A DNA stretch of 61,769 nucleotides, counting the filler. It is 6 parts of 6 records of this genome, joined end to end, with 100 filler letters (N's around TTAATTAATTAA, not from the genome) between each part and the next. Parts side by side here need not be neighbours in the genome. Positions count along the whole stretch, not along the records: positions 31,453 to 47,531 come from SRR31156797_15394; 5 more parts are not named here. One strand, given 5' to 3'. Position 1 is the stretch's first letter, and each line of letters starts with the position of its first letter. The notes beneath the pieces are model-generated. The model worked only from the letters and a program-made list of their open reading frames with translations. It ran no database searches and had not been told where the DNA came from. The translations under genes and the position numbers were made by a program. Of this stretch, positions 1-61,769 are shown in pieces.

Positions 1-73
1 AGGCCCTTCGGCCCTATGAGAATAAATCACGAAGGCTCCCGCGGAGCCTTCGTAGGACACAAGGAGTATAATA

Positions 74-1174
74 ATGACCGATGCAAAAAAGCAGAAACTG
101 CTGGATTTCTCAAAGGCCCTGGTGGACCAGGAGAAAGCGACGATAATAGTTCCCGCCCAGGAAGCCAAGTCGGGATTCTGGTACGGCGGCGGGAATATGG
201 CGGCCGACGGCAAAGGCAGCCTCTATGTAAGCGGCCGCTACAGAAACTTCGGAGACTCCCGAACCGGAACGGGAGCCGGAGTCCGCGGTCTTGAACTGGC
301 AATATTCAAATCAACCGACAGGGGTGAATCCTGGGCAAAGGTCAAATCCTTCAGCAAGAAGGACCTGAATATCGGGGACTGGGAGGTCCTGTCCATCGAG
401 GGGACGGCCCTGAATTTCGTTGATGGGGGGGTGGAACTTTATATCTCCACCGAGAAGCTTCACAGACCCTTTGCGGACGGCATGGAAGACTTCCACAAGC
501 CGGGAACAGGCTCGTGGACCATAGAGCTTATGAAGGCAGACAGTGTGGAGAATCTTTCGACAAGCGACTATACGACCGTTATGGAATCAAGAGATCCCCG
601 ATGGTTCAATGTAAAGGATCCCTTCCTTTACAGGAACGGAGAAGGCGATCTGATCCTCGGCTACTGCACCCACCCCTTCAACTGGTCCAGCTCCAACACG
701 GGATATGCGGTGAGGAAGGCGGGCAGCGACAGCTTCGGAGAGCAGAACAATACCTTCTTCCCCCGGGGCTTCTGTTGGGATGTGGGCATCACCAGGGGTA
801 CGGCCATCCTGAAGGTTCCCCGGATCGGCGCTTTCGACGGGGAGACCGCCAGCCTTCTTTTCTACGACGGGGGAGAGGCCATGCGCTCCTATGAGCAGCA
901 CGCCAATGCGGTCGTCCGCCCCAGAGGCTATTCCTGCGAGGAACTGGGCGGAGTAGCCCTTATCGAGAACGAAAGAATGGAGGATCCCGAAAAGCTCAGC
1001 ACCGAACTTCCCGCCTTCGTCTCCCCCTGGGGCAGCGGCTGCAGCCGTTACGTGGACGTACTGGAAACGGCCGACGGATACTACACGACCTGGCAGCAGT
1101 CGCAGGAAGACTCGTCCCAGCCCCTGGTGATGACCTTCCTGTCTCTCGAAGAAGCGGAGAAGCTGCTCTCCTGA
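74..1174 (+). CDS. Uncharacterised beta-propeller glycoside hydrolase / sialidase-like protein
   Basis: 366 aa ORF with RBS AAGGAG; Asp-box STDRGESW; KDP motif typical of beta-propeller glycosidases; no signal peptide. Confidence 0.6.
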   Translation: MTDAKKQKLLDFSKALVDQEKATIIVPAQEAKSGFWYGGGNMAADGKGSLYVSGRYRNFGDSRTGTGAGVRGLELAIFKSTDRGESWAKVKSFSKKDLNIGDWEVLSIEGTALNFVDGGVELYISTEKLHRPFADGMEDFHKPGTGSWTIELMKADSVENLSTSDYTTVMESRDPRWFNVKDPFLYRNGEGDLILGYCTHPFNWSSSNTGYAVRKAGSDSFGEQNNTFFPRGFCWDVGITRGTAILKVPRIGAFDGETASLLFYDGGEAMRSYEQHANAVVRPRGYSCEELGGVALIENERMEDPEKLSTELPAFVSPWGSGCSRYVDVLETADGYYTTWQQSQEDSSQPLVMTFLSLEEAEKLLS

Positions 1175-1196
1175 TACGAGGCAGATGTAAAAAAAT

Positions 1197-1238
1197 AAAG
1201 CCGCTTCGGTGAGGCGAACCCCAAAGGAGCGGCTTTTC
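1197..1238. terminator. Probable bidirectional intrinsic terminator
   Basis: AAAGCCGCT...AGCGGCTTT inverted repeat flanked by A and T runs between convergent genes. Confidence 0.6.
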
Positions 1239-1268
1239 TAATCAATGCTTAAGAGGATGTCCTCTTTA

Positions 1269-1811
1269 TCAGCCCTTGTCGGCGATCGCCCGGGCGGCGG
1301 CCTCGATGATATCGGCCACCTGGAACTGATCCAGACGGTCGGTGTTGACCACAAGGTCGGCGAAGCCGTATTCGTCGTTGTCGATCTCGTAGAGCTTCTT
1401 GTAACGGGCGTGGTCCCGGGCGTCCCGGCCGACGGTCTCGTCCATCCTCTGCTCCAGGCTTCCCCCCTCGCGCTCCTGGATCCGGGCGGCCCGGGCTTCG
1501 GGGCTGGCGGTTAAAAAGACCTTGAGGTCAGCCTCTTTGAGCATCCAGATGGCCAGGCGGGATCCCAGGACGGAGGAGCCCTCCATGGCCAGCCTGACCT
1601 GGTTCTCGTCCACGAAGTAGTCCCACTGGGGATCGGTCTCGGCCATGCGGCAGAGCTCCTTGAAATCCATGCCCTTGTCTTCGGCTATATTGTGGAAGGT
1701 ATAGTTTACAAGCTTCAGCTCCAGACGCTCGGAAAGGATGGTGCTGACCGACGAGTTTCCGCAGCCGCTGCGTCCGGATATGGCGATTCTGAATGGCTTT
1801 TTATTCAACAT
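1269..1811 (-). CDS. cmk: Cytidylate kinase (short archaeal/spirochaete-type)
   Basis: P-loop ISGRSGCGNSS; SRLAIW, LKVFLTASPEARAARI, RDARDHARYKKLY motifs. Confidence 0.8.
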   Translation of the reverse strand: MLNKKPFRIAISGRSGCGNSSVSTILSERLELKLVNYTFHNIAEDKGMDFKELCRMAETDPQWDYFVDENQVRLAMEGSSVLGSRLAIWMLKEADLKVFLTASPEARAARIQEREGGSLEQRMDETVGRDARDHARYKKLYEIDNDEYGFADLVVNTDRLDQFQVADIIEAAARAIADKG

Positions 1812-2667
1812 TTCTTAACTGCTCCCTGACCTTTTCAAGAGAATCCTTCATTTCTACTACGATCCTGCCGATCTCCACAAGGGTGTTCTTGGAGCCGATG
1901 GTATTGACCTCCCGGTTGATCTCCTGACAGAGGAAATCCAGTTTCTTTCCCACCGGATCGGAGCCCGAGGCGATGGAGCGGAATCCTTCGAAGTGGGTGG
2001 TCAGCCTCTGAAGCTCCTCGTTGATATCGAAGCGGACGATCTGCACGGCTATCTCCGCCAGGATACGGCTCTCGTCGGCCTTGCCCTCCACCACCTCGGC
2101 GAACTTCTCTTTCAGGGTACGGGTGATCTGTTCCTGCATCCGGGGGGCGTGCTCGCGGATACGCTCCACAGAATTCTCCAGGAAGGCGATCTGCTCCATG
2201 ATATCCTTATCCGTCTCGGCCCCCTCTGTCCTGCGGGAATCGGCCAGCTGGGCCAGCACATCCCGGAACAGGGGCTCCAGGAGCTCGTACATCGCGTCCA
2301 GATCCCGGTTCTTGTCGGTCTTGATCACCCCTTCCATGCTGAGGATATGCCCCAGGGAGAGATCGCCTTCCAGGCCGGCGATATCCTTGACCTCCCTCAG
2401 GGAGGCGGCGTAGCTGCGGACGGCCTCCTTGTCTACCACGAGGCTCAGGTCCTCTTCCAGCTCCTTCATCCTGAGATAGACCTCAACCCGGCCGCGCCTG
2501 ATAGAGGCGTTCAGAAGGCTCCGGATCTGTCCCTCCAGGGGAGACAGGGGATTGGGGATGTTCAGGATAAGATCCAGATAGCGATTGTTGTAGCTCTTTA
2601 TCTCCAGAGAGAAGCGTATCTTCTCATTCTGGAATTCCTTATAGCCGTAGCCGGTCATGCTGATCAT
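1801..2667 (-). CDS. yicC: YicC/YloC family endoribonuclease
   Basis: MISMTGYG N-terminus; GKKLDFLCQEINREVNTIGSK; REQLRNVE C-terminus. Confidence 0.93.
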   Translation of the reverse strand: MISMTGYGYKEFQNEKIRFSLEIKSYNNRYLDLILNIPNPLSPLEGQIRSLLNASIRRGRVEVYLRMKELEEDLSLVVDKEAVRSYAASLREVKDIAGLEGDLSLGHILSMEGVIKTDKNRDLDAMYELLEPLFRDVLAQLADSRRTEGAETDKDIMEQIAFLENSVERIREHAPRMQEQITRTLKEKFAEVVEGKADESRILAEIAVQIVRFDINEELQRLTTHFEGFRSIASGSDPVGKKLDFLCQEINREVNTIGSKNTLVEIGRIVVEMKDSLEKVREQLRNVE

Positions 2668-4115
2668 GATGTTTTCTCCTTCAGTTGGCGAAACAGAGCC
2701 CGTCCCAGCTGCCAGTTGTCACCGGCACCCATGGTCACAAAGAGATCTCCTTCTCCCAGAGAGGAATGAAGATAATCCAGTGCGTCGAGGGGTTCTTCGT
2801 AATATTTTACATTATCATGGTTGATACGGGTTTTATCAAACAGGTCCCGCCCTGTGATGCGTCCGTTAAACTCTTCCCGCGCCGAGGCGTAGATCTTATG
2901 AAGGATCACCTCGTCGGCGGCGCCGAAGGCTGCGGCGAAGTCGTCCAGCAGGGCCGAGGTCCGGGAATAGGTATGGGACATAAAATCCACGACGACCCTC
3001 CGTCCCGGGTAGAACTCTCTCAGCCCCTCTATGGTCGTACGCAGGGCCGAGGGATGGTGGGCATAATCGTCCATAATGAGGATTCCCTCCTCCTCGCCTA
3101 TGATCTCCGCCCTCCGGCGGCTCCCGGTAAAGCGATAGATACCCTCCTCGAGACCCTTCAGAAACGCCGGCTCCCCTTCTGCCGCGCCCCCGTCGACACG
3201 GTATTGGTCCAGGACCAGGAGGAGGGCCGCCGCAGCGTCCAGAATCACATGGTCCCCGGGAACGCGGAGACGGAACCGGGCGTCCAGGCCGTCCAGGCTG
3301 AAAGCGTTCACCCCGTCTTCGCCGGAATCATGTTTGGAGACATGTCCTTCCCCCCGGGCATGAAAGCCGTAGGGAATCATCCTCAGGTCGGGCCGGTCGG
3401 CGGCCATCCTGCCGGCGGTGCGGGCGGCTCCGGGATCGTCGGAACAGTAGATCAGAGTCCCCTCCTCGGGCATGCGGGCGATGAACTCGCAGAAGGCGTC
3501 CTCCACATCCCTTTCGTCCCTGAAGTAGTCCAGGTGGTCCGCCTCGACGGAGGTAAGGATCATGCGGTCGGGAGAAAAATAGAGGAAGTGCCTGCGGTAT
3601 TCGCAGGTTTCCGCCAGAAAAAAGTCATTCCCCTGCACCAGGGTGGAGCGGTTCCCGAAGGCGGGCACGGCGCTTCCCACCAGTACGGTTCCCGCCATCC
3701 CCAGAGACTGCACGAGGGTGCCGCAGAGGGCCGTGGTGGTGGTCTTCCCGTGTACCCCCGCCACGGCGGCGGCGCTCTGTCCCTCCGAAAGGAGTCCCAG
3801 GGCCTCGGGATAGAGGAAAAGGGGGACCCCCTGCTCTTCCAGGCGGCGGATCTCTTCGTGATTCGTATCATAGGCGGCGGAGCGCACGGCGAAGTCCACA
3901 TGACCGGGAACGTTGTCCTGGGAAAACCCTCTGAAATAAGGGATCCCCCTCTCCTGAAGAACCCGATCGGTATAGAATTCCTCCTCCACATCCGAGCCGG
4001 AGACATCCAGTCCCCGGGACTGGAAGATCTCGGCCAGGGCGGTCATCCCCGTCCCTTTGATGCCCACCATATACACATGCTGTCCCGCGTGAATCCTGAA
4101 ATCGTTAGCTGCCAT
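2664..4115 (-). CDS. murC: UDP-N-acetylmuramate--L-alanine ligase (start re-set to ATG 4115)
   Basis: GIKGTGM, GVHGKTTT, DHLDYF, DDYAHHP, HTYSRT, GAGD motifs; the extra 59 codons of the ORF-track call look non-coding. Confidence 0.93.
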   Translation of the reverse strand: MAANDFRIHAGQHVYMVGIKGTGMTALAEIFQSRGLDVSGSDVEEEFYTDRVLQERGIPYFRGFSQDNVPGHVDFAVRSAAYDTNHEEIRRLEEQGVPLFLYPEALGLLSEGQSAAAVAGVHGKTTTTALCGTLVQSLGMAGTVLVGSAVPAFGNRSTLVQGNDFFLAETCEYRRHFLYFSPDRMILTSVEADHLDYFRDERDVEDAFCEFIARMPEEGTLIYCSDDPGAARTAGRMAADRPDLRMIPYGFHARGEGHVSKHDSGEDGVNAFSLDGLDARFRLRVPGDHVILDAAAALLLVLDQYRVDGGAAEGEPAFLKGLEEGIYRFTGSRRRAEIIGEEEGILIMDDYAHHPSALRTTIEGLREFYPGRRVVVDFMSHTYSRTSALLDDFAAAFGAADEVILHKIYASAREEFNGRITGRDLFDKTRINHDNVKYYEEPLDALDYLHSSLGEGDLFVTMGAGDNWQLGRALFRQLKEKTS

Positions 4116-4301
4116 GGCCCCATAATAGTACGTCCCACTGCGGAAAGGCAAGATTGCCTTTTTCTCCGTCCGGAACCGGATGACGGCCGTCACGATGCGG
4201 CCCGCCGGGAACTTGCGCCCATCCGCGAACGGGGAGCGCTTCAAAAAGAAAAAAGGGAATAAGTTCTTTTCAGATGAAGAGGAAACTGACATAATTTATC
4301 T

Positions 4302-5093
4302 ATGGAGAACTTCCTTGAGAACCAGATCGAAGAGACGGTACAGAACGTCGTCCTTCGAGAGGATCCCTCCGGCGAGATATGGAGGACGCCCCGGTCCGCC
4401 TGCGCCTCTGTGTCGGAGCGTCCCTTCGCCAAGCTGAAGGCCTGGGTCAGGGAGGACCACCTCATGCCCCGGGATCTTCTGCCGGGGGCCGAATCGGTGA
4501 TCAGTTTCTTTCTCCCCTTCTCCCGGGAAGTAGCCTGTTCCAATGACGAGGGCGTTCCGGCCTCAATCCAATGGGGAGATGCCGATCTGAAGACGAGCGT
4601 CCTTATGGAGAAGATCAGATTCGAAATCACCCTGCTTCTGGAAGCGGGAGGATTCAACTGCGGGGGACTGCCCGTAGACCACGACTACGACAGGGACTCT
4701 CTGACCAGTCGCTGGTCCCACAGGCATGTGGCCTGGCTCTGCGGCCTCGGCACCTTCGGACGAAACAATATGCTCATAACCGAATCGGGAGCCAGCGGAA
4801 GACTGGGCAGCATGATAACCGACGCGCCCCTGATCTCGACGCCCTATCCGGAGGGGGAGTACTGCCTGGACAAACAGGTCGGGAACTGCGGCGTCTGCAT
4901 AAGCCGCTGCCCCCCTTCGGCCTTGAAAAGGAGCGGATACGACAAAAACAGATGTCTGGAACAGTGCCTGGACAACGCCCGCGATCTCGGGGACGACGAA
5001 CTGATGTCGGTATGCGGGAAATGCCTGACCCGCCTGCCCTGCACCTTTCAGGCGCCCGTGGCCGCCAGCGACAGAGAAGCCCTGACAGTATAG
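4302..5093 (+). CDS. Epoxyqueuosine-reductase-like (QueG superfamily) 4Fe-4S protein
   Basis: SHRHVAWLCGLGTFGRNNMLIT; CGVCISRCP and CGKC Cys clusters. Confidence 0.75.
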   Translation: MENFLENQIEETVQNVVLREDPSGEIWRTPRSACASVSERPFAKLKAWVREDHLMPRDLLPGAESVISFFLPFSREVACSNDEGVPASIQWGDADLKTSVLMEKIRFEITLLLEAGGFNCGGLPVDHDYDRDSLTSRWSHRHVAWLCGLGTFGRNNMLITESGASGRLGSMITDAPLISTPYPEGEYCLDKQVGNCGVCISRCPPSALKRSGYDKNRCLEQCLDNARDLGDDELMSVCGKCLTRLPCTFQAPVAASDREALTV

Positions 5094-5112
5094 GAAGAGA
5101 AGGAGAGACACT

Positions 5113-6255
5113 ATGCAGTATAGAGAGTTCGGAAGAACCGGAGAAAGACTCAGCATCCTGGGGTTCGGCGCCATGCGCCTTCCCGTCATAGATGGCGACG
5201 CGGCCCGCATCGATGAAGAGAAGGCCCTGCCCCTGATCCGAAAGGCCATCGACGGGGGCGTGAACTACCTTGACACGGCCTGGCCCTACCACGGAGGGAA
5301 CAGCGAAGCCTTCTGCGGCCGGGTGCTGAAAGACGGCTACCGGGAGAAAGTCAGCATTGCCACCAAACTCCCCAGCTGGGAGATCAAAAGCCATGAACAG
5401 ATGGAAGAGATCCTGGATCAGCAGCTGGAGCGGCTGGGTGTGGACTGCATCGATTTTTACCTTCTCCACACCCTGAACAGCGCCTACTGGGAGAAGATGA
5501 AGAGCCTGGATTACAAGGGCTTTCTGGAGAAGGCCCGCTCCGACGGCAAGATCCGCTACCTGGGCTTCTCCTTTCATGACAGTCTCCCCCTGTTCAAGGA
5601 GATCGTCGACGATTACGACTGGGACTTCTGCCAGATCCAGCTCAACTATCTGGATGAGAACTATCAGGCCGGAGTAGAGGGCATGCGCTACGCCTCGGAC
5701 AGGGGCATGGGCGTGATTATAATGGAACCCCTGCGCGGCGGCATGCTGGCCAAGACGGAGCTTCCCGAAGCGCTCAGGGATATATGGAACAAGGCGGGGG
5801 TAGAACGAAGCCCCGCCTCCTGGGCCCTCCGTTCCCTCTGGAACCGGGCTGAGGTCGGGGTGATCCTGAGCGGCATGACCACCATGGATCAGATGGAGGA
5901 GAACCTGGCCAGCGCATCGGAGTGCGAGGCCGGCGGCCTGAGCGCGGAAGAGCTGAAGATCATAGACGAGGCAAAGGAGTACTTCCACAGCCGCATCAGG
6001 GTGGACTGCACCAACTGCCAGTACTGCCTCCCCTGTCCTCAGGGGGTCTACATTCCCGAAATTTTCTGGGCCTACAACCATGAGGCCCTCTTCGACGACT
6101 TCCAGAAGGCGAAATTCTGGAACACGGGCTACCTAAGGCCGGAACAGAGGGCCTCCAACTGCAACCAGTGCGGCCGCTGCGAAACCCACTGCCCCCAGAA
6201 CCTGCCCATACGCCGGCATCTGAAGGATGTGAAGGCCCGTTACGAGGAGGAGTGA
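5113..6255 (+). CDS. Aldo/keto reductase with C-terminal 4Fe-4S dicluster
   Basis: GFGAMRLP, DTAWPY, IATK, LLH tetrad motifs; CTNCQYCLPCP and CNQCGRCETHCP. Confidence 0.9.
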   Translation: MQYREFGRTGERLSILGFGAMRLPVIDGDAARIDEEKALPLIRKAIDGGVNYLDTAWPYHGGNSEAFCGRVLKDGYREKVSIATKLPSWEIKSHEQMEEILDQQLERLGVDCIDFYLLHTLNSAYWEKMKSLDYKGFLEKARSDGKIRYLGFSFHDSLPLFKEIVDDYDWDFCQIQLNYLDENYQAGVEGMRYASDRGMGVIIMEPLRGGMLAKTELPEALRDIWNKAGVERSPASWALRSLWNRAEVGVILSGMTTMDQMEENLASASECEAGGLSAEELKIIDEAKEYFHSRIRVDCTNCQYCLPCPQGVYIPEIFWAYNHEALFDDFQKAKFWNTGYLRPEQRASNCNQCGRCETHCPQNLPIRRHLKDVKARYEEE

Positions 6256-6708
6256 TCAGTTCTCGGGAATCACCAGCACGGGGCAGTGGCTCTTGTGGAT
6301 CAGCTTCTTGACGAAGTCTCCCAGAAGGCGGTTGATCACATTGGCGCCGCTTCCCCGTCCGATCACGATCAGATCCACATCGTTCTCTTTGGAGTACTCC
6401 AGGATCTCGCTTCCCACATTGCCAATGGTCGTTCCCACGGTACAGCTTAAGCCCTCGGGCAGCTTGTCCAGATAGGTCTCTTTGATGACCTTGTCTATAT
6501 CCTCCCGGGCTTTCTCATCCACATCATCCACCTCGTAGATGTAGGACTTCCAAAACTGGGCTTCCGGTTCGGGGATCACGTGGTAGATGATCAGCTCGCT
6601 CCCCGGATTCCCCTCGGCTACGTTCAGGGCGTAGTAGAAGGCCTTCAGGGCGTCGCTGTTGAAATCGGTACAGAACAGGATCTTTTTAAACAGATTCTTA
6701 TGGGGCAT
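6256..6708 (-). CDS. Universal stress protein
   Basis: ILFCTDF, DLIVIG, CPVLVI; last gene of the TRAP operon. Confidence 0.88.
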   Translation of the reverse strand: MPHKNLFKKILFCTDFNSDALKAFYYALNVAEGNPGSELIIYHVIPEPEAQFWKSYIYEVDDVDEKAREDIDKVIKETYLDKLPEGLSCTVGTTIGNVGSEILEYSKENDVDLIVIGRGSGANVINRLLGDFVKKLIHKSHCPVLVIPEN

Positions 6709-6730
6709 GTTTTACTACTCCTATGTCCTA

Positions 6731-8032
6731 TCAATGGAAAATACGGGGCAGCACCAGACAGAGATCGGGTACGGCGATCAGGATCAGGGCCGCCAGGACC
6801 AGCATCCACAGGAACGGCAGGGCCCCCTTGAATATGACGGGAAGGGGGATGTCCCTCTCTATGCCACTGACCACGTAGACGTTCACCCCTACGGGAGGGG
6901 TGATAACGCCCATCTGGGTGATGACCACCACGATGACCCCGAACCAGATGGGATCGAATCCCAGCTGCTGCACGACGGGGAAAAAGATGGGTATGGTCAG
7001 AAGCATCAGCGCCAGGGCGTCGATAAAGCATCCCGCCACCAGGAAGAAGAGGATGATCAGCATCATGATGATCTCGCCGGGCAGGGGCAGGGAGACGAAT
7101 CCCTGGGCCACGGCGAAGGGGATGCGGGAGATGGCCAGGAAACGGCCGAACACCGTAGCCCCCGCCACGATAAAGAAGATCATGCTGGAGGTCCTGATGG
7201 TCTCCAGAAGGATGCGCTTCAGCTTTGGAAAGCTCAGCTCCCTCTGGACGCCGGCGATCAGAAAGCTGCCCGCCGCGCCGACGGCCGCCGCCTCGATGGG
7301 AGTGAACAGGCCCATGAACATACCGCCCATGACCAGGATAAAGAGCAGCACCGTCTCGATGATGCCGTTCAGAGACAGGAACCTCTTCTTCCAGCCGTGC
7401 TTGGGGCCCGCCGGACCGAGGGTCTTGTCCCGGCTGCAGCGGATGTAAATATTCAGACAGAAAAGGCCGACGATCAGAATTCCCGGTACGATGCCCGCCA
7501 GGAAAAGGCTTCCGATGGACTGTTCGGTCATCAGCGCGTATACGATGAATACGACGCTGGGAGGAATCAGCATCCCTAAAGAGCCTCCCGCGGCGATGGA
7601 GCCGGAGGAGAGGGAGTCGGCGTAGCCGTAGCGTTTCATCTCGGGCAGGGCCACCGAGGCCATGGTGGCGGCGGTGGCGGGACCGGAACCGCAGATGGCT
7701 CCGAAACCGGCGCAGGCGCCTACGGTGGCCATGGCCAGGCCTCCTCTGAGATGCCCCAGCCAGACATAGGTGGTGTGAAAGAGCCTTTTGCTTATGCCCG
7801 CGTGAAAGGCGACCTGCCCCATCATGACGAACAGGGGGATCACCGTCAGGTTATAGGCGCTGAAGGTCTCGTAGAGTTCGGCGATGACCATGCTGAAGGC
7901 GGCCTGGGGATTGACGATGAGCGCAAACCCGAGTACCCCCGAGGCCAGCATGGCAAAGGCCACGGGCATACTTGTGAACAGGAGGGCAAAGAGGATAAGG
8001 GAACCCAGGATTCCCACTTGAAGAGGACTCAT
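6731..8032 (-). CDS. dctM: TRAP transporter large permease
   Basis: Polytopic; AAGGSLGMLIPPS, ITPPVGVNVYV motifs. Confidence 0.93.
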   Translation of the reverse strand: MSPLQVGILGSLILFALLFTSMPVAFAMLASGVLGFALIVNPQAAFSMVIAELYETFSAYNLTVIPLFVMMGQVAFHAGISKRLFHTTYVWLGHLRGGLAMATVGACAGFGAICGSGPATAATMASVALPEMKRYGYADSLSSGSIAAGGSLGMLIPPSVVFIVYALMTEQSIGSLFLAGIVPGILIVGLFCLNIYIRCSRDKTLGPAGPKHGWKKRFLSLNGIIETVLLFILVMGGMFMGLFTPIEAAAVGAAGSFLIAGVQRELSFPKLKRILLETIRTSSMIFFIVAGATVFGRFLAISRIPFAVAQGFVSLPLPGEIIMMLIILFFLVAGCFIDALALMLLTIPIFFPVVQQLGFDPIWFGVIVVVITQMGVITPPVGVNVYVVSGIERDIPLPVIFKGALPFLWMLVLAALILIAVPDLCLVLPRIFH

Positions 8033-8511
8033 GGCTTGATGTACTCCTTACCGGGATGGATAAGATGGTAGACGAACACGACCATCATCAATAGGCAGCT
8101 CAGGCAGATGACGAAGGGTATCCAGAATACGGGAAGACCCAGATTGGGAAAGACCTCTCCGCTTCTGAACAGCGCGGCGCCGTGGACGATAGTCTGCCAG
8201 CTGAGAATTCCGAAGATCACAAGGGACGAGATACGGAAGATCATATCCAGGACCACCCGGCCGAACCGGCCGCACTTATGGTAGAAAAATTCGATGGCGA
8301 TATGCCCCTTGGTCGCCGTGACGTAGGGCAGGGCGAAGGCGACGGAGAGAACCCCGCAGGCCCTTACCAGATCGTAGGCTCCGGTTATGCCGTTGCCGAA
8401 GATCCGGAGGATGACATCCACTACGGTGATTCCCATCATTAGGAGGACCGTCGCCCCGGCCAGATAGGCGAGGGCGACGATGATTTTACTGAAAAAGGAG
8501 AAGATCCTCAC
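8029..8511 (-). CDS. dctQ: TRAP transporter small permease
   Basis: Four TM segments, GHIAIEF motif, between dctP and dctM. Confidence 0.9.
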   Translation of the reverse strand: MRIFSFFSKIIVALAYLAGATVLLMMGITVVDVILRIFGNGITGAYDLVRACGVLSVAFALPYVTATKGHIAIEFFYHKCGRFGRVVLDMIFRISSLVIFGILSWQTIVHGAALFRSGEVFPNLGLPVFWIPFVICLSCLLMMVVFVYHLIHPGKEYIKP

Positions 8512-9521
8512 TTGAGCATCTCTCTGAGGTCGCTCAGGAACTCCTCGCCGGGCAGTCCCTTCTCTTTGGCCGCGGCGATATACTCGGCATATACGGGGGC
8601 CATGGCCTCAACAAGCGCGGCGTTGTCCGCGTCGCTCAGGCTGACGAACTCCTTGCCCAGTTCCCTGACGAAGGCCTCGCCCTGCTCGTCGCTTTCGTCC
8701 CAGGCGGCGCCCTGCTTGTAAACCCACTCCTCGCTGACCTCGGTCATGATCTTCTGCAGATCCTCGGGAAGAGCGTTCCACTTGTCCTTGTTCATGACGA
8801 CGAACATGGAGGTGGTATAGCCGATGGACTTGGTGTCCACCACATAGTCGATCACCTCGCCCTGCTTCCAGCCCTTGAGGGTCTCGATGGGACAGAAGGT
8901 GGCGTCCACGACGCCCTTCTGGAGTGATTCGTAGGTATCTCCCTGGCTCATGGAAACAGGCGTTCCCTCCAGGGCGCTGACGATCTTGGCGGAAAGACCG
9001 GTGGCCCGGACCTTCATGGAGCCGATATCGGATACGGAAGCCACGGGCTTTTTGCTGGCCAGGATTCCGGGTCCGTGGGCATGGAGATAGAGGACATGCA
9101 CCTCCGACAGCTCTTGGGGCTGGTACTTCTTCACAAGATCGTTGGCGGCCCTGGTGGCGGTAACGCCGTCGGGATAGCCCACGGGAAGATCCAGTCCCTC
9201 AAGGAGGGGGAAGCGGCCCCTGGTATAGGCGAACACGCTCATCCCCATATCGGCTATACCGGTGACGACGGCCTCGTAGGTCTGAGCCGCCTTGGAAAGG
9301 GTGCCTCCGGGAAAGATGGTAACCTTTATCCTTCCTTCGGAACGGGTATCCAGTTCCCTGGCCCATGCCTCAGCGGTCTGAGCCTGCAGGTGAGTGGCGG
9401 GAAAGAACACGGCATAGTTGAAGTTATAAACTTTTTTTGCTGATGCGCTTCCCTCATCTTTCTTGGCGCATGCGCTGAACAACAGAACGACCAGAATAAA
9501 CAGGCTAAGAATCTTTTTCAT
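8508..9521 (-). CDS. dctP: TRAP substrate-binding lipoprotein
   Basis: Lipobox FSAC; KVR and YESLQKGVVD motifs. Confidence 0.92.
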   Translation of the reverse strand: MKKILSLFILVVLLFSACAKKDEGSASAKKVYNFNYAVFFPATHLQAQTAEAWARELDTRSEGRIKVTIFPGGTLSKAAQTYEAVVTGIADMGMSVFAYTRGRFPLLEGLDLPVGYPDGVTATRAANDLVKKYQPQELSEVHVLYLHAHGPGILASKKPVASVSDIGSMKVRATGLSAKIVSALEGTPVSMSQGDTYESLQKGVVDATFCPIETLKGWKQGEVIDYVVDTKSIGYTTSMFVVMNKDKWNALPEDLQKIMTEVSEEWVYKQGAAWDESDEQGEAFVRELGKEFVSLSDADNAALVEAMAPVYAEYIAAAKEKGLPGEEFLSDLREMLK

Positions 9522-9638
9522 ATACCTCTCCGTATGATAGCTTTCTCAGAAACAGAAAACAGGTCAAATCCAGGCTCCAAGAATAAAACGGCAACGTTTT
9601 ACTGTGCTAAAGCGACCTAATTCCTATATTGGATTCTG

Positions 9639-9668
9639 ATTATAGCATTAAATACGGATAAGTTTGAA
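9639..9668 (-). promoter_or_regulatory. Putative sigma70 promoter of the TRAP operon
   Basis: Minus strand TTCAAA-N18-TATAAT with extended -10 TGcTATAAT. Confidence 0.45.
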
Positions 9669-9800
9669 TCTCTAAACTGTTTTTTTACATAGAAACACTC
9701 AACAGGCATTTGAAGCCCGGCTGCCCTGGGAGCCGCGCCCCCTCAGAGGGCTCGGCATATTGCGCAAAGCCGCCCCCTGACGAGCCGGCTTTCACCCCTC

Positions 9801-11000
9801 TCAGTGGCTCATTCCGATATTGAAACTGAACCGGCCGGTTGAGGTCTCCACATTCCAGCCGTACATCAGGACGACCGCCGGTATGGCCACCTTCTTGAGA
9901 TTCAGGGTAAGTCCGGCGGCGGGACCGTGATAAAGCTCGTCATCCGCGCTGACGCCGTCCATAAAGCCCAATTGATAAGAGACGGGAAGGGCGATATAGG
10001 CCCAGGAGAAATTCCAGAGCACCGAATTCAGCTGTACGTCGGCCTGTATATTCCTCCGGGCATACACCGTTTCGGGAAGCACTGCGGAGGAAGGCCCCGG
10101 GCTGTGAAAGCCCTCGCCGTCGAAAACATATCCCGTACCCGAAAGGGCGATCTGGAAACGATCTCCCAGAAGCTTCTGGCCAGTGACTCCCACGCTCAGC
10201 GTATGGGAGTCGTCAAAGTCCTTTGCATAGCGGGTATAAGAGTACCGGGAGACCGCCATGAATCCCTCGCTCATGAAACGGCCGAAGTTCAGCTTTCTGT
10301 ACCCCGCGCCCAGCTCGGGCTGATAGAAAACGATCCATTCGTCCTTGAATTCGTAGTCGCTGCTTCCGACATCCATTCCCATGTCCACAAACCATGGCTC
10401 GCCGTTCCAGCGGGCTCCCAGGCCGCCCAGCAGGGTGCTTCTGTCATAGACCAGGATATCATCGTCCCCGTCGCTTGAGGTGATGGTGTCCTCGTTGGCG
10501 GCCCAGGCGAATCTTCCGCTCAGATCCCACGGACTGCCTCCGAATTTCGTGTCCGTATAGCTGAGGGTGAGATAGCGAAAGGTCTCGCCGAACATCCCGC
10601 CGAAGAAGAACTGATTGCCCGTTCCGAAAAGGTTCTGGTCCATCAGGAACAGCCCCCCCCTGGGTTCTCCGTCCCCGCTGGAATAGATGGGGATGGGAAC
10701 AAGGCTGAAGCGGTCCCGGAGAAAGAGAGAGAGGTACGCCTCTTCCCCATTGATTCCCAGATCCACCTTTATCTCTTCGCTCACGAAGAGCCCCGATTCG
10801 ATCAGTCTCTGCCGGACCGTCTCCTCGTCGCCGGCCTGGATCTCGTCACCCTCTTCAAAGCGGATGATCTGACGGACCGTCTTCTCCTTTGTTTTCTTCA
10901 GCTTTCCGTCGATGCTGATGCCTTTGAGTACGGCGGCGCTGAGAGGCATCGTTCCGATGATAACCACCATTAACGCCGTCAGCGTGACAATCTTTCTCAT
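9801..11000 (-). CDS. Short Omp85/BamA-TamA-like outer membrane protein with a single POTRA domain
   Basis: Signal peptide; POTRA signature GKLKKTKEKTVRQ...QRLIESGLF; DQNLFGTG; alternating beta-strand C-terminus FSFNIG. Confidence 0.65.
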   Translation of the reverse strand: MRKIVTLTALMVVIIGTMPLSAAVLKGISIDGKLKKTKEKTVRQIIRFEEGDEIQAGDEETVRQRLIESGLFVSEEIKVDLGINGEEAYLSLFLRDRFSLVPIPIYSSGDGEPRGGLFLMDQNLFGTGNQFFFGGMFGETFRYLTLSYTDTKFGGSPWDLSGRFAWAANEDTITSSDGDDDILVYDRSTLLGGLGARWNGEPWFVDMGMDVGSSDYEFKDEWIVFYQPELGAGYRKLNFGRFMSEGFMAVSRYSYTRYAKDFDDSHTLSVGVTGQKLLGDRFQIALSGTGYVFDGEGFHSPGPSSAVLPETVYARRNIQADVQLNSVLWNFSWAYIALPVSYQLGFMDGVSADDELYHGPAAGLTLNLKKVAIPAVVLMYGWNVETSTGRFSFNIGMSH

Positions 11001-11119
11001 TTTATCTGTATGCTCCTGTTACTGTGATTTCCATTGAGTCCTGAAGGATATAGCATTAATACCCGTAAGATAATAAATATAATATGAATTCGGATAAATT
11101 AACGCTGAACCGCAGCGTT

Positions 11120-11791
11120 TCAATACCGGTTCAGCCCCAGTTTTATGGCCGTCAGGGCCGCCTGGGTCCTGTCTCTCAATCCCAGGGCGTTCAGAATCCC
11201 GGAGACATAGTTCTTGACGGTCCCCTCGGAAAGGTTCAGTTCATCGGCGATCTCCCGGTTGGAGGCGCCTCCGGCGATCAGGGAGAGGATCTCCTTCTCT
11301 CTGGAAGAAAGATTCCCCGCCAGCTCACGCACCACGCTGTTCTCATCCTCTTTCGCTGCCGTTCCGCTCTGCCCCACCCTGTCCATCAGACGGGACATGA
11401 CGGCGGGAGCGACCTGAAAGGTGCCGTTATAGGCCTGCTGAATGGCCCGAACAAGATCCTCGGGAGGCAGATCCTTCATAAGATAGCCCAGCGCTCCGGC
11501 CTGAAGGGATTTCAGAATATACTCCTCATCGTCGAAGGTGGTCAGCATGATCACCTTTCCCCCAAAGCCCTTTTTGAACAGGCTCTGTACGGCGCTGATA
11601 CCGTCCATCACGGGCATCCTGATATCCATAAGGATAACGTCCGGAGTATGCTCCAGGCCTTTACGGACCGCGTCTCTGCCGTCCCCGGCCGAAGCGCAGA
11701 CCTCTATCTCCTCCCGCAGTTTCAAAAGGGATACGATCCCCTCCCGAACCAGTAGCTGATCATCGGCCACCAGGACCTTTATTTTATCCAT
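11120..11791 (-). CDS. NarL/LuxR-family response regulator
   Basis: VADDQ, MDIRMP receiver; LSSREKEIL...GTVKNYVS LuxR HTH. Confidence 0.93.
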   Translation of the reverse strand: MDKIKVLVADDQLLVREGIVSLLKLREEIEVCASAGDGRDAVRKGLEHTPDVILMDIRMPVMDGISAVQSLFKKGFGGKVIMLTTFDDEEYILKSLQAGALGYLMKDLPPEDLVRAIQQAYNGTFQVAPAVMSRLMDRVGQSGTAAKEDENSVVRELAGNLSSREKEILSLIAGGASNREIADELNLSEGTVKNYVSGILNALGLRDRTQAALTAIKLGLNRY

Positions 11792-11891
11792 CGCACTCTC
11801 CTGCCAGCCGGACGGGATCCTTCATCAGGCGAACCTTCAGCTCGCATCCCCTGCCCGGCCCGGTCACAATATCCAGATGGCCTCCCGCCAT
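11784..11891 (-). CDS. C-terminal fragment of a sensor histidine kinase (truncated by contig end)
   Basis: My translation MAGGHLDIVTGPGRGCELKVRL...DG* resembles the end of a HATPase domain; overlaps the regulator start. Confidence 0.7.
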   Translation of the reverse strand: MAGGHLDIVTGPGRGCELKVRLMKDPVRLAGECDG

Positions 11892-11991
11892 NNNNNNNNN
11901 NNNNNNNNNNNNNNNNNNNNNNNNNNNNNNNNNNNTTAATTAATTAANNNNNNNNNNNNNNNNNNNNNNNNNNNNNNNNNNNNNNNNNNNN
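11892..11991. other. Artificial contig spacer
   Basis: 100 nt of N with central TTAATTAATTAA (stops in six frames); composition changes across it. Confidence 0.98.
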
Positions 11992-11994
11992 TAA

Positions 11995-12043
11995 AGACGC
12001 ACGGCCGTGCGTCTCAACGAGTATAATGGCCGTGCGTCTCAAC
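11995..12043. repeat. REP-like perfect palindrome plus partial direct copy
   Basis: AGACGCACGG|CCGTGCGTCT at 11995-12014; GGCCGTGCGTCTCAAC at 12003 and 12028. Confidence 0.7.
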
Positions 12044-12120
12044 AATAACCCCTCCTGCGCTTAAGCTTCGGAGGGCAAGGAATAACTAAATAACGAATAA
12101 CCCAATAACTCTAAACAACA

Positions 12121-13305
12121 TTGTCCCGCGAATTTCACATAGAGATCAACTGCCAGCAACGTAATCACGAAGGTGAACGCATATGTGGCGATGTATTTCT
12201 GAGCCGAAGGGTTAAGGAAGAAAACCGCATCATCGCTGTGCTTTCTGATGGCATGGGACATGGGGTGAAGGCCAATATGCTGGCAACCCTCACTTCAACT
12301 ATGGCACTCAACTTTACCGAGGAACACCAGGACCTGGCCAAGATTGCCGACATCATCATGAACACCCTGCCGGTATGCAGCGAGCGCAAGATCAGCTATG
12401 CCACGTTTACGATTGTTGACATTGAAATTGGCGGGAAAGTAAACATTCTGGAATACGACAATCCGCAGACTTTTATAATCCGGGACAACAAAATTATGGA
12501 ACCAGGGTGGCAATGTTTAATCCTGAATTCCGAAAAAAACCAGGGCAAGGAGTTGCACAGCTGTTCATTTACCCCTGCAAAGGGCGACAGGATTGTTTTT
12601 TGTTCCGACGGGATCACCCAATCCGGTTTGGGTTCCGAAAGATTTCCGTTTGGCTGGGGACGGGACGATATGATTGCTTTTGCATTGGATGAGGTGAGCA
12701 GACATCCGGAGTTATCTGCAACAGAATTGGGAGAGCGGGTTGTGAAAAAAGCGGTGCAAAATGACCGGTTCGAATCGAAGGATGACACCAGTTGCGCCGT
12801 GGTTTATTTTAGGGATCCGCGTAAGCTGTTGATCTGCACAGGCCCGCCTTACGAAAAGGACCGGGATAAAATTTATGCTGATAAGGTAAAATCATTTGAA
12901 GGTAAAAAAGTCCTCTCCGGTGCAACAACGGGTGATATCATCGCACGTGAATGGGGAAAGGAAATAGAAGACACCTTCGATTTTGACGATCCGGACCTGC
13001 CTCCCGTTTCCTTCATGGATGGTGTAGACCTGATCACCGAAGGCATTCTTACCCTAACCAAAGTTTCGAATATTTTAAAATCGTGGAATAACAACACAGA
13101 ACTGGGAAAAGGCCCGGCTGACCTGATCGTAAAAATGATCCTCGAAAGTGATGAAATCGATTTTATCGTCGGAACCCGTATCAACATTGCACATCAGGAT
13201 CCAAACCTGCCACTTGAGTTGGAAATTCGCCGTACTGTAGTAAAAAGAATTGCAGAATTATTGGAGGATAAATTCCTGAAAGAAGTGAAGATGGATTTTA
13301 TCTAG
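12121..13305 (+). CDS. SpoIIE/PP2C-family Ser/Thr phosphatase (hydrogenase-operon HfsC-like type)
   Basis: ICGDVF, LSDGMGHG, CSDG, KDDTS motifs; C-terminal TGPP...TEGILTL...NIAHQDP domain; TTG start. Confidence 0.85.
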   Translation: MSREFHIEINCQQRNHEGERICGDVFLSRRVKEENRIIAVLSDGMGHGVKANMLATLTSTMALNFTEEHQDLAKIADIIMNTLPVCSERKISYATFTIVDIEIGGKVNILEYDNPQTFIIRDNKIMEPGWQCLILNSEKNQGKELHSCSFTPAKGDRIVFCSDGITQSGLGSERFPFGWGRDDMIAFALDEVSRHPELSATELGERVVKKAVQNDRFESKDDTSCAVVYFRDPRKLLICTGPPYEKDRDKIYADKVKSFEGKKVLSGATTGDIIAREWGKEIEDTFDFDDPDLPPVSFMDGVDLITEGILTLTKVSNILKSWNNNTELGKGPADLIVKMILESDEIDFIVGTRINIAHQDPNLPLELEIRRTVVKRIAELLEDKFLKEVKMDFI

Positions 13306-13382
13306 CATTTTCAAAATCGCAATTTATTTTATCCATCTTTCTGAAATTTCATATTTTAGCCACTCAACCAAAAATCAAAAAC

Positions 13383-16300
13383 ATGATCAAAAAGTGGCTA
13401 TCCAACCTTAAAATTCGCCGAAAACTCAATGTGATAACGGCTATTGCATTGCTGAGTATCGTGCTGATGGGTTTTGCAGCAAACTATTTTTACAAAACCG
13501 GTAAGGTACTCACCATGATTATCAATGCTGAGCGAATCCATACCCTGAATATTCAGGTTGGTATCGATTATTTTTACCAGTATCTGCAAAGCGGCGATAC
13601 AGCCCTGATTGACCAATGCTATCAAAATATTGATAAGGCCAATCTTATGGCAGGAACTTTTGGGCAGTCAGTAAAACTGAGCCGCACACTCAGCAGTCAC
13701 GAATTTTCTGAGGTGCTGCTGGAGGCCATTGGTGATGCCATTGACAATGATTTTTCGAACGCCCGGCTCATGGCCCGAAGGATAAACCTGCTGTTATGGC
13801 TCGATAATCCTGAATTAAAGCGGAGCATGGAAGTGGCTGCCCTTGGGGCCGAAAAAGGTGAGAATATCAAAGAAATCATTCATGTTTACATTGAAAATCC
13901 GCAGCCCGAAAAACTTGAAGAACTAAATATTGCTGTAAATGACCTGCATAACTTCTACCGGGAATTTGCAAATTCCATCAATGCAATTACCAACTATGCC
14001 AACAGCCTGCTGATTTGGGGTATCATAATCATTACTTTAGTTTTGGGCTTTATCACCATCGCTTTGGCAGGTTATATCTCCAGGATGATTTCAGGAAATG
14101 TGATGCATTTGGTTGAGCATTTTAAAGCCATTGTAAAAGGAAATATTGATGAACAGATCGAGGTGAAAACCAAGGATGAACTGGGCAGTTTGGCATTATC
14201 ATTTTCAGAGATGCAAATGAGCCTGCGGGAAGTAGTGGATAAAATGCAACAGGTGGCAGATGGCGATTATTCCGTATCGCTTGAGATGAAATCAGACAAG
14301 GACAGGCTCACGGACTCGCTGAATAAAATGACACGTGCTTTGCAGGAAACCTCTGCTGAAAATGAAGCACAAAACTGGTTAAAATCCGGGCAGAATCAAC
14401 TGAATGAAAATATTCGCGGTGAAATTGACTTGATGGAATTAACCACCCGTATCATTACTTTCATGGCCGAATATCTCGACATACAAATCGGGGCGGTTTA
14501 CCTCAAGGAAGAAAAAGAAGATGTGCTGAAGTTGCATGGAAGTTACGCCTTTTCGCACAGGAAACAATTGAACGACCAGTTTAAGATTGGTGAAGGAATC
14601 GTAGGGCAGGCGGCTTTCAGCCGTCAAACCATTTCACTCACCGAATTGCCTGATGATTACACCAGGATCAGATCTGCCACCGGCGATATGCCGCCAAAAA
14701 ATGTGGTGGTGCAGCCATTAATTTATGATCAACAATTGCTTGGTGTTGTTGAGTTGGCTTCAAAAAGTGAGTTTGATACAAAACGTATGGAGTTCATCAA
14801 TTCAGTTTCTGAAACCATTGCCATTAGCATAAACTCATCCAGGTCGCGGGTGAAGCTTAAAGAATTACTCGATGAAACCCAACAACAGGCCGAGGAATTA
14901 CAAACCCAGCAGGAAGAACTGAAGGTGGCCAACGAGGAACTGGAAGAACAAACAAAAGCACTAAAAGAGAACGAAAAAGAGTTGCAAACCCAACAGGAAG
15001 AGCTTCGTGTAACCAACGAGGAACTGGAAGAAAAAACCCATTCACTGGAATTGCAAAAAAAAGAGGTGGCCGACAAGAACAATGTGCTCACCCGCATGAA
15101 AAACGACCTGGAAGATAAAGCAGATCAACTTGAACTGACCAGCAAATACAAGTCGGAATTCCTGGCTAATATGTCACATGAATTACGAACACCGCTCAAT
15201 AGTTTGTTGATACTTTCGAAGAACCTGTTACAAAACAAAAAAGGGAACCTTAACGAAGACCAGCTTGAATCCGTCGAAATCATCCGCAAAAGCGGAATAG
15301 ACCTGCTTACACTCATTAATGAAATTTTAGATCTTTCCAAGATCGAATCCGGTAAAATGAGCCTGAATATCGAGCAGGTAAGTTTTGAATTGATTTCGAA
15401 GAATATCCGGCGCAATTTCGGCCATATGATCAGCGAACGTGGCCTGAACCTGCAGGTTGAAGTGGACCCGAACATGCCATCGGCGATCGAAACCGACATT
15501 GTTCGCTTAGAACAGGTGATCAAAAATCTGGTATCTAATGCCATAAAATTTACCAGCGAAGGACAGATATCAGTAAAATTTGAACCGGCCCCTTCCAGCT
15601 TAAAATATCAAAACCCAAAGGTTATCGCAGAGAATTATTTCGCACTTTCAGTTACTGATACAGGCATTGGTATTCCTCAGGAAAAACAACAACTGATTTT
15701 TGAGGCTTTCCAGCAGGCCGATGGAAGCACATCCCGAAATTATGGAGGTACAGGGTTGGGACTATCAATTTGTAAGGAGATAGCGAAATTGTTTCATGGT
15801 GAGATTCATCTCGAAAGCACCGCAGGAAAAGGATCAACATTTACCATATTCCTGCCCTATCATTTTGAGGACACTCAGCCAAATCCGGAGTATACCGATT
15901 CAGTAGCAGCAAAGCCACCAAAGCCTGTTCAAAAAGCTGCAACCGGTAAAAAGCAAAAACATTTATCGGAGCTACCTCAACTCAAGCCTATTGATGACGA
16001 TCGTCAAAAGATTAAACCCGATGATCGGGTGATCCTGGTGATTGAGGACGATATGAGCTTTGCCCGTATCCTCAGAAATCAGTGTCATGATAAAAAATTT
16101 AAATTCCTGCATGCGCCAACCGGTGAAAATGGCTTGTTACTGGCTGAAAAGTACATTCCCGATGCCATCATCCTCGACATTAAATTACCTGGCATCGATG
16201 GCATTTCGGTGCTCGACCAGATTAAGGACAATCCTAAAATCAGGCACATTCCTGTGCATATGATGTCGGCATTAGAGGAAACGGTAGATGTTTTTCAAAA

Positions 16301-17192
16301 GGGGGCGATCGGGTACCTTACCAAACCCATTGATCCGGGTGAGTTGGATAATGCCTTTGGAAAAATAAAGGATATCCTGGATAAAGAAGTTAAAGACCTT
16401 CTGATAGTGGAAGACAACGATGAAATGCGTATGCAGGTTATCGAAGTTATTGGCCGTGAAGACGTGGAGCCTATTGGTGTTGGGACCGGCAAGGAAGCAC
16501 TCAAACTCATTCGAGAGAAACAATTTGATTGTGTGATCCTTGATCTTGGACTGCCGGATATGTCGGGGTTTGATCTGTTGAAAAAACTTGATGATGAAAA
16601 CATCGAAGTGCCGCCGGTAATCATTTATACCGGGAAGGAGTTAACCCGGGAAGAAAATAGTGAACTGAAAAAATATGCCGAATCCATCATCATCAAGGGT
16701 GTTAAATCGGAGGAGCGACTGCTTGATGAATCGGCACTTTTCCTTCACAGGGTTGTAGATCATCTGCCTTCCAATAAGCAGGAAATCATTACCACACTCC
16801 ATGATAAGGATGCCATTTTCAGGGATAAAAAAGTGTTGGTGGTGGATGATGATATGCGAAACCTGTTTGCTCTGTCGAAAATTCTTGACGAAAAAGGGGT
16901 GCAGGTGGTTGAAGCTGAAAACGGAAAGGTGGCACTCGATAAGTTGAAGAAAGAAAATGGCTTCAGTCTGGTTTTGATGGATATCATGATGCCCGTGATG
17001 GATGGCTACGAAACCATGCGCGCAATAAGAAAGGATACATCCTTTAAAAGCCTGCCCATTATAGCACTCACAGCAAAAGCCATGAAAGATGACTACGAAA
17101 AATGCATAGCAGCCGGGGCTAACGATTATCTCACCAAACCCATCGACATCGGAAAACTTACTTCTTTAATGAGTGTGTGGCTGCATAAATAA
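13383..17192 (+). CDS. Hybrid sensor histidine kinase (TM sensor-HAMP-GAF-HisKA-HATPase-3 x REC)
   Basis: SHELRTPLN H-box, GGTGLGL G2 box, three receivers (IEDD, VEDN, VDDD). Confidence 0.93.
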   Translation: MIKKWLSNLKIRRKLNVITAIALLSIVLMGFAANYFYKTGKVLTMIINAERIHTLNIQVGIDYFYQYLQSGDTALIDQCYQNIDKANLMAGTFGQSVKLSRTLSSHEFSEVLLEAIGDAIDNDFSNARLMARRINLLLWLDNPELKRSMEVAALGAEKGENIKEIIHVYIENPQPEKLEELNIAVNDLHNFYREFANSINAITNYANSLLIWGIIIITLVLGFITIALAGYISRMISGNVMHLVEHFKAIVKGNIDEQIEVKTKDELGSLALSFSEMQMSLREVVDKMQQVADGDYSVSLEMKSDKDRLTDSLNKMTRALQETSAENEAQNWLKSGQNQLNENIRGEIDLMELTTRIITFMAEYLDIQIGAVYLKEEKEDVLKLHGSYAFSHRKQLNDQFKIGEGIVGQAAFSRQTISLTELPDDYTRIRSATGDMPPKNVVVQPLIYDQQLLGVVELASKSEFDTKRMEFINSVSETIAISINSSRSRVKLKELLDETQQQAEELQTQQEELKVANEELEEQTKALKENEKELQTQQEELRVTNEELEEKTHSLELQKKEVADKNNVLTRMKNDLEDKADQLELTSKYKSEFLANMSHELRTPLNSLLILSKNLLQNKKGNLNEDQLESVEIIRKSGIDLLTLINEILDLSKIESGKMSLNIEQVSFELISKNIRRNFGHMISERGLNLQVEVDPNMPSAIETDIVRLEQVIKNLVSNAIKFTSEGQISVKFEPAPSSLKYQNPKVIAENYFALSVTDTGIGIPQEKQQLIFEAFQQADGSTSRNYGGTGLGLSICKEIAKLFHGEIHLESTAGKGSTFTIFLPYHFEDTQPNPEYTDSVAAKPPKPVQKAATGKKQKHLSELPQLKPIDDDRQKIKPDDRVILVIEDDMSFARILRNQCHDKKFKFLHAPTGENGLLLAEKYIPDAIILDIKLPGIDGISVLDQIKDNPKIRHIPVHMMSALEETVDVFQKGAIGYLTKPIDPGELDNAFGKIKDILDKEVKDLLIVEDNDEMRMQVIEVIGREDVEPIGVGTGKEALKLIREKQFDCVILDLGLPDMSGFDLLKKLDDENIEVPPVIIYTGKELTREENSELKKYAESIIIKGVKSEERLLDESALFLHRVVDHLPSNKQEIITTLHDKDAIFRDKKVLVVDDDMRNLFALSKILDEKGVQVVEAENGKVALDKLKKENGFSLVLMDIMMPVMDGYETMRAIRKDTSFKSLPIIALTAKAMKDDYEKCIAAGANDYLTKPIDIGKLTSLMSVWLHK

Positions 17193-17216
17193 ACTATAAA
17201 TTTTCATCATAAATCA

Positions 17217-18824
17217 ATGAAAGATTTGAAACCAAAAATTCTCATCGTCGACGATAAGCTTGAAAACCTCATTGCACTCGAAAAAATGCTGGAAGATCTG
17301 GACGTGGAATTTGTTCGTGCTTTTTCTGGTAACGATGGTCTGATCCAATCGCTCAAGCATGATTATATGCTTGCCATCGTTGATGTGCAAATGCCTGGTA
17401 TGGATGGATTCGAAATGGTATCGATCATGCACGAAAGCCGGAAAACACGGTATATTCCGGTAATTTTTGTGTCAGCAATCTATCGGAAAACTGATCATAT
17501 GGTTCGCGGTATCGAAAGCGGGGCGGTTGATTTTATTTCCAAACCCATCAATGACGATATCCTGCGGGGAAAGGTGAAAATATTCCTGGATCTTTACCTG
17601 CAGAAGCAGGAACGCGAAAACCTGATCCGGCAATTGGAGGCCACACGCGAAAGGCTTGAAGAAGAAAAAGCCAAAGCTGAAAATGCCACCAGGGCAAAAT
17701 CGATGTTCCTGGCCAGTATGAGCCATGAAATTCGCACACCACTCAATGGTATTGTGGGTATGATCGACATCCTGAAGAACACCAGGGAAATTGAAAAATT
17801 CGGCGAATACCTGGATATCATTGAAATTTCGGCAGATAACCTGTTGAACATCATCAACGATATCCTGGATTTTTCAAAAATCGAATCTGATCAGATCGAC
17901 CTGGAAGAGATCAGTTTCAACATACATGATGAAATCAATAATGTTGTGAAAATATTGGGCCTTAAAGCTTCAGGAAAGGGGCTCGATTTTTCGGCTGATA
18001 TTTCTGAACAAGTTCCGCAAACGGTAGTTGGCGATCCCGTGAGATTTAAGCAAATATTGATAAACCTGGCAAATAACGCCATTAAGTTTACAGATAAAGG
18101 GTTTGTAAAAATTAAAGTCGATTCAAAAATCACCAGCGAGAAAAAGGTGTTTCTCGATTGCAGGGTTATCGATAGTGGTATCGGAATATCCGGCGAAGGC
18201 AAAACGCGGTTGTTTAAAGAATTTTCGCAGACCGATAAATCCACCACCAGAAAGTTTGGCGGCACGGGACTTGGGTTGGCAATCTCGAAAAAACTCACAA
18301 GCATGATGGGTGGCAATATTGGTGTTGAAAGCGAACAGGGAAAGGGTTCCGAGTTTTGGTTCAATGTTTTGATGGATCCGGTAACCGATGAGGCAGGTAA
18401 AGGAAAAACCGAGAAATCGCCGCGAAAATCCTCATCCAAAACGCTCCATGTGTTGCTTGTTGACGACAACCTGATCAACCGGAAGGTGGCCCTGTTTAAT
18501 TTGCAAAAGCTTGGCCACAGGGTTGAATCGGCTGAAAATGGGCAGGAGGCCGTGGATAAATACCAGGCCGGTGATTTTGATGCCATATTGATGGATATCC
18601 AGATGCCCGTGATGGACGGCTACCAGGCAACCACAGAAATCAGAGATATCGAAACCAAGCAACCTGAAAAGGATTCGATAAAAATAATTGCCATGACAGC
18701 CAACGCCGAGAAAAGTGAAATGGCAAAATGCATCGAGCTGGGCATGGACGATTACCTGAGCAAACCCTTTAAACCAGAAGATTTGGGAGAAGTGTTACAG
18801 CGGCAGTTTGATGCAAAGGAATAA
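17217..18824 (+). CDS. Hybrid kinase REC-HisKA-HATPase-REC
   Basis: IVDD...DVQMP; SHEIRTPLN; GGTGLGL; C-terminal DIQMP receiver. Confidence 0.93.
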   Translation: MKDLKPKILIVDDKLENLIALEKMLEDLDVEFVRAFSGNDGLIQSLKHDYMLAIVDVQMPGMDGFEMVSIMHESRKTRYIPVIFVSAIYRKTDHMVRGIESGAVDFISKPINDDILRGKVKIFLDLYLQKQERENLIRQLEATRERLEEEKAKAENATRAKSMFLASMSHEIRTPLNGIVGMIDILKNTREIEKFGEYLDIIEISADNLLNIINDILDFSKIESDQIDLEEISFNIHDEINNVVKILGLKASGKGLDFSADISEQVPQTVVGDPVRFKQILINLANNAIKFTDKGFVKIKVDSKITSEKKVFLDCRVIDSGIGISGEGKTRLFKEFSQTDKSTTRKFGGTGLGLAISKKLTSMMGGNIGVESEQGKGSEFWFNVLMDPVTDEAGKGKTEKSPRKSSSKTLHVLLVDDNLINRKVALFNLQKLGHRVESAENGQEAVDKYQAGDFDAILMDIQMPVMDGYQATTEIRDIETKQPEKDSIKIIAMTANAEKSEMAKCIELGMDDYLSKPFKPEDLGEVLQRQFDAKE

Positions 18825-18854
18825 GCAATCCGGTTATTTATTTTTGCATGGGAA

Positions 18855-18968
18855 TTTAGTTTTCAAGGGTAAATTGGGGCTAATGCTTTTAGTTTTCCAA
18901 CCCAATTACACACTTTTAGATTTAGAAATACAACCCAAATTTAGGATTTCATTTTAGTTTTCCAACCC
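18855..18968. repeat. Four imperfect direct repeats at 32-33 bp period
   Basis: TTTAG-initiated 16-mers at 18855, 18888, 18921, 18953; copies 2 and 4 identical (TTTAGTTTTCCAACCC). Confidence 0.6.
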
Positions 18969-19069
18969 TGTTTTGTTTCCCTGTTTTTCATTTAATGGGG
19001 TGGTTTCCATAAAATCCATTGCAATTCATAACTTTGTGACATACATCATCAAAACAAAAAATACAAATT

Positions 19070-20299
19070 ATGAAAGACAGATTTTTACACCCCAAAAGTT
19101 TTTTTCGGTCTGCAGTTATCATTTCGATTTTGCTTGCAGTTATCCATTTGCCGGCCCAGGACTGGGAACTGATCAAATCATTTCAGCCGGCACAATCGCT
19201 GCATTCCATCAAATTTGCCAACGAAATTGTTGGATACACCGTTTCGTCACTTTATAATGGAAGTACCTTTAACATCCACAAAACCGAAGATGGCGGCGAT
19301 ACCTGGATCGACCAGAGTTCCGGGCATATCGCCACCAGGTTTAAAGACATTTTTATTGTTTCTGAAGATACCGTATTCATGTGTGGAAACTTTGGTATTG
19401 TGATCCACACCTATGATGGAGGCGAAAACTGGATTACGGATACCGTTTCGGCAAACCAGGATCACTTTTTCGGCATCTGGTTTGTGGAAGAAACCGGCTA
19501 TGTTTGCGGAAACAGCGGGGCCATTTACAAAACCACAAACCTGGGCGAAACCTGGGAACAGCTGACACCGCCATTTATTACCGCCATCGAAGAAATCTAT
19601 TTCCTGACCCCGGATTTCGGATTTATCTGCGGCCTGAACTTTATCTATTATACTGAGGATGGCGGGAATACCTGGACGGTACCGGAAACTTTTCCTGGCG
19701 CGACCACGAACTGGTGGCTGCGGGAGTTTGCCTTTCCAGCTGATAGCATAGGTTATGTTTGTGCCGACATCGGTCAGGTTTATAAAACCGAGGATCGTGG
19801 GAAAAACTGGGAATACATGGAAAATTCACCCACCACAGAATCGCTTCAATCAATTGTTGCCCTGGATGAAAACCGGCTTTATGCCAGTGGCTTTGCCGGA
19901 ACAGTAATGCGGTCATACGATGGTGCCAAAAACTGGGAAGTGATGACAGCCGCCTCAACCGATAACTTTTACGGCATGGATTTTACTCCGGAAGGCAAAG
20001 GGTTCATCTGTACACATTACGGTGAGTTGCTGAGTTATTTTGATCCCTACCTTTCAATAGAGCAGGTTCCAAATTCCCCAATGGTGGAAATCTATCCCAA
20101 CCCCGCCACCGATTTTGTATTTATTAAGGGCAGCGAGAAAATCATCAACCTCGAAGTTTACAATGAATCCGGAATGCAGGTGTATGTTGATTTTAGTAAT
20201 AGCAGCACCATAAGTCTTCGGCACCTTGATCCGGGACTATATTTCATGATTATCTCTACACCTTCCGGGAAAACTACCCGCAAGGTTTCTGTTTTCTAA
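19070..20299 (+). CDS. YCF48/BNR-repeat beta-propeller with T9SS type A C-terminal sorting domain
   Basis: Signal peptide; repeated TxDGGxxW Asp-boxes; IYPNPAT...GLYFM...TRKV CTD. Confidence 0.88.
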   Translation: MKDRFLHPKSFFRSAVIISILLAVIHLPAQDWELIKSFQPAQSLHSIKFANEIVGYTVSSLYNGSTFNIHKTEDGGDTWIDQSSGHIATRFKDIFIVSEDTVFMCGNFGIVIHTYDGGENWITDTVSANQDHFFGIWFVEETGYVCGNSGAIYKTTNLGETWEQLTPPFITAIEEIYFLTPDFGFICGLNFIYYTEDGGNTWTVPETFPGATTNWWLREFAFPADSIGYVCADIGQVYKTEDRGKNWEYMENSPTTESLQSIVALDENRLYASGFAGTVMRSYDGAKNWEVMTAASTDNFYGMDFTPEGKGFICTHYGELLSYFDPYLSIEQVPNSPMVEIYPNPATDFVFIKGSEKIINLEVYNESGMQVYVDFSNSSTISLRHLDPGLYFMIISTPSGKTTRKVSVF

Positions 20300-20323
20300 C
20301 GTTTCATTCATGTCCGGGAAAAT

Positions 20324-20428
20324 CAATATTACGTCCCAATGGGACTTACTGTTCATTTGCACTTAACTATTTACCATTTACCAATATTTTGTCCCTAACG
20401 GGACAGCCCCATAGGGGCAAAATATGGG
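20324..20428. repeat. Cluster of three REP-like hairpin units (two direct, one inverted)
   Basis: CAATATTACGTCCCAATGGGAC, CAATATTTTGTCCCTAACGGGAC, and reverse-complement CCATATTTTGCCCCTATGGGGC. Confidence 0.7.
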
Positions 20429-20511
20429 AAGAAAAAACATAGACCCTGATTTTTGACTGTCATTTAAAAATCAAAAGGCAATCTGATTTGTTCATAGAGG
20501 AAAATGTTTTA

Positions 20512-21308
20512 ATGATGAAAAAAGCAGAATCAACCGCAATAATTTCAACACCAATTGTGATTTTGGTAGCCGTTGGCATTGCCTGGGCCGGAAGCCAGGG
20601 AGGCCACACCGCCTTTGGAATTCCCGTTTTTGCCCTGGCCGTGGCTTTGGCATTTGTCATCAACTGGCTGGCGTTTATCCCGGCGTATCTTTTACAAACC
20701 GAAAAATTCTTCGACCTCACCGGAAGTCTCACTTACATTTCAGTTGCGCTGATGGCGGTTTTGCTCAGCCCGGCTATGGACTTGCGATCCATTCTCCTGG
20801 CGGTTTTGGTTGTGATCTGGGCCGGCCGTTTGGGATTTTTTCTGTTTCGACGTATACATAAAGCCGGCAAAGATGACCGGTTTGATGAGATCAAGCAGTC
20901 CTTCCCCCGGTTTTTGCTAACGTGGTCGCTTCAAGGGCTGTGGGTTACCTTTACGGCCGCAGCGGCACTTGCTGCCATCACCACCAACGTTCATAAAGAT
21001 TTCGGCATTTTTGCCATTGTAGGCTTAATCATCTGGATTATAGGATTTACTTTCGAGGCCCTTGCTGATGCACAGAAAAGCCGCTTTAAAGCCAACCCGG
21101 AAAACAAGGGAAAGTTTATCTCCTCAGGATTGTGGGCCTGGTCGCGCCACCCCAATTATTTTGGTGAGATTGTGCTGTGGGTCGGTGTGGCGGTAATCGC
21201 TTTCCCGGTGCTACAAGGCTGGCAGTATGTAACCCTGATCTCTCCGGTTTTTGTGGCGTTGCTCCTGATAAAGATCAGCGGCATCCCCATGCTCGAAGAA
21301 AAGGCGGA
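20512..21308 (+). CDS. DUF1295 / steroid 5-alpha-reductase-like membrane protein (3' truncated)
   Basis: TEKFFDLTGS, GKDDRF, ADAQK, GLWAWSRHPNYFGE. Confidence 0.88.
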
Positions 21309-21408
21309 NNNNNNNNNNNNNNNNNNNNNNNNNNNNNNNNNNNNNNNNNNNNTTAATTAATTAANNNNNNNNNNNNNNNNNNNNNNNNNNNNNNNNNNNN
21401 NNNNNNNN
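21309..21408. other. Artificial contig spacer
   Basis: N run with TTAATTAATTAA. Confidence 0.98.
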
Positions 21409-23146
21409 GGGCATTCGTCCGGAGTCCGTCACCATCACAAGGGCTGTGGACGGCTATGAAGCCGTGAAGGACCTAGTAAAAGCGGACCGTTCCAGCCTCG
21501 AATTCTCAGGATCCCGCTTTGAAGAGCACAAGCGGTTCACCGGAGATGATGCCGTCGCCTTTTTTGTGAGGGACGTGGCCCTTGAAGTGATTTCCGAGGG
21601 ACTCGATTCCAAGGTCGAGATTGCCGACTGCCAGGGCAGTGACTCAACCAATCCCGTGCACATGGCCCAGATCCAGGACTACCTCGCATCGGCCAACATG
21701 ATCATTTATCTTATCAGCAGCCGGTCCGGCCTGAGGCAGGCCGACATCAATTTTCTCAGGCTCATCCGGACCATGGGGCTGATGGAGAATATCGTCTTTG
21801 TCGTTAACGCCGACCTGAACGAGCATGAGAACCTGGAAGATCTCCAGGGGGTTGAAGCACGGATCAAACGGGAGCTGACCTATATTAAAAAGGATCCCGA
21901 GCTTTATACGTTTTCATCCCTTTACAACCTGTTCAGCCGGGCCGGGGCAACCTTGAACCGAAAAGGCAGGACCAGCCTGGAACTCTGGAACGGGTATCCG
22001 GAATTTATTGAGTACACCACTTCAATGACCGGCGATTTCAATAAAAGGCTTGACCAAAGACTTGATACCGAAGGGTTTTACCTCTCCGTTGCCAATCCCA
22101 TGGAGCGGGTCCGGCAGATTGCCGTAAATTCCCAGCAGCGGCTCTCCCTGTTCAAGGACCTTCTTTCTTCCGATCTTTCCAAGGCGGTGACGGCAATGGA
22201 CCGGCTCAAGGAAATGCTCGAGCGGACCCGGAAGCTCGAGGCCATCATGGACAACTCCATGGAGGGGGCCGTGGAGGTCCTTGAAAAAGAGATCCGGGCC
22301 GGGGCCGACACCCTTTTTGAGCCCAGCCAGGGCTCTGTGGCCAAGGCCGTTACACGTTTCATCCAGGGGTACGGAGCGGATCTGTCACAGTATGAAACCG
22401 TTCTCAGGGAACAGGGGTTTGAAAATACCCTCTACCTCATGTTCCAGGAGTTCAAAGGGGCTCTGGATACCTTCATGACCCAGACCGTCAGCCCTGAGAT
22501 CTCCGGATTTGCCCGTGACCAGGAACAGGCCATTGAAAGTTATTTCAAGGCCCTCTACCGCTCCTATGATATCAACCCCAGTGAGATCTCAATGGAGTTC
22601 GCCTCCATCGTCGACCAGATCCCGGAAACATCGATTTTTGCGGAGGCGGCCACGGATCCCATCGATATCCGGTCCATCCGGGGCATCCTTGGGTTGAGCC
22701 TGCCAAATGCCGGGTTTGCCACCCGGTACAGCGCCAGGATCCGGTTTGACTCCATGGCGCGGTTCGGATTCTTCTCCCTTGCCGAACTCCTTGCAAGGGT
22801 GCTGAAAAAGCGGGCCCCCCGGTCCGGTCCCGTCGCCTTGAACGCCGCGGAAGCAAGAATCAAGAAGGAAGCGCTTCGATCCGTGCTCGACCATCTTTCC
22901 GACTACAGTGATACGGTCACCAATGACTATCTCATCCCCCTTGCAAGGGCGATTTCACGGGATTTCCGGGACAAGCTTCTGGCAAGGTTCAAGGTGTGTG
23001 ATGTCGAAATCGAAACCATTGAAGGACTGGTTGCTTCCGGACAGGAGAGCAAGAACGCCCAGAGCCTCACCCTGGAAGCCATGGAAACAAAGCTCGAGGA
23101 TGTGGTGCAGCGGATTGCGACCCTGCCCATTCACTACCTTAACTGA
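21409..23146 (+). CDS. Dynamin-family GTPase (5' truncated)
   Basis: Frame open from the contig edge; G3-like IADCQGSDS, IIYLISSRSGLRQAD, FVVNAD; long helical C-terminal stalk; P-loop not in window. Confidence 0.65.
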
Positions 23147-23200
23147 ATTATCGTGCAACACCTTGTTGTCAATTAATGCTTTATATAGGGAGGCGACTTA

Positions 23201-23644
23201 ATGACGATCAAGAGAATACTCTGTTGTGTGGATTTTTCATCAAATGCGGACGATGCATTTAATGCATCCATGGATATGGCAGCGAAGTACGGGGCCCAGC
23301 TCCACCTTCTCCATGTGCTTCCGCCGGTAGTCAATCCCCTGGTCACGGATATCGATATTGCCATTCCGGAAGAGTCCTCCAAGGCCCTTGTCCAGAAACT
23401 GGAAGAGCAGATGATCGAAGAGTACGCAAAAAAGATCGATCCCGCCATAGACCATGTGGTTGCCGTCAAGGACGGGCATGTTTCCTCGGAGATTCTCAAC
23501 TATCTTCTGGATGAAACCATCGATCTTGTCATCATGGGTGCCTACGGCCTTTCAGGCGTCGAGCTGGTGCTCTTCGGGAGTGTGGCAAAACGAATTGCCC
23601 ACAAGGCGCCCTGTTCCGTTATGATCGTCCGGAAACGGGACTAG
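23201..23644 (+). CDS. Universal stress protein
   Basis: ILCCVDFS, IMGAYG, FGSVAKRI, APCSVMIV. Confidence 0.92.
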   Translation: MTIKRILCCVDFSSNADDAFNASMDMAAKYGAQLHLLHVLPPVVNPLVTDIDIAIPEESSKALVQKLEEQMIEEYAKKIDPAIDHVVAVKDGHVSSEILNYLLDETIDLVIMGAYGLSGVELVLFGSVAKRIAHKAPCSVMIVRKRD

Positions 23645-23660
23645 GCGCCTTAAAAAAGCG

Positions 23661-24137
23661 CTACCTGTTCAACATTTGGGTGTAGGCCTCTTTGATCTCG
23701 ATGAATTTCTGGTTGGCAAGCTCCTGGAGTTCCTTTCCCAGGTGGGCCACCCGGTCGGGATGGTATTGTTTGACAAGGTTCCTGTAAGCTGCCTGGATCT
23801 CTTCCCGGGTTGCGTTTTTGTCGATATCAAGGACCTCATGGGGCGCCCGTTTTGGCTCTTGCCGGGGTTGCGAGGCCTTTGCCTGGTTTTCGGCGGAGGT
23901 CCTGGATTGTCCGGCGGATGAGTCGGTCTGCCGTGCCTGGCCGGGCCCTTGAGCCGACCCCCTGTAAAAGAAATTGGGCAGCCGGCCGAATCTCAGGTAG
24001 TAGATGAGAATACCGATGAGAAAGGTGTCATCGATCCATCCCAGAAACGGTATGAAAAGATCCGGGATGAGATCGATGGGGCTGGCCAGGTAGGCCAGGG
24101 CAATCAGTATCAACAGAAATTTATAGTAGGTGCTCAA
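23661..24137 (-). CDS. DUF1232/YkvA membrane domain fused to a C-terminal J-domain
   Basis: YLASPIDLIPD...GWIDD plus YHPD J-domain motif. Confidence 0.88.
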   Translation of the reverse strand: MSTYYKFLLILIALAYLASPIDLIPDLFIPFLGWIDDTFLIGILIYYLRFGRLPNFFYRGSAQGPGQARQTDSSAGQSRTSAENQAKASQPRQEPKRAPHEVLDIDKNATREEIQAAYRNLVKQYHPDRVAHLGKELQELANQKFIEIKEAYTQMLNR

Positions 24138-24151
24138 GGGGTAATCCCCAG

Positions 24152-25003
24152 TTAAGACCGGTTTGAGAGTTTAAGGACATCGATCATGGTATAGACCTTG
24201 CCTCGGGTTTCATCCGGGGTGCCGTGGGTCAGCCGCTGATTCAGGAACAGGGCGCCGTCCAGGGTCCCGTCGATGTAGATCTTTCTGCCGTTGATATTGT
24301 GCTTGAACTGAAAACAGGCCGACCCGTCAGGGGAGGTGAGGGTGTAGGTGTGCCATGCATGGCCGGACAGGTGCTCTTCGGGAATTTTCCACTGGTTTTT
24401 CTGGATTTCAGGATCCCTGACCTGCTCGATTTCATCCTCTGAAAAGGGGATGCCCAGGCGGTTGTAGTAGCCGACCATTGCCCTGGCGGTGCCGCTGGTG
24501 TCTGCCTTGGTCTGCTGGTGGCTTTCCTCGATGGTGAGGGAATAGTCCTTGAACAGATCCGGGAAGGTTGTGGCGGCATATTCCATCATGGCCTGGAATC
24601 CCACGATCTGTTTTGCCATGTTGGGGGCGATCAGGGCGGGAATCCCGCCATTGGTCACGGTGGCTAAAAGCTTTTCCCTGTCCCCGCCCGTGGTTCCCAT
24701 GACAAAGGGAAGATTGTTGTTCACGTAAAATTCGCCATTGGCGTTCACGGCCGTGGGGTGGGTGTAATCGATGGTGATGAACCCCGGATGCGCTTCAAGG
24801 ATCTCCTTGATCAGGGTGTCGCGTTCTCCGGGCTTTACCAGCCGTACCTCGATCCCGTCGATGGTGTGGGTGTCGGCCTCGATTTCAGGTCCTGTCAGGG
24901 AGAAAGGAACAAGGGTGAACCTGTCGTCGTTGATGACGTGGGATGCGATTGTCATTGCCAGGTTCCCCGGGATGCCGTTGATCATCAATTCTACTTTTTC
25001 CAT
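24152..25003 (-). CDS. dapB: 4-hydroxy-tetrahydrodipicolinate reductase, plant-type
   Basis: DYTHPTAVN, VMGTTGGD, APNMAKQIV, ESHQQTKADTSGTA, GHAWHTY. Confidence 0.88.
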   Translation of the reverse strand: MEKVELMINGIPGNLAMTIASHVINDDRFTLVPFSLTGPEIEADTHTIDGIEVRLVKPGERDTLIKEILEAHPGFITIDYTHPTAVNANGEFYVNNNLPFVMGTTGGDREKLLATVTNGGIPALIAPNMAKQIVGFQAMMEYAATTFPDLFKDYSLTIEESHQQTKADTSGTARAMVGYYNRLGIPFSEDEIEQVRDPEIQKNQWKIPEEHLSGHAWHTYTLTSPDGSACFQFKHNINGRKIYIDGTLDGALFLNQRLTHGTPDETRGKVYTMIDVLKLSNRS

Positions 25004-25012
25004 TGAAACTCC

Positions 25013-26698
25013 TTATAATGTTGCTATCACGCGGTTCAGCGTTGGTATTTTCTCTTTTTCCAGGTAAACGATGCAGGCCTTCAGGGTCGAAAGAGCTGCC
25101 GGGATGTACTCCTTGAACTGGTGCTTTCCTTTTACCATGCTTAAGTAACTGAATGCACCAAGAATTTGAAGATTCCTTGTGATGCAGCAGTGGCGGAAGC
25201 ATCGGACGAACTTTTCGGCGTCCAGGTCCATGCGCCGGGTCAGGGCTCGGACACAATGGTTGAGGACCTCCTCCCGCACCTCCCGGTCAAGATCCACATA
25301 GGGATCGATCAGCAGGGAGGCAAGATCATACTGCAGGGGGCCTTGCCTTGCGGATTGAAAGTCGATGAAGAAGATCTCTCCATCCTTTACCATGATATTC
25401 CTGGATTGGCAGTCACGGTGCATCAATCCCATGCAGGCGCCTGTCAGGGCCTGGTCTGCAATATACTCAAACTCCGGGGCGGGAAGTAGAAGTTCCGTGG
25501 GGGGGGACTGGTTCAGGTATCCTTTTAAAAAGGCCTCCGTGAAATAGTCGCACTCCTTTTCCAGGATCAGCTCCCTTGAGTAGGTGGGGGTCTGGAAGGC
25601 CCAGGCCGGATCAAACCCCTCTATTCCCTTGAGGGAAAAGTCAATGAGGCGGTCCACCACCCGGCAATACCATTCCGTTACCTGGGATTTCGAGTTCAGG
25701 GAACGGATGACGGTGGCAAGGTGGGTGTCCCCCAGGTCCTCCAGGGCCACCATGCCGGAAAAGCGGTCATGGGCAAGGATCCTTGGCACGGGAACCCCTT
25801 TTGAATGGAGGTGGTTTCCCAGGGAGATGAAGGAATCGATTTCACAGACCGGCTCATCCATGGAGATGCCGTGGTCCGAAATCACAAGGGAACGATCCCC
25901 TTTTTCCGCCCGGAACCATTTTCGGTCGGAACCGTCCCCGGCAAGGGGCTCGACCGTGACGCCTCCCGGATTTTGATCGGAACCGTCAAAAGCGGCCTGG
26001 GCCAGAAAGCCGAGTGCGGTCCGCTGGTAGGCGGCCGGGGTGCCCATGTCCTCCCAAAAGGGGGCCTTCGCCACATAGGCCCGTACTCCCCCCTTTTTAC
26101 TGGCTATATTTTCATACACCTCAATGCTCGAAAACACTTCTTTTTCCGGCATGTGGTCAAAGAATGCCGGGCTGAGCACCTGGATGCCGGTGAAGGCGAG
26201 CAAGGGGGCCAGGGGTACGGGCGTTTCCGCATCGTTGCCGGACATGAACCCCGAGACAAATCCCTGGTTGTCCACTGCCACCTTATTGAATTCCCGTCGG
26301 TCATGGAGAACAAGGGTGGCAGGCCAGTTTCCGTTGCAATGGAACTGCCACACCGATGCAAGGTCGATGTCCGTGACAATGTCGGCGTTGATCACCATGA
26401 AGTCGGCGTTGCCCATGAAATCACGAACGTTTTTTATGGCGCCGCCCGTATCAAGGATACACGGTTCGTACCGGGTATGAACCGGCACCCCAAAGCCTGC
26501 TTTGTCGATGAACGCCTCGATCTGCCCGTGGAGATGGTGGGTGTTGACAACAATATCGGTGCAGCCCATCCCCATGAGCTTTTCGATGGTTAACGCCAGG
26601 ATGGGGGTTCCGGCCAGGGTGAAGAGCGGTTTGGGCCGTGTCCGGGTGTAGGGCAGAAGCCGGGTGCCGAAACCTGCCGCAAGAATCAAGGCCTTCAT
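25013..26698 (-). CDS. Nucleotidyltransferase (MurU-like) fused to APH-fold sugar kinase (AmgK-like)
   Basis: N-terminal ILAAGFGTRL..PKPL, DTGGAI, INAD; C-terminal LAGDGSDR, EDLGD, HRDCQSRN, IDFQ, YDLASLL. Confidence 0.82.
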   Translation of the reverse strand: MKALILAAGFGTRLLPYTRTRPKPLFTLAGTPILALTIEKLMGMGCTDIVVNTHHLHGQIEAFIDKAGFGVPVHTRYEPCILDTGGAIKNVRDFMGNADFMVINADIVTDIDLASVWQFHCNGNWPATLVLHDRREFNKVAVDNQGFVSGFMSGNDAETPVPLAPLLAFTGIQVLSPAFFDHMPEKEVFSSIEVYENIASKKGGVRAYVAKAPFWEDMGTPAAYQRTALGFLAQAAFDGSDQNPGGVTVEPLAGDGSDRKWFRAEKGDRSLVISDHGISMDEPVCEIDSFISLGNHLHSKGVPVPRILAHDRFSGMVALEDLGDTHLATVIRSLNSKSQVTEWYCRVVDRLIDFSLKGIEGFDPAWAFQTPTYSRELILEKECDYFTEAFLKGYLNQSPPTELLLPAPEFEYIADQALTGACMGLMHRDCQSRNIMVKDGEIFFIDFQSARQGPLQYDLASLLIDPYVDLDREVREEVLNHCVRALTRRMDLDAEKFVRCFRHCCITRNLQILGAFSYLSMVKGKHQFKEYIPAALSTLKACIVYLEKEKIPTLNRVIATL

Positions 26699-29349
26699 GG
26701 ACGGTTCACCGGTGCAAGCTCGAGGAACTGGTCGATGATCTCACTGAACGTCCGGATCTGTTCGATATCTTCAGACCCCTCGATTCCCTTGCTGTTAAAA
26801 CACGTGCAGGCGTTTACATAGTTGACTTTTGACAGGGATTCCTTCAGGACGATGTCCTGGCGTTTGTACATCTTCATTCCCATGGATTGGATCTTCTTGA
26901 TCCGCTCCTTTGCATCGAATTTGTCCCTGGGATAGGTTTCGAAATAGACCAGGGCCACCTTGTAGGATTCGAGGAAAGGGTTCAGGAGGCTTGAAAAGAG
27001 TTTAAGCTTTCTGAACCCTTCGCTGGTCAGGTTGAAGGTGTCGGCCAGGTCCTGGTTGGGAACGATGATGCCGTCCTCGACAAAGGCCTTGAGGCATTGG
27101 TTGATATGGTCATCACATGTCTTTTCTTCGTCAAAGGAGAACTCATCCACAAACAGGTCCTGGAGGAAACAATAGGTATCGGCCAGGTCCTGGGATGAAA
27201 ACTGGAAGGTGTCCGTCCTGAGAATGGCAAAGGCCGTATACGCTGCGGGCACAAAGAATGAGATGGCGTTGTTCTTGTAATATTCGAGGATGGGACGCTT
27301 GTTGTCCTTGACAATGAACCGGGTGGTCTCGCTGATCTCGGGGTCAGATTCATCGGCGAGTTCGATGAATTTCCTGGACAGAAAAGTGTTGATCACATGG
27401 TTGAAGGCAAGGTCCGGGTCGATGGTCAAGGTATCGGCAAGTTCGGCACCAAAAAAGGTCAACAGGTTCATGTAGGCGTTGACCCTGAACATGAGATCCT
27501 TGTAGGAGAACCTGTTACCCGGGGAGTTGAGGATACAGCTTGCGATGATGCCGTGGGGGGTCACGATGGAGATGGTGTTGATGGAGTTGATAAGCTTGTA
27601 CCCCATGCCCTGGCATATCTGCTTGTGTCCGGCCTCGTCCAGGTTGTCCGGGTTGAGTCCGCTCTCCCGGATATAGTCCTTCAGGGAAACGGGTTCGTCG
27701 AATTTGATATAGACCTTGCCGTATTTTTTCTTGAGAAATTTTCGGGCCCGGATGAGCTGGGAGAGATTTTCAGGGTTCTTCTTACCGCCCTCGATCTCAT
27801 GGAGATAGGCATCCTCTTCAAGGACCCGGTCGTATCCCACATAGATGGGAACAAAGAGCAGGTCGTCGCAGGCATTGTTTTGTTTTGCCCTGAGAAGCAT
27901 GGAGAGAAATCCGAGCTTGGGGGAAAGGAGTTTTCCGGTCCTGGAGCGGCCCCCCTCGATGAAGAATTCCAGGTTAAAGCCCTCCGAGAGCATTTTCTCC
28001 ACATAGGCTGAAAAAATCTTTGAATAGAGCACCGCCCCTTTGAAGGTGCGCCTCAGGAAAAAGGCGCCGCCCCCCCGGAAGATGGGACCCAGGGGCCAGA
28101 AGGAAAGGTTCTTTCCGGCAGCGATGTGGGGGCAGGGCATGGCGTTTTTGAACATGACATAGGAGAGCAGCAGGTAGTCCAGGTGGCTTTTGTGGCAGGG
28201 AACAAGGACCAGGGGCGCTTTCTTGGACGTCTCTTTGACCATGTCCAGTCCGTCCTGGTCCACCACGAGTCCCTCGAAGATGTTTTTGAAGATCCAGGTC
28301 AGAACCTTTTCAAACATGTAGATGGTGTTGAGATTGTAGCTTGCCGCAATCTCCTTGAGGTAGGCAGTGGCCCTTTTCCGGGTGTTTACCAGGCGCTCTT
28401 CCTTTGTTCTTGCATGGTCCAGCATGAATTCCTGGAGATCCTTGTCGGTCAGGATATCCTCGAACAGCTCGTCCCGGGTTTTCAGCACGGGGCCTGTAAC
28501 ACTTCGCTTCTGGCGATTCGTGAGATCCGTCAGGTGATTTCGAAGGGGCTGCACCTGGAATTCGGAGGAAAGCATTCGAATGTCCGGGCGATCAAGGAAC
28601 TCCTTCAGGTTTACCGGGTCGGATATTTCGACGCTGATTTTTTTCGGGCTCTTGGCCAGGGCGATCAGGCGTCTTATTTTGCCGGGCTTTTCATTGCTGC
28701 CAAGAAAGATGTCGAACAGGGTCGGGGTCCGCCTGATGGGCGTTGCGCTGAAAACAATGGTCTGGGGAACAAAAAAGATCGGGGTTGACTGTTGTTTCTG
28801 AAGCTCGATCAGGACCAGGAGCGGGTCGGGCTTTGATTCGACGAATCGGCGATAAAACGCTTTGCTTTCAATGAGGTAGAGAAACCCGCAACGTCCTTCG
28901 GACAGTTCTTTGGCAATGTAACCCGAATGGTAGGGGTCCTTGAATCTGAAGGTGTGGAGAAAGTGGTCCAGCTGGGAGACAAGGGTTCTGATTACCCGTT
29001 TCAACGGGATGAGAAAAATAAAGCCGATGTCCATTCCGATTTCAGGGTAGGGCAGGCCGGCCCGCTTCATGGCCCAATGAAAATAGAGAAACTCAAAACG
29101 GGTCTTGTATTTTCCTGAATAGACGACAATCCCTTTTTCATTGAGCTTACGAAGCTTGTCCATCTTTTTATGGTCAAAGCGTATCCGAGAAAAAATTTTA
29201 TCCAGGAAAAACGAAGCCACGGGGCTTTTGCAGCCCGGATAAAAACATGAAAAATAGTCGTTTTTATGACCGAGAAATCCGTCAATGCGGTTGCGCACGG
29301 CTTTTCTCGTCTTTGTGACGGTATGGTTGAGGGGTGAGACAAGTTTCAT
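26695..29349 (-). CDS. plsB: Glycerol-3-phosphate acyltransferase
   Basis: HKSHLD (HX4D), AAGKNL, GAFFLRR, FFIEGGRSRTGK. Confidence 0.88.
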   Translation of the reverse strand: MKLVSPLNHTVTKTRKAVRNRIDGFLGHKNDYFSCFYPGCKSPVASFFLDKIFSRIRFDHKKMDKLRKLNEKGIVVYSGKYKTRFEFLYFHWAMKRAGLPYPEIGMDIGFIFLIPLKRVIRTLVSQLDHFLHTFRFKDPYHSGYIAKELSEGRCGFLYLIESKAFYRRFVESKPDPLLVLIELQKQQSTPIFFVPQTIVFSATPIRRTPTLFDIFLGSNEKPGKIRRLIALAKSPKKISVEISDPVNLKEFLDRPDIRMLSSEFQVQPLRNHLTDLTNRQKRSVTGPVLKTRDELFEDILTDKDLQEFMLDHARTKEERLVNTRKRATAYLKEIAASYNLNTIYMFEKVLTWIFKNIFEGLVVDQDGLDMVKETSKKAPLVLVPCHKSHLDYLLLSYVMFKNAMPCPHIAAGKNLSFWPLGPIFRGGGAFFLRRTFKGAVLYSKIFSAYVEKMLSEGFNLEFFIEGGRSRTGKLLSPKLGFLSMLLRAKQNNACDDLLFVPIYVGYDRVLEEDAYLHEIEGGKKNPENLSQLIRARKFLKKKYGKVYIKFDEPVSLKDYIRESGLNPDNLDEAGHKQICQGMGYKLINSINTISIVTPHGIIASCILNSPGNRFSYKDLMFRVNAYMNLLTFFGAELADTLTIDPDLAFNHVINTFLSRKFIELADESDPEISETTRFIVKDNKRPILEYYKNNAISFFVPAAYTAFAILRTDTFQFSSQDLADTYCFLQDLFVDEFSFDEEKTCDDHINQCLKAFVEDGIIVPNQDLADTFNLTSEGFRKLKLFSSLLNPFLESYKVALVYFETYPRDKFDAKERIKKIQSMGMKMYKRQDIVLKESLSKVNYVNACTCFNSKGIEGSEDIEQIRTFSEIIDQFLELAPVNRP

Positions 29350-29588
29350 TATTATCTTCCTTTGACCTTCCCATCAAGGTCTGGAATGGCGGTTGTTTAA
29401 AATAAAACATCATCTTTAACAGAGGTTCATTTCGATGGCAACAGAATAGTTGTGCATGAAAAATTGCCTTGATTTACTCTGTTTCATATGATAGTTGGTC
29501 ACACTTAAAGATGTGAAAAAAGGTAGTGTCTATTTATTATCATTGATCTATATAAAGTACTTTTACTAAAGCTGTAAGGAGGACAGGT

Positions 29589-29846
29589 ATGAAGACATTG
29601 ATTGGCGGTGCTGTTGCAGTACTTCTTGGTATTATTGGCATAGCGATTTGGTTTGGTGCATTTTTGCAGCTCCTGGCTGGCGCTCTGCCTCCCATGCTTC
29701 TGCTCGGCGGAGGACTGGCACTCTATCTTGGGTTCGACGAACTCAAGGATAGCTGGAAAAAGGACGAGGGTGTAGAGGCTCCTGCAACAGATGACAAAGA
29801 TAGAATCGAGGAGCTTGAGAAGGAGCTTGCAGAGCTTAAAAAGTAA
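29589..29846 (+). CDS. Small two-TM membrane protein with acidic/coiled-coil tail, MamI-like
   Basis: Strong RBS AAGGAGGA and its own terminator; G-x6-G-x2-G-x3-W and GALP...ALYLG pattern. Confidence 0.7.
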   Translation: MKTLIGGAVAVLLGIIGIAIWFGAFLQLLAGALPPMLLLGGGLALYLGFDELKDSWKKDEGVEAPATDDKDRIEELEKELAELKK

Positions 29847-29871
29847 CTGCACTCGTTTTCAGCGTGTTTTT

Positions 29872-29912
29872 AAAAAAGAAGAACCGGTCCATGCCGGTTC
29901 TTCTTTTTTTTT
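29872..29912. terminator. Bidirectional intrinsic terminator
   Basis: AAAAAAGAAGAACCGG-tccatg-CCGGTTCTTCTTTTTT between convergent genes. Confidence 0.9.
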
Positions 29913-30594
29913 ATTTTTTTGCGGCGGCAGTGGCAAGGCTGTCAGCCCTTTCATTGCCCGGAATCCCGGAATGCCCCTTGGTTTTTATGAACCGGAGGCG
30001 GTTGAACCGGTTCATCAGGGTTCGTATCTCATTGATCAACTCGCTGTTCATGTTCGGCTTCCATCCCTTTGTCAGGACACCGATGCAATAGGATGAGTCC
30101 GTGTGGATCTCAACGGGAAGATCCGTTCGCTTCAGCTCTTCAAGGGCACGTTTTATGGCCGTAAGCTCAGCCACGTTGTTGGTGGCGATCCCAATGGATT
30201 CACTGATCTCCTTTTCATGGCCGCCAAACAAAAGCAGTGCGCCGATGCCCGCCGGGCCGGGATTTCCGGACGATGCTCCGTCCGTATAGATTACGATAAC
30301 CCCTGGCGGCGCTTCCACGGCGGGAGGGGTCGGCTCTTTTTTGGGCAGGAAGGAGCGCGGTCCCTTGGTTTTGTCTTTCTTCTCCTTTTTAGAGGACGGC
30401 CTGGGGACGGCCTCGCTTTCGGGACCAAGGCTGTCGGGGCTTACCCGGTATTCATAGTCCTGGTTGAGGCTGTACTTGATCCGGACCTTGCCCTGGTTCA
30501 CCAGCAGTGCTTCCGTGTCCGACACTTCGGCCCACACCTTGTTTCCTTTGAAACTCATTCGTTTCCACGAGCCTTTGTCGTTACCATTACCCAT
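29911..30594 (-). CDS. rnhA: Ribonuclease HI with extra N-terminal domain (start re-set to ATG 30594)
   Basis: YTDGASSGNPG, TNNVAEL, TDSSY, KGHSG..GNERAD; ATG overlaps the upstream gene's stop region. Confidence 0.9.
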   Translation of the reverse strand: MGNGNDKGSWKRMSFKGNKVWAEVSDTEALLVNQGKVRIKYSLNQDYEYRVSPDSLGPESEAVPRPSSKKEKKDKTKGPRSFLPKKEPTPPAVEAPPGVIVIYTDGASSGNPGPAGIGALLLFGGHEKEISESIGIATNNVAELTAIKRALEELKRTDLPVEIHTDSSYCIGVLTKGWKPNMNSELINEIRTLMNRFNRLRFIKTKGHSGIPGNERADSLATAAAKK

Positions 30595-31352
30595 ACAGCT
30601 GAAACTCCCGGGACATTTCCTTGAATTCGGCAGCCGGTTTTTTCCATGAGTCCTCCAGGGCATGGATGCCGTCCATCTCTTTCAGCTGGTCGGCCAGGCG
30701 CTCACTTCCCAGGATGAGATCCATGGGCCGCCTGTGGTATTCATATTCGTAGGGAGGTTCTTTCCATTGGAATTCCGCCGGATGACGCTGCATGATCTGC
30801 TGGAGGAGCATCAGGGATGTTCCATAGGGCCTGTATGTAGCAGGGGAGGTGACATGGATCTGAAATCCCCGGCATACCTGGCCCTGCCATTTACCCGAGC
30901 AGGGCTGGAAGCAGACCGGCCTTAACACGGCTCCGGAAATTCGTCCTTCCAGGTCGGCCAGGATTGGGTCCGTGTCCACAAAGGGAGCGCCGAACAGTTC
31001 AAAGGGCTGGGTGGTCCCCCTGCCTTCGCTGATGTTTGTTCCTTCAAAGATTACCTGGCCGGGGTAAACCATGGCCGAAGCCGGGGTGGGAAGGTTGGGG
31101 GAAGGGGCGACCCAGGGCAGACCGGTGTTGTCAAAAAACATGTCCCGGGTCCAGTTCTCCATGGGAATCACTTTCAGGTCGGCATCGATGCCGTGTTTCT
31201 TGTTGAACAAAAGGGCGATCTCGCCGACCGTCAGGCCGTGGCGCATGGGGATGGGGTACCTTCCCACAAAGGAGGCGCAGTTCTCTTCGAGGATATTGCC
31301 CTCTACCTGCACACCGCCCACGGGGTTGGGGCGGTCCAGGATCACCACGGAT
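30587..31352 (-). CDS. NamZ/DUF1343 exo-beta-N-acetylmuramidase-like (5' truncated)
   Basis: LDRPNP, RHGLTVGE, PSPNLPT, EGTNISEGRGT. Confidence 0.88.
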
Positions 31353-31452
31353 NNNNNNNNNNNNNNNNNNNNNNNNNNNNNNNNNNNNNNNNNNNNTTAA
31401 TTAATTAANNNNNNNNNNNNNNNNNNNNNNNNNNNNNNNNNNNNNNNNNNNN
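31353..31452. other. Artificial contig spacer
   Basis: N run with TTAATTAATTAA. Confidence 0.98.
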
Positions 31453-31857
31453 TTTAAGACCCGCAAACAGTCTGGATGGTTGATGAATATTCAGTCCGTT
31501 CCAGCCCATGTGCGGGACGGAAAGATCGGTGGAGAATCGTTGTACGCCTCCTTGGATGAACCCCAACCCCGGCATGTCCGGGGCTTCTTCGCTTTTTTCA
31601 AACAAGGCCTGGAGTCCCAGGCAGATCCCTAAGAAAGGACGATCGGCTTCAAGATAGGCCGATAGCGGTTTGACGAAATTTTTCCGGTTCAGGATTTCCA
31701 TCATGTTGCCGAAGGCGCCGACCCCTGGGAAGACCAGCTTTTCGGCGGAAAGGATATCATTTTCCGTATTAACCAGATGAACTTTTTCACCGAGGCTTTC
31801 GATGGCATTGATGACGCTTCTGACATTTCCGGCGCCGTAATCCAGCAACGTGATCAT
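31453..31857 (-). CDS. hisH: Imidazole glycerol phosphate synthase glutaminase domain (HisH or fused HisHF; 3' truncated)
   Basis: LDYGAGNVRS, FPGVGAF, GICLGLQ, VPHMGWN; start re-set to 31857 (GAGG RBS). Confidence 0.9.
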
Positions 31858-32015
31858 GTGTTGTTCCTCGTAAAGGGGGCAGAGTGCAGGGGGCAGCTGC
31901 CTTTTCTGCACCCTGACAACTGCACCCTGCAAACTTTTTGGGGGTTGCCTAATCGTAAGGGTTTGGGTTATACAAAATGCAGCTTTGAATGTAAAGTTTC
32001 GAAAGGATAGCCCAT

Positions 32016-32783
32016 ATGCGTGTCACCACTATTCAGATGGAAATTAAGGACGGGCCCAAGGAAGAAAATCTTGAAACCGCATTGGATCTGCTGGACCGGG
32101 CGCCCGAAAGCGAGTTGATCCTCTTGCCTGAGTTGTGGCCATGCGGGTATTTTTCATTCCATCGGTACCGGAGCGACAGTGAGACCATTGATGGTCCCAC
32201 GGTGTCCGCTTTCAGGGAAAAGGGTTCAGATCTGGGGATCCATATCCTGATGGGGAGTCTGGTGCTGCGGGAAGGTGAGAACTTGTTTAACGCGGCCCTT
32301 CTTCTGGGACCGGATGGCGGGGTTATGGCCCAATATCGAAAAATTCATCTTTTTGGGTACCAGTCGGATGAGCGGAAATTGTTGACCCCTGGTGAAAAGC
32401 CGGTGGTCGTGGATTTGCCCTGGGGTAAATTCGGGATTACCACCTGCTATGACTTGCGTTTTCCGGAGCTCTACAGATTGATGGTGGATCAGGGAGCCTG
32501 GTTTTTCCTGGTCCCTTCGGCATGGCCCCTGGCGCGGCTGGATGCCTGGAGACTGTTCAACCGTGCAAGGGCACACGAAAACCTCTCTTATCTTTTTTCC
32601 TGTAATTGCGCTGGAACAAATGACGGCAAACCCTTTGCCGGTCACAGCATGATCGTTGACCCCGGTGGAGAGGTGCTGGCTGAAGGCGGGGAAGGGGCAT
32701 GTTATGTTTCAGCCGAAATTGATCCCGGCCGGGTCCATACGGTGCGTAACGAATTTTCCGCGCTCAATGATCGCGTATTCTGA
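32016..32783 (+). CDS. Carbon-nitrogen (nitrilase-family) hydrolase
   Basis: LPELW, YRKIHLF, TCYDLRFPE catalytic triad motifs. Confidence 0.92.
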   Translation: MRVTTIQMEIKDGPKEENLETALDLLDRAPESELILLPELWPCGYFSFHRYRSDSETIDGPTVSAFREKGSDLGIHILMGSLVLREGENLFNAALLLGPDGGVMAQYRKIHLFGYQSDERKLLTPGEKPVVVDLPWGKFGITTCYDLRFPELYRLMVDQGAWFFLVPSAWPLARLDAWRLFNRARAHENLSYLFSCNCAGTNDGKPFAGHSMIVDPGGEVLAEGGEGACYVSAEIDPGRVHTVRNEFSALNDRVF

Positions 32784-32817
32784 TGATTGCGGGTTTTCTT
32801 ATATAAGGGGTATTTTT

Positions 32818-34032
32818 ATGGGCCGAGCCTATGATATCGGTTTGAAAGAGGCGCTTTCCTTGACCCTCGGTGCCATCGGAACATTGAAGCCGGTGCCGGT
32901 ACCTGTTCATGAGGGGTGTGGTTATGTGGCATCGGAGGATCTAATGGCGGTGGTGGATTGCCCATCGGTTACGTCTTCTTTGCGGGACGGCTATGCGGTG
33001 ATTTCAACCGATATCGAAAAAGCCTCCCGGGGAAAGGGTATTCCGCTCACGGTTGCCGGTACTCTGGCTGCGGGGGATACCTCCTTGAAGACCGTCCGGC
33101 CGGGCGAAACCATTCAGGTACTGACCGGCGCCATGATTCCAAGAGGCGCGGATGCCGTTGTGTCCGTTGAATTCACGGAACTTCAGGGCGACAGGGTCGT
33201 CTGCTATCGGGATGCGCCGTCCGGATGCAATCTTTTATTCCAGGGGAGCGACGTGGCGGCCCATGGCCTGATTGCAAACCGGGGGCAGCTGCTGACACCC
33301 GCGCTGACGGGCCTTCTGGCTGCCGGTGGCCTGGACCGGGTGAAGGTATTCCCATCCCCCCGTGTTGCCGTTGTGGCCACCGGCGATGAGGTGGTTGCTC
33401 CCGGAATCTCCCTTAAGCCGGGTCAGCTGTATGCCAGCAACATCGTAACCCTCTATTCGTGGTTGCGTCGTTTCGGAATGCCGGGAGAAATCGCTGTTGT
33501 TCGGGATGATCCCCATGAACTTAAAAAAACCTTCCAGGATCTCCTTTCAAAAAACGATGCTCTCCTGACCAGCGGTGGCGCATGGAAAAGCGAACGGGAC
33601 TTGACCACCCGGATACTGGATGAAATGGGTTGGGAGATGTTTTTTCACCGGGTTCGGATCGGTCCGGGAAAGGCTGTGGCCCTTGGGATCCTGGATGGCA
33701 AACCCATTTTCTGCCTTCCCGGCGGCCCCCCCTCCAATGAGATGGCATTTTTGCAGATTGCGCTCCCCGGGCTTCTCCGGATGGCGGGAAAACCGACCGC
33801 ACCTTTTCCTCTTAAAAAAGTACGGTTGGCGGAGGAGGTGAGCGGGGATGTCACATGGACCCAGTTTTTTCAGGCAACCCTTGAAAAAAGGGGAGGGGCG
33901 TGGTGGGGAATCCCGCACCGCATGAAGAGCCGGATTCAGTCCCAGGCCCGGGCCCAGGCCCTGATTAAAATTCCTGAAGGTGTGGAATGTGTGGCGATGG
34001 GAGATATTATTGAGGTTCAGACGCTTATATAA
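32818..34032 (+). CDS. moeA: Molybdopterin molybdotransferase (start re-set to ATG 32818)
   Basis: RDGYAV, TGAMIPRGADAV, ATGDE, TSGG, PGK, CLPGGP. Confidence 0.88.
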   Translation: MGRAYDIGLKEALSLTLGAIGTLKPVPVPVHEGCGYVASEDLMAVVDCPSVTSSLRDGYAVISTDIEKASRGKGIPLTVAGTLAAGDTSLKTVRPGETIQVLTGAMIPRGADAVVSVEFTELQGDRVVCYRDAPSGCNLLFQGSDVAAHGLIANRGQLLTPALTGLLAAGGLDRVKVFPSPRVAVVATGDEVVAPGISLKPGQLYASNIVTLYSWLRRFGMPGEIAVVRDDPHELKKTFQDLLSKNDALLTSGGAWKSERDLTTRILDEMGWEMFFHRVRIGPGKAVALGILDGKPIFCLPGGPPSNEMAFLQIALPGLLRMAGKPTAPFPLKKVRLAEEVSGDVTWTQFFQATLEKRGGAWWGIPHRMKSRIQSQARAQALIKIPEGVECVAMGDIIEVQTLI

Positions 34033-34049
34033 AAAGGTACTAACATAAC

Positions 34050-35084
34050 ATGAATACTGAAAATGAAATATCAGCCAACCTGGAAACCGGCTTGATACAG
34101 GTTTATACAAGCCCTTCAAAAAGGACCAATTATGCACCCTTTGGCCTGGCCCTCCGAGCATCCGGCCAGGGGTTTCGGACACTTATCATCCGTTTTACCC
34201 CCCATGATCTCATGAAGGGCGAAAAACAGGCATGTCGATCACTTGCGCCAAACCTGGTCATAGACGCTTCAGCCCTGGATGGGTTTGATCCAAAAGAGGG
34301 GTTGGCGGCGGAAAAGGCAAGGGATTCTTTCCGGAAAGCCAGGGCTGCCGCCATTTCCGGCGCCTTTGACCTGGTGGTCCTGGAAGGGGTTCTGGCGCCG
34401 GTTTCAACCGGCCTGATTCCGTTGAAGGAGATCCTTGGACTGATTGGGGAAAAAGCGGCCCATGTGGAGTTGATCCTTACCGGGCCTGAAGCTGCCAAAG
34501 AGATCATTGAAGAAGCGGATTTGGTGACGGAAATGGCGGTGCGCACCCTGTCCCACCGTAAAAATCAAGAACCCATCGAAGTGGTGACCGGCAAAGGAAA
34601 GGGGAAAACAACCTATTGCCTGGGAAAAGCCATGCTCATGAGCAGTATGGATGTGCCCTCTTTTATTCTTCAGGTGGTCAAGTCGCCCAAACCCTATGGA
34701 GAGATTATGGCCATTGAAAATTTGCCCGGGCTTGAGATTGAGACCATGGGAAAAGGGTTTGTGAACAAGGAAAATCCCGATGCGGACCCCAGCCATTGGG
34801 AAGCGGCCAGGGAAGCGTGGGAGCGGGGGAAAGAGATTATATTCTCCTCCCGCTACAAACTGGTGGTGTTGGATGAAATCAACATCGCCGTCAATTATGG
34901 TTTCATCCACCCTGATGAGGTGCAAGACCTGCTTTCAAAAAAGCCGAAGGGGGTGCATCTCATGCTGAGCGGGCGTTACGCAAAGACCGATGTGATGGAA
35001 CTGGCAACGGTTGTCATGGAAATGAAAGAGATTAAGCACCCCTTTAAGAAGGGCGTCGGCGCAAGAAGGGGGATCGAATACTGA
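34050..35084 (+). CDS. cobO: Tandem-duplicated CobA/CobO/BtuR corrinoid adenosyltransferase
   Basis: Two repeats: GLIQVYT..LILTG..ADLVTEM and TGKGKGKTT..LDEIN..LSGR..KHPF..GIEY. Confidence 0.85.
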   Translation: MNTENEISANLETGLIQVYTSPSKRTNYAPFGLALRASGQGFRTLIIRFTPHDLMKGEKQACRSLAPNLVIDASALDGFDPKEGLAAEKARDSFRKARAAAISGAFDLVVLEGVLAPVSTGLIPLKEILGLIGEKAAHVELILTGPEAAKEIIEEADLVTEMAVRTLSHRKNQEPIEVVTGKGKGKTTYCLGKAMLMSSMDVPSFILQVVKSPKPYGEIMAIENLPGLEIETMGKGFVNKENPDADPSHWEAAREAWERGKEIIFSSRYKLVVLDEINIAVNYGFIHPDEVQDLLSKKPKGVHLMLSGRYAKTDVMELATVVMEMKEIKHPFKKGVGARRGIEY

Positions 35085-35090
35085 TTTTTC

Positions 35091-36689
35091 ATGAGCGGGG
35101 CCAAATCGACCGAAATGAACTATAACCGTGTCGCGGGAACGGATGTTTATTTAAGCGCTGTGGGATTCGGCACCTGCCAACTGCGGCTTGTCCCGAAGCG
35201 GCAGGCGCTCAAGACCTTGAAGCGGGGGTTTCATCTGGGGGTCAACTGGGTGCACACGGCGCCTGATTATGACGGGACCCAGAATCTGGTGGCAAGGGCC
35301 GTCCGGGAATATGGAAAAGATGTGGTGATGCTTTCTCAAGGGTACGGGGACATGGCCCACTTTGAGTACCTTTTTGAGAACACATGTCGGATATTGGGCA
35401 AAAGCCGGCTGGAAATGTTCGGTATTGCCTGTATCGATGACCGGGAGTATCTGGGGGAAGATGTGTGGGGACCCACCGGTATGGTGGCGTACCTTGAGAA
35501 GAAAAAGGCGGAGGGCCGGTTGGGCGGCATTTTTTGCAGTACCCACGGGACCGCCGAATATATATCCCGTTTGATTCTTTCCGGCCGTTTCGATGCGGTG
35601 ATGATGGCCTACAATCTTCTTGGATTTCATCTCCTTTCATATTGTCCCACGGATCACAAAAAAGTTGAGAATATTCCCGAAAACGAACGTGTGATTTTCC
35701 CTCTTGCCGCAAAAGAGGGGGTCAGCCTGCTGATCATGAAACCGCTGGCAGGGGGACTTGTTACAAACAGTGCGGCTTTTCCACCCCACCATTCATTTTT
35801 CAACCCTTCAGAGCCGGTTTCAGCCACCGATCAACTGCGGTCCATATTGAAAAACCCTTCGGTCTGCGCCGTGGTTCCGGGGACCGCTTCCGTGGCGGAG
35901 GCGGAAGAAAACGCCCGTGCCGGGCACGGGCGTGGAAAGGCCGGAGTGAAATCGGATTCCCGAATCCCGGATGCCTTAAAGGCGCTTCAAAAAGGGCTTT
36001 GCCGTCGTTGCGGAGAATGCGAGACCCTTTGCAGCCGAAACCTTCCCGTTTCCTGGCTGTTTCGCGATGCCTACATTTCCCACTATCCATCGGAAACCTT
36101 TGAAACCATAGATGCCTTGCAGTACTTTCGCATCCATCCATGGCACAGGGCCCGGTGCAAATCCTGTAATGACAGAACCTGCCGTTGCCCGCACGGCATT
36201 GATATCCCCACCGCATTGGGTCATGTACACGAAAGGATGCTGACGCTGCGGGCTGAAAAACGGCTCCCCCTTGATGCCGAGGACCCGGCCAACCTGAGGC
36301 AAGGGTCATTTTCCGTGCGAATTCTTCGAACGGAAATCCCCCGGTCCATCCGTTCGGGGGAACGAAAAATTTGTCGGATTTTTTTGATGAATACCGGGGA
36401 ACTCGACTGGCCTTCACCTTCCGAAAATCGGACTGGCAGTCATGTGGCCTTATCTCTTTTTGTGGATGGAAAACCATGGAAAAAGGTCCCCTTGAGGCGG
36501 AATGTACCCCCGGGGGACCGGACCCATATTGTCTTTAACCTTAAAGGGCCTATCCGTTGCGGTCTGCATCGTCTTCAATTCCATCTGGCACATGAAGGGA
36601 AATCATCCGTTGTCAAGGCCCGGACCTTTTTATTGGATTCAGAGCTGGAAGTCTTAAAGGGCGGTGTATTTACATTGTTTCGATCATAA
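35091..36689 (+). CDS. Divergent aldo/keto-reductase-fold protein with Cys clusters and a C-terminal Ig-like (NBR1/FW-like) domain
   Basis: GFGT, MKPLAGG, VPGTASVAEAEEN; CRRCGEC...C and CKSC...CRCP; C-terminal NTG..W...VPPG..F. Confidence 0.75.
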   Translation: MSGAKSTEMNYNRVAGTDVYLSAVGFGTCQLRLVPKRQALKTLKRGFHLGVNWVHTAPDYDGTQNLVARAVREYGKDVVMLSQGYGDMAHFEYLFENTCRILGKSRLEMFGIACIDDREYLGEDVWGPTGMVAYLEKKKAEGRLGGIFCSTHGTAEYISRLILSGRFDAVMMAYNLLGFHLLSYCPTDHKKVENIPENERVIFPLAAKEGVSLLIMKPLAGGLVTNSAAFPPHHSFFNPSEPVSATDQLRSILKNPSVCAVVPGTASVAEAEENARAGHGRGKAGVKSDSRIPDALKALQKGLCRRCGECETLCSRNLPVSWLFRDAYISHYPSETFETIDALQYFRIHPWHRARCKSCNDRTCRCPHGIDIPTALGHVHERMLTLRAEKRLPLDAEDPANLRQGSFSVRILRTEIPRSIRSGERKICRIFLMNTGELDWPSPSENRTGSHVALSLFVDGKPWKKVPLRRNVPPGDRTHIVFNLKGPIRCGLHRLQFHLAHEGKSSVVKARTFLLDSELEVLKGGVFTLFRS

Positions 36690-36712
36690 AACGTCTTGAA
36701 TCAGAAGAACCC

Positions 36713-38452
36713 ATGAACCAGTATCGGACCCTACGGCGTCGAATCAAAAATCAAATATCCAGGGTTTCATCCGCGGTCGGCTTTAGAAAAGAACCCCCCG
36801 GGGACGTCAGGCATTACGGAGTTGTTTATGTCAACCATAACATTCCCCATCAATTGCGGGCGGGGAGTATTTATGGGGCCAGGATTACCTTGGAAAACAG
36901 TGGGGATTTTGCCTGGTGCCGGGATGATCCCAAGGGGAATCGTATCGATTTGGTATTGAGGTTCGGTGACCGGGTGGCCGGAACCTATCAGATGCCGAGA
37001 AGTATGGTAAATCCGGGCGAGCGGGTGATTCTTTCTTTTCCCTTAATGGTCCCCCTTGAGGAGGGACCGCACCCGGTGTCGCTGGAACTGGTGGCGCAGG
37101 GCATCGCATGGTTCAGTGACCAAGGGGTGTCGCCGCTGGCCATGACATTGATTTCCGATTCCTCCAATCATTTTTCATCCCATGACCCCCGTGTGGTTTC
37201 CAGAACCGTGAACCCGTGGCATTACCGGCCCACCGGGGGGATTGAGCAAAGCAGCGAGGGGATGAGCTTCCCCCTGTTCGTATCCAACGCCAAAGGATGT
37301 TATTTGTGGGATCAGGAGGGGCGCCCATATATTGACTATATCATGGCCTGGGGCAGTACCATACTGGGCTACGCGGATGATCGGATCCAGGAGGCCATCG
37401 GAGATGTTCTTGAAATGCCGCCGTTGACGCCTTTTCCAGGTTATCTGGAAATGGATGTGGCGCGGATGTTGACGGAAGATATCCCTTGCGCTGAAATGGT
37501 GGTTTTCGGTAAAAACGGTTCCGATGTCTGTACTGTTGCGGCAAGACTGGCGAGGCTTTTTACCGGAAAACGGGTTATTCTTTGCAGTGGCTATCATGGG
37601 TGGCAGGATTTCTGGGTTGAGGCGGACGGCTTTGGTGTAACGGGGGTTCCGGAGAGACCCGAACCGCTTATTCATCGATTCCGTTTTAATGACAGGGCGG
37701 ATTTTTTCTTTTATTTTAACCTTTTTAAGGGAGATCTGGCCGCCGTCATGCTTGAGCCTTCAGGGCCCGGGGAAAGCATACAGGGTCCCGAGCAGGATGC
37801 GGATAAGGATTTCCTGGCAACCATTGCCGAAGCGACGCGGTCCGTTGGGGCACTCCTGGTCTTCGACGAGATTATTACGGGGTATCGATATCCGTCCGGC
37901 AGCGTTCAGAAAGCAACGGGAATTGTGCCGGATCTCGCCTGCCTGGGAAAAGCCATCGGTTCGGGAATGCCGTTGGCCGCGCTCGTGGGAAGGCGTCATA
38001 TTTTCGAGCAATGCATGGAACGGACCCATTATGGTCCAACCTTCAAGGGTGAAGTCTATTCCTTTGCCGCGGCCAAAGCCGCCATTGGGATTTACCGATC
38101 CGAACCGGTAGCCGAGGCGGTCTGGGATTATGGAACAAAACTGAAAAAAGAGATCAACACCCTTTGCGCCCTGACCGGGGTGAATGCCGCCTGTAAAGGT
38201 CCGCCCTTTCGAATGGCGCTCATATTCCATGAAGCGGACGTGGATCGGTTGAGGTTAAAGCGGACCCTCTATATCCAGGAGCTTCTAAAACAGGGCGTCA
38301 CCACCTATAACGGCATTATGCTGCCGTCATACGCCCACGACGGGGAGGTCATGGGAAAGACCCTTGAAGCCATGGGGGAAACCCTGGAACGCGTGGCTTA
38401 CGCCGATGGGCAAAACAATTTCGAGCGTTATCTGGAAATTCCCGTTTTGTAG
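36713..38452 (+). CDS. Class III (GSA-aminomutase-like) PLP aminotransferase with N-terminal Ig-like domain
   Basis: KNGSD, GYHGW, FDEIITGYR, LGKAIG (PLP Lys); N-terminal NSG..W...VNPG..F. Confidence 0.85.
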   Translation: MNQYRTLRRRIKNQISRVSSAVGFRKEPPGDVRHYGVVYVNHNIPHQLRAGSIYGARITLENSGDFAWCRDDPKGNRIDLVLRFGDRVAGTYQMPRSMVNPGERVILSFPLMVPLEEGPHPVSLELVAQGIAWFSDQGVSPLAMTLISDSSNHFSSHDPRVVSRTVNPWHYRPTGGIEQSSEGMSFPLFVSNAKGCYLWDQEGRPYIDYIMAWGSTILGYADDRIQEAIGDVLEMPPLTPFPGYLEMDVARMLTEDIPCAEMVVFGKNGSDVCTVAARLARLFTGKRVILCSGYHGWQDFWVEADGFGVTGVPERPEPLIHRFRFNDRADFFFYFNLFKGDLAAVMLEPSGPGESIQGPEQDADKDFLATIAEATRSVGALLVFDEIITGYRYPSGSVQKATGIVPDLACLGKAIGSGMPLAALVGRRHIFEQCMERTHYGPTFKGEVYSFAAAKAAIGIYRSEPVAEAVWDYGTKLKKEINTLCALTGVNAACKGPPFRMALIFHEADVDRLRLKRTLYIQELLKQGVTTYNGIMLPSYAHDGEVMGKTLEAMGETLERVAYADGQNNFERYLEIPVL

Positions 38453-38470
38453 CGGATTGGGGGATTATCT

Positions 38471-40399
38471 TCAAACTTTCCGGTGGGCTTCCACAAAGCG
38501 GCCCACCTGCTCCTGCAACATCTGGAAATGTTTGGGATTCCGTACATCGTTGTTTCGGCATAAATCACAAACTTTGCAGATGCCGGGCTTGTGCTGGGCT
38601 TCCCGCAGAAGATTCAAAACCGGGTGTTGCCAGAGTTTTAAAAAACCTTTTTCGTCCTGAAACCGGAAAGCGGTTCGCCTCGACAGGTCTGCGCTGGAAA
38701 GGGGGCCGATACACGGATAAATAAAATGGGTTTCATGGGGGGTGTGGCCGGTATTATTGGTGCTGCCGATGGCGGCATAACGCCATAGGAAATGACAGAA
38801 GCTTCCTTCGGGGTCGTCAAATTTCAAACCCGTTAGAAAACGCCCCAAGGGCCATTCATTGCTCTCGATTTGAGCAAAATCATAAAAACTTCTCGCCGGC
38901 ATTCCGAAAGATGATCCCGAACCGGAATCGGGTGCCGGAATTTCCAGTGTAACCCGGTTTTGTTCAGCAGCTTTGACGGTTTTCTCATAGAGAGGTTCGT
39001 ATAGAGCCATACAGGCTGCAAGGGTATGGTCCGGTCCGAACTTTGCGGGGTCATGGGAGCTCAGTGCGAAAAAGGGGAAAATGGTCAGTCGGTCTATGCC
39101 CAGTCGACGGCAAAGTTCAGGCATCCTGGGCAGGTCGGATAGGTTCTCACGGTTCAGCACCATGGAGCCCATGGTCAGGGGCATTAGATTCCTGTGTTCT
39201 CTTTTGGCTGAATGAAGGCGGGACAGATTCCGGCAAATCCGGTCAAATCCGTCCATGTGGCATTGTACCGCATATGATTCGGAAGACGCGGCATTCAGGG
39301 ATATGTTAATCCAGTTCACATTTCCCACAATGGCATCCAGCAATCCGTTTCGGTTCAAAGCGATGCCGTTGGTGAAAAAGCCCATTTGAAGGTGTGGAAA
39401 AGTTTTTGAAATGAAACGGATGATTTCGGACAAGTGGGGATTGAAGGAAGGTTCACCCAGTCCGCTTGAGAGACGGAGCGTCTGTGCATGGCGAAGATAG
39501 GTCATCTTTTCAATCTGTTCAGGCAGAACGCAATGGGGTCTGGCGATGCTTGGTTCATAACCGCAGAACCGACAGTTGATATTGCATTTACCCATGGTGG
39601 AAAGATGGATCTCGGGTGGAAAGGCTTGCGGAAAGGTCGAACCTTTGCGATATTCGATTTCATTGACCATTGCGTTAAATACCCATGGGACGGCGGACCG
39701 GTCCCTCTGTTTCAACAGTGCGTGGGTCATATCATGGGCCCCTTCACACCCGGCGCTTTCGGCGACGGGTTTGGAGATAATTTCCATGAAGGCCGTGTTC
39801 AGAAAGCGGGGATCGAAAGCGGTTGGTCGGCGTTTGGCGGTGGGAATATTTTCCATTGCCGGTGAATGATCCATGCCGGCGGCATTGGGTGTGATAAAAT
39901 CATTCCCGAAGCTGTGGGATTGCCCGGGATCGGTCCGGGAAAGGCTTTCGTCCGAGCAGTCGGTCAGCCGCAACAAAGCCCCGCCAAGCCGGTCAAGGGG
40001 AGGGACCATGCCGGTTTTTCGCAGGAAACCTTTAACACGGAATGCCATGGCATGAACGGAGTTGCTGCCGGCCTGTCCGGACCAGGCCCATTGGCCCTGT
40101 CCGGCACTTTTAATCAGTTGCTCAATGGGAGGCGCGTCCGAGACCAGAAACCCCACATTCATGAACAGGTGGGTTCCCCGTTGATAAAAAACGCCGGTGT
40201 TCAAGGGCTTTCCCGTATGGAGATGGATACATTCTCCGGAGCGCCTGATGACCCCGATCGGCTGTACCGGCAGACGGACAAAGCCTTCCGCCTGCCGGAT
40301 GGCGGCGGCCACCAGTTGGCGGGAGCAAGATGACAATTGATGAGGCCCGTACCCGTGAGATACGGGAATCACAAGGTAGTATTTCAGTCTGCAGAACAT
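38471..40399 (-). CDS. Radical SAM protein with long N-terminal extension and SPASM-like C-terminus
   Basis: CNINCRFC, GLGEP, FTNG; C-terminal FCHFLW...YPC...CKVCDLC; start position uncertain. Confidence 0.8.
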   Translation of the reverse strand: MFCRLKYYLVIPVSHGYGPHQLSSCSRQLVAAAIRQAEGFVRLPVQPIGVIRRSGECIHLHTGKPLNTGVFYQRGTHLFMNVGFLVSDAPPIEQLIKSAGQGQWAWSGQAGSNSVHAMAFRVKGFLRKTGMVPPLDRLGGALLRLTDCSDESLSRTDPGQSHSFGNDFITPNAAGMDHSPAMENIPTAKRRPTAFDPRFLNTAFMEIISKPVAESAGCEGAHDMTHALLKQRDRSAVPWVFNAMVNEIEYRKGSTFPQAFPPEIHLSTMGKCNINCRFCGYEPSIARPHCVLPEQIEKMTYLRHAQTLRLSSGLGEPSFNPHLSEIIRFISKTFPHLQMGFFTNGIALNRNGLLDAIVGNVNWINISLNAASSESYAVQCHMDGFDRICRNLSRLHSAKREHRNLMPLTMGSMVLNRENLSDLPRMPELCRRLGIDRLTIFPFFALSSHDPAKFGPDHTLAACMALYEPLYEKTVKAAEQNRVTLEIPAPDSGSGSSFGMPARSFYDFAQIESNEWPLGRFLTGLKFDDPEGSFCHFLWRYAAIGSTNNTGHTPHETHFIYPCIGPLSSADLSRRTAFRFQDEKGFLKLWQHPVLNLLREAQHKPGICKVCDLCRNNDVRNPKHFQMLQEQVGRFVEAHRKV

Positions 40400-40532
40400 T
40401 TGCGCACCTGGGGGTTATTATTTTATGGAAGGGCTTCGGGATGGCCGTTCAATCTATTCTGCGCTTCTTTGTTCCGTTTGTAAATGTTGATTTTGCCGGA
40501 AGCGGCACATTAAGATGAAAGGGAGGGGAAAA

Positions 40533-42185
40533 ATGAAATTTAATGAAATCGACAGGCTTTCTTGTGATGTGCTGGTGATCGGCGGTGGCGGCGCCGGTCT
40601 GAGGGCGGCCATTGAAGCGAGACATGCGGGCGCCGACGTGCTCCTGGTTTCGAAAGCAAAGGTGGGATACGCCAATAACACCTATATTGCCAAGGCGATT
40701 ATAGCCGCTTCCGGATGGGGCGATCCGCGTGACGGGGGGCGGGTTCACCTGGAGGATACGGTTAAGGGCGGACGTTTTTTAAATGATCCGGAACTGGTAA
40801 TGGCCATGGTGGAGGAGGCAAAAGCCGAGATATCCTTTCTGGAAAAATGCGGAGTGGCTTTTGCAAAAAAAGAGGGGTGTTTCGAAACCGAGCATATCGC
40901 CGGGCACCGTTTTCCCAGACACGTTCGAGGTCAACATCGAACCGGAAGCGATCTGATCCTGCCGTTAAAGCGGTATGCGGAAAAGATCGGTGTAAGATTT
41001 GTCCATCGGGTCTTTATCACCCGTCTTTTTTCGTCCGGCGATCGCGTTGCAGCGGCTTCAGGGGTTTCCCATGATGGACGATTCCTGGTTTTCAGAGCCG
41101 GGAGTGTGATTCTGGCCACCGGCGGTTTCGGACAGGTGTATCTGCATACAAACAATGCCGCGGGAATTACCGGTGACGGCCAGGCCCTGGCACTTCATTT
41201 AGGCCTTCCACTAAAAGACATGGAGTTTGTTCAATTTTATCCCACGGCCACGGGCAGGTTGGGGAATCGGCTCATTCTTTCCGAGATCCTGGTTATGGTT
41301 GAAGGCGCACGCCTCAAGAACAGCGTGGGCGAAGATATTGTTTTGAAGCACGGATTCAAAGATCCCATGCAACTGACGCGGGACCGACTGGCCCAGGCCA
41401 TCATGCGTGAGCTTCTGGCGGGTCATGACGTGGATGGCGGGGTTATTATGGATCTCAGCCCCATTGCTGAAGAAAGATTGGCCCCATTGGCTTCTCTGCT
41501 GCCGTCCACATGGCATACCGATCAGAAAACCCTGATCGTCTCCCCCACGACCCATTTCTGCATGGGCGGTATCATGATTGATAAAAATGCGGAAACACCC
41601 CTTGCGGGCCTTTTTGCCGCGGGAGAGACAACCGCGGGTCTCCATGGTGCAAACCGCCTGGGGGGCAACGCCCTGTGCGAGGTTTTTACTTTTGGGGGCA
41701 TTGCGGGAAAAAAGGCTGCCGCCGGGGCGGAAGAGATGGGGCCTGTGAAAGCACCCGGTGAAATGATCGAACATGAAAAAGTCCGTTTGGAGTCCAGGTT
41801 CAGAGGAAATGGATCAGATTCAAATGTTTTAGGGAAATCCCTCAAGGAGATTATGTGGTTTAAGGCCGGTATTCTACGTGACCCGGAAGGTCTTAGCGAG
41901 GCCCTTGATGCAATTTCGCATATCCGGTCTGAAGCTGTGGACGCACCCATAGGGAAAATTTCCGATCTTATCCGATGGCTTGAGCTTGAAAATATGCTGC
42001 TCCTCTCGGAAACGGTTTGCCGGGCGGCCTTATTGCGGACCGAGAGCAGGGGATCGCACTACCGCACCGATTACCCGGAGGAGGATAATGCTCACTGGCT
42101 CAATAATATCGTGGCCAGGAAGGAGGAAACCGGAATCACCCTTGAGATGGTCCCCAATCTGAAATCCATATCTTTGGTGAAATAG
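40533..42185 (+). CDS. Stand-alone SdhA/FrdA/NadB-family flavoprotein
   Basis: GGGGAG, LATGG, TGDG, MEFVQFYPT, HFCMGG, GLHGANRLGGNAL, RTESRGSHYRTDYP. Confidence 0.88.
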   Translation: MKFNEIDRLSCDVLVIGGGGAGLRAAIEARHAGADVLLVSKAKVGYANNTYIAKAIIAASGWGDPRDGGRVHLEDTVKGGRFLNDPELVMAMVEEAKAEISFLEKCGVAFAKKEGCFETEHIAGHRFPRHVRGQHRTGSDLILPLKRYAEKIGVRFVHRVFITRLFSSGDRVAAASGVSHDGRFLVFRAGSVILATGGFGQVYLHTNNAAGITGDGQALALHLGLPLKDMEFVQFYPTATGRLGNRLILSEILVMVEGARLKNSVGEDIVLKHGFKDPMQLTRDRLAQAIMRELLAGHDVDGGVIMDLSPIAEERLAPLASLLPSTWHTDQKTLIVSPTTHFCMGGIMIDKNAETPLAGLFAAGETTAGLHGANRLGGNALCEVFTFGGIAGKKAAAGAEEMGPVKAPGEMIEHEKVRLESRFRGNGSDSNVLGKSLKEIMWFKAGILRDPEGLSEALDAISHIRSEAVDAPIGKISDLIRWLELENMLLLSETVCRAALLRTESRGSHYRTDYPEEDNAHWLNNIVARKEETGITLEMVPNLKSISLVK

Positions 42186-42200
42186 CCCCCCCTCACTAAT

Positions 42201-42704
42201 TTAAAGGAAGGGCATCTCCTTCAGTTTTTTCTCCCAGAAAGCCTTGTCCTTCTCTCGCCAATTGGGCCCCGTGAAATGGGAATCGTAGTAGCCGCCGAGC
42301 CTTTCAAGGCATTTAAGCCAGACATTTTTCTTCTTCTCCCCCGCTTCGATGATATCCGCCACGAATAGATCTATGTTTTCGATTTCGTCCTTGGGTGCGT
42401 AGTAAGACGCCCCTTTTTCCGCGGATTGTTTCAGATTTTTCTCGGAAAGCGCATGGGCCGTGAGCATCAGGGCCGGGATTTTCCGTTGGTTGGCGATTTC
42501 CAGAAGATTAAAGCCGTCTACTCCCATGATATCCAGAATCGCCACATCATATTCGTTTTCTTCCATCAACCGCTTCCCCTCATCGAAGGACCGGGCCGTA
42601 TCGATTCGGCAGATATCCAGGAGTTCCACCAGAATATCAAGCACATCCTGCTCATCGTCTACGATGAGAATCTGTTTTCTCTCAATGGTTTTTTTAATAT
42701 CCAT
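42201..42704 (-). CDS. Receiver-domain response regulator with short C-terminal extension (start re-set to 42704)
   Basis: ILIVDDE, ILDIMG, MLTAH, APK. Confidence 0.85.
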   Translation of the reverse strand: MDIKKTIERKQILIVDDEQDVLDILVELLDICRIDTARSFDEGKRLMEENEYDVAILDIMGVDGFNLLEIANQRKIPALMLTAHALSEKNLKQSAEKGASYYAPKDEIENIDLFVADIIEAGEKKKNVWLKCLERLGGYYDSHFTGPNWREKDKAFWEKKLKEMPFL

Positions 42705-42863
42705 TTTCCCTTTGTCTCCTTTCCGTCCAAAGTATTGTGAATGCCGATCAACTTTTGAAGGATATGGACAGCATGCAATTAAAATTATCTCCGCTCGAAC
42801 CGTACAATTTCGGCTGCTGTTAGTCAAGAATAGTATCCATGGAATTGTTAAGGAGATAAAGGC

Positions 42864-42893
42864 TTGACAAAAACCGCAGACTCTCCCTACCAT
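42864..42893 (+). promoter_or_regulatory. Putative sigma70 promoter of hgcAB
   Basis: TTGACA-N18-TACCAT about 100 nt upstream of ATG 42997. Confidence 0.5.
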
Positions 42894-42996
42894 ATTGAAA
42901 ACCGATGGAGCAGCGAAAAAACCCGGATATCCGAAACTCTTACCATAAATGATATCAATACCATGGCATGTCCGAGCAAGGGAGGAGCCTTTAAAT

Positions 42997-44154
42997 ATGA
43001 ATCAAGATACCTTTGTAATGCTCAAAACAGTCGATTCCGAACCCGTTCAATCCGCTACAACGGCTTGCTGACCCAAGGGTGGAAAGGCTCAGTTGAGCCC
43101 GCCCTGTATGGACCAGCCATTTGTTGTAGGTTCCCTTGAGAGCAAGGTGGGGCGTGTCCCCCGGGTTTCTTCCGCCTTAACGTGGGATGATCGCTTCGGA
43201 AGCATCAAGGCCCGGTGGGGGGTGGGCCGCATGCAGTTCACCGTTGATCCCGGATTGTATGTTCTCGGAAATCCCCATGACGGGAGCCGGGTATTTGTGA
43301 CCGCTAATTATAAGATGAGTTTTGACCGGTTACGTGAGGCGCTCACGGGCCGTGATGCATGGATACTGGTACTGAACACCAACGGCATCAATGTCTGGTG
43401 TGCCGCGGGAAAGAAAACATTCGGCACGGATGAACTGGTCAGCCGTATTGCGTCCAGTGGTTTGGCGCGGATCGTGACCCATCGGGAATTGATTCTGCCC
43501 CAATTGTCAGGGCCGGGGATTGCGGCTCACCGGGTAAAAAAGCTTTCCGGCTTTAAGGTCATTTATGGTCCCATCGAGTCAACCCATCTGCCGCTCTTTA
43601 TGGATGCAGGATGTAAGGCAACACCAAAGATGCGGAAAAAAACCTTTGCCATAAGGGAAAGAACGGTATTGATTCCGGTCGAGCTGGTGGGCACCCTCAA
43701 ATGGAGCCTTCTCATATTGCCATGCCTCTTTTTATTGGGAGGTTTGGCAGGAGATGGCGGATTCCGGGCCGGAACCATGCATTACGGCCTTTTTGCAGTG
43801 GTTGCTTTTCTTTGCGCCATCGCATCGGGCGCGGTTCTGACACCCATTTTGCTGCCTTGGTTGCCGGGGCGGGCTTTCTCCTTCAAGGGTCTGGTCATGG
43901 GGATCATAACGGCCGTATGGGTCGCGGCTTTTTGGCCGGGTGATTTCAATGAATGGGCGGGCCGGGCGGAAATTTTCGCATGGTTTTTTCTGATTCCGGC
44001 CATTTCGTCTTATCTGGCCATGAATTTTACCGGTGCCTCCACCTATACCTCCCTTTCGGGGGTCAGAAAAGAGATGGAGTGGGCGCTGCCCCTGGAAATT
44101 GTCGGTGGCGGCATCGGTTTGATTTTATGGGTGCTTTCGCTTATTGTGAATTAA
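42997..44154 (+). CDS. hgcA: Mercury methylation corrinoid protein HgcA, probably 385 aa with selenocysteine at codon 25 (TGA 43069-43071)
   Basis: Cap helix NVWCAAGK, TANYKMSFD, C-terminal TM domain with NFTGASTYTSLSGV; GGAGGA RBS before in-frame ATG 42997. Gene identity is secure; the extended start is less certain. Confidence 0.95.
43077..43104 (+). promoter_or_regulatory. Putative bacterial SECIS element
   Basis: GGGTG-gaaa-GGCTC-AGTT-GAGCC-CGCCC hairpin; apical loop begins 19 nt after the TGA and has G at loop position 2. Confidence 0.75.
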
Positions 44155-44166
44155 GGGGTTTGTGAA

Positions 44167-44496
44167 ATGGAAAAATTCGTGTATCTAGCGGGTGTGACGA
44201 CCTTAGCCCTCGACGAGGAGAAATGTGTCGGATGCGGCATGTGCCTGACAGTTTGTCCCCAGGCGGTTCTTGCCATGAATAACGGGCATGCCAGGATCGA
44301 AAACCGGGACCGGTGCATGGAGTGCGGGGCCTGTTCCCAAAACTGTCCCACGGAGGCCGTGACCGTTCAGGCGGGGGTTGGGTGTGCCGCGGCTGTTATT
44401 AATTCGGCTTTGGGCCGCGACGGATCATCTTGTTGCTGCGTCATTGAAACCGATGACGGTGCAGGGGGTGGGAATGGCGGTTCCGGGTGCTGTTAA
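44167..44496 (+). CDS. hgcB: Mercury methylation ferredoxin HgcB
   Basis: CVGCGMCLTVCP, CMECGACSQNCP, GVGCA, C-terminal cysteines; directly downstream of hgcA. Confidence 0.95.
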   Translation: MEKFVYLAGVTTLALDEEKCVGCGMCLTVCPQAVLAMNNGHARIENRDRCMECGACSQNCPTEAVTVQAGVGCAAAVINSALGRDGSSCCCVIETDDGAGGGNGGSGCC

Positions 44497-47474
44497 GTAT
44501 TGGATTCAAGGTGAGGGATTGCCAGCAACTCAATGAGCTCCTCTCTGCTGAAGCTTTTCATGACGGCAGGATCGCTTTCCTCAATGACGCTGTCCATCAG
44601 GTTTCGTTTTTTTAAAATAAGGGCGGCGATTTTTTCCTCCAGGGTCCCTTCCGTTACCAGTTTGAAGACCTGTACGCCCCTTTTCTGGCCGATCCGGTGC
44701 ACGCGATCGGTGGCCTGATCCTCTTTTGCGGCATTCCACCAGCGATCGTAGTGGATGACCACAGAGGCCGACACCAGGTCGATGCCCACCCCTCCGGCCT
44801 TAAGGCTGCCCACGAATACGCGACAGTCGGGATCATGGTTGAACCGTTGAATGATTTTTTCCCGTTTTACGGTTTTTCCGGTAAGGGATACGAAATCAAT
44901 TCCCGTTTCGGTGAGGTACTTTTCCATGATGCTGATCATGCCCAGGAACTGGCTGTAAATTACCACCTTCTGGCCGCTTTGGAGGCTTTCTTCAAGGAGT
45001 TCCCGGAATAAATCCCATTTTCCGGATTGAAGACTTTGGTAATCGTCTATTTTGCCTTGCACCAGGGTCGGGTGGTTGCAAATCTGTTTCAGCAGGTTGA
45101 GGAGGGAAAAGATGTGGATATAGGGGATGGTTTTTTTTTCCTGCCTCAGGTTTTCAAGGAGTTCATTCCCTTTGTGGGAAACCGCGTCACGATAGAGTTT
45201 CACCTGATCTTCCGAAAGGGTGCAGGTCCGGATATCTTCGATTTTAGGCGGAAGGTCATTCAATACGCTTTCTTTTTTGCGACGTAGGGTAAAGGGTGAA
45301 ATAAGGTTGGAAAGCTGCCCCTTCCTTTCTTCATCTTTTTGGTTTTCAATGGGTTTCACATAGCGGTTTTCAAAATCCGTATCCTTTCCCATGTATCCGG
45401 GCAGGGCCAGGTCCATGAGGGCTTTCAGTTCTCCCAGGCGGTTTTCGATGGGGGTTCCGGTAAGCCCCAGTTTCATGCGGGCATGGATCCTTTTGGCGGA
45501 CTGATAGAGTTGCGTCTGCGTGTTTTTCAGGTTCTGTATTTCATCAAACACCGCCACCGAAAAATTCAATGTTTCCAATGATGCGATATCGCGCCTGAGG
45601 ATGCCGTAGGAGGTCAGGAGGAGGGGATGGCCGCTCAGGGCCCCGTCCAGGTCCCTTTGTTTTCCATGATAGATGATGGGATCGAGGGCCGGGGCATATC
45701 GGCGGACGATATGATTCCAATGGCTTAAAACCGTTGTGGGGCATACCACGAGAAAAGGTTCAGGGGCGGTTTCCCGTTCCATCAACCCCGCCATGAAGGC
45801 CATGACTTCGTGTGTTTTCCCGAGGCCCATGTCGTCACAGAGCAGACCGCCAAAACCGTTTTCATATAAAAAATGGATCCATTCCACCCCCGCTTCCTGA
45901 TAGTTTCGCAGGATCGAAAAGAGCCCCGCCGGATTATGAAAAGGTATGGCCGGCTTGAGGGCGAGCATCTTTTTGAGCAGACCGGCCGATTCGTCCCGGC
46001 CTTCAATCTCCAGAGGTTTACGGTTCCGGGTCTGCAGGCGGAAAAGGTCCAGGCGGGAGATCCGGACACTGTCCACCGGGCCTGAATGATTTTCGGTTCG
46101 AATATCCTCCGCCATGTCTTCGAGCCCCTGAAACGCTTCCGAAGCACAATCGATCCAGCCGGCCTCGCTACGGATATACCGTTGTCCGGCATTACGGGTG
46201 TTCAGTATTTCAGCGAGAGAAATCTTTTGGTTTCCGAAACCGTAATGGACGGAAAGCCAGTACCAGTTGCGGTCCATGGCTTCGGGCATGATTTCCATGC
46301 GATCAAATTGTTTCAGTATCTGAAGGTCTTTGACGGTTTCATCCACCACGAATGGACCGTCTTTGAGATCGTCTTCATATTCCTCCAGAAATATGGGCAC
46401 CTGGGATTTCTTGAGGACCATTTTTACCGGGGCCTGGAATTTTCTGGGTTGTTCCGACATTTCCAACTGTGCCATGATCCCCATTTCTTTGATATAGACC
46501 AACGATCCGTAGGTAAATTTTTTGAGGTCTTTGTTTTCAAAAAACTTTTCTTCCCCGTTTTCCTGGATCAACCGGATCTGTGGTCTTATTTCCAGGTCCA
46601 GTTCCGTATTTTGGGTGATCTTAAAAATGGACTTCAAGGGGATGGGATGAATGGCCAGAGCATGCTGATTGGGTAGATGGTCCTGCAAGGTTGAAAGCAG
46701 GTTTTTGACATTGTTTCGGGGGATGAACAATCGGATCAGAGGTTTGCCGTCAGGTGAGAGGCAGGAAACCGTGAAAGTTCCGGTTTTTTTCGAAATGGCC
46801 GGTTTAAAGGTGCACCGGTTTTGTTCAGGACCAACCTCCCCGAATTCCCGGTGGCAGTGGTAGGCACATTTGAACCAGAAACTTTCCTCAAGGACCTGTT
46901 TTCGGGTTTTAAATCCTTGAGCGTTCATGTTCTTTTCATTGTCGGTGCGCGTGATGTCGGAAAGACGTGATAGGGCCCATCCACGGTGTGGAATGATTTC
47001 ATCGGGAATGGTTGATGTACAGCGTTCCACAAAACGGACCCGATCGGTGTGGTCTGAAAAATAGTGCAGCAGGATTTGGCCGTCTGAATCCGTGACCTTG
47101 AGAAAATGTCGATTACCGCTTTTCCGGGTTCGAAAGTGCACCGTCCCCCGGACCCCACCGGATGATTCCCTCAGGGTTACCGCCAGGCGATACCAGATGC
47201 CGGCGCGAAAGCGATCTTCAAAAGACCTTTGACCGGATTTATGCTTCATGGCCTTGAAGTCCTTTGTGAGTTGTTTCAGGTGTGGACAGGTCCTTTTGTC
47301 GGACAGGGTGCAGGTGCAGAAACGCTGGGTGAGTTGGAAATCATCTCCCGGAACGAAAAACGCAACCCCCGGCCGTTTATCCAAAGGTTCCGGCATCAGG
47401 GCCACACCTTGACGAAAGAATTCAATTTGATGAATGTGGGGTTCCGCAAAGTCTTGAGTCGTTTTATTTTTCAT
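44493..47474 (-). CDS. SWIM-finger SNF2-family helicase
   Basis: CTC...CPH SWIM-like; DDMGLGKT, DEIQ, TGTPIEN, QATDRVHRIGQ. Confidence 0.92.
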   Translation of the reverse strand: MKNKTTQDFAEPHIHQIEFFRQGVALMPEPLDKRPGVAFFVPGDDFQLTQRFCTCTLSDKRTCPHLKQLTKDFKAMKHKSGQRSFEDRFRAGIWYRLAVTLRESSGGVRGTVHFRTRKSGNRHFLKVTDSDGQILLHYFSDHTDRVRFVERCTSTIPDEIIPHRGWALSRLSDITRTDNEKNMNAQGFKTRKQVLEESFWFKCAYHCHREFGEVGPEQNRCTFKPAISKKTGTFTVSCLSPDGKPLIRLFIPRNNVKNLLSTLQDHLPNQHALAIHPIPLKSIFKITQNTELDLEIRPQIRLIQENGEEKFFENKDLKKFTYGSLVYIKEMGIMAQLEMSEQPRKFQAPVKMVLKKSQVPIFLEEYEDDLKDGPFVVDETVKDLQILKQFDRMEIMPEAMDRNWYWLSVHYGFGNQKISLAEILNTRNAGQRYIRSEAGWIDCASEAFQGLEDMAEDIRTENHSGPVDSVRISRLDLFRLQTRNRKPLEIEGRDESAGLLKKMLALKPAIPFHNPAGLFSILRNYQEAGVEWIHFLYENGFGGLLCDDMGLGKTHEVMAFMAGLMERETAPEPFLVVCPTTVLSHWNHIVRRYAPALDPIIYHGKQRDLDGALSGHPLLLTSYGILRRDIASLETLNFSVAVFDEIQNLKNTQTQLYQSAKRIHARMKLGLTGTPIENRLGELKALMDLALPGYMGKDTDFENRYVKPIENQKDEERKGQLSNLISPFTLRRKKESVLNDLPPKIEDIRTCTLSEDQVKLYRDAVSHKGNELLENLRQEKKTIPYIHIFSLLNLLKQICNHPTLVQGKIDDYQSLQSGKWDLFRELLEESLQSGQKVVIYSQFLGMISIMEKYLTETGIDFVSLTGKTVKREKIIQRFNHDPDCRVFVGSLKAGGVGIDLVSASVVIHYDRWWNAAKEDQATDRVHRIGQKRGVQVFKLVTEGTLEEKIAALILKKRNLMDSVIEESDPAVMKSFSREELIELLAIPHLESNT

Positions 47475-47531
47475 TAATGGGTTTCTCGCATCAATTTTTT
47501 TTCAATGTGTGATCGTAATCCTATTGTTGAT

Positions 47532-47631
47532 NNNNNNNNNNNNNNNNNNNNNNNNNNNNNNNNNNNNNNNNNNNNTTAATTAATTAANNNNNNNNNNNNN
47601 NNNNNNNNNNNNNNNNNNNNNNNNNNNNNNN
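47532..47631. other. Artificial contig spacer
   Basis: N run with TTAATTAATTAA. Confidence 0.98.
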
Positions 47632-49260
47632 GAGTTCTTTCAGGATATGGCGGTTGATCACTCCCGCCGTTCCATACGGAACCTAATGGGCGAGAACGAC
47701 GAGACCGTACAGGTGCTGGAAGGGGATACGGTCCGTGAGCTTCCGGCGGATCAGGTGCCCCGGGGAACCCTTTTCCGTCTCCGCCCGGGGGACCGGGTTC
47801 CCCTGGACGCTGTGATACGCAGCGGCGAGGGGAGCATGGACACCTCGGCCCTGACCGGAGAGTCCTATCCCCGTCCGGTGGAGGCGGGGGAGCGCATCCT
47901 CAGCGGCTATGTGAACGGAGATACGGTTCTGACCGCCGAATCCCTGAAGAGCCGGGATGAGTCGGCCTATGCCCGGATACTCAGGATGGTGGAGGAGGCG
48001 GGGAACCGGAAGGCCAGGTCGGAGCAGTTCATCACCCGCTTCGCCCGGATCTATACGCCGGTCGTGGTGACCGCCGCCGCCCTCCTGGCCCTTCTTCCGC
48101 CTCTGCTTCTGGAGGGGGCCGGTTTCAGGGAGTGGATCTCCCGGGCTCTGGTCTTCCTGGTCGTCTCTTGCCCCTGCGCGCTGGTGGTCTCCATCCCTCT
48201 GGGTTTTTTCGCCGGAATAGGCCGGGCCTCCCGGGAGGGGATCCTGGTGAAAGGGGGCAACTATCTGGAGGCTCTGAACCGGGTGGACACGGTCTTTCTG
48301 GACAAAACCGGAACCCTGAGCGAAGGGCGGTTTATGCTGCGGGATTTGAATCCCGCCGGCGGATTCTCCGGGGACGAACTCCTGGCGGCCGCCGCTGCTG
48401 TTGAATCCGCCTCAAGCCATCCCATCGCCCTCTCCCTGCTTTCGGCGGCGGAGAAAAGGCTCTCCGGGAGCAGCCGGGAGACTGCCGACGCCCTGCGGGA
48501 GACCAAGGGCCGGGGCATTGAGGGACTGTGGAGAGGGGCCCCCGTACTGATCGGCAAGGCCTCCTGGCTGGAAGAGAAGGGGATCGTCCCCGGGCCTTCC
48601 GCTTTGGCCCCCCAGGGGGGCGGTACGACCGTCCATCTGGCCTGGGACGGCGTTTACCGGGGCTCTCTCCTTCTGGCGGACCGGCTGCGGAGCGGAGCGG
48701 CCGCCTCCCTGGAGGCCCTGAGAGCTACGGGGATCAAAAGGATAGAGATGCTGACCGGAGACGATGAAGCGGCGGCCCGTGAGGCCTCCTCCTCCCTTCC
48801 TCTGGACGGATTCCGGGCTTCCCTCCTTCCCGAGGGGAAGGTCGCGGTCCTGGAAGAGGCGGCCTCACGGGGGGGGAGAACCCTCTTTGTGGGAGACGGG
48901 ATCAACGACGCTCCCGTACTGGCCAGAGCGGACGTCGGGATCGCCATGGGGGGACTGGGCTCGGACGCGGCCATCGAGGCAGCCGACGTGGTGCTTATGT
49001 CCGACGATCTGTCCCATCTGGCCTCCGCCAGGAGGATCGCCGGGAAAACCAGGTCTATCGTGGTGCAGAATATCGTGATGGCCCTGGGGATAAAGGGCGT
49101 CATCCTGGCCCTGGCCGCCGCCGGTTACGCCGGTATGGGGCTGGCGGTCTTCGGTGATGTGGGGGTGGCCCTGCTGGCCGTTCTGAACGTCCTGAGGATT
49201 ATGTCAGATCGTGGACCCACTTCCCCGAACGGATCCGGAGCAGGCCGGCAACGTATTTGA
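47632..49260 (+). CDS. Zn/Cd-type P1B heavy-metal ATPase (5' truncated)
   Basis: TGES, SCPC, DKTGT, SSHP, GDGINDAP; frame open from the contig edge. Confidence 0.92.
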   Translation, partial: EFFQDMAVDHSRRSIRNLMGENDETVQVLEGDTVRELPADQVPRGTLFRLRPGDRVPLDAVIRSGEGSMDTSALTGESYPRPVEAGERILSGYVNGDTVLTAESLKSRDESAYARILRMVEEAGNRKARSEQFITRFARIYTPVVVTAAALLALLPPLLLEGAGFREWISRALVFLVVSCPCALVVSIPLGFFAGIGRASREGILVKGGNYLEALNRVDTVFLDKTGTLSEGRFMLRDLNPAGGFSGDELLAAAAAVESASSHPIALSLLSAAEKRLSGSSRETADALRETKGRGIEGLWRGAPVLIGKASWLEEKGIVPGPSALAPQGGGTTVHLAWDGVYRGSLLLADRLRSGAAASLEALRATGIKRIEMLTGDDEAAAREASSSLPLDGFRASLLPEGKVAVLEEAASRGGRTLFVGDGINDAPVLARADVGIAMGGLGSDAAIEAADVVLMSDDLSHLASARRIAGKTRSIVVQNIVMALGIKGVILALAAAGYAGMGLAVFGDVGVALLAVLNVLRIMSDRGPTSPNGSGAGRQRI

Positions 49261-50590
49261 GCAGCTCCTCGCTCAGACAGACCAGGTAGACCAGGGGAGG
49301 GGGCAGGTGGAATACCAGTCCAGCCAGTGCCGCCAGGGGGATGCTTACCAGCCACATGGGCAGCAGCTCCAGGGCCGCGCCCACATGGGTGTCCCCTCCG
49401 CTGCGCAGTAGCCCGATGATGATGTGCATGTTGGATACCTTGATGAACATCACCAGACCGAAGATCCGGATCAGGGCGGTCACAAGGGATGCCGCCTCGA
49501 CGGAGATCTTGAAGAAATGAGGTATCCAGGGGGCCAGCAGGAAGCTGATCAGACCCGTCAGCAGTCCCAGAAGGGGGACGAGCATCAGGATGGTTTTCCC
49601 CAGGCGAATGGAGTGCTCCCTCTCACCCGCCCCAATCATATTGCCCAGAACGATGGCCGTGGCGAAACCGCTTCCCTGGAAGAAAACGAAGGTCAGCCGG
49701 GAAAAGGTCTCCATGATGTTATAGGCCGCGATCACCTCCGTCCCCATTCTGGCGAAGATCAGGGTGAACATGGTGATCCCCATGGACCAGCCCACCTCGT
49801 TGAGGATGACCGGAGTGACCTTGTGGAAAAAGCGGCCCGTAAAGAGGCAGTTCTGCCGGAAGAGCTGCGCCGGAGAAGCGGCCACGGGATGACCGCTTCT
49901 GTAGAGATAGATCAGCAGGGCCAGGGTCTCCAGGGTCCGGGCTCCGGCGGTGGCCAGCGCGGCGCCGCGTATCCCCAGTTCCGGGAGCCCCAGGCGTCCG
50001 AAAATCAGACCGTAGTTGAACACAGCGTTCAGGCTCAGAGCCCCAACAGAGAATATCAGCGGAATGCGGACCTCCCCCGTGCTTCTGAGGACCCCCTGGA
50101 TCAGTATGGTCAGGGCTGTGAACACATAGCTGTATGAGACGGTTCTCAGGTAGGGAATCCCCGCCTCGATAACCTTTTCGTCCTTTGAGAACAATCCCAG
50201 GATCTCGGCGGGGAAGAACTGGGCTCCCAGGGTGAACAGGGCGCCTCCGGCCAGGCCCAGGATAAGTCCCATCCCCATGGTCCTGTGGATGCCTTCCATA
50301 TCCTTCTTCCCCCAGAACTGGGCGGTGAAGACGGCCGAACCGCTGCTGATGCCGAAGATCAGAAGCATCATAAGGAAGAATACCTGGTTGGACAGAGCCA
50401 CCGCGGCGATGGATACCTCTCCCAGCTGCCCGATCATCAGGGTATCCACCATATTCAGAAGCGACTGCACCAGGTTCTGGGTGGCGATGGGAAGCCCCAG
50501 GATCAGAATCCTGCGGAAGTAGCGGCTGTCCTGCCGTACGCGTTCGGCTATGTTGAAACGTCCTTTGAGGACAAAGCTCTGTTCACTCAT
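49199..50590 (-). CDS. MATE-family efflux transporter
   Basis: Polytopic; NMVDTLMIGQLG, LGIRGAALAT, LRSGGDT. Confidence 0.92.
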   Translation of the reverse strand: MSEQSFVLKGRFNIAERVRQDSRYFRRILILGLPIATQNLVQSLLNMVDTLMIGQLGEVSIAAVALSNQVFFLMMLLIFGISSGSAVFTAQFWGKKDMEGIHRTMGMGLILGLAGGALFTLGAQFFPAEILGLFSKDEKVIEAGIPYLRTVSYSYVFTALTILIQGVLRSTGEVRIPLIFSVGALSLNAVFNYGLIFGRLGLPELGIRGAALATAGARTLETLALLIYLYRSGHPVAASPAQLFRQNCLFTGRFFHKVTPVILNEVGWSMGITMFTLIFARMGTEVIAAYNIMETFSRLTFVFFQGSGFATAIVLGNMIGAGEREHSIRLGKTILMLVPLLGLLTGLISFLLAPWIPHFFKISVEAASLVTALIRIFGLVMFIKVSNMHIIIGLLRSGGDTHVGAALELLPMWLVSIPLAALAGLVFHLPPPLVYLVCLSEELLKYVAGLLRIRSGKWVHDLT

Positions 50591-50673
50591 GGCGAATCAT
50601 CATACTCCCCCCATTGTCCTTGGTCTATAGAGCTTCTCTGTATTTTGAATGAGTTTCCCCGCCGACCGACGGG

Positions 50674-51531
50674 TCAGCGGGCTCTGCGGTAATCACGGGG
50701 GGGCATGCCCATTACCTTTTTGAACTGCCTTGTAAAATAATTGCTGTCCTCAAATCCCGTTCTGCCGGCGATCTCGGTGATGTTAAGGTCGCTCTGCTTC
50801 AGCAGGGAACAGGCCCTGCGGAGTTTGAGGCGGATGTGATACTCCAGGGGCGGGACCCCCGTTACCCGTCGGAAGTGGCGGTTCAGAGAGCTGGCGGACA
50901 TCCCCGTTTCCTCCTCCAGATCCGGAAGGCTGACCCTCTCGGTCAGATGGTGCTCCAGATAGCTGAGGCCCCTGGCTATGCGGAGGAGCTCCCGGTTCTC
51001 CAGGTTCCTGGAGTTATCGTAGCAGCGGCTCAGCGCGCCTATCAACTCCATTAGGAAAACCGCCGCCATATAGCGCCGTCCCGTCCTCTCCCCCTCGCTC
51101 TCCTCTTCGATCCTGTTCAGAAGGGTGCTGACCTCGGTCAGGTCATCAGGATCCAGCCTCAGCCGGCTGGCGAAGTTGTGGGATTCCCGGTAACGGGGCT
51201 CCAGATGGAAGAGGGCCTGGTAGCCGGGGATATGGGCGATATCCAGGAAGGGAAGGGGCAGGTTATCCATGTTGAACAGCAGATTCACCAGATACAGTTC
51301 TTCCGGCTCCTTGTAGCCGTGGGCCGTGTCTCCCTGGATGACGAAGACGTCCCCCGCCCCAATCGCGTACTCCCGGTGTTCCGTGAAGTGGATCCCCCTT
51401 CCGCTGAGGACGATGACCAGTTCGGAGAAGTCATGGTTGTGCAGAGGATAGGGGATCTGGGGGGAGCGGCGGACTATCCTGACCGGCTCCTCGTCGGAGG
51501 CGAAGAAGTCGGGGCGGTTAAGCTGGAACAT
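50674..51531 (-). CDS. AraC-family RhaR/RhaS-like activator
   Basis: HNHDFSELVIV cupin; GFEDSNYFTRQFKK; divergent from rhaA. Confidence 0.9.
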   Translation of the reverse strand: MFQLNRPDFFASDEEPVRIVRRSPQIPYPLHNHDFSELVIVLSGRGIHFTEHREYAIGAGDVFVIQGDTAHGYKEPEELYLVNLLFNMDNLPLPFLDIAHIPGYQALFHLEPRYRESHNFASRLRLDPDDLTEVSTLLNRIEEESEGERTGRRYMAAVFLMELIGALSRCYDNSRNLENRELLRIARGLSYLEHHLTERVSLPDLEEETGMSASSLNRHFRRVTGVPPLEYHIRLKLRRACSLLKQSDLNITEIAGRTGFEDSNYFTRQFKKVMGMPPRDYRRAR

Positions 51532-51616
51532 GACGATATTGTGCTAATTTTTGAATCTATCGTCAAGGTTTTCATCGGCCGGCGCCCTCAGAATGGTTAT
51601 ATCGGAGGATAAAACC

Positions 51617-52882
51617 ATGACTGAAAACACCATGACGATGTATGAATCGGCCAAGATGATGTACGCCGAACTGGGCGTCGATACGGACAAGGCGATGGAA
51701 TCTCTCAAAAAGGTTTCCCTCTCCCTCCACTGCTGGCAGACGGATGACGTGGGAGGCTTCGAGGCCCCGGACGCCACACTCTCGGGCGGGGGCGTACAGG
51801 TTACCGGAAACTACCCCGGCAAATCCCGGAGCATCTCCGAGATGCGTCAGGCCCTGGACAAGGCTTATGCCCTGATTCCGGGGGCCCACAGATTGAACCT
51901 CCACTCCATCTACGGAGAGTTCGGCGGCAGGGTCGGGCGGGATGAGATCGGCCCGGAGCATTTTTCCGGCTGGGTGGACTGGGCGAAGGAGAGGAAGATC
52001 GGACTGGACTACAACGGTTCCTTCTTCTCCCATCCCATGGCCGACAGCGGCTATACCCTGGCCAGCAAGGATAAGGGAGTCCGTGATTTCTGGATCCGCC
52101 ACGGAAAAAAATGCAGAGAGACGGCGGCCTACTTCGGCCGGGAGCTGGGAACGCCCTCGGTTCTCAACACCTGGATCCCCGACGGTTCCAAGGACCTTCC
52201 CGTGGACCGCGCCGGTTACAGAAAGATCCTGGCTGAGTCTCTGGATGAGATCTTCGAGACGGATTATCCGGCTACCCAGATGAAGGATGCCGTGGAGACC
52301 AAGCTCTTCGGAATAGGGAGCGAGGCCTTCGTCGTCGGATCTCATGAGTTCTATATGGGCTACGCCATGAGCCGGAAAAAGATGATCTGTCTGGACCTGG
52401 GACACTTCCATCCCACCGAGCTGATCGCCGACAAACTCTCTTCTGTCTATCAGTTCTTCGACGAGCTCCTCCTCCATGTCAGCCGCCCCATGCGCTGGGA
52501 CAGCGACCATGTTGTGATTCTGAATGACGACATCCGCTACCTGACCGAGGAGCTGGTGCGCTGCGGCCGGCTGGGGGATACCCATATCGGCCTGGACTTC
52601 TTCGACGGGACCATGAACCGCATCGGGGCCTATGCCATCGGCGCCCGTTCCACCCTCAAGGGCCTGCTACTGGGATTCCTGGAGCCCTCGGATACCCTGA
52701 AACGCTACGACCTGGAGGGGAACGCGTTCGCCAGACTGGCTCTTCTGGAGCAGTTGAAGAGCATGCCCTCCGGAGCAGTCTGGGACTACTACTGCGAGTC
52801 CATGGGCGTTCCCGCGGAGCCCCGGCTCATCGCCGAGGTCATGGACTATGAAAAGAATATCCTGTCGGAGCGATCCTTATGA
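51617..52882 (+). CDS. rhaA: L-rhamnose isomerase (start re-set to ATG 51617)
   Basis: SLHCWQTDDV, RLNLHSIY, WIPDG, KLFGIGSE, GHFHPTE, HVSRPMRWDSDHV. Confidence 0.95.
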   Translation: MTENTMTMYESAKMMYAELGVDTDKAMESLKKVSLSLHCWQTDDVGGFEAPDATLSGGGVQVTGNYPGKSRSISEMRQALDKAYALIPGAHRLNLHSIYGEFGGRVGRDEIGPEHFSGWVDWAKERKIGLDYNGSFFSHPMADSGYTLASKDKGVRDFWIRHGKKCRETAAYFGRELGTPSVLNTWIPDGSKDLPVDRAGYRKILAESLDEIFETDYPATQMKDAVETKLFGIGSEAFVVGSHEFYMGYAMSRKKMICLDLGHFHPTELIADKLSSVYQFFDELLLHVSRPMRWDSDHVVILNDDIRYLTEELVRCGRLGDTHIGLDFFDGTMNRIGAYAIGARSTLKGLLLGFLEPSDTLKRYDLEGNAFARLALLEQLKSMPSGAVWDYYCESMGVPAEPRLIAEVMDYEKNILSERSL

Positions 52883-54000
52883 GCCTGCAGGACCTGATCG
52901 AAGTCACCCGTCGCTACGGGGGAGATGAAAACTATGTTCTGGCGGGAGGAGGGAATACATCCCTGAAGGAGGGGGATGTCATGTATGTAAAGGCCTCCGG
53001 TTCCTCCATGGCCGAGGCCGGTGCCGGAAGTTTTGTCAGGATGTCACGCGCCGGTCTGGCGGGAATATGGAAGGCCGATTATCCCGAGGATGAGGAGGAA
53101 CGGGAGGAGAGGGCCCTGGCGGACCTGATGGACTCCCGCCTGGAGGGGGAGGCAGGCCGTCCCAGCGTGGAGACCCTGCTGCACAGCTTTATTCCCTATC
53201 GCTATGTGGTCCATACCCATCCGACCCTGGTAAACGGGCTGAGCTGTTCCCGGGGCGGGGAGGCCTGGGCGAAGGAGGCCCTGGGCGAACGTGTCCTCTG
53301 GATACCCGTGGTGAATCCCGGCTACATCCTCGCCCGCTATGTGAAGGACCGGGTGGATGAGCACATGGCGGCGGGAAGTCCCTTTCCCGAGTACATCGTA
53401 CTGCAGAATCACGGGGTCTTCACCGGCGGCGAGAGTATCGATGAGGTGGACGGACGCTATCGTCTGCTGATGGGGAAGCTGGAGGAGGCTGTCAGGGTCA
53501 CCCCCGATATGGAAGAGCAGTCCCTGGAGGGGGAGGATGAGGCCGCCCTCCGGGAGGCGGTTCGCCGGAGCTACGGGGAGGATGCCGGATTTGAGTACAT
53601 CCGTATCCGCCAGTGCGATCCCTGGCTGAGATCCCCGGAGGCGGCGGCCCCCGTCTTCTCCGCCCTGACCCCCGATCATATCGTCTACATGGGGCACGAG
53701 CCTCTGTGGATCCCCGAGGGGACGCCGGATCAGCAGGCCGGGGCCCTGATCAAGGGGGCGGCCGCCTATGAGGCGAGGCACGGGAAGAAGCCCAAGACCC
53801 TGCTTGTTCAGAACAGGGGCATCGTCTCCTGCGGCGTCAGCGCCGGGGAGGCCAGGCTGTCGGGACTGCTTTTCCGTGACGCCGTCAAGGTGGCGGTCCT
53901 GTCGGAAAACTTCGGCGGCCTCCGCTTCATGCCGGAGGACAAGATCGCCTTTATCAATACCTGGGAGGTGGAGAAGTACAGGGCGAAGCAGAGCTGCTGA
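52879..54000 (+). CDS. Class II aldolase (RhaD/RhaE-like)
   Basis: GGGNTSLK, PSVETLLH, HTHP, QNHG, TPDHIVY. Confidence 0.8.
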   Translation: MSLQDLIEVTRRYGGDENYVLAGGGNTSLKEGDVMYVKASGSSMAEAGAGSFVRMSRAGLAGIWKADYPEDEEEREERALADLMDSRLEGEAGRPSVETLLHSFIPYRYVVHTHPTLVNGLSCSRGGEAWAKEALGERVLWIPVVNPGYILARYVKDRVDEHMAAGSPFPEYIVLQNHGVFTGGESIDEVDGRYRLLMGKLEEAVRVTPDMEEQSLEGEDEAALREAVRRSYGEDAGFEYIRIRQCDPWLRSPEAAAPVFSALTPDHIVYMGHEPLWIPEGTPDQQAGALIKGAAAYEARHGKKPKTLLVQNRGIVSCGVSAGEARLSGLLFRDAVKVAVLSENFGGLRFMPEDKIAFINTWEVEKYRAKQSC

Positions 54001-54059
54001 CTCTTTCCCGCGGCCTTGCCGGGGGCGACGCCCTGTCTCTGCTTCATAGCGTCGTTCTC

Positions 54060-54407
54060 CTAGAGCGTAACGACCTGATATCCCTTTTCCAGCCAGGGCT
54101 CAATCGGGGGATGTCCCTTCATATCCGAGAGGAGGGGCAGCCCCTGGGCCTCGGCCTCCTCAAGGGTTCCCATCTGGTGGCAGCAGGCCCGGCAGATTCC
54201 CCCCAGAAGCCCCTTGGCAATGATCGCCGTATAGAGGGGGTGCTGGGGATGGGATGTCTCCTTGAGCTCCCCTATCAGACGGCAGGCGGCTCCCTCGATA
54301 ATCAGCGCGGCTTCATGTCCCTTCTCCTTGAGGTCGAGGACGTTCATCATGGCATGGGCGAAGCAGACGGGCTCCCCCTGAAAGGCAAAGATCACAACCT
54401 TTTTCAT
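54060..54407 (-). CDS. DsrE-like protein
   Basis: CFAHAMMN, IIEG, CRAC, GHP, GYQVVTL. Confidence 0.7.
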   Translation of the reverse strand: MKKVVIFAFQGEPVCFAHAMMNVLDLKEKGHEAALIIEGAACRLIGELKETSHPQHPLYTAIIAKGLLGGICRACCHQMGTLEEAEAQGLPLLSDMKGHPPIEPWLEKGYQVVTL

Positions 54408-54474
54408 AGCATTACTCCTGAGATGCGGATTTATTCCTAAGTATGGTCGCTTCTTCTTGCGGATGCAAAGTGAA

Positions 54475-54579
54475 CTATGCGCCTTCTTCGGTCAGAACGA
54501 AAAGGGCGGACATGACGGCGGCCAGATCGATGCGCCGGGGTTCGTCCTCGGGAAGATTGAAGCTGAGTATCCAGGCGTA
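54475..54579 (-). CDS. C-terminal fragment of an unknown protein
   Basis: My translation YAWILSFNLPEDEPRRIDLAAVMSALFVLTEEGA*; open from the contig edge. Confidence 0.45.
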   Translation of the reverse strand, partial: YAWILSFNLPEDEPRRIDLAAVMSALFVLTEEGA

Positions 54580-54679
54580 NNNNNNNNNNNNNNNNNNNNN
54601 NNNNNNNNNNNNNNNNNNNNNNNTTAATTAATTAANNNNNNNNNNNNNNNNNNNNNNNNNNNNNNNNNNNNNNNNNNNN
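54580..54679. other. Artificial contig spacer
   Basis: N run with TTAATTAATTAA. Confidence 0.98.
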
Positions 54680-55440
54680 TCTACAGGATATTCTGTTCTT
54701 CCGTAACCCTCTCCGGTTGTTGTATCAGCCCACGTTCCACCCTCTTCATAAATTCCATTATCAGAATGATCGCTCCCATCTGCTTCATCAATAATTATCA
54801 TATCCTGAGCTCTATCAGTCTCTCTAGCTGAAAAAACAAGTGCTCCGGCATTTTGAAAATATGGCAAAAGGAAGTAACTTACTAACTCTGCATTTGAATC
54901 ATCTTCCACAATACCATTTGTAACTCCTCTTTGAGTTGCCCAGCTGCCTAAGTTGGAGCTATAGTACCATCCATGCCCCGGACTAAGATAAACGGTCTTA
55001 CCGCTTAGAAAACCATCGGTATCACCATATCCTTTTTCAGGAACAAGGCTTTTTGCGGTAGCTTTACTTTCACCCTCTTTTCTTGGAACCGGCGGAAGTT
55101 TGAGGAGAAATTCTCTAAGAGATCGATATTCGTTGGCAGTGCTGTTTCTTGACACAATGATCAAAGACCGAAACACCGCTTTATTCCTCAAAAATCCAAG
55201 ATAATATCTGCTAAGTTCCTCTAATATCAGGTCATCAAGTTTGTCTGTCCACTCTTTTGGAACAGTTGTATAAACTGTTAAGGCTCTACTCTCTGTTTCA
55301 AGCTCTACCTTATCAACCTTTACTTTAGAAAAACCACCAATTTCCGGAATGGAAATATCCACTGAATACTTAGCTGCACCAATGCTTAGTACAGGAAGGA
55401 ACACAACAATAAATAATAATCTTTTCACAGCCATCCTCAT
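54680..55440 (-). CDS. Secreted N-acetylmuramoyl-L-alanine-amidase-like protein (3' truncated)
   Basis: Signal peptide; LSGKTVYLSPGHG...EDDSN...GALVFSARE resembles the Amidase_3 N-terminus. Confidence 0.6.
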
Positions 55441-55568
55441 AAAAAAATATTGAGTCCCTACATTTTACTTAATTTAGTAATTCTATCAATCAAAATGTCA
55501 TAAATTTGACAATGTCCTCCCATTATTTAATATGGCGCTGTGGTGGTTGTTTTTATTCTGGTGAATGA

Positions 55569-56912
55569 ATGAAGTTTATAATTGCTGGAGCAGGTTCAGT
55601 AGGTTACGATGTTGCAAGACATCTGATCAAAGCAGGTAAGGATGTTGTAATTATTGAAAAGAACCCTGTAAGGGCAAAATTTCTTGAAAATGATCTGGAT
55701 TGTATCGTCTTAAACAGAGAGATAAACTCTATTCAAACCCTTAAAGATGTTAATATTGAAGAAGGCGATTATTTTATAGCCGTAACAGAAAGTGACGAGG
55801 TAAATCTCATTTCATGTTCAGTCGCTTCAACGATCAATAACATAAAAAAGATAGCTAGAGTCCGCAACCTTGATTATTCCCATGCTGAAGATCAGGGACG
55901 ACCATTTCTTGGTGCAGATTACATCATTAACCCTGAGATCGAAGCTGCAAAACAGCTGGCGGAAGTCATAGATAAAGGTGCAGCAACTGATGTTCTGACT
56001 TTTCAGGGAATTGATATCTCCGTAAGGGGCAACATTGTTGGAAAAGACTCGATCTTTGCAGAAAAAAAACTAAGTGAGATAAAAAGTAATATAAACAAAA
56101 AGTTCGTTGCAGCATTTATCAAAAGGAATAATGACGATATCATTCCTACTGGTGACACTCTTATAAAAGAAGGCGATAACATCTATATTGCAGCTGACAA
56201 TGAAACTATGGACCACATCCTTGCGAAAGAAGGAAAAAAGGTGTTCAAAGTAGAAAAAACTTTGATCGTTGGCACAACCAGGATCGCAAAGAACCTGATA
56301 AGAACTCTCCTTTCAAAAAAGATGAATATAACCGTTATTGTCGGTGATTATGAGGAAGCAAAAGAAATTTCCAGAATATTTCCTTCAGTTCTTGTTCTTA
56401 ACGGTGATGTTAGAGACGAAAAGATCTTTGAAGAAGAGAACCTCTATAACTACGACTTGATAGTTACAGTTACCCATAATCAGGAGCTTAACGTTCTTAC
56501 ATCACTATATTCAAAAAGTATCGGTATAAAAAGAGCCGTTGCCACAGTTAATAAACCAAACTATATTTCCATTGCTAAAAAGCTTGGGGTGGATGTTACT
56601 GTCAGTCCAAAAAGAAGTGCAGTTGATGCTATCCTTAAGTTTATCAGAAAAGGACAGATCAAGACATTTTACAGTCTTTTTGATGGTGATGCTGAAGCAA
56701 TTGAATTCATTATTTCTAAGAGCTGCAAAGTTAGTGGGCAAGCTCTGAAAGATATTAAAATGCCTAGAGACAGTATTATTGTCGCAGCGACAAGAGACGA
56801 AGAGACCATTGTTCCCGATGGCAACTATACCGTAAAAAACGGTGATCACGTGGTCGTTATCTATAAAAGCTCCGCAGCATCAAAGATAGAATCACTTTTT
56901 TCAGGCAACTGA
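55569..56912 (+). CDS. trkA: Trk potassium uptake regulatory subunit
   Basis: GAGSVG, AVTESDEVN, INPE; two RCK modules. Confidence 0.93.
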   Translation: MKFIIAGAGSVGYDVARHLIKAGKDVVIIEKNPVRAKFLENDLDCIVLNREINSIQTLKDVNIEEGDYFIAVTESDEVNLISCSVASTINNIKKIARVRNLDYSHAEDQGRPFLGADYIINPEIEAAKQLAEVIDKGAATDVLTFQGIDISVRGNIVGKDSIFAEKKLSEIKSNINKKFVAAFIKRNNDDIIPTGDTLIKEGDNIYIAADNETMDHILAKEGKKVFKVEKTLIVGTTRIAKNLIRTLLSKKMNITVIVGDYEEAKEISRIFPSVLVLNGDVRDEKIFEEENLYNYDLIVTVTHNQELNVLTSLYSKSIGIKRAVATVNKPNYISIAKKLGVDVTVSPKRSAVDAILKFIRKGQIKTFYSLFDGDAEAIEFIISKSCKVSGQALKDIKMPRDSIIVAATRDEETIVPDGNYTVKNGDHVVVIYKSSAASKIESLFSGN

Positions 56913-58363
56913 TGAGAATTAAAGCACTTGGCAGACCATTATCGGTCCTTATAGCGATCGTTTCATCATTTATGATCATACCTGCCGGTATTGCTGTCGT
57001 TAATGGTGAGCAAAAAGAAGCAACCGTCTTTTTCTGTCTTATTGCAATTACGTTTGCAATAACAGGAGCAATTTTTGTTTTAAGTTCAAAATGGAAGATA
57101 AACAGACTTTCAACAAGGGAAGGTTTTATGATGGTTGTCCTGGGGTGGACTTTCTCATCCGGAATAGGAGCGCTTCCTTTTTATCTTTCCGGAGCTATTC
57201 CTTCCTATACTGACGCCTTTTTTGAAACTGCATCAGGATTCACGACAACAGGGGCAACAATTCTTACCGCGATCGAAGCTGTTTCAAGGTCAATGCTCTT
57301 TTGGAGGAGCCTTACCCATTGGCTAGGCGGAATGGGAATTGTTGTATTAACTGTTGCTATTTTGCCAGTTCTTGGAATAGGTGGACTTCAATTACTAAAA
57401 GCTGAGGCCCCGGGGCCTTCTGTTGATAAAATAACTCCAAGGATCGCCCAAACGGCCAAAGTCCTGTGGTTTATCTATCTGGGAATGACTTTCCTTGAAA
57501 CTGCACTTCTTTATTTTGGTGGAATGGATCTTTTTGATTCTTTCACCCATACTTTCGGCACACTTGCAACGGGTGGATTCTCTCCTAAGAATGCATCTGT
57601 GGGACACTATGACTCAGCTTATGTAGATGGTGTTATAACAGTCTTTATGATCCTTGCAGGAGTTAACTTTACACTTCACTACAGACTAATTACTGGAAAG
57701 ATAGATGGATTATTTAAGAACTCTGAATTAAAAGCTTATTTTCTGATCGTTGCAGTAGCAACAGCAGCTGTCACTATCAGCCTTTATCAGAACACATACG
57801 ACACCCTGTCAAAAGCTTTCAGATATGCATCATTTCAAGTTGCATCAATAATTACAACCACTGGATATGGCACGGCAGATTTTGAGAAATGGCCTGAATT
57901 TGCTCAGCTTATACTTTTCTCTTTAATGTTTATCGGAGCATGCAGTGGATCAACTGGTGGTGGCATCAAGGTTGTAAGGCTACTTACTCTTTTTAAGCTT
58001 GGAATTAATGAAATGAAGTATCTTGTCCACCCTAAAGGAGTTTTACCTCTTTGGATTGATGGAAAGCCTATTAAAAAAGATATGGTCTATTCGATCTCAG
58101 CTTTTTTCTTTCTCTATATTTTTATTCTGATAATCACAACTCTAGTTTGCGCGTCAACCGGAGCAGATATAACTACATCTTTTTCAACAGCATTAGTTAC
58201 AGTTGGAAACATCGGTCCCGGATTTGGAAAGATCGGACCAACTGATAATTACTTTTTCTATCCTGATTATGCAAAATGGTTTCTTTCATTTGCAATGATA
58301 GTTGGAAGACTTGAAGTCTATACTGTCCTTATAATCTTTACTAGAGCTTTTTGGAAAAAATAG
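56912..58363 (+). CDS. trkH: Trk potassium uptake membrane subunit
   Basis: SGFTTTGAT, ATGGFS, TTTGY, GSTGGGIK, GNIGPG, GRLE. Confidence 0.95.
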   Translation: MRIKALGRPLSVLIAIVSSFMIIPAGIAVVNGEQKEATVFFCLIAITFAITGAIFVLSSKWKINRLSTREGFMMVVLGWTFSSGIGALPFYLSGAIPSYTDAFFETASGFTTTGATILTAIEAVSRSMLFWRSLTHWLGGMGIVVLTVAILPVLGIGGLQLLKAEAPGPSVDKITPRIAQTAKVLWFIYLGMTFLETALLYFGGMDLFDSFTHTFGTLATGGFSPKNASVGHYDSAYVDGVITVFMILAGVNFTLHYRLITGKIDGLFKNSELKAYFLIVAVATAAVTISLYQNTYDTLSKAFRYASFQVASIITTTGYGTADFEKWPEFAQLILFSLMFIGACSGSTGGGIKVVRLLTLFKLGINEMKYLVHPKGVLPLWIDGKPIKKDMVYSISAFFFLYIFILIITTLVCASTGADITTSFSTALVTVGNIGPGFGKIGPTDNYFFYPDYAKWFLSFAMIVGRLEVYTVLIIFTRAFWKK

Positions 58364-59341
58364 ACCCGCCTTTGACCTCTCCCACTCATAGGCGGTCTTG
58401 CAAATAAAATCAAGATCCTGATATTTAGGAGTCCAGTTCAGCTTAGAAAGTATCTTTGAATTGTCAGAGATCAAAAGACCGGGATCTCCGGGCCTGCGAT
58501 CAATTTTTATAACCTTAAAATCAACACCGCTCACTTTTTTAACAGATTCAATAACCTCAAGAACTGAAGAGCCCTCACCATAACCACAGTTAAATATCTC
58601 AGATCTTCCATCCTTTTCAAGATGTTCAAGAGCAGAAATATGAGCTGCAGCCAAGTCTGTCACATGAATATAGTCTCTGACCCCTGTGCCGTCTTTTGTG
58701 TTAAAGTCGGTTCCAAAAACCAGCAGTTTTTCCCGCTGTCCAAGAGCCGCCTGGCATGAAACCTTTATCAAATGAGTTGCGTTAGGAAAATTCTGACCGA
58801 TCAATCCATCAGGGTCTGCGCCTGCAACATTGAAATAACGTAAAGCCACATAATTAAACTTTTTATGAGCAAAAGATGTATCTCTAAGCACAAATTCACT
58901 CATCAACTTGCTCCAGCCGTAAGGACTGATAGGAATAGTTGGAGTGGACTCAGTCACCACTCCATCTTCCGGCTCACCATAAACAGCAGCAGTGGAAGAA
59001 AAGATGAACTTGGAAACATCATACTTAACACAGATCTCTATCAAATTAGTCGTATTAACTGTGTTGTTTTTGTAATAAAGAAGCGGGTTTTCAATAGATT
59101 CAGGAACAACTATCTTTGCAGCAAAATGTATCACCGCATCAAAGTTCTCTTTTTTAAAAAGCTCATCTACAGCATCTAAATCACCAAGATCCATTTCCAC
59201 TAACCTTCCAAAAAGAACTGCCTTAGCAATACCTGTTGAAAGATTATCAACAACAACGATCTCATGCTTGCCCGACTCTCCAAGGAGTTTCACCACATGA
59301 GAACCAATGTAACCCGCACCACCTGTGACAAGTATTTTCAT
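58286..59341 (-). CDS. galE: UDP-glucose 4-epimerase
   Basis: GGAGYIGSH, FSSTAAVYG, YGWSK, LRYFNVAGA, DGTGVRDYIHV. Confidence 0.95.
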   Translation of the reverse strand: MKILVTGGAGYIGSHVVKLLGESGKHEIVVVDNLSTGIAKAVLFGRLVEMDLGDLDAVDELFKKENFDAVIHFAAKIVVPESIENPLLYYKNNTVNTTNLIEICVKYDVSKFIFSSTAAVYGEPEDGVVTESTPTIPISPYGWSKLMSEFVLRDTSFAHKKFNYVALRYFNVAGADPDGLIGQNFPNATHLIKVSCQAALGQREKLLVFGTDFNTKDGTGVRDYIHVTDLAAAHISALEHLEKDGRSEIFNCGYGEGSSVLEVIESVKKVSGVDFKVIKIDRRPGDPGLLISDNSKILSKLNWTPKYQDLDFICKTAYEWERSKAGLFFPKSSSKDYKDSIDFKSSNYHCK

Positions 59342-59407
59342 AAAACAACCTCAACAAAGTTAAATCCATTTAAATATATGTGAAATAAAAAAGATGTAAA
59401 GAGTGGA

Positions 59408-59857
59408 TCAAGGAGTATTTGTACTTATTGCCATTGCTCTATCCATGCAAGCTGACCGGTAATTAATAGGAACATCATCCATTACAAGAGCTGTTGCTTC
59501 TGCTAATCCGACAGGAACAGGAGCCGAACTTGTCCCAGGCGTACACCCTTCAACACCGGTAGTCCCATATGTATAAAAATTTCCTCTTTCAGAACCATTT
59601 GATGTTCTCCAGCTTAGAGAATTTATGTGGGTTGCATAAGATCCATTTATCGGTTCAAAAGAATATGTAAGCTGTTCTTTTACTATTACCTTAAGATTTT
59701 CAGGCACCTCACTTGTTCGAGCTTTTTTCGTATAATCAACATACATTGGAATAGCGACTGCTGCAAGAATACCAATTATTGAAATAACTATCATCAATTC
59801 AATTAGTGTAAAACCTTTGCTTTTTTTTATTTTATGAAAAATTTCTCTAAAAAACAT
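59408..59857 (-). CDS. pilA: Type IV pilin
   Basis: [11 protein letters not shown] class III signal with E5 and P22; two C-terminal Cys. Confidence 0.88.
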
Positions 59858-59866
59858 ATTGAAGAC

Positions 59867-60286
59867 CTAAAAAGAATTCGTTAATATAACATGTTCACTG
59901 TCCATACATCCTGATCTCCAGTTCAAAGGAACGTCATCATTGTTTTTTGCCCAAGCCTCACCAAGACCAACAGGCAAAGGATCTGCTGCTGTGCCAGGGT
60001 CACAATCATCGACTCCGGATGTACCGAAACTGTAAAACTTTCCTGTATCTCCACCACTACTAGTACCCCAGGCTATAGACTCAATAGCAGTAGCAAACCG
60101 ACTCCCAAGTTCAGGATTAGCTTTTCTAGTTATCTGAACCTCAACAATTGTTTTAATTAGATACGGAAGCTCAGCGGCTCTTGACTTCTTCGTATAGTCA
60201 TCATACATGGGAACTGCCAGTGCAACCAGAATTCCCAAAATAAATATAGAAATCATTATTTCAAGCAACGAAAAACCTTTACTCAT
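59867..60286 (-). CDS. Type IV pilin paralogue
   Basis: KG|FSLLEIMIS signal; globular domain clearly homologous to its neighbour. Confidence 0.88.
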   Translation of the reverse strand: MSKGFSLLEIMISIFILGILVALAVPMYDDYTKKSRAAELPYLIKTIVEVQITRKANPELGSRFATAIESIAWGTSSGGDTGKFYSFGTSGVDDCDPGTAADPLPVGLGEAWAKNNDDVPLNWRSGCMDSEHVILTNSF

Positions 60287-60433
60287 GGCTTCCTCCCTAT
60301 AATACTACTAGTTTTCTTTTGCAAAAACTGGTCCAGACGGCCAATACTTTGCAAAAACTAGCTCCAACATGAATAAACAGCAATAATTCCCAGCAAACCA
60401 GCTTAAAATGAAAACACCAGGTGACAATTTTTG

Positions 60434-61621
60434 TCACATATACAATTTTTTGTACAAATTGTTGAATTTTTCTGTTATCAGATTCCATGAAAAACTTTCA
60501 GATGTATGTTTTTTTGCATTCTTTACAATATCTTGTGTAAACTTCGAATCTTCAAAGATCCTTTCAATGGCTCCAGCAATCATTTGAGTATCCTTTTCAG
60601 GAACAAGAACACCTGTCTCACCATTAACAACTATATCCGGGATTCCTCCTACGTTTGTTCCAATGACTGGAATATCATAAGAGATTGCTTCAAGAAGAAC
60701 CGTTCCTAATCCTTCTGTATAGCCTTGCTCATCAATAATTGAAGGCAAGACAAACACATCAGCGTTTTTATACATCTTTTCCAGGTCCAAACCTTTTAAA
60801 GAGCCGTGAAATCTAACTATATGATTCGGAAGTTCTGCTGTCTGTACAGCCAACTTTGTCAAACGTTCTCTTTCAGGACCATCCCCGACCACATCAAGCT
60901 CATACTTATCCGGGTCAAGCTTGTGAAATGCCTCTATCAGGTAAGAAACGCCTTTTAATTCAATTAACCGCCCAACAAATAAGATCTTTTTCTTTTCATT
61001 AACCACAGCATCATATGCCCTTTCTCTATTGTGCATACCTGATCCCATCGGTATTACAACAACTTCCCGATCTTTTAAGATCTCCTGTACCCTATTGAGC
61101 ATATAGTTTGAGTTCACCGTAATAATTTCAGCATATTTCATCATAGATCTAAAGAGAAACCTGAATATTATATTCTTTCTTGCCATATTAACTTCACTCC
61201 CATGACAAGAAACGATCATCGGCTTTTTAGAACCCATCTTCATTGCAATACCAAAAAGAGCCAGTGGAAATGGAAAATGTACATGAATTATATCAAGATC
61301 TGTTTTTTTACCAAACCTATAAGCGGCAATCAATCCAAAAAACATAAAGAAAGGAAGAATAAAAAAGTATAATGGCTTACTTTTAAGTTTTTCCGGAACA
61401 GACACATCGTGACTGAGGTTTTCCCATCCCTTAAAGAAATACCTGAACCTTCTAACCTTAATTTCATCTCTCGTTTCATCTTTCCTGCCACAATATGATG
61501 ATGTAAAGATCTCAGTCTCAACGTCTTTTTCTTTTAGAAGATGTATTAACTTTATGATCCAGGGAATAAGAATATCTTTTTCATTTCTAGGAAAAGATGT
61601 AACAACAGAAACGATCTTCAA
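60434..61621 (-). CDS. GT4-family glycosyltransferase
   Basis: IHVHF, HGSE, FVGRLIELKG, EGLGTVLLEA, GGIPD; TTG start. Confidence 0.92.
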   Translation of the reverse strand: MKIVSVVTSFPRNEKDILIPWIIKLIHLLKEKDVETEIFTSSYCGRKDETRDEIKVRRFRYFFKGWENLSHDVSVPEKLKSKPLYFFILPFFMFFGLIAAYRFGKKTDLDIIHVHFPFPLALFGIAMKMGSKKPMIVSCHGSEVNMARKNIIFRFLFRSMMKYAEIITVNSNYMLNRVQEILKDREVVVIPMGSGMHNRERAYDAVVNEKKKILFVGRLIELKGVSYLIEAFHKLDPDKYELDVVGDGPERERLTKLAVQTAELPNHIVRFHGSLKGLDLEKMYKNADVFVLPSIIDEQGYTEGLGTVLLEAISYDIPVIGTNVGGIPDIVVNGETGVLVPEKDTQMIAGAIERIFEDSKFTQDIVKNAKKHTSESFSWNLITEKFNNLYKKLYM

Positions 61622-61769
61622 AAGATTCTTCCTCTTTTTCTATAACCCCTGAGAAACTTATTCCAAGTATATCTCAACCCGCCTTGAGTTAAGTGCCAAA
61701 GAAGTTTTGCGAACCTGTGCCTTACCCTGTAGTATTTTCCATAAAAAGACTTTTCGTCGGGGAAATTGA
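61618..61769 (-). CDS. C-terminal fragment of the upstream gene
   Basis: Open frame NFPDEKSFYGKYY...RGRIF* whose TGA overlaps the GT start (TTGA). Confidence 0.6.
   Translation of the reverse strand, partial: NFPDEKSFYGKYYRVRHRFAKLLWHLTQGGLRYTWNKFLRGYRKRGRIF

Follow-up and report, generated by a model that had tools for sequence, protein, structure and literature searches.

A predicted selenocysteine codon and its conserved SECIS hairpin in the 5' extension of an hgcA gene from a Desulfobacteraceae-type clade

Introduction

HgcA and HgcB form a textbook pair of proteins. Haft and Gwadz (bioRxiv 10.1101/2022.07.06.499078, 2022; J Bacteriol 2023) described most HgcA proteins as selenoproteins with an N-terminal CU motif, and in the main text of the preprint the sequence PCUGP is perfectly conserved in the 20 proteins examined; the preprint passages that deal with SECIS elements give none for HgcA, the server searches having failed. 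A 2026 review (PMC13188914) lists HgcA as NF040863 with the motif CU. SECIS elements of bacterial selenoproteins lie 16-37 nt downstream of the UGA, with a G in the loop. Recombinant HgcA of Pseudodesulfovibrio mercurii ND132, a 37-kDa protein in the Cys93 numbering, methylates Hg in E. coli lysate (PMC11588087); as we infer, the purified protein appears to have been without the N-terminal arm. In the literature searched, which lay largely outside the subscription journals, no experiment that tests the Sec arm was found.

The hgcA gene described here resembles the Sec-HgcA genes of Haft and Gwadz in having a single in-frame UGA after a Cys codon in a 5' extension and in having homologues with CC at that site, and its 385-aa product falls inside the 363-400 aa that they reported. 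An earlier reading of this DNA from the sequence alone had taken the CU-motif extension to be a published trait of some HgcA proteins, and was right to do so: Sec-HgcA here is an already published trait of the family. What we add is modest, namely an xCUP motif that appears to run across a Desulfobacteraceae/Syntrophales-type clade and a putative SECIS element supported by covariation.

The hgcAB locus and its surroundings

The window, i.e., the whole stretch of DNA analyzed, is 61,769 nucleotides long and consists of six contigs joined by N spacers; the five spacers, around TTAATTAATTAA, lie at 11892-11991, 21309-21408, 31353-31452, 47532-47631, and 54580-54679. GC content, taken in 2-kb windows, runs from ~38% to 65% across the contigs. 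Because the six contigs need not share one organism, the context of hgcA is limited to the contig on which it lies, 31453-47531. A contig from a public run, which may itself be where this DNA came from, covers 42500-44600 with 0 differences at a depth of 37, which is agreement at the level of contigs and not independent read support; sequencing runs holding a small share of the locus represent relatives. No RNA run holding the hgcA locus was found among the public sequencing runs matched, no tRNA was detected in the window by ARAGORN, and no Rfam family reached its gathering score there.

The full-length, 385-aa selenoprotein form of hgcA (with Sec at residue 25, U25) occupies 42997..44154 on the plus strand and scores 456.2 bits against NF040863 (cut-off 275), the match spanning positions 1-323 of the 325 in the model. 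Only 12 nt downstream lies hgcB (44167..44496, plus strand; NF040864, 119 bits versus a cut-off of 99), which is predicted to encode a 2[4Fe-4S] ferredoxin ending in Cys-Cys. As judged by these model matches, the gene is a true hgcA with hgcB behind it. No in-frame TGA is present in hgcB, and the window copy thus contains no Sec.

The predicted protein has much in common with its ND132 counterpart as described in PMC11588087: a cap-helix Cys ligand, C-terminal membrane helices, and an adjacent hgcB. The cap helix, NVWCAAGK, comprises residues 132-139 (43390..43413, plus strand), and Cys135, the predicted cobalt ligand, is equivalent to Cys93 of ND132 HgcA, whose role is described in the same paper. 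The corrinoid-binding domain covers residues 81-204, and the C-terminal transmembrane domain, residues 219-384, consists of five long hydrophobic helices in the AlphaFold2 model. The former is homologous to the gamma subunit of the corrinoid iron-sulfur protein, AcsC/CdhE (PDB 2h9a, 4c1n, and 4djd), and to the HgcAB-like fusion NF043039, but scores far below the respective cut-offs (59 of 306 and 184 of 285); no PDB match covered either the arm or the membrane domain. HgcB, like that of ND132, has two CxxCxxCxxxCP motifs and a terminal Cys-Cys, whereas its Cys-rich tail is longer than the ND132 tail described in that paper. The longer tail contains a CCC in addition to the terminal CC and is conserved in most relatives of the clade.

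Closest to this locus, at 82-83% identity, is that of a Desulfobacteraceae MAG, which shares the response regulator, flavoprotein, and SNF2 genes near hgcA. A gene for a stand-alone receiver domain (42201-42700, minus strand) diverges from hgcA and is kept in L001, L004, and L007, and an SNF2 helicase gene (44493-47474, minus strand) converges on hgcB and is kept in L001 and L029; neither arsR nor hgcC was found between the SNF2 helicase gene and hgcA. A sigma-70-like promoter, TTGACA-18 nt-TACCAT, with 10/12 matches to the consensus, is a candidate for driving hgcA (42864..42893, plus strand); its hexamers are kept in the closest relative, L001, and are not evident in the other 11 aligned loci. 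The hgcA contig also carries, 8 kb upstream of hgcA, a gene for a two-domain ATP:corrinoid adenosyltransferase (PF02572; 34044-35084). It stops at a TGA, no SECIS follows that TGA, and an aldo-keto reductase gene begins in the same frame two codons further on.

Start site and reading frame

ORF callers picked TTG (43093..43095, plus strand) as the start of hgcA. The sequence-only reading had instead proposed ATG 42997, behind a GGAGGA ribosome-binding site and exactly 32 codons upstream of, and in frame with, that TTG, and these coordinates were confirmed. The Shine-Dalgarno sequence GGGAGGAG lies at 42980..42987 (plus strand) with its GGAGGA core at 42981-42986, and its predicted duplex energy, -11.0 kcal/mol, is the strongest among six candidate starts in the window; that of the SD-like sequence before TTG 43093 is -6.9 kcal/mol. 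Both the Shine-Dalgarno sequence and the ATG align in most of the nearest relatives. Translation reproduced the protein proposed earlier, identically: TGC TGA at 43066..43071 (plus strand) would be the codons for Cys24 and Sec25, 107 codons before the cap-helix Asn132, and TGA 43069-43071 is the sole in-frame stop before TAA 44152-44154. We conclude from the sequence that hgcA almost certainly starts 32 codons before the gene-caller start, with one UGA read as Sec.

The 32-codon N-terminal extension (42997..43092, plus strand), missed by gene callers, is predicted to be flexible. In an AlphaFold2 model with U modelled as C, residues 1-31 have pLDDT < 50 and the fold begins with a first strand at residue 43; the cap helix, modelled free of its cofactor, also has low pLDDT, and low pLDDT is therefore not proof of disorder. 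The extension peptide is conserved among close relatives (M..MLKTVD..Q), and, where the alignment is clean, indels are multiples of three. Differences among 10 loci numbered 57, 33, and 68 at codon positions 1, 2, and 3, a weak bias that was not counted as support. The window protein also has an extra Cys, C37 (43105-43107), just after the SECIS; it occurs in 0/63 TGA relatives, which have S, R, D, N, G, or I there.

Conservation of the Sec codon

Conservation was followed in a close set made up of the best 80 of the 588 GTDB loci found. In 63/80 of these an in-frame TGA precedes the cap helix by 106-107 codons, and in 55 of the 63 it follows a Cys codon; a sense codon occupies the Sec site in 16/80, four of which (4/16) have Cys, and TAA or TAG is found there in none of the 80. 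The remaining locus, L035, has both the TGA and the hairpin but a frameshift further downstream and was counted apart from the 63; the frameshift (L035:3031-3140) is near a run of 7 G and is probably an assembly error. The frame upstream of the TGA is open for at least 16 codons in 63/63 loci, the next upstream stops being mixed (TAA 27, TGA 22, and TAG 14) and all lying at least 17 codons away. With the window included and L035 left out, all 64 TGA loci have a start codon in this upstream open frame; the Shine-Dalgarno energy of the upstream start is -4 kcal/mol or lower in 54/64, and in 45/64 the upstream start outscores every downstream candidate.

The motif around the Sec codon differs from that in the preprint. 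The window has ACUPK, PCUGP occurs in 0/65 TGA loci of the clade, and Pro directly follows Sec in 51/65; the comparison is with the preprint main text, and its supplements or the journal version may include xCUP. The distance from the TGA to the cap helix, 107 codons in the window, is within the 107-111 codons of PCUGP loci. ACUPK and PCUGP, at homologous positions, are read as the products of motif drift in a family defined by CU. The Cys before the TGA is itself lost in 8/63 loci (L022 R, L036 Q, L037 G, L041 G, L045 S, L069 L, L070 S, and L071 T), and in seven of these eight Cys-less loci the hairpin is complete; the CU pair may be less important than Sec itself.

One locus without the TGA, L007 (3079-3126), has TCA (Ser) in its place, an intact SECIS, and selA, selB, selC, and selD in its genome, and is sister to the TGA-bearing L004; this is likely a very recent loss of Sec or a sequence error. 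The hairpin is also kept without a TGA in L064.

Sec-insertion genes were found in close relatives. Among the genomes of 80 relatives, selA exceeded its cut-off in 72, and selB was found in 36/44 genomes searched, tRNA-Sec in 15/20 (scores of at least 70 bits), and selD, with one internal TGA of its own, in 5/5. Matches to tRNA-Sec below 70 bits were left uncounted because 5/14 genomes passed the cut-off with the control as well. Each of the nearest relatives, G001-G003, has selA, selB, selC, and selD, and one or more other Sec components are present in all six TGA genomes that lack selA. As selA does not separate genomes with the TGA from those without it (58/64 TGA-locus genomes versus 14/16 non-TGA genomes), the machinery makes recoding possible but says no more. 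In each of G008, G014, G031, and G038, selB was matched twice above its cut-off.

The SECIS hairpin

A two-stem hairpin at 43077..43104 (plus strand) had been proposed as a bacterial SECIS. It is present, and its loop, AGTT at 43091-43094, begins 19 nt after the TGA and has G as its second base, but only the upper stem-loop, GGCTC-AGTT-GAGCC at 43086-43099, is conserved, the lower stem being absent from the consensus structure of relatives. Compared with the bSECIS consensus in the Fig. 2A legend of PMC13188914 (loop of 4 nt, upper stem of 5 bp, G2 then G/U, 19 nt, MFE below -7.5), the window hairpin shows no difference apart from a lower stem that varies across relatives, it conforms to all four published constraints, and the consensus match claimed earlier stands. 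The 39 nt after the TGA (43072-43110) have an MFE of -16.7 kcal/mol and a z of -2.9.

A looser, MFE-based test was passed by 308/2270 TGA triplets in the window, and the hairpin alone is thus weak evidence; conservation decides. Under a stricter definition (a 4-nt loop with G2, 5 pairs, and an offset of 16 or 19), which was set after the conserved hairpin was known, the hairpin exceeds what chance would give: 10/2257 window TGA triplets passed, 43069 among them. The other nine strict matches have no plausible coding context. Nor was a second Sec candidate found on the hgcA contig, where 19 TGA sites lie between open frames and only 43069 passes the hairpin test.

Across the relatives, the complete hairpin (5 pairs, 4-nt loop, and G2) is found in 63/65 TGA loci versus 2/16 non-TGA loci (Fisher p 7e-12, uncorrected for the kinship of the loci), and the loop G is invariant in 65/65 TGA loci. 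In an alignment of 64 sequences, 99% of cells are paired, compared with 30-59% in slid controls. Double changes (G-C to A-U and U-A to C-G) occur in 3/5 pairs; the number of covarying pairs alone is not significant, being reached in 28/500 shuffles, but there are 10 double-change cells versus 1.4 in shuffled alignments (0/500). The hairpin also constrains codon choice: with kinship uncorrected, its Ala codon is GCT in 54/58 sequences versus 407/2345 elsewhere, and its Gln codon is CAG in 57/57 versus 260/414 elsewhere. On these codon counts, synonymous sites within the hairpin are to be regarded as frozen.

Possible initiation at the loop codon or termination at the UGA

TTG 43093 was earlier thought to be buried in the loop; it does overlap the loop but straddles it and the 3' stem, has its own SD-like sequence, and is a possible secondary start. 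The Sec codon could then be mainly a selenium gate on expression, or the gene could give two isoforms, the long Sec form and, when selenium is short, a 353-aa Sec-free form from the loop TTG. Either would add to recoding, and we consider them unlikely. In favor, 56/64 TGA loci versus 3/16 non-TGA loci have TTG or GTG as the loop codon, the SD-like sequences before it have a median energy of -4.4 versus -2.5 for internal TTG/GTG codons (-5 or lower in 48% versus 15%), and the short form would retain the whole folded domain, its first strand being modelled at residue 43. However, the bSECIS consensus, G[G/U], itself calls for T or G at loop position 3, and the near-invariant GG of the stem forms part of the SD-like signal; the loop codon and the signal may thus be there because both follow from the SECIS itself. 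Furthermore, GCG or GAG occupies the loop codon in 8/64 TGA loci, in the window base pairing takes in the G of TTG and some of its SD, the SD of the upstream ATG is the stronger (median -6.2), and p-values are overstated because the loci are kin. A specific version, in which the SECIS doubles as a start so that without selenium ribosomes would stop at the UGA and restart at TTG/GTG in the unfolded loop to give the Sec-free form, is a shade less likely again. If it were true, selenium supply would switch the HgcA isoform and set the methylation rate, in a clade with many gains or losses of Sec (at least nine forced changes).

Database searches gave 120 protein homologues, of which 118 had a scorable cap helix; 110 of these start after the Sec site and only eight reach it, in keeping with the earlier prediction that gene callers would miss the extension, and the loop codon itself is the annotated start in 58 of the 110. 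Read literally, these annotations, with the SD-like sequence of TTG, would make the TGA a real stop that ends a 24-aa leader peptide, HgcA being translated from TTG 43093 or ATG 43108 and the hairpin serving as a translational control element. This is very improbable. Downstream annotations are the expected output of callers that stop at TGA, the stop is always TGA (63/63), homologues without an interruption have Cys at the aligned position, and loss of the TGA goes with decay of the hairpin. The residue at the site in the eight full-length proteins is Cys in six and Arg in two, so the alignment of TGA with Cys that was called for earlier was found both here and in the 4/16 non-TGA loci noted above.

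Sequencing error, recent nonsense mutation, and a genome-wide code in which TGA is Trp or Gly are scarcely credible as explanations of this TGA: support for it in the window is at the contig level only, but all three are refuted by conservation, the same TGA occurring in 63 other species-level genomes and aligning with Cys rather than Trp or Gly, and on the hgcA contig a TGA ends the corrinoid adenosyltransferase exactly at the end of the Pfam model (172 of 172).

A possible role for the Cys-Sec arm

We are thus left with recoding of UGA 25 as Sec, of which we are nearly sure; comparison among loci shows the recoding signal, the start site, and the family alike. The proposal of HgcA as a selenoprotein is supported by conservation of the TGA, the Cys/Sec pairing, a covarying SECIS that tracks the TGA, and the Sec machinery of relatives. 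Translation would begin at ATG 42997, and, by the established SelB mechanism, SelB on the SECIS loop would bring Sec-tRNA to UGA 25. The product would be the 385-aa HgcA, with Cys-Sec on a flexible arm; in the model, ~17 residues separate the pair from the folded corrinoid-binding domain. These two residues would form a putative high-affinity soft-metal site, which could take Hg(II) from thiol carriers and, together with the terminal Cys-Cys of HgcB, pass it towards methyl-cob(III)alamin. A role in capturing Hg is favored because the affinity of selenolates for Hg(II) exceeds that of thiolates; given recoding, we put its chances at about even. Overall, Sec recoding of this HgcA is the best explanation, and a highly likely one, with capture or hand-over of Hg(II) as the favored role of its Cys-Sec arm.

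The selenium-dependent Hg handling implied earlier is at most a suggestion. Many HgcA proteins have Cys-Cys, or neither residue, in place of the motif, and the ND132 protein, apparently armless, methylates Hg; the arm is therefore probably not essential and would tune efficiency. HgcA biochemistry seems to have used the short form, and the selenium-bearing arm could be a missing Hg(II)-binding site, which would provide a cellular link between the supply of selenium and methylmercury production. A link between selenium and methylmercury was already argued in 2022/2023. The covariation-supported SECIS could improve the annotation of hgcA.

Sec in the wider HgcA family

HgcA exceeded its cut-off in 91/301 genomes of the phylum. 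A quick tree was made from 145 core sequences, leaving out L035 (frameshift), L019 (short), and four duplicates; on it 16 changes of the Sec state are required, of which well-supported branches force at least nine, gains and losses not being separable on an unrooted tree. The wider set comprised 66 loci outside the close set (70 were fetched, and four duplicates were left out). The TGA calls in L128, L131, and L144 (3/30 in the phylum sample) were dropped as ordinary upstream stops. A credible TGA is present 105-117 codons before the cap helix in 27/66 wider loci, and eight of these 27 have PCUGP, at 107-111 codons. The TGA is absent from 36/66, and 24 of those 36 have CC in that region.
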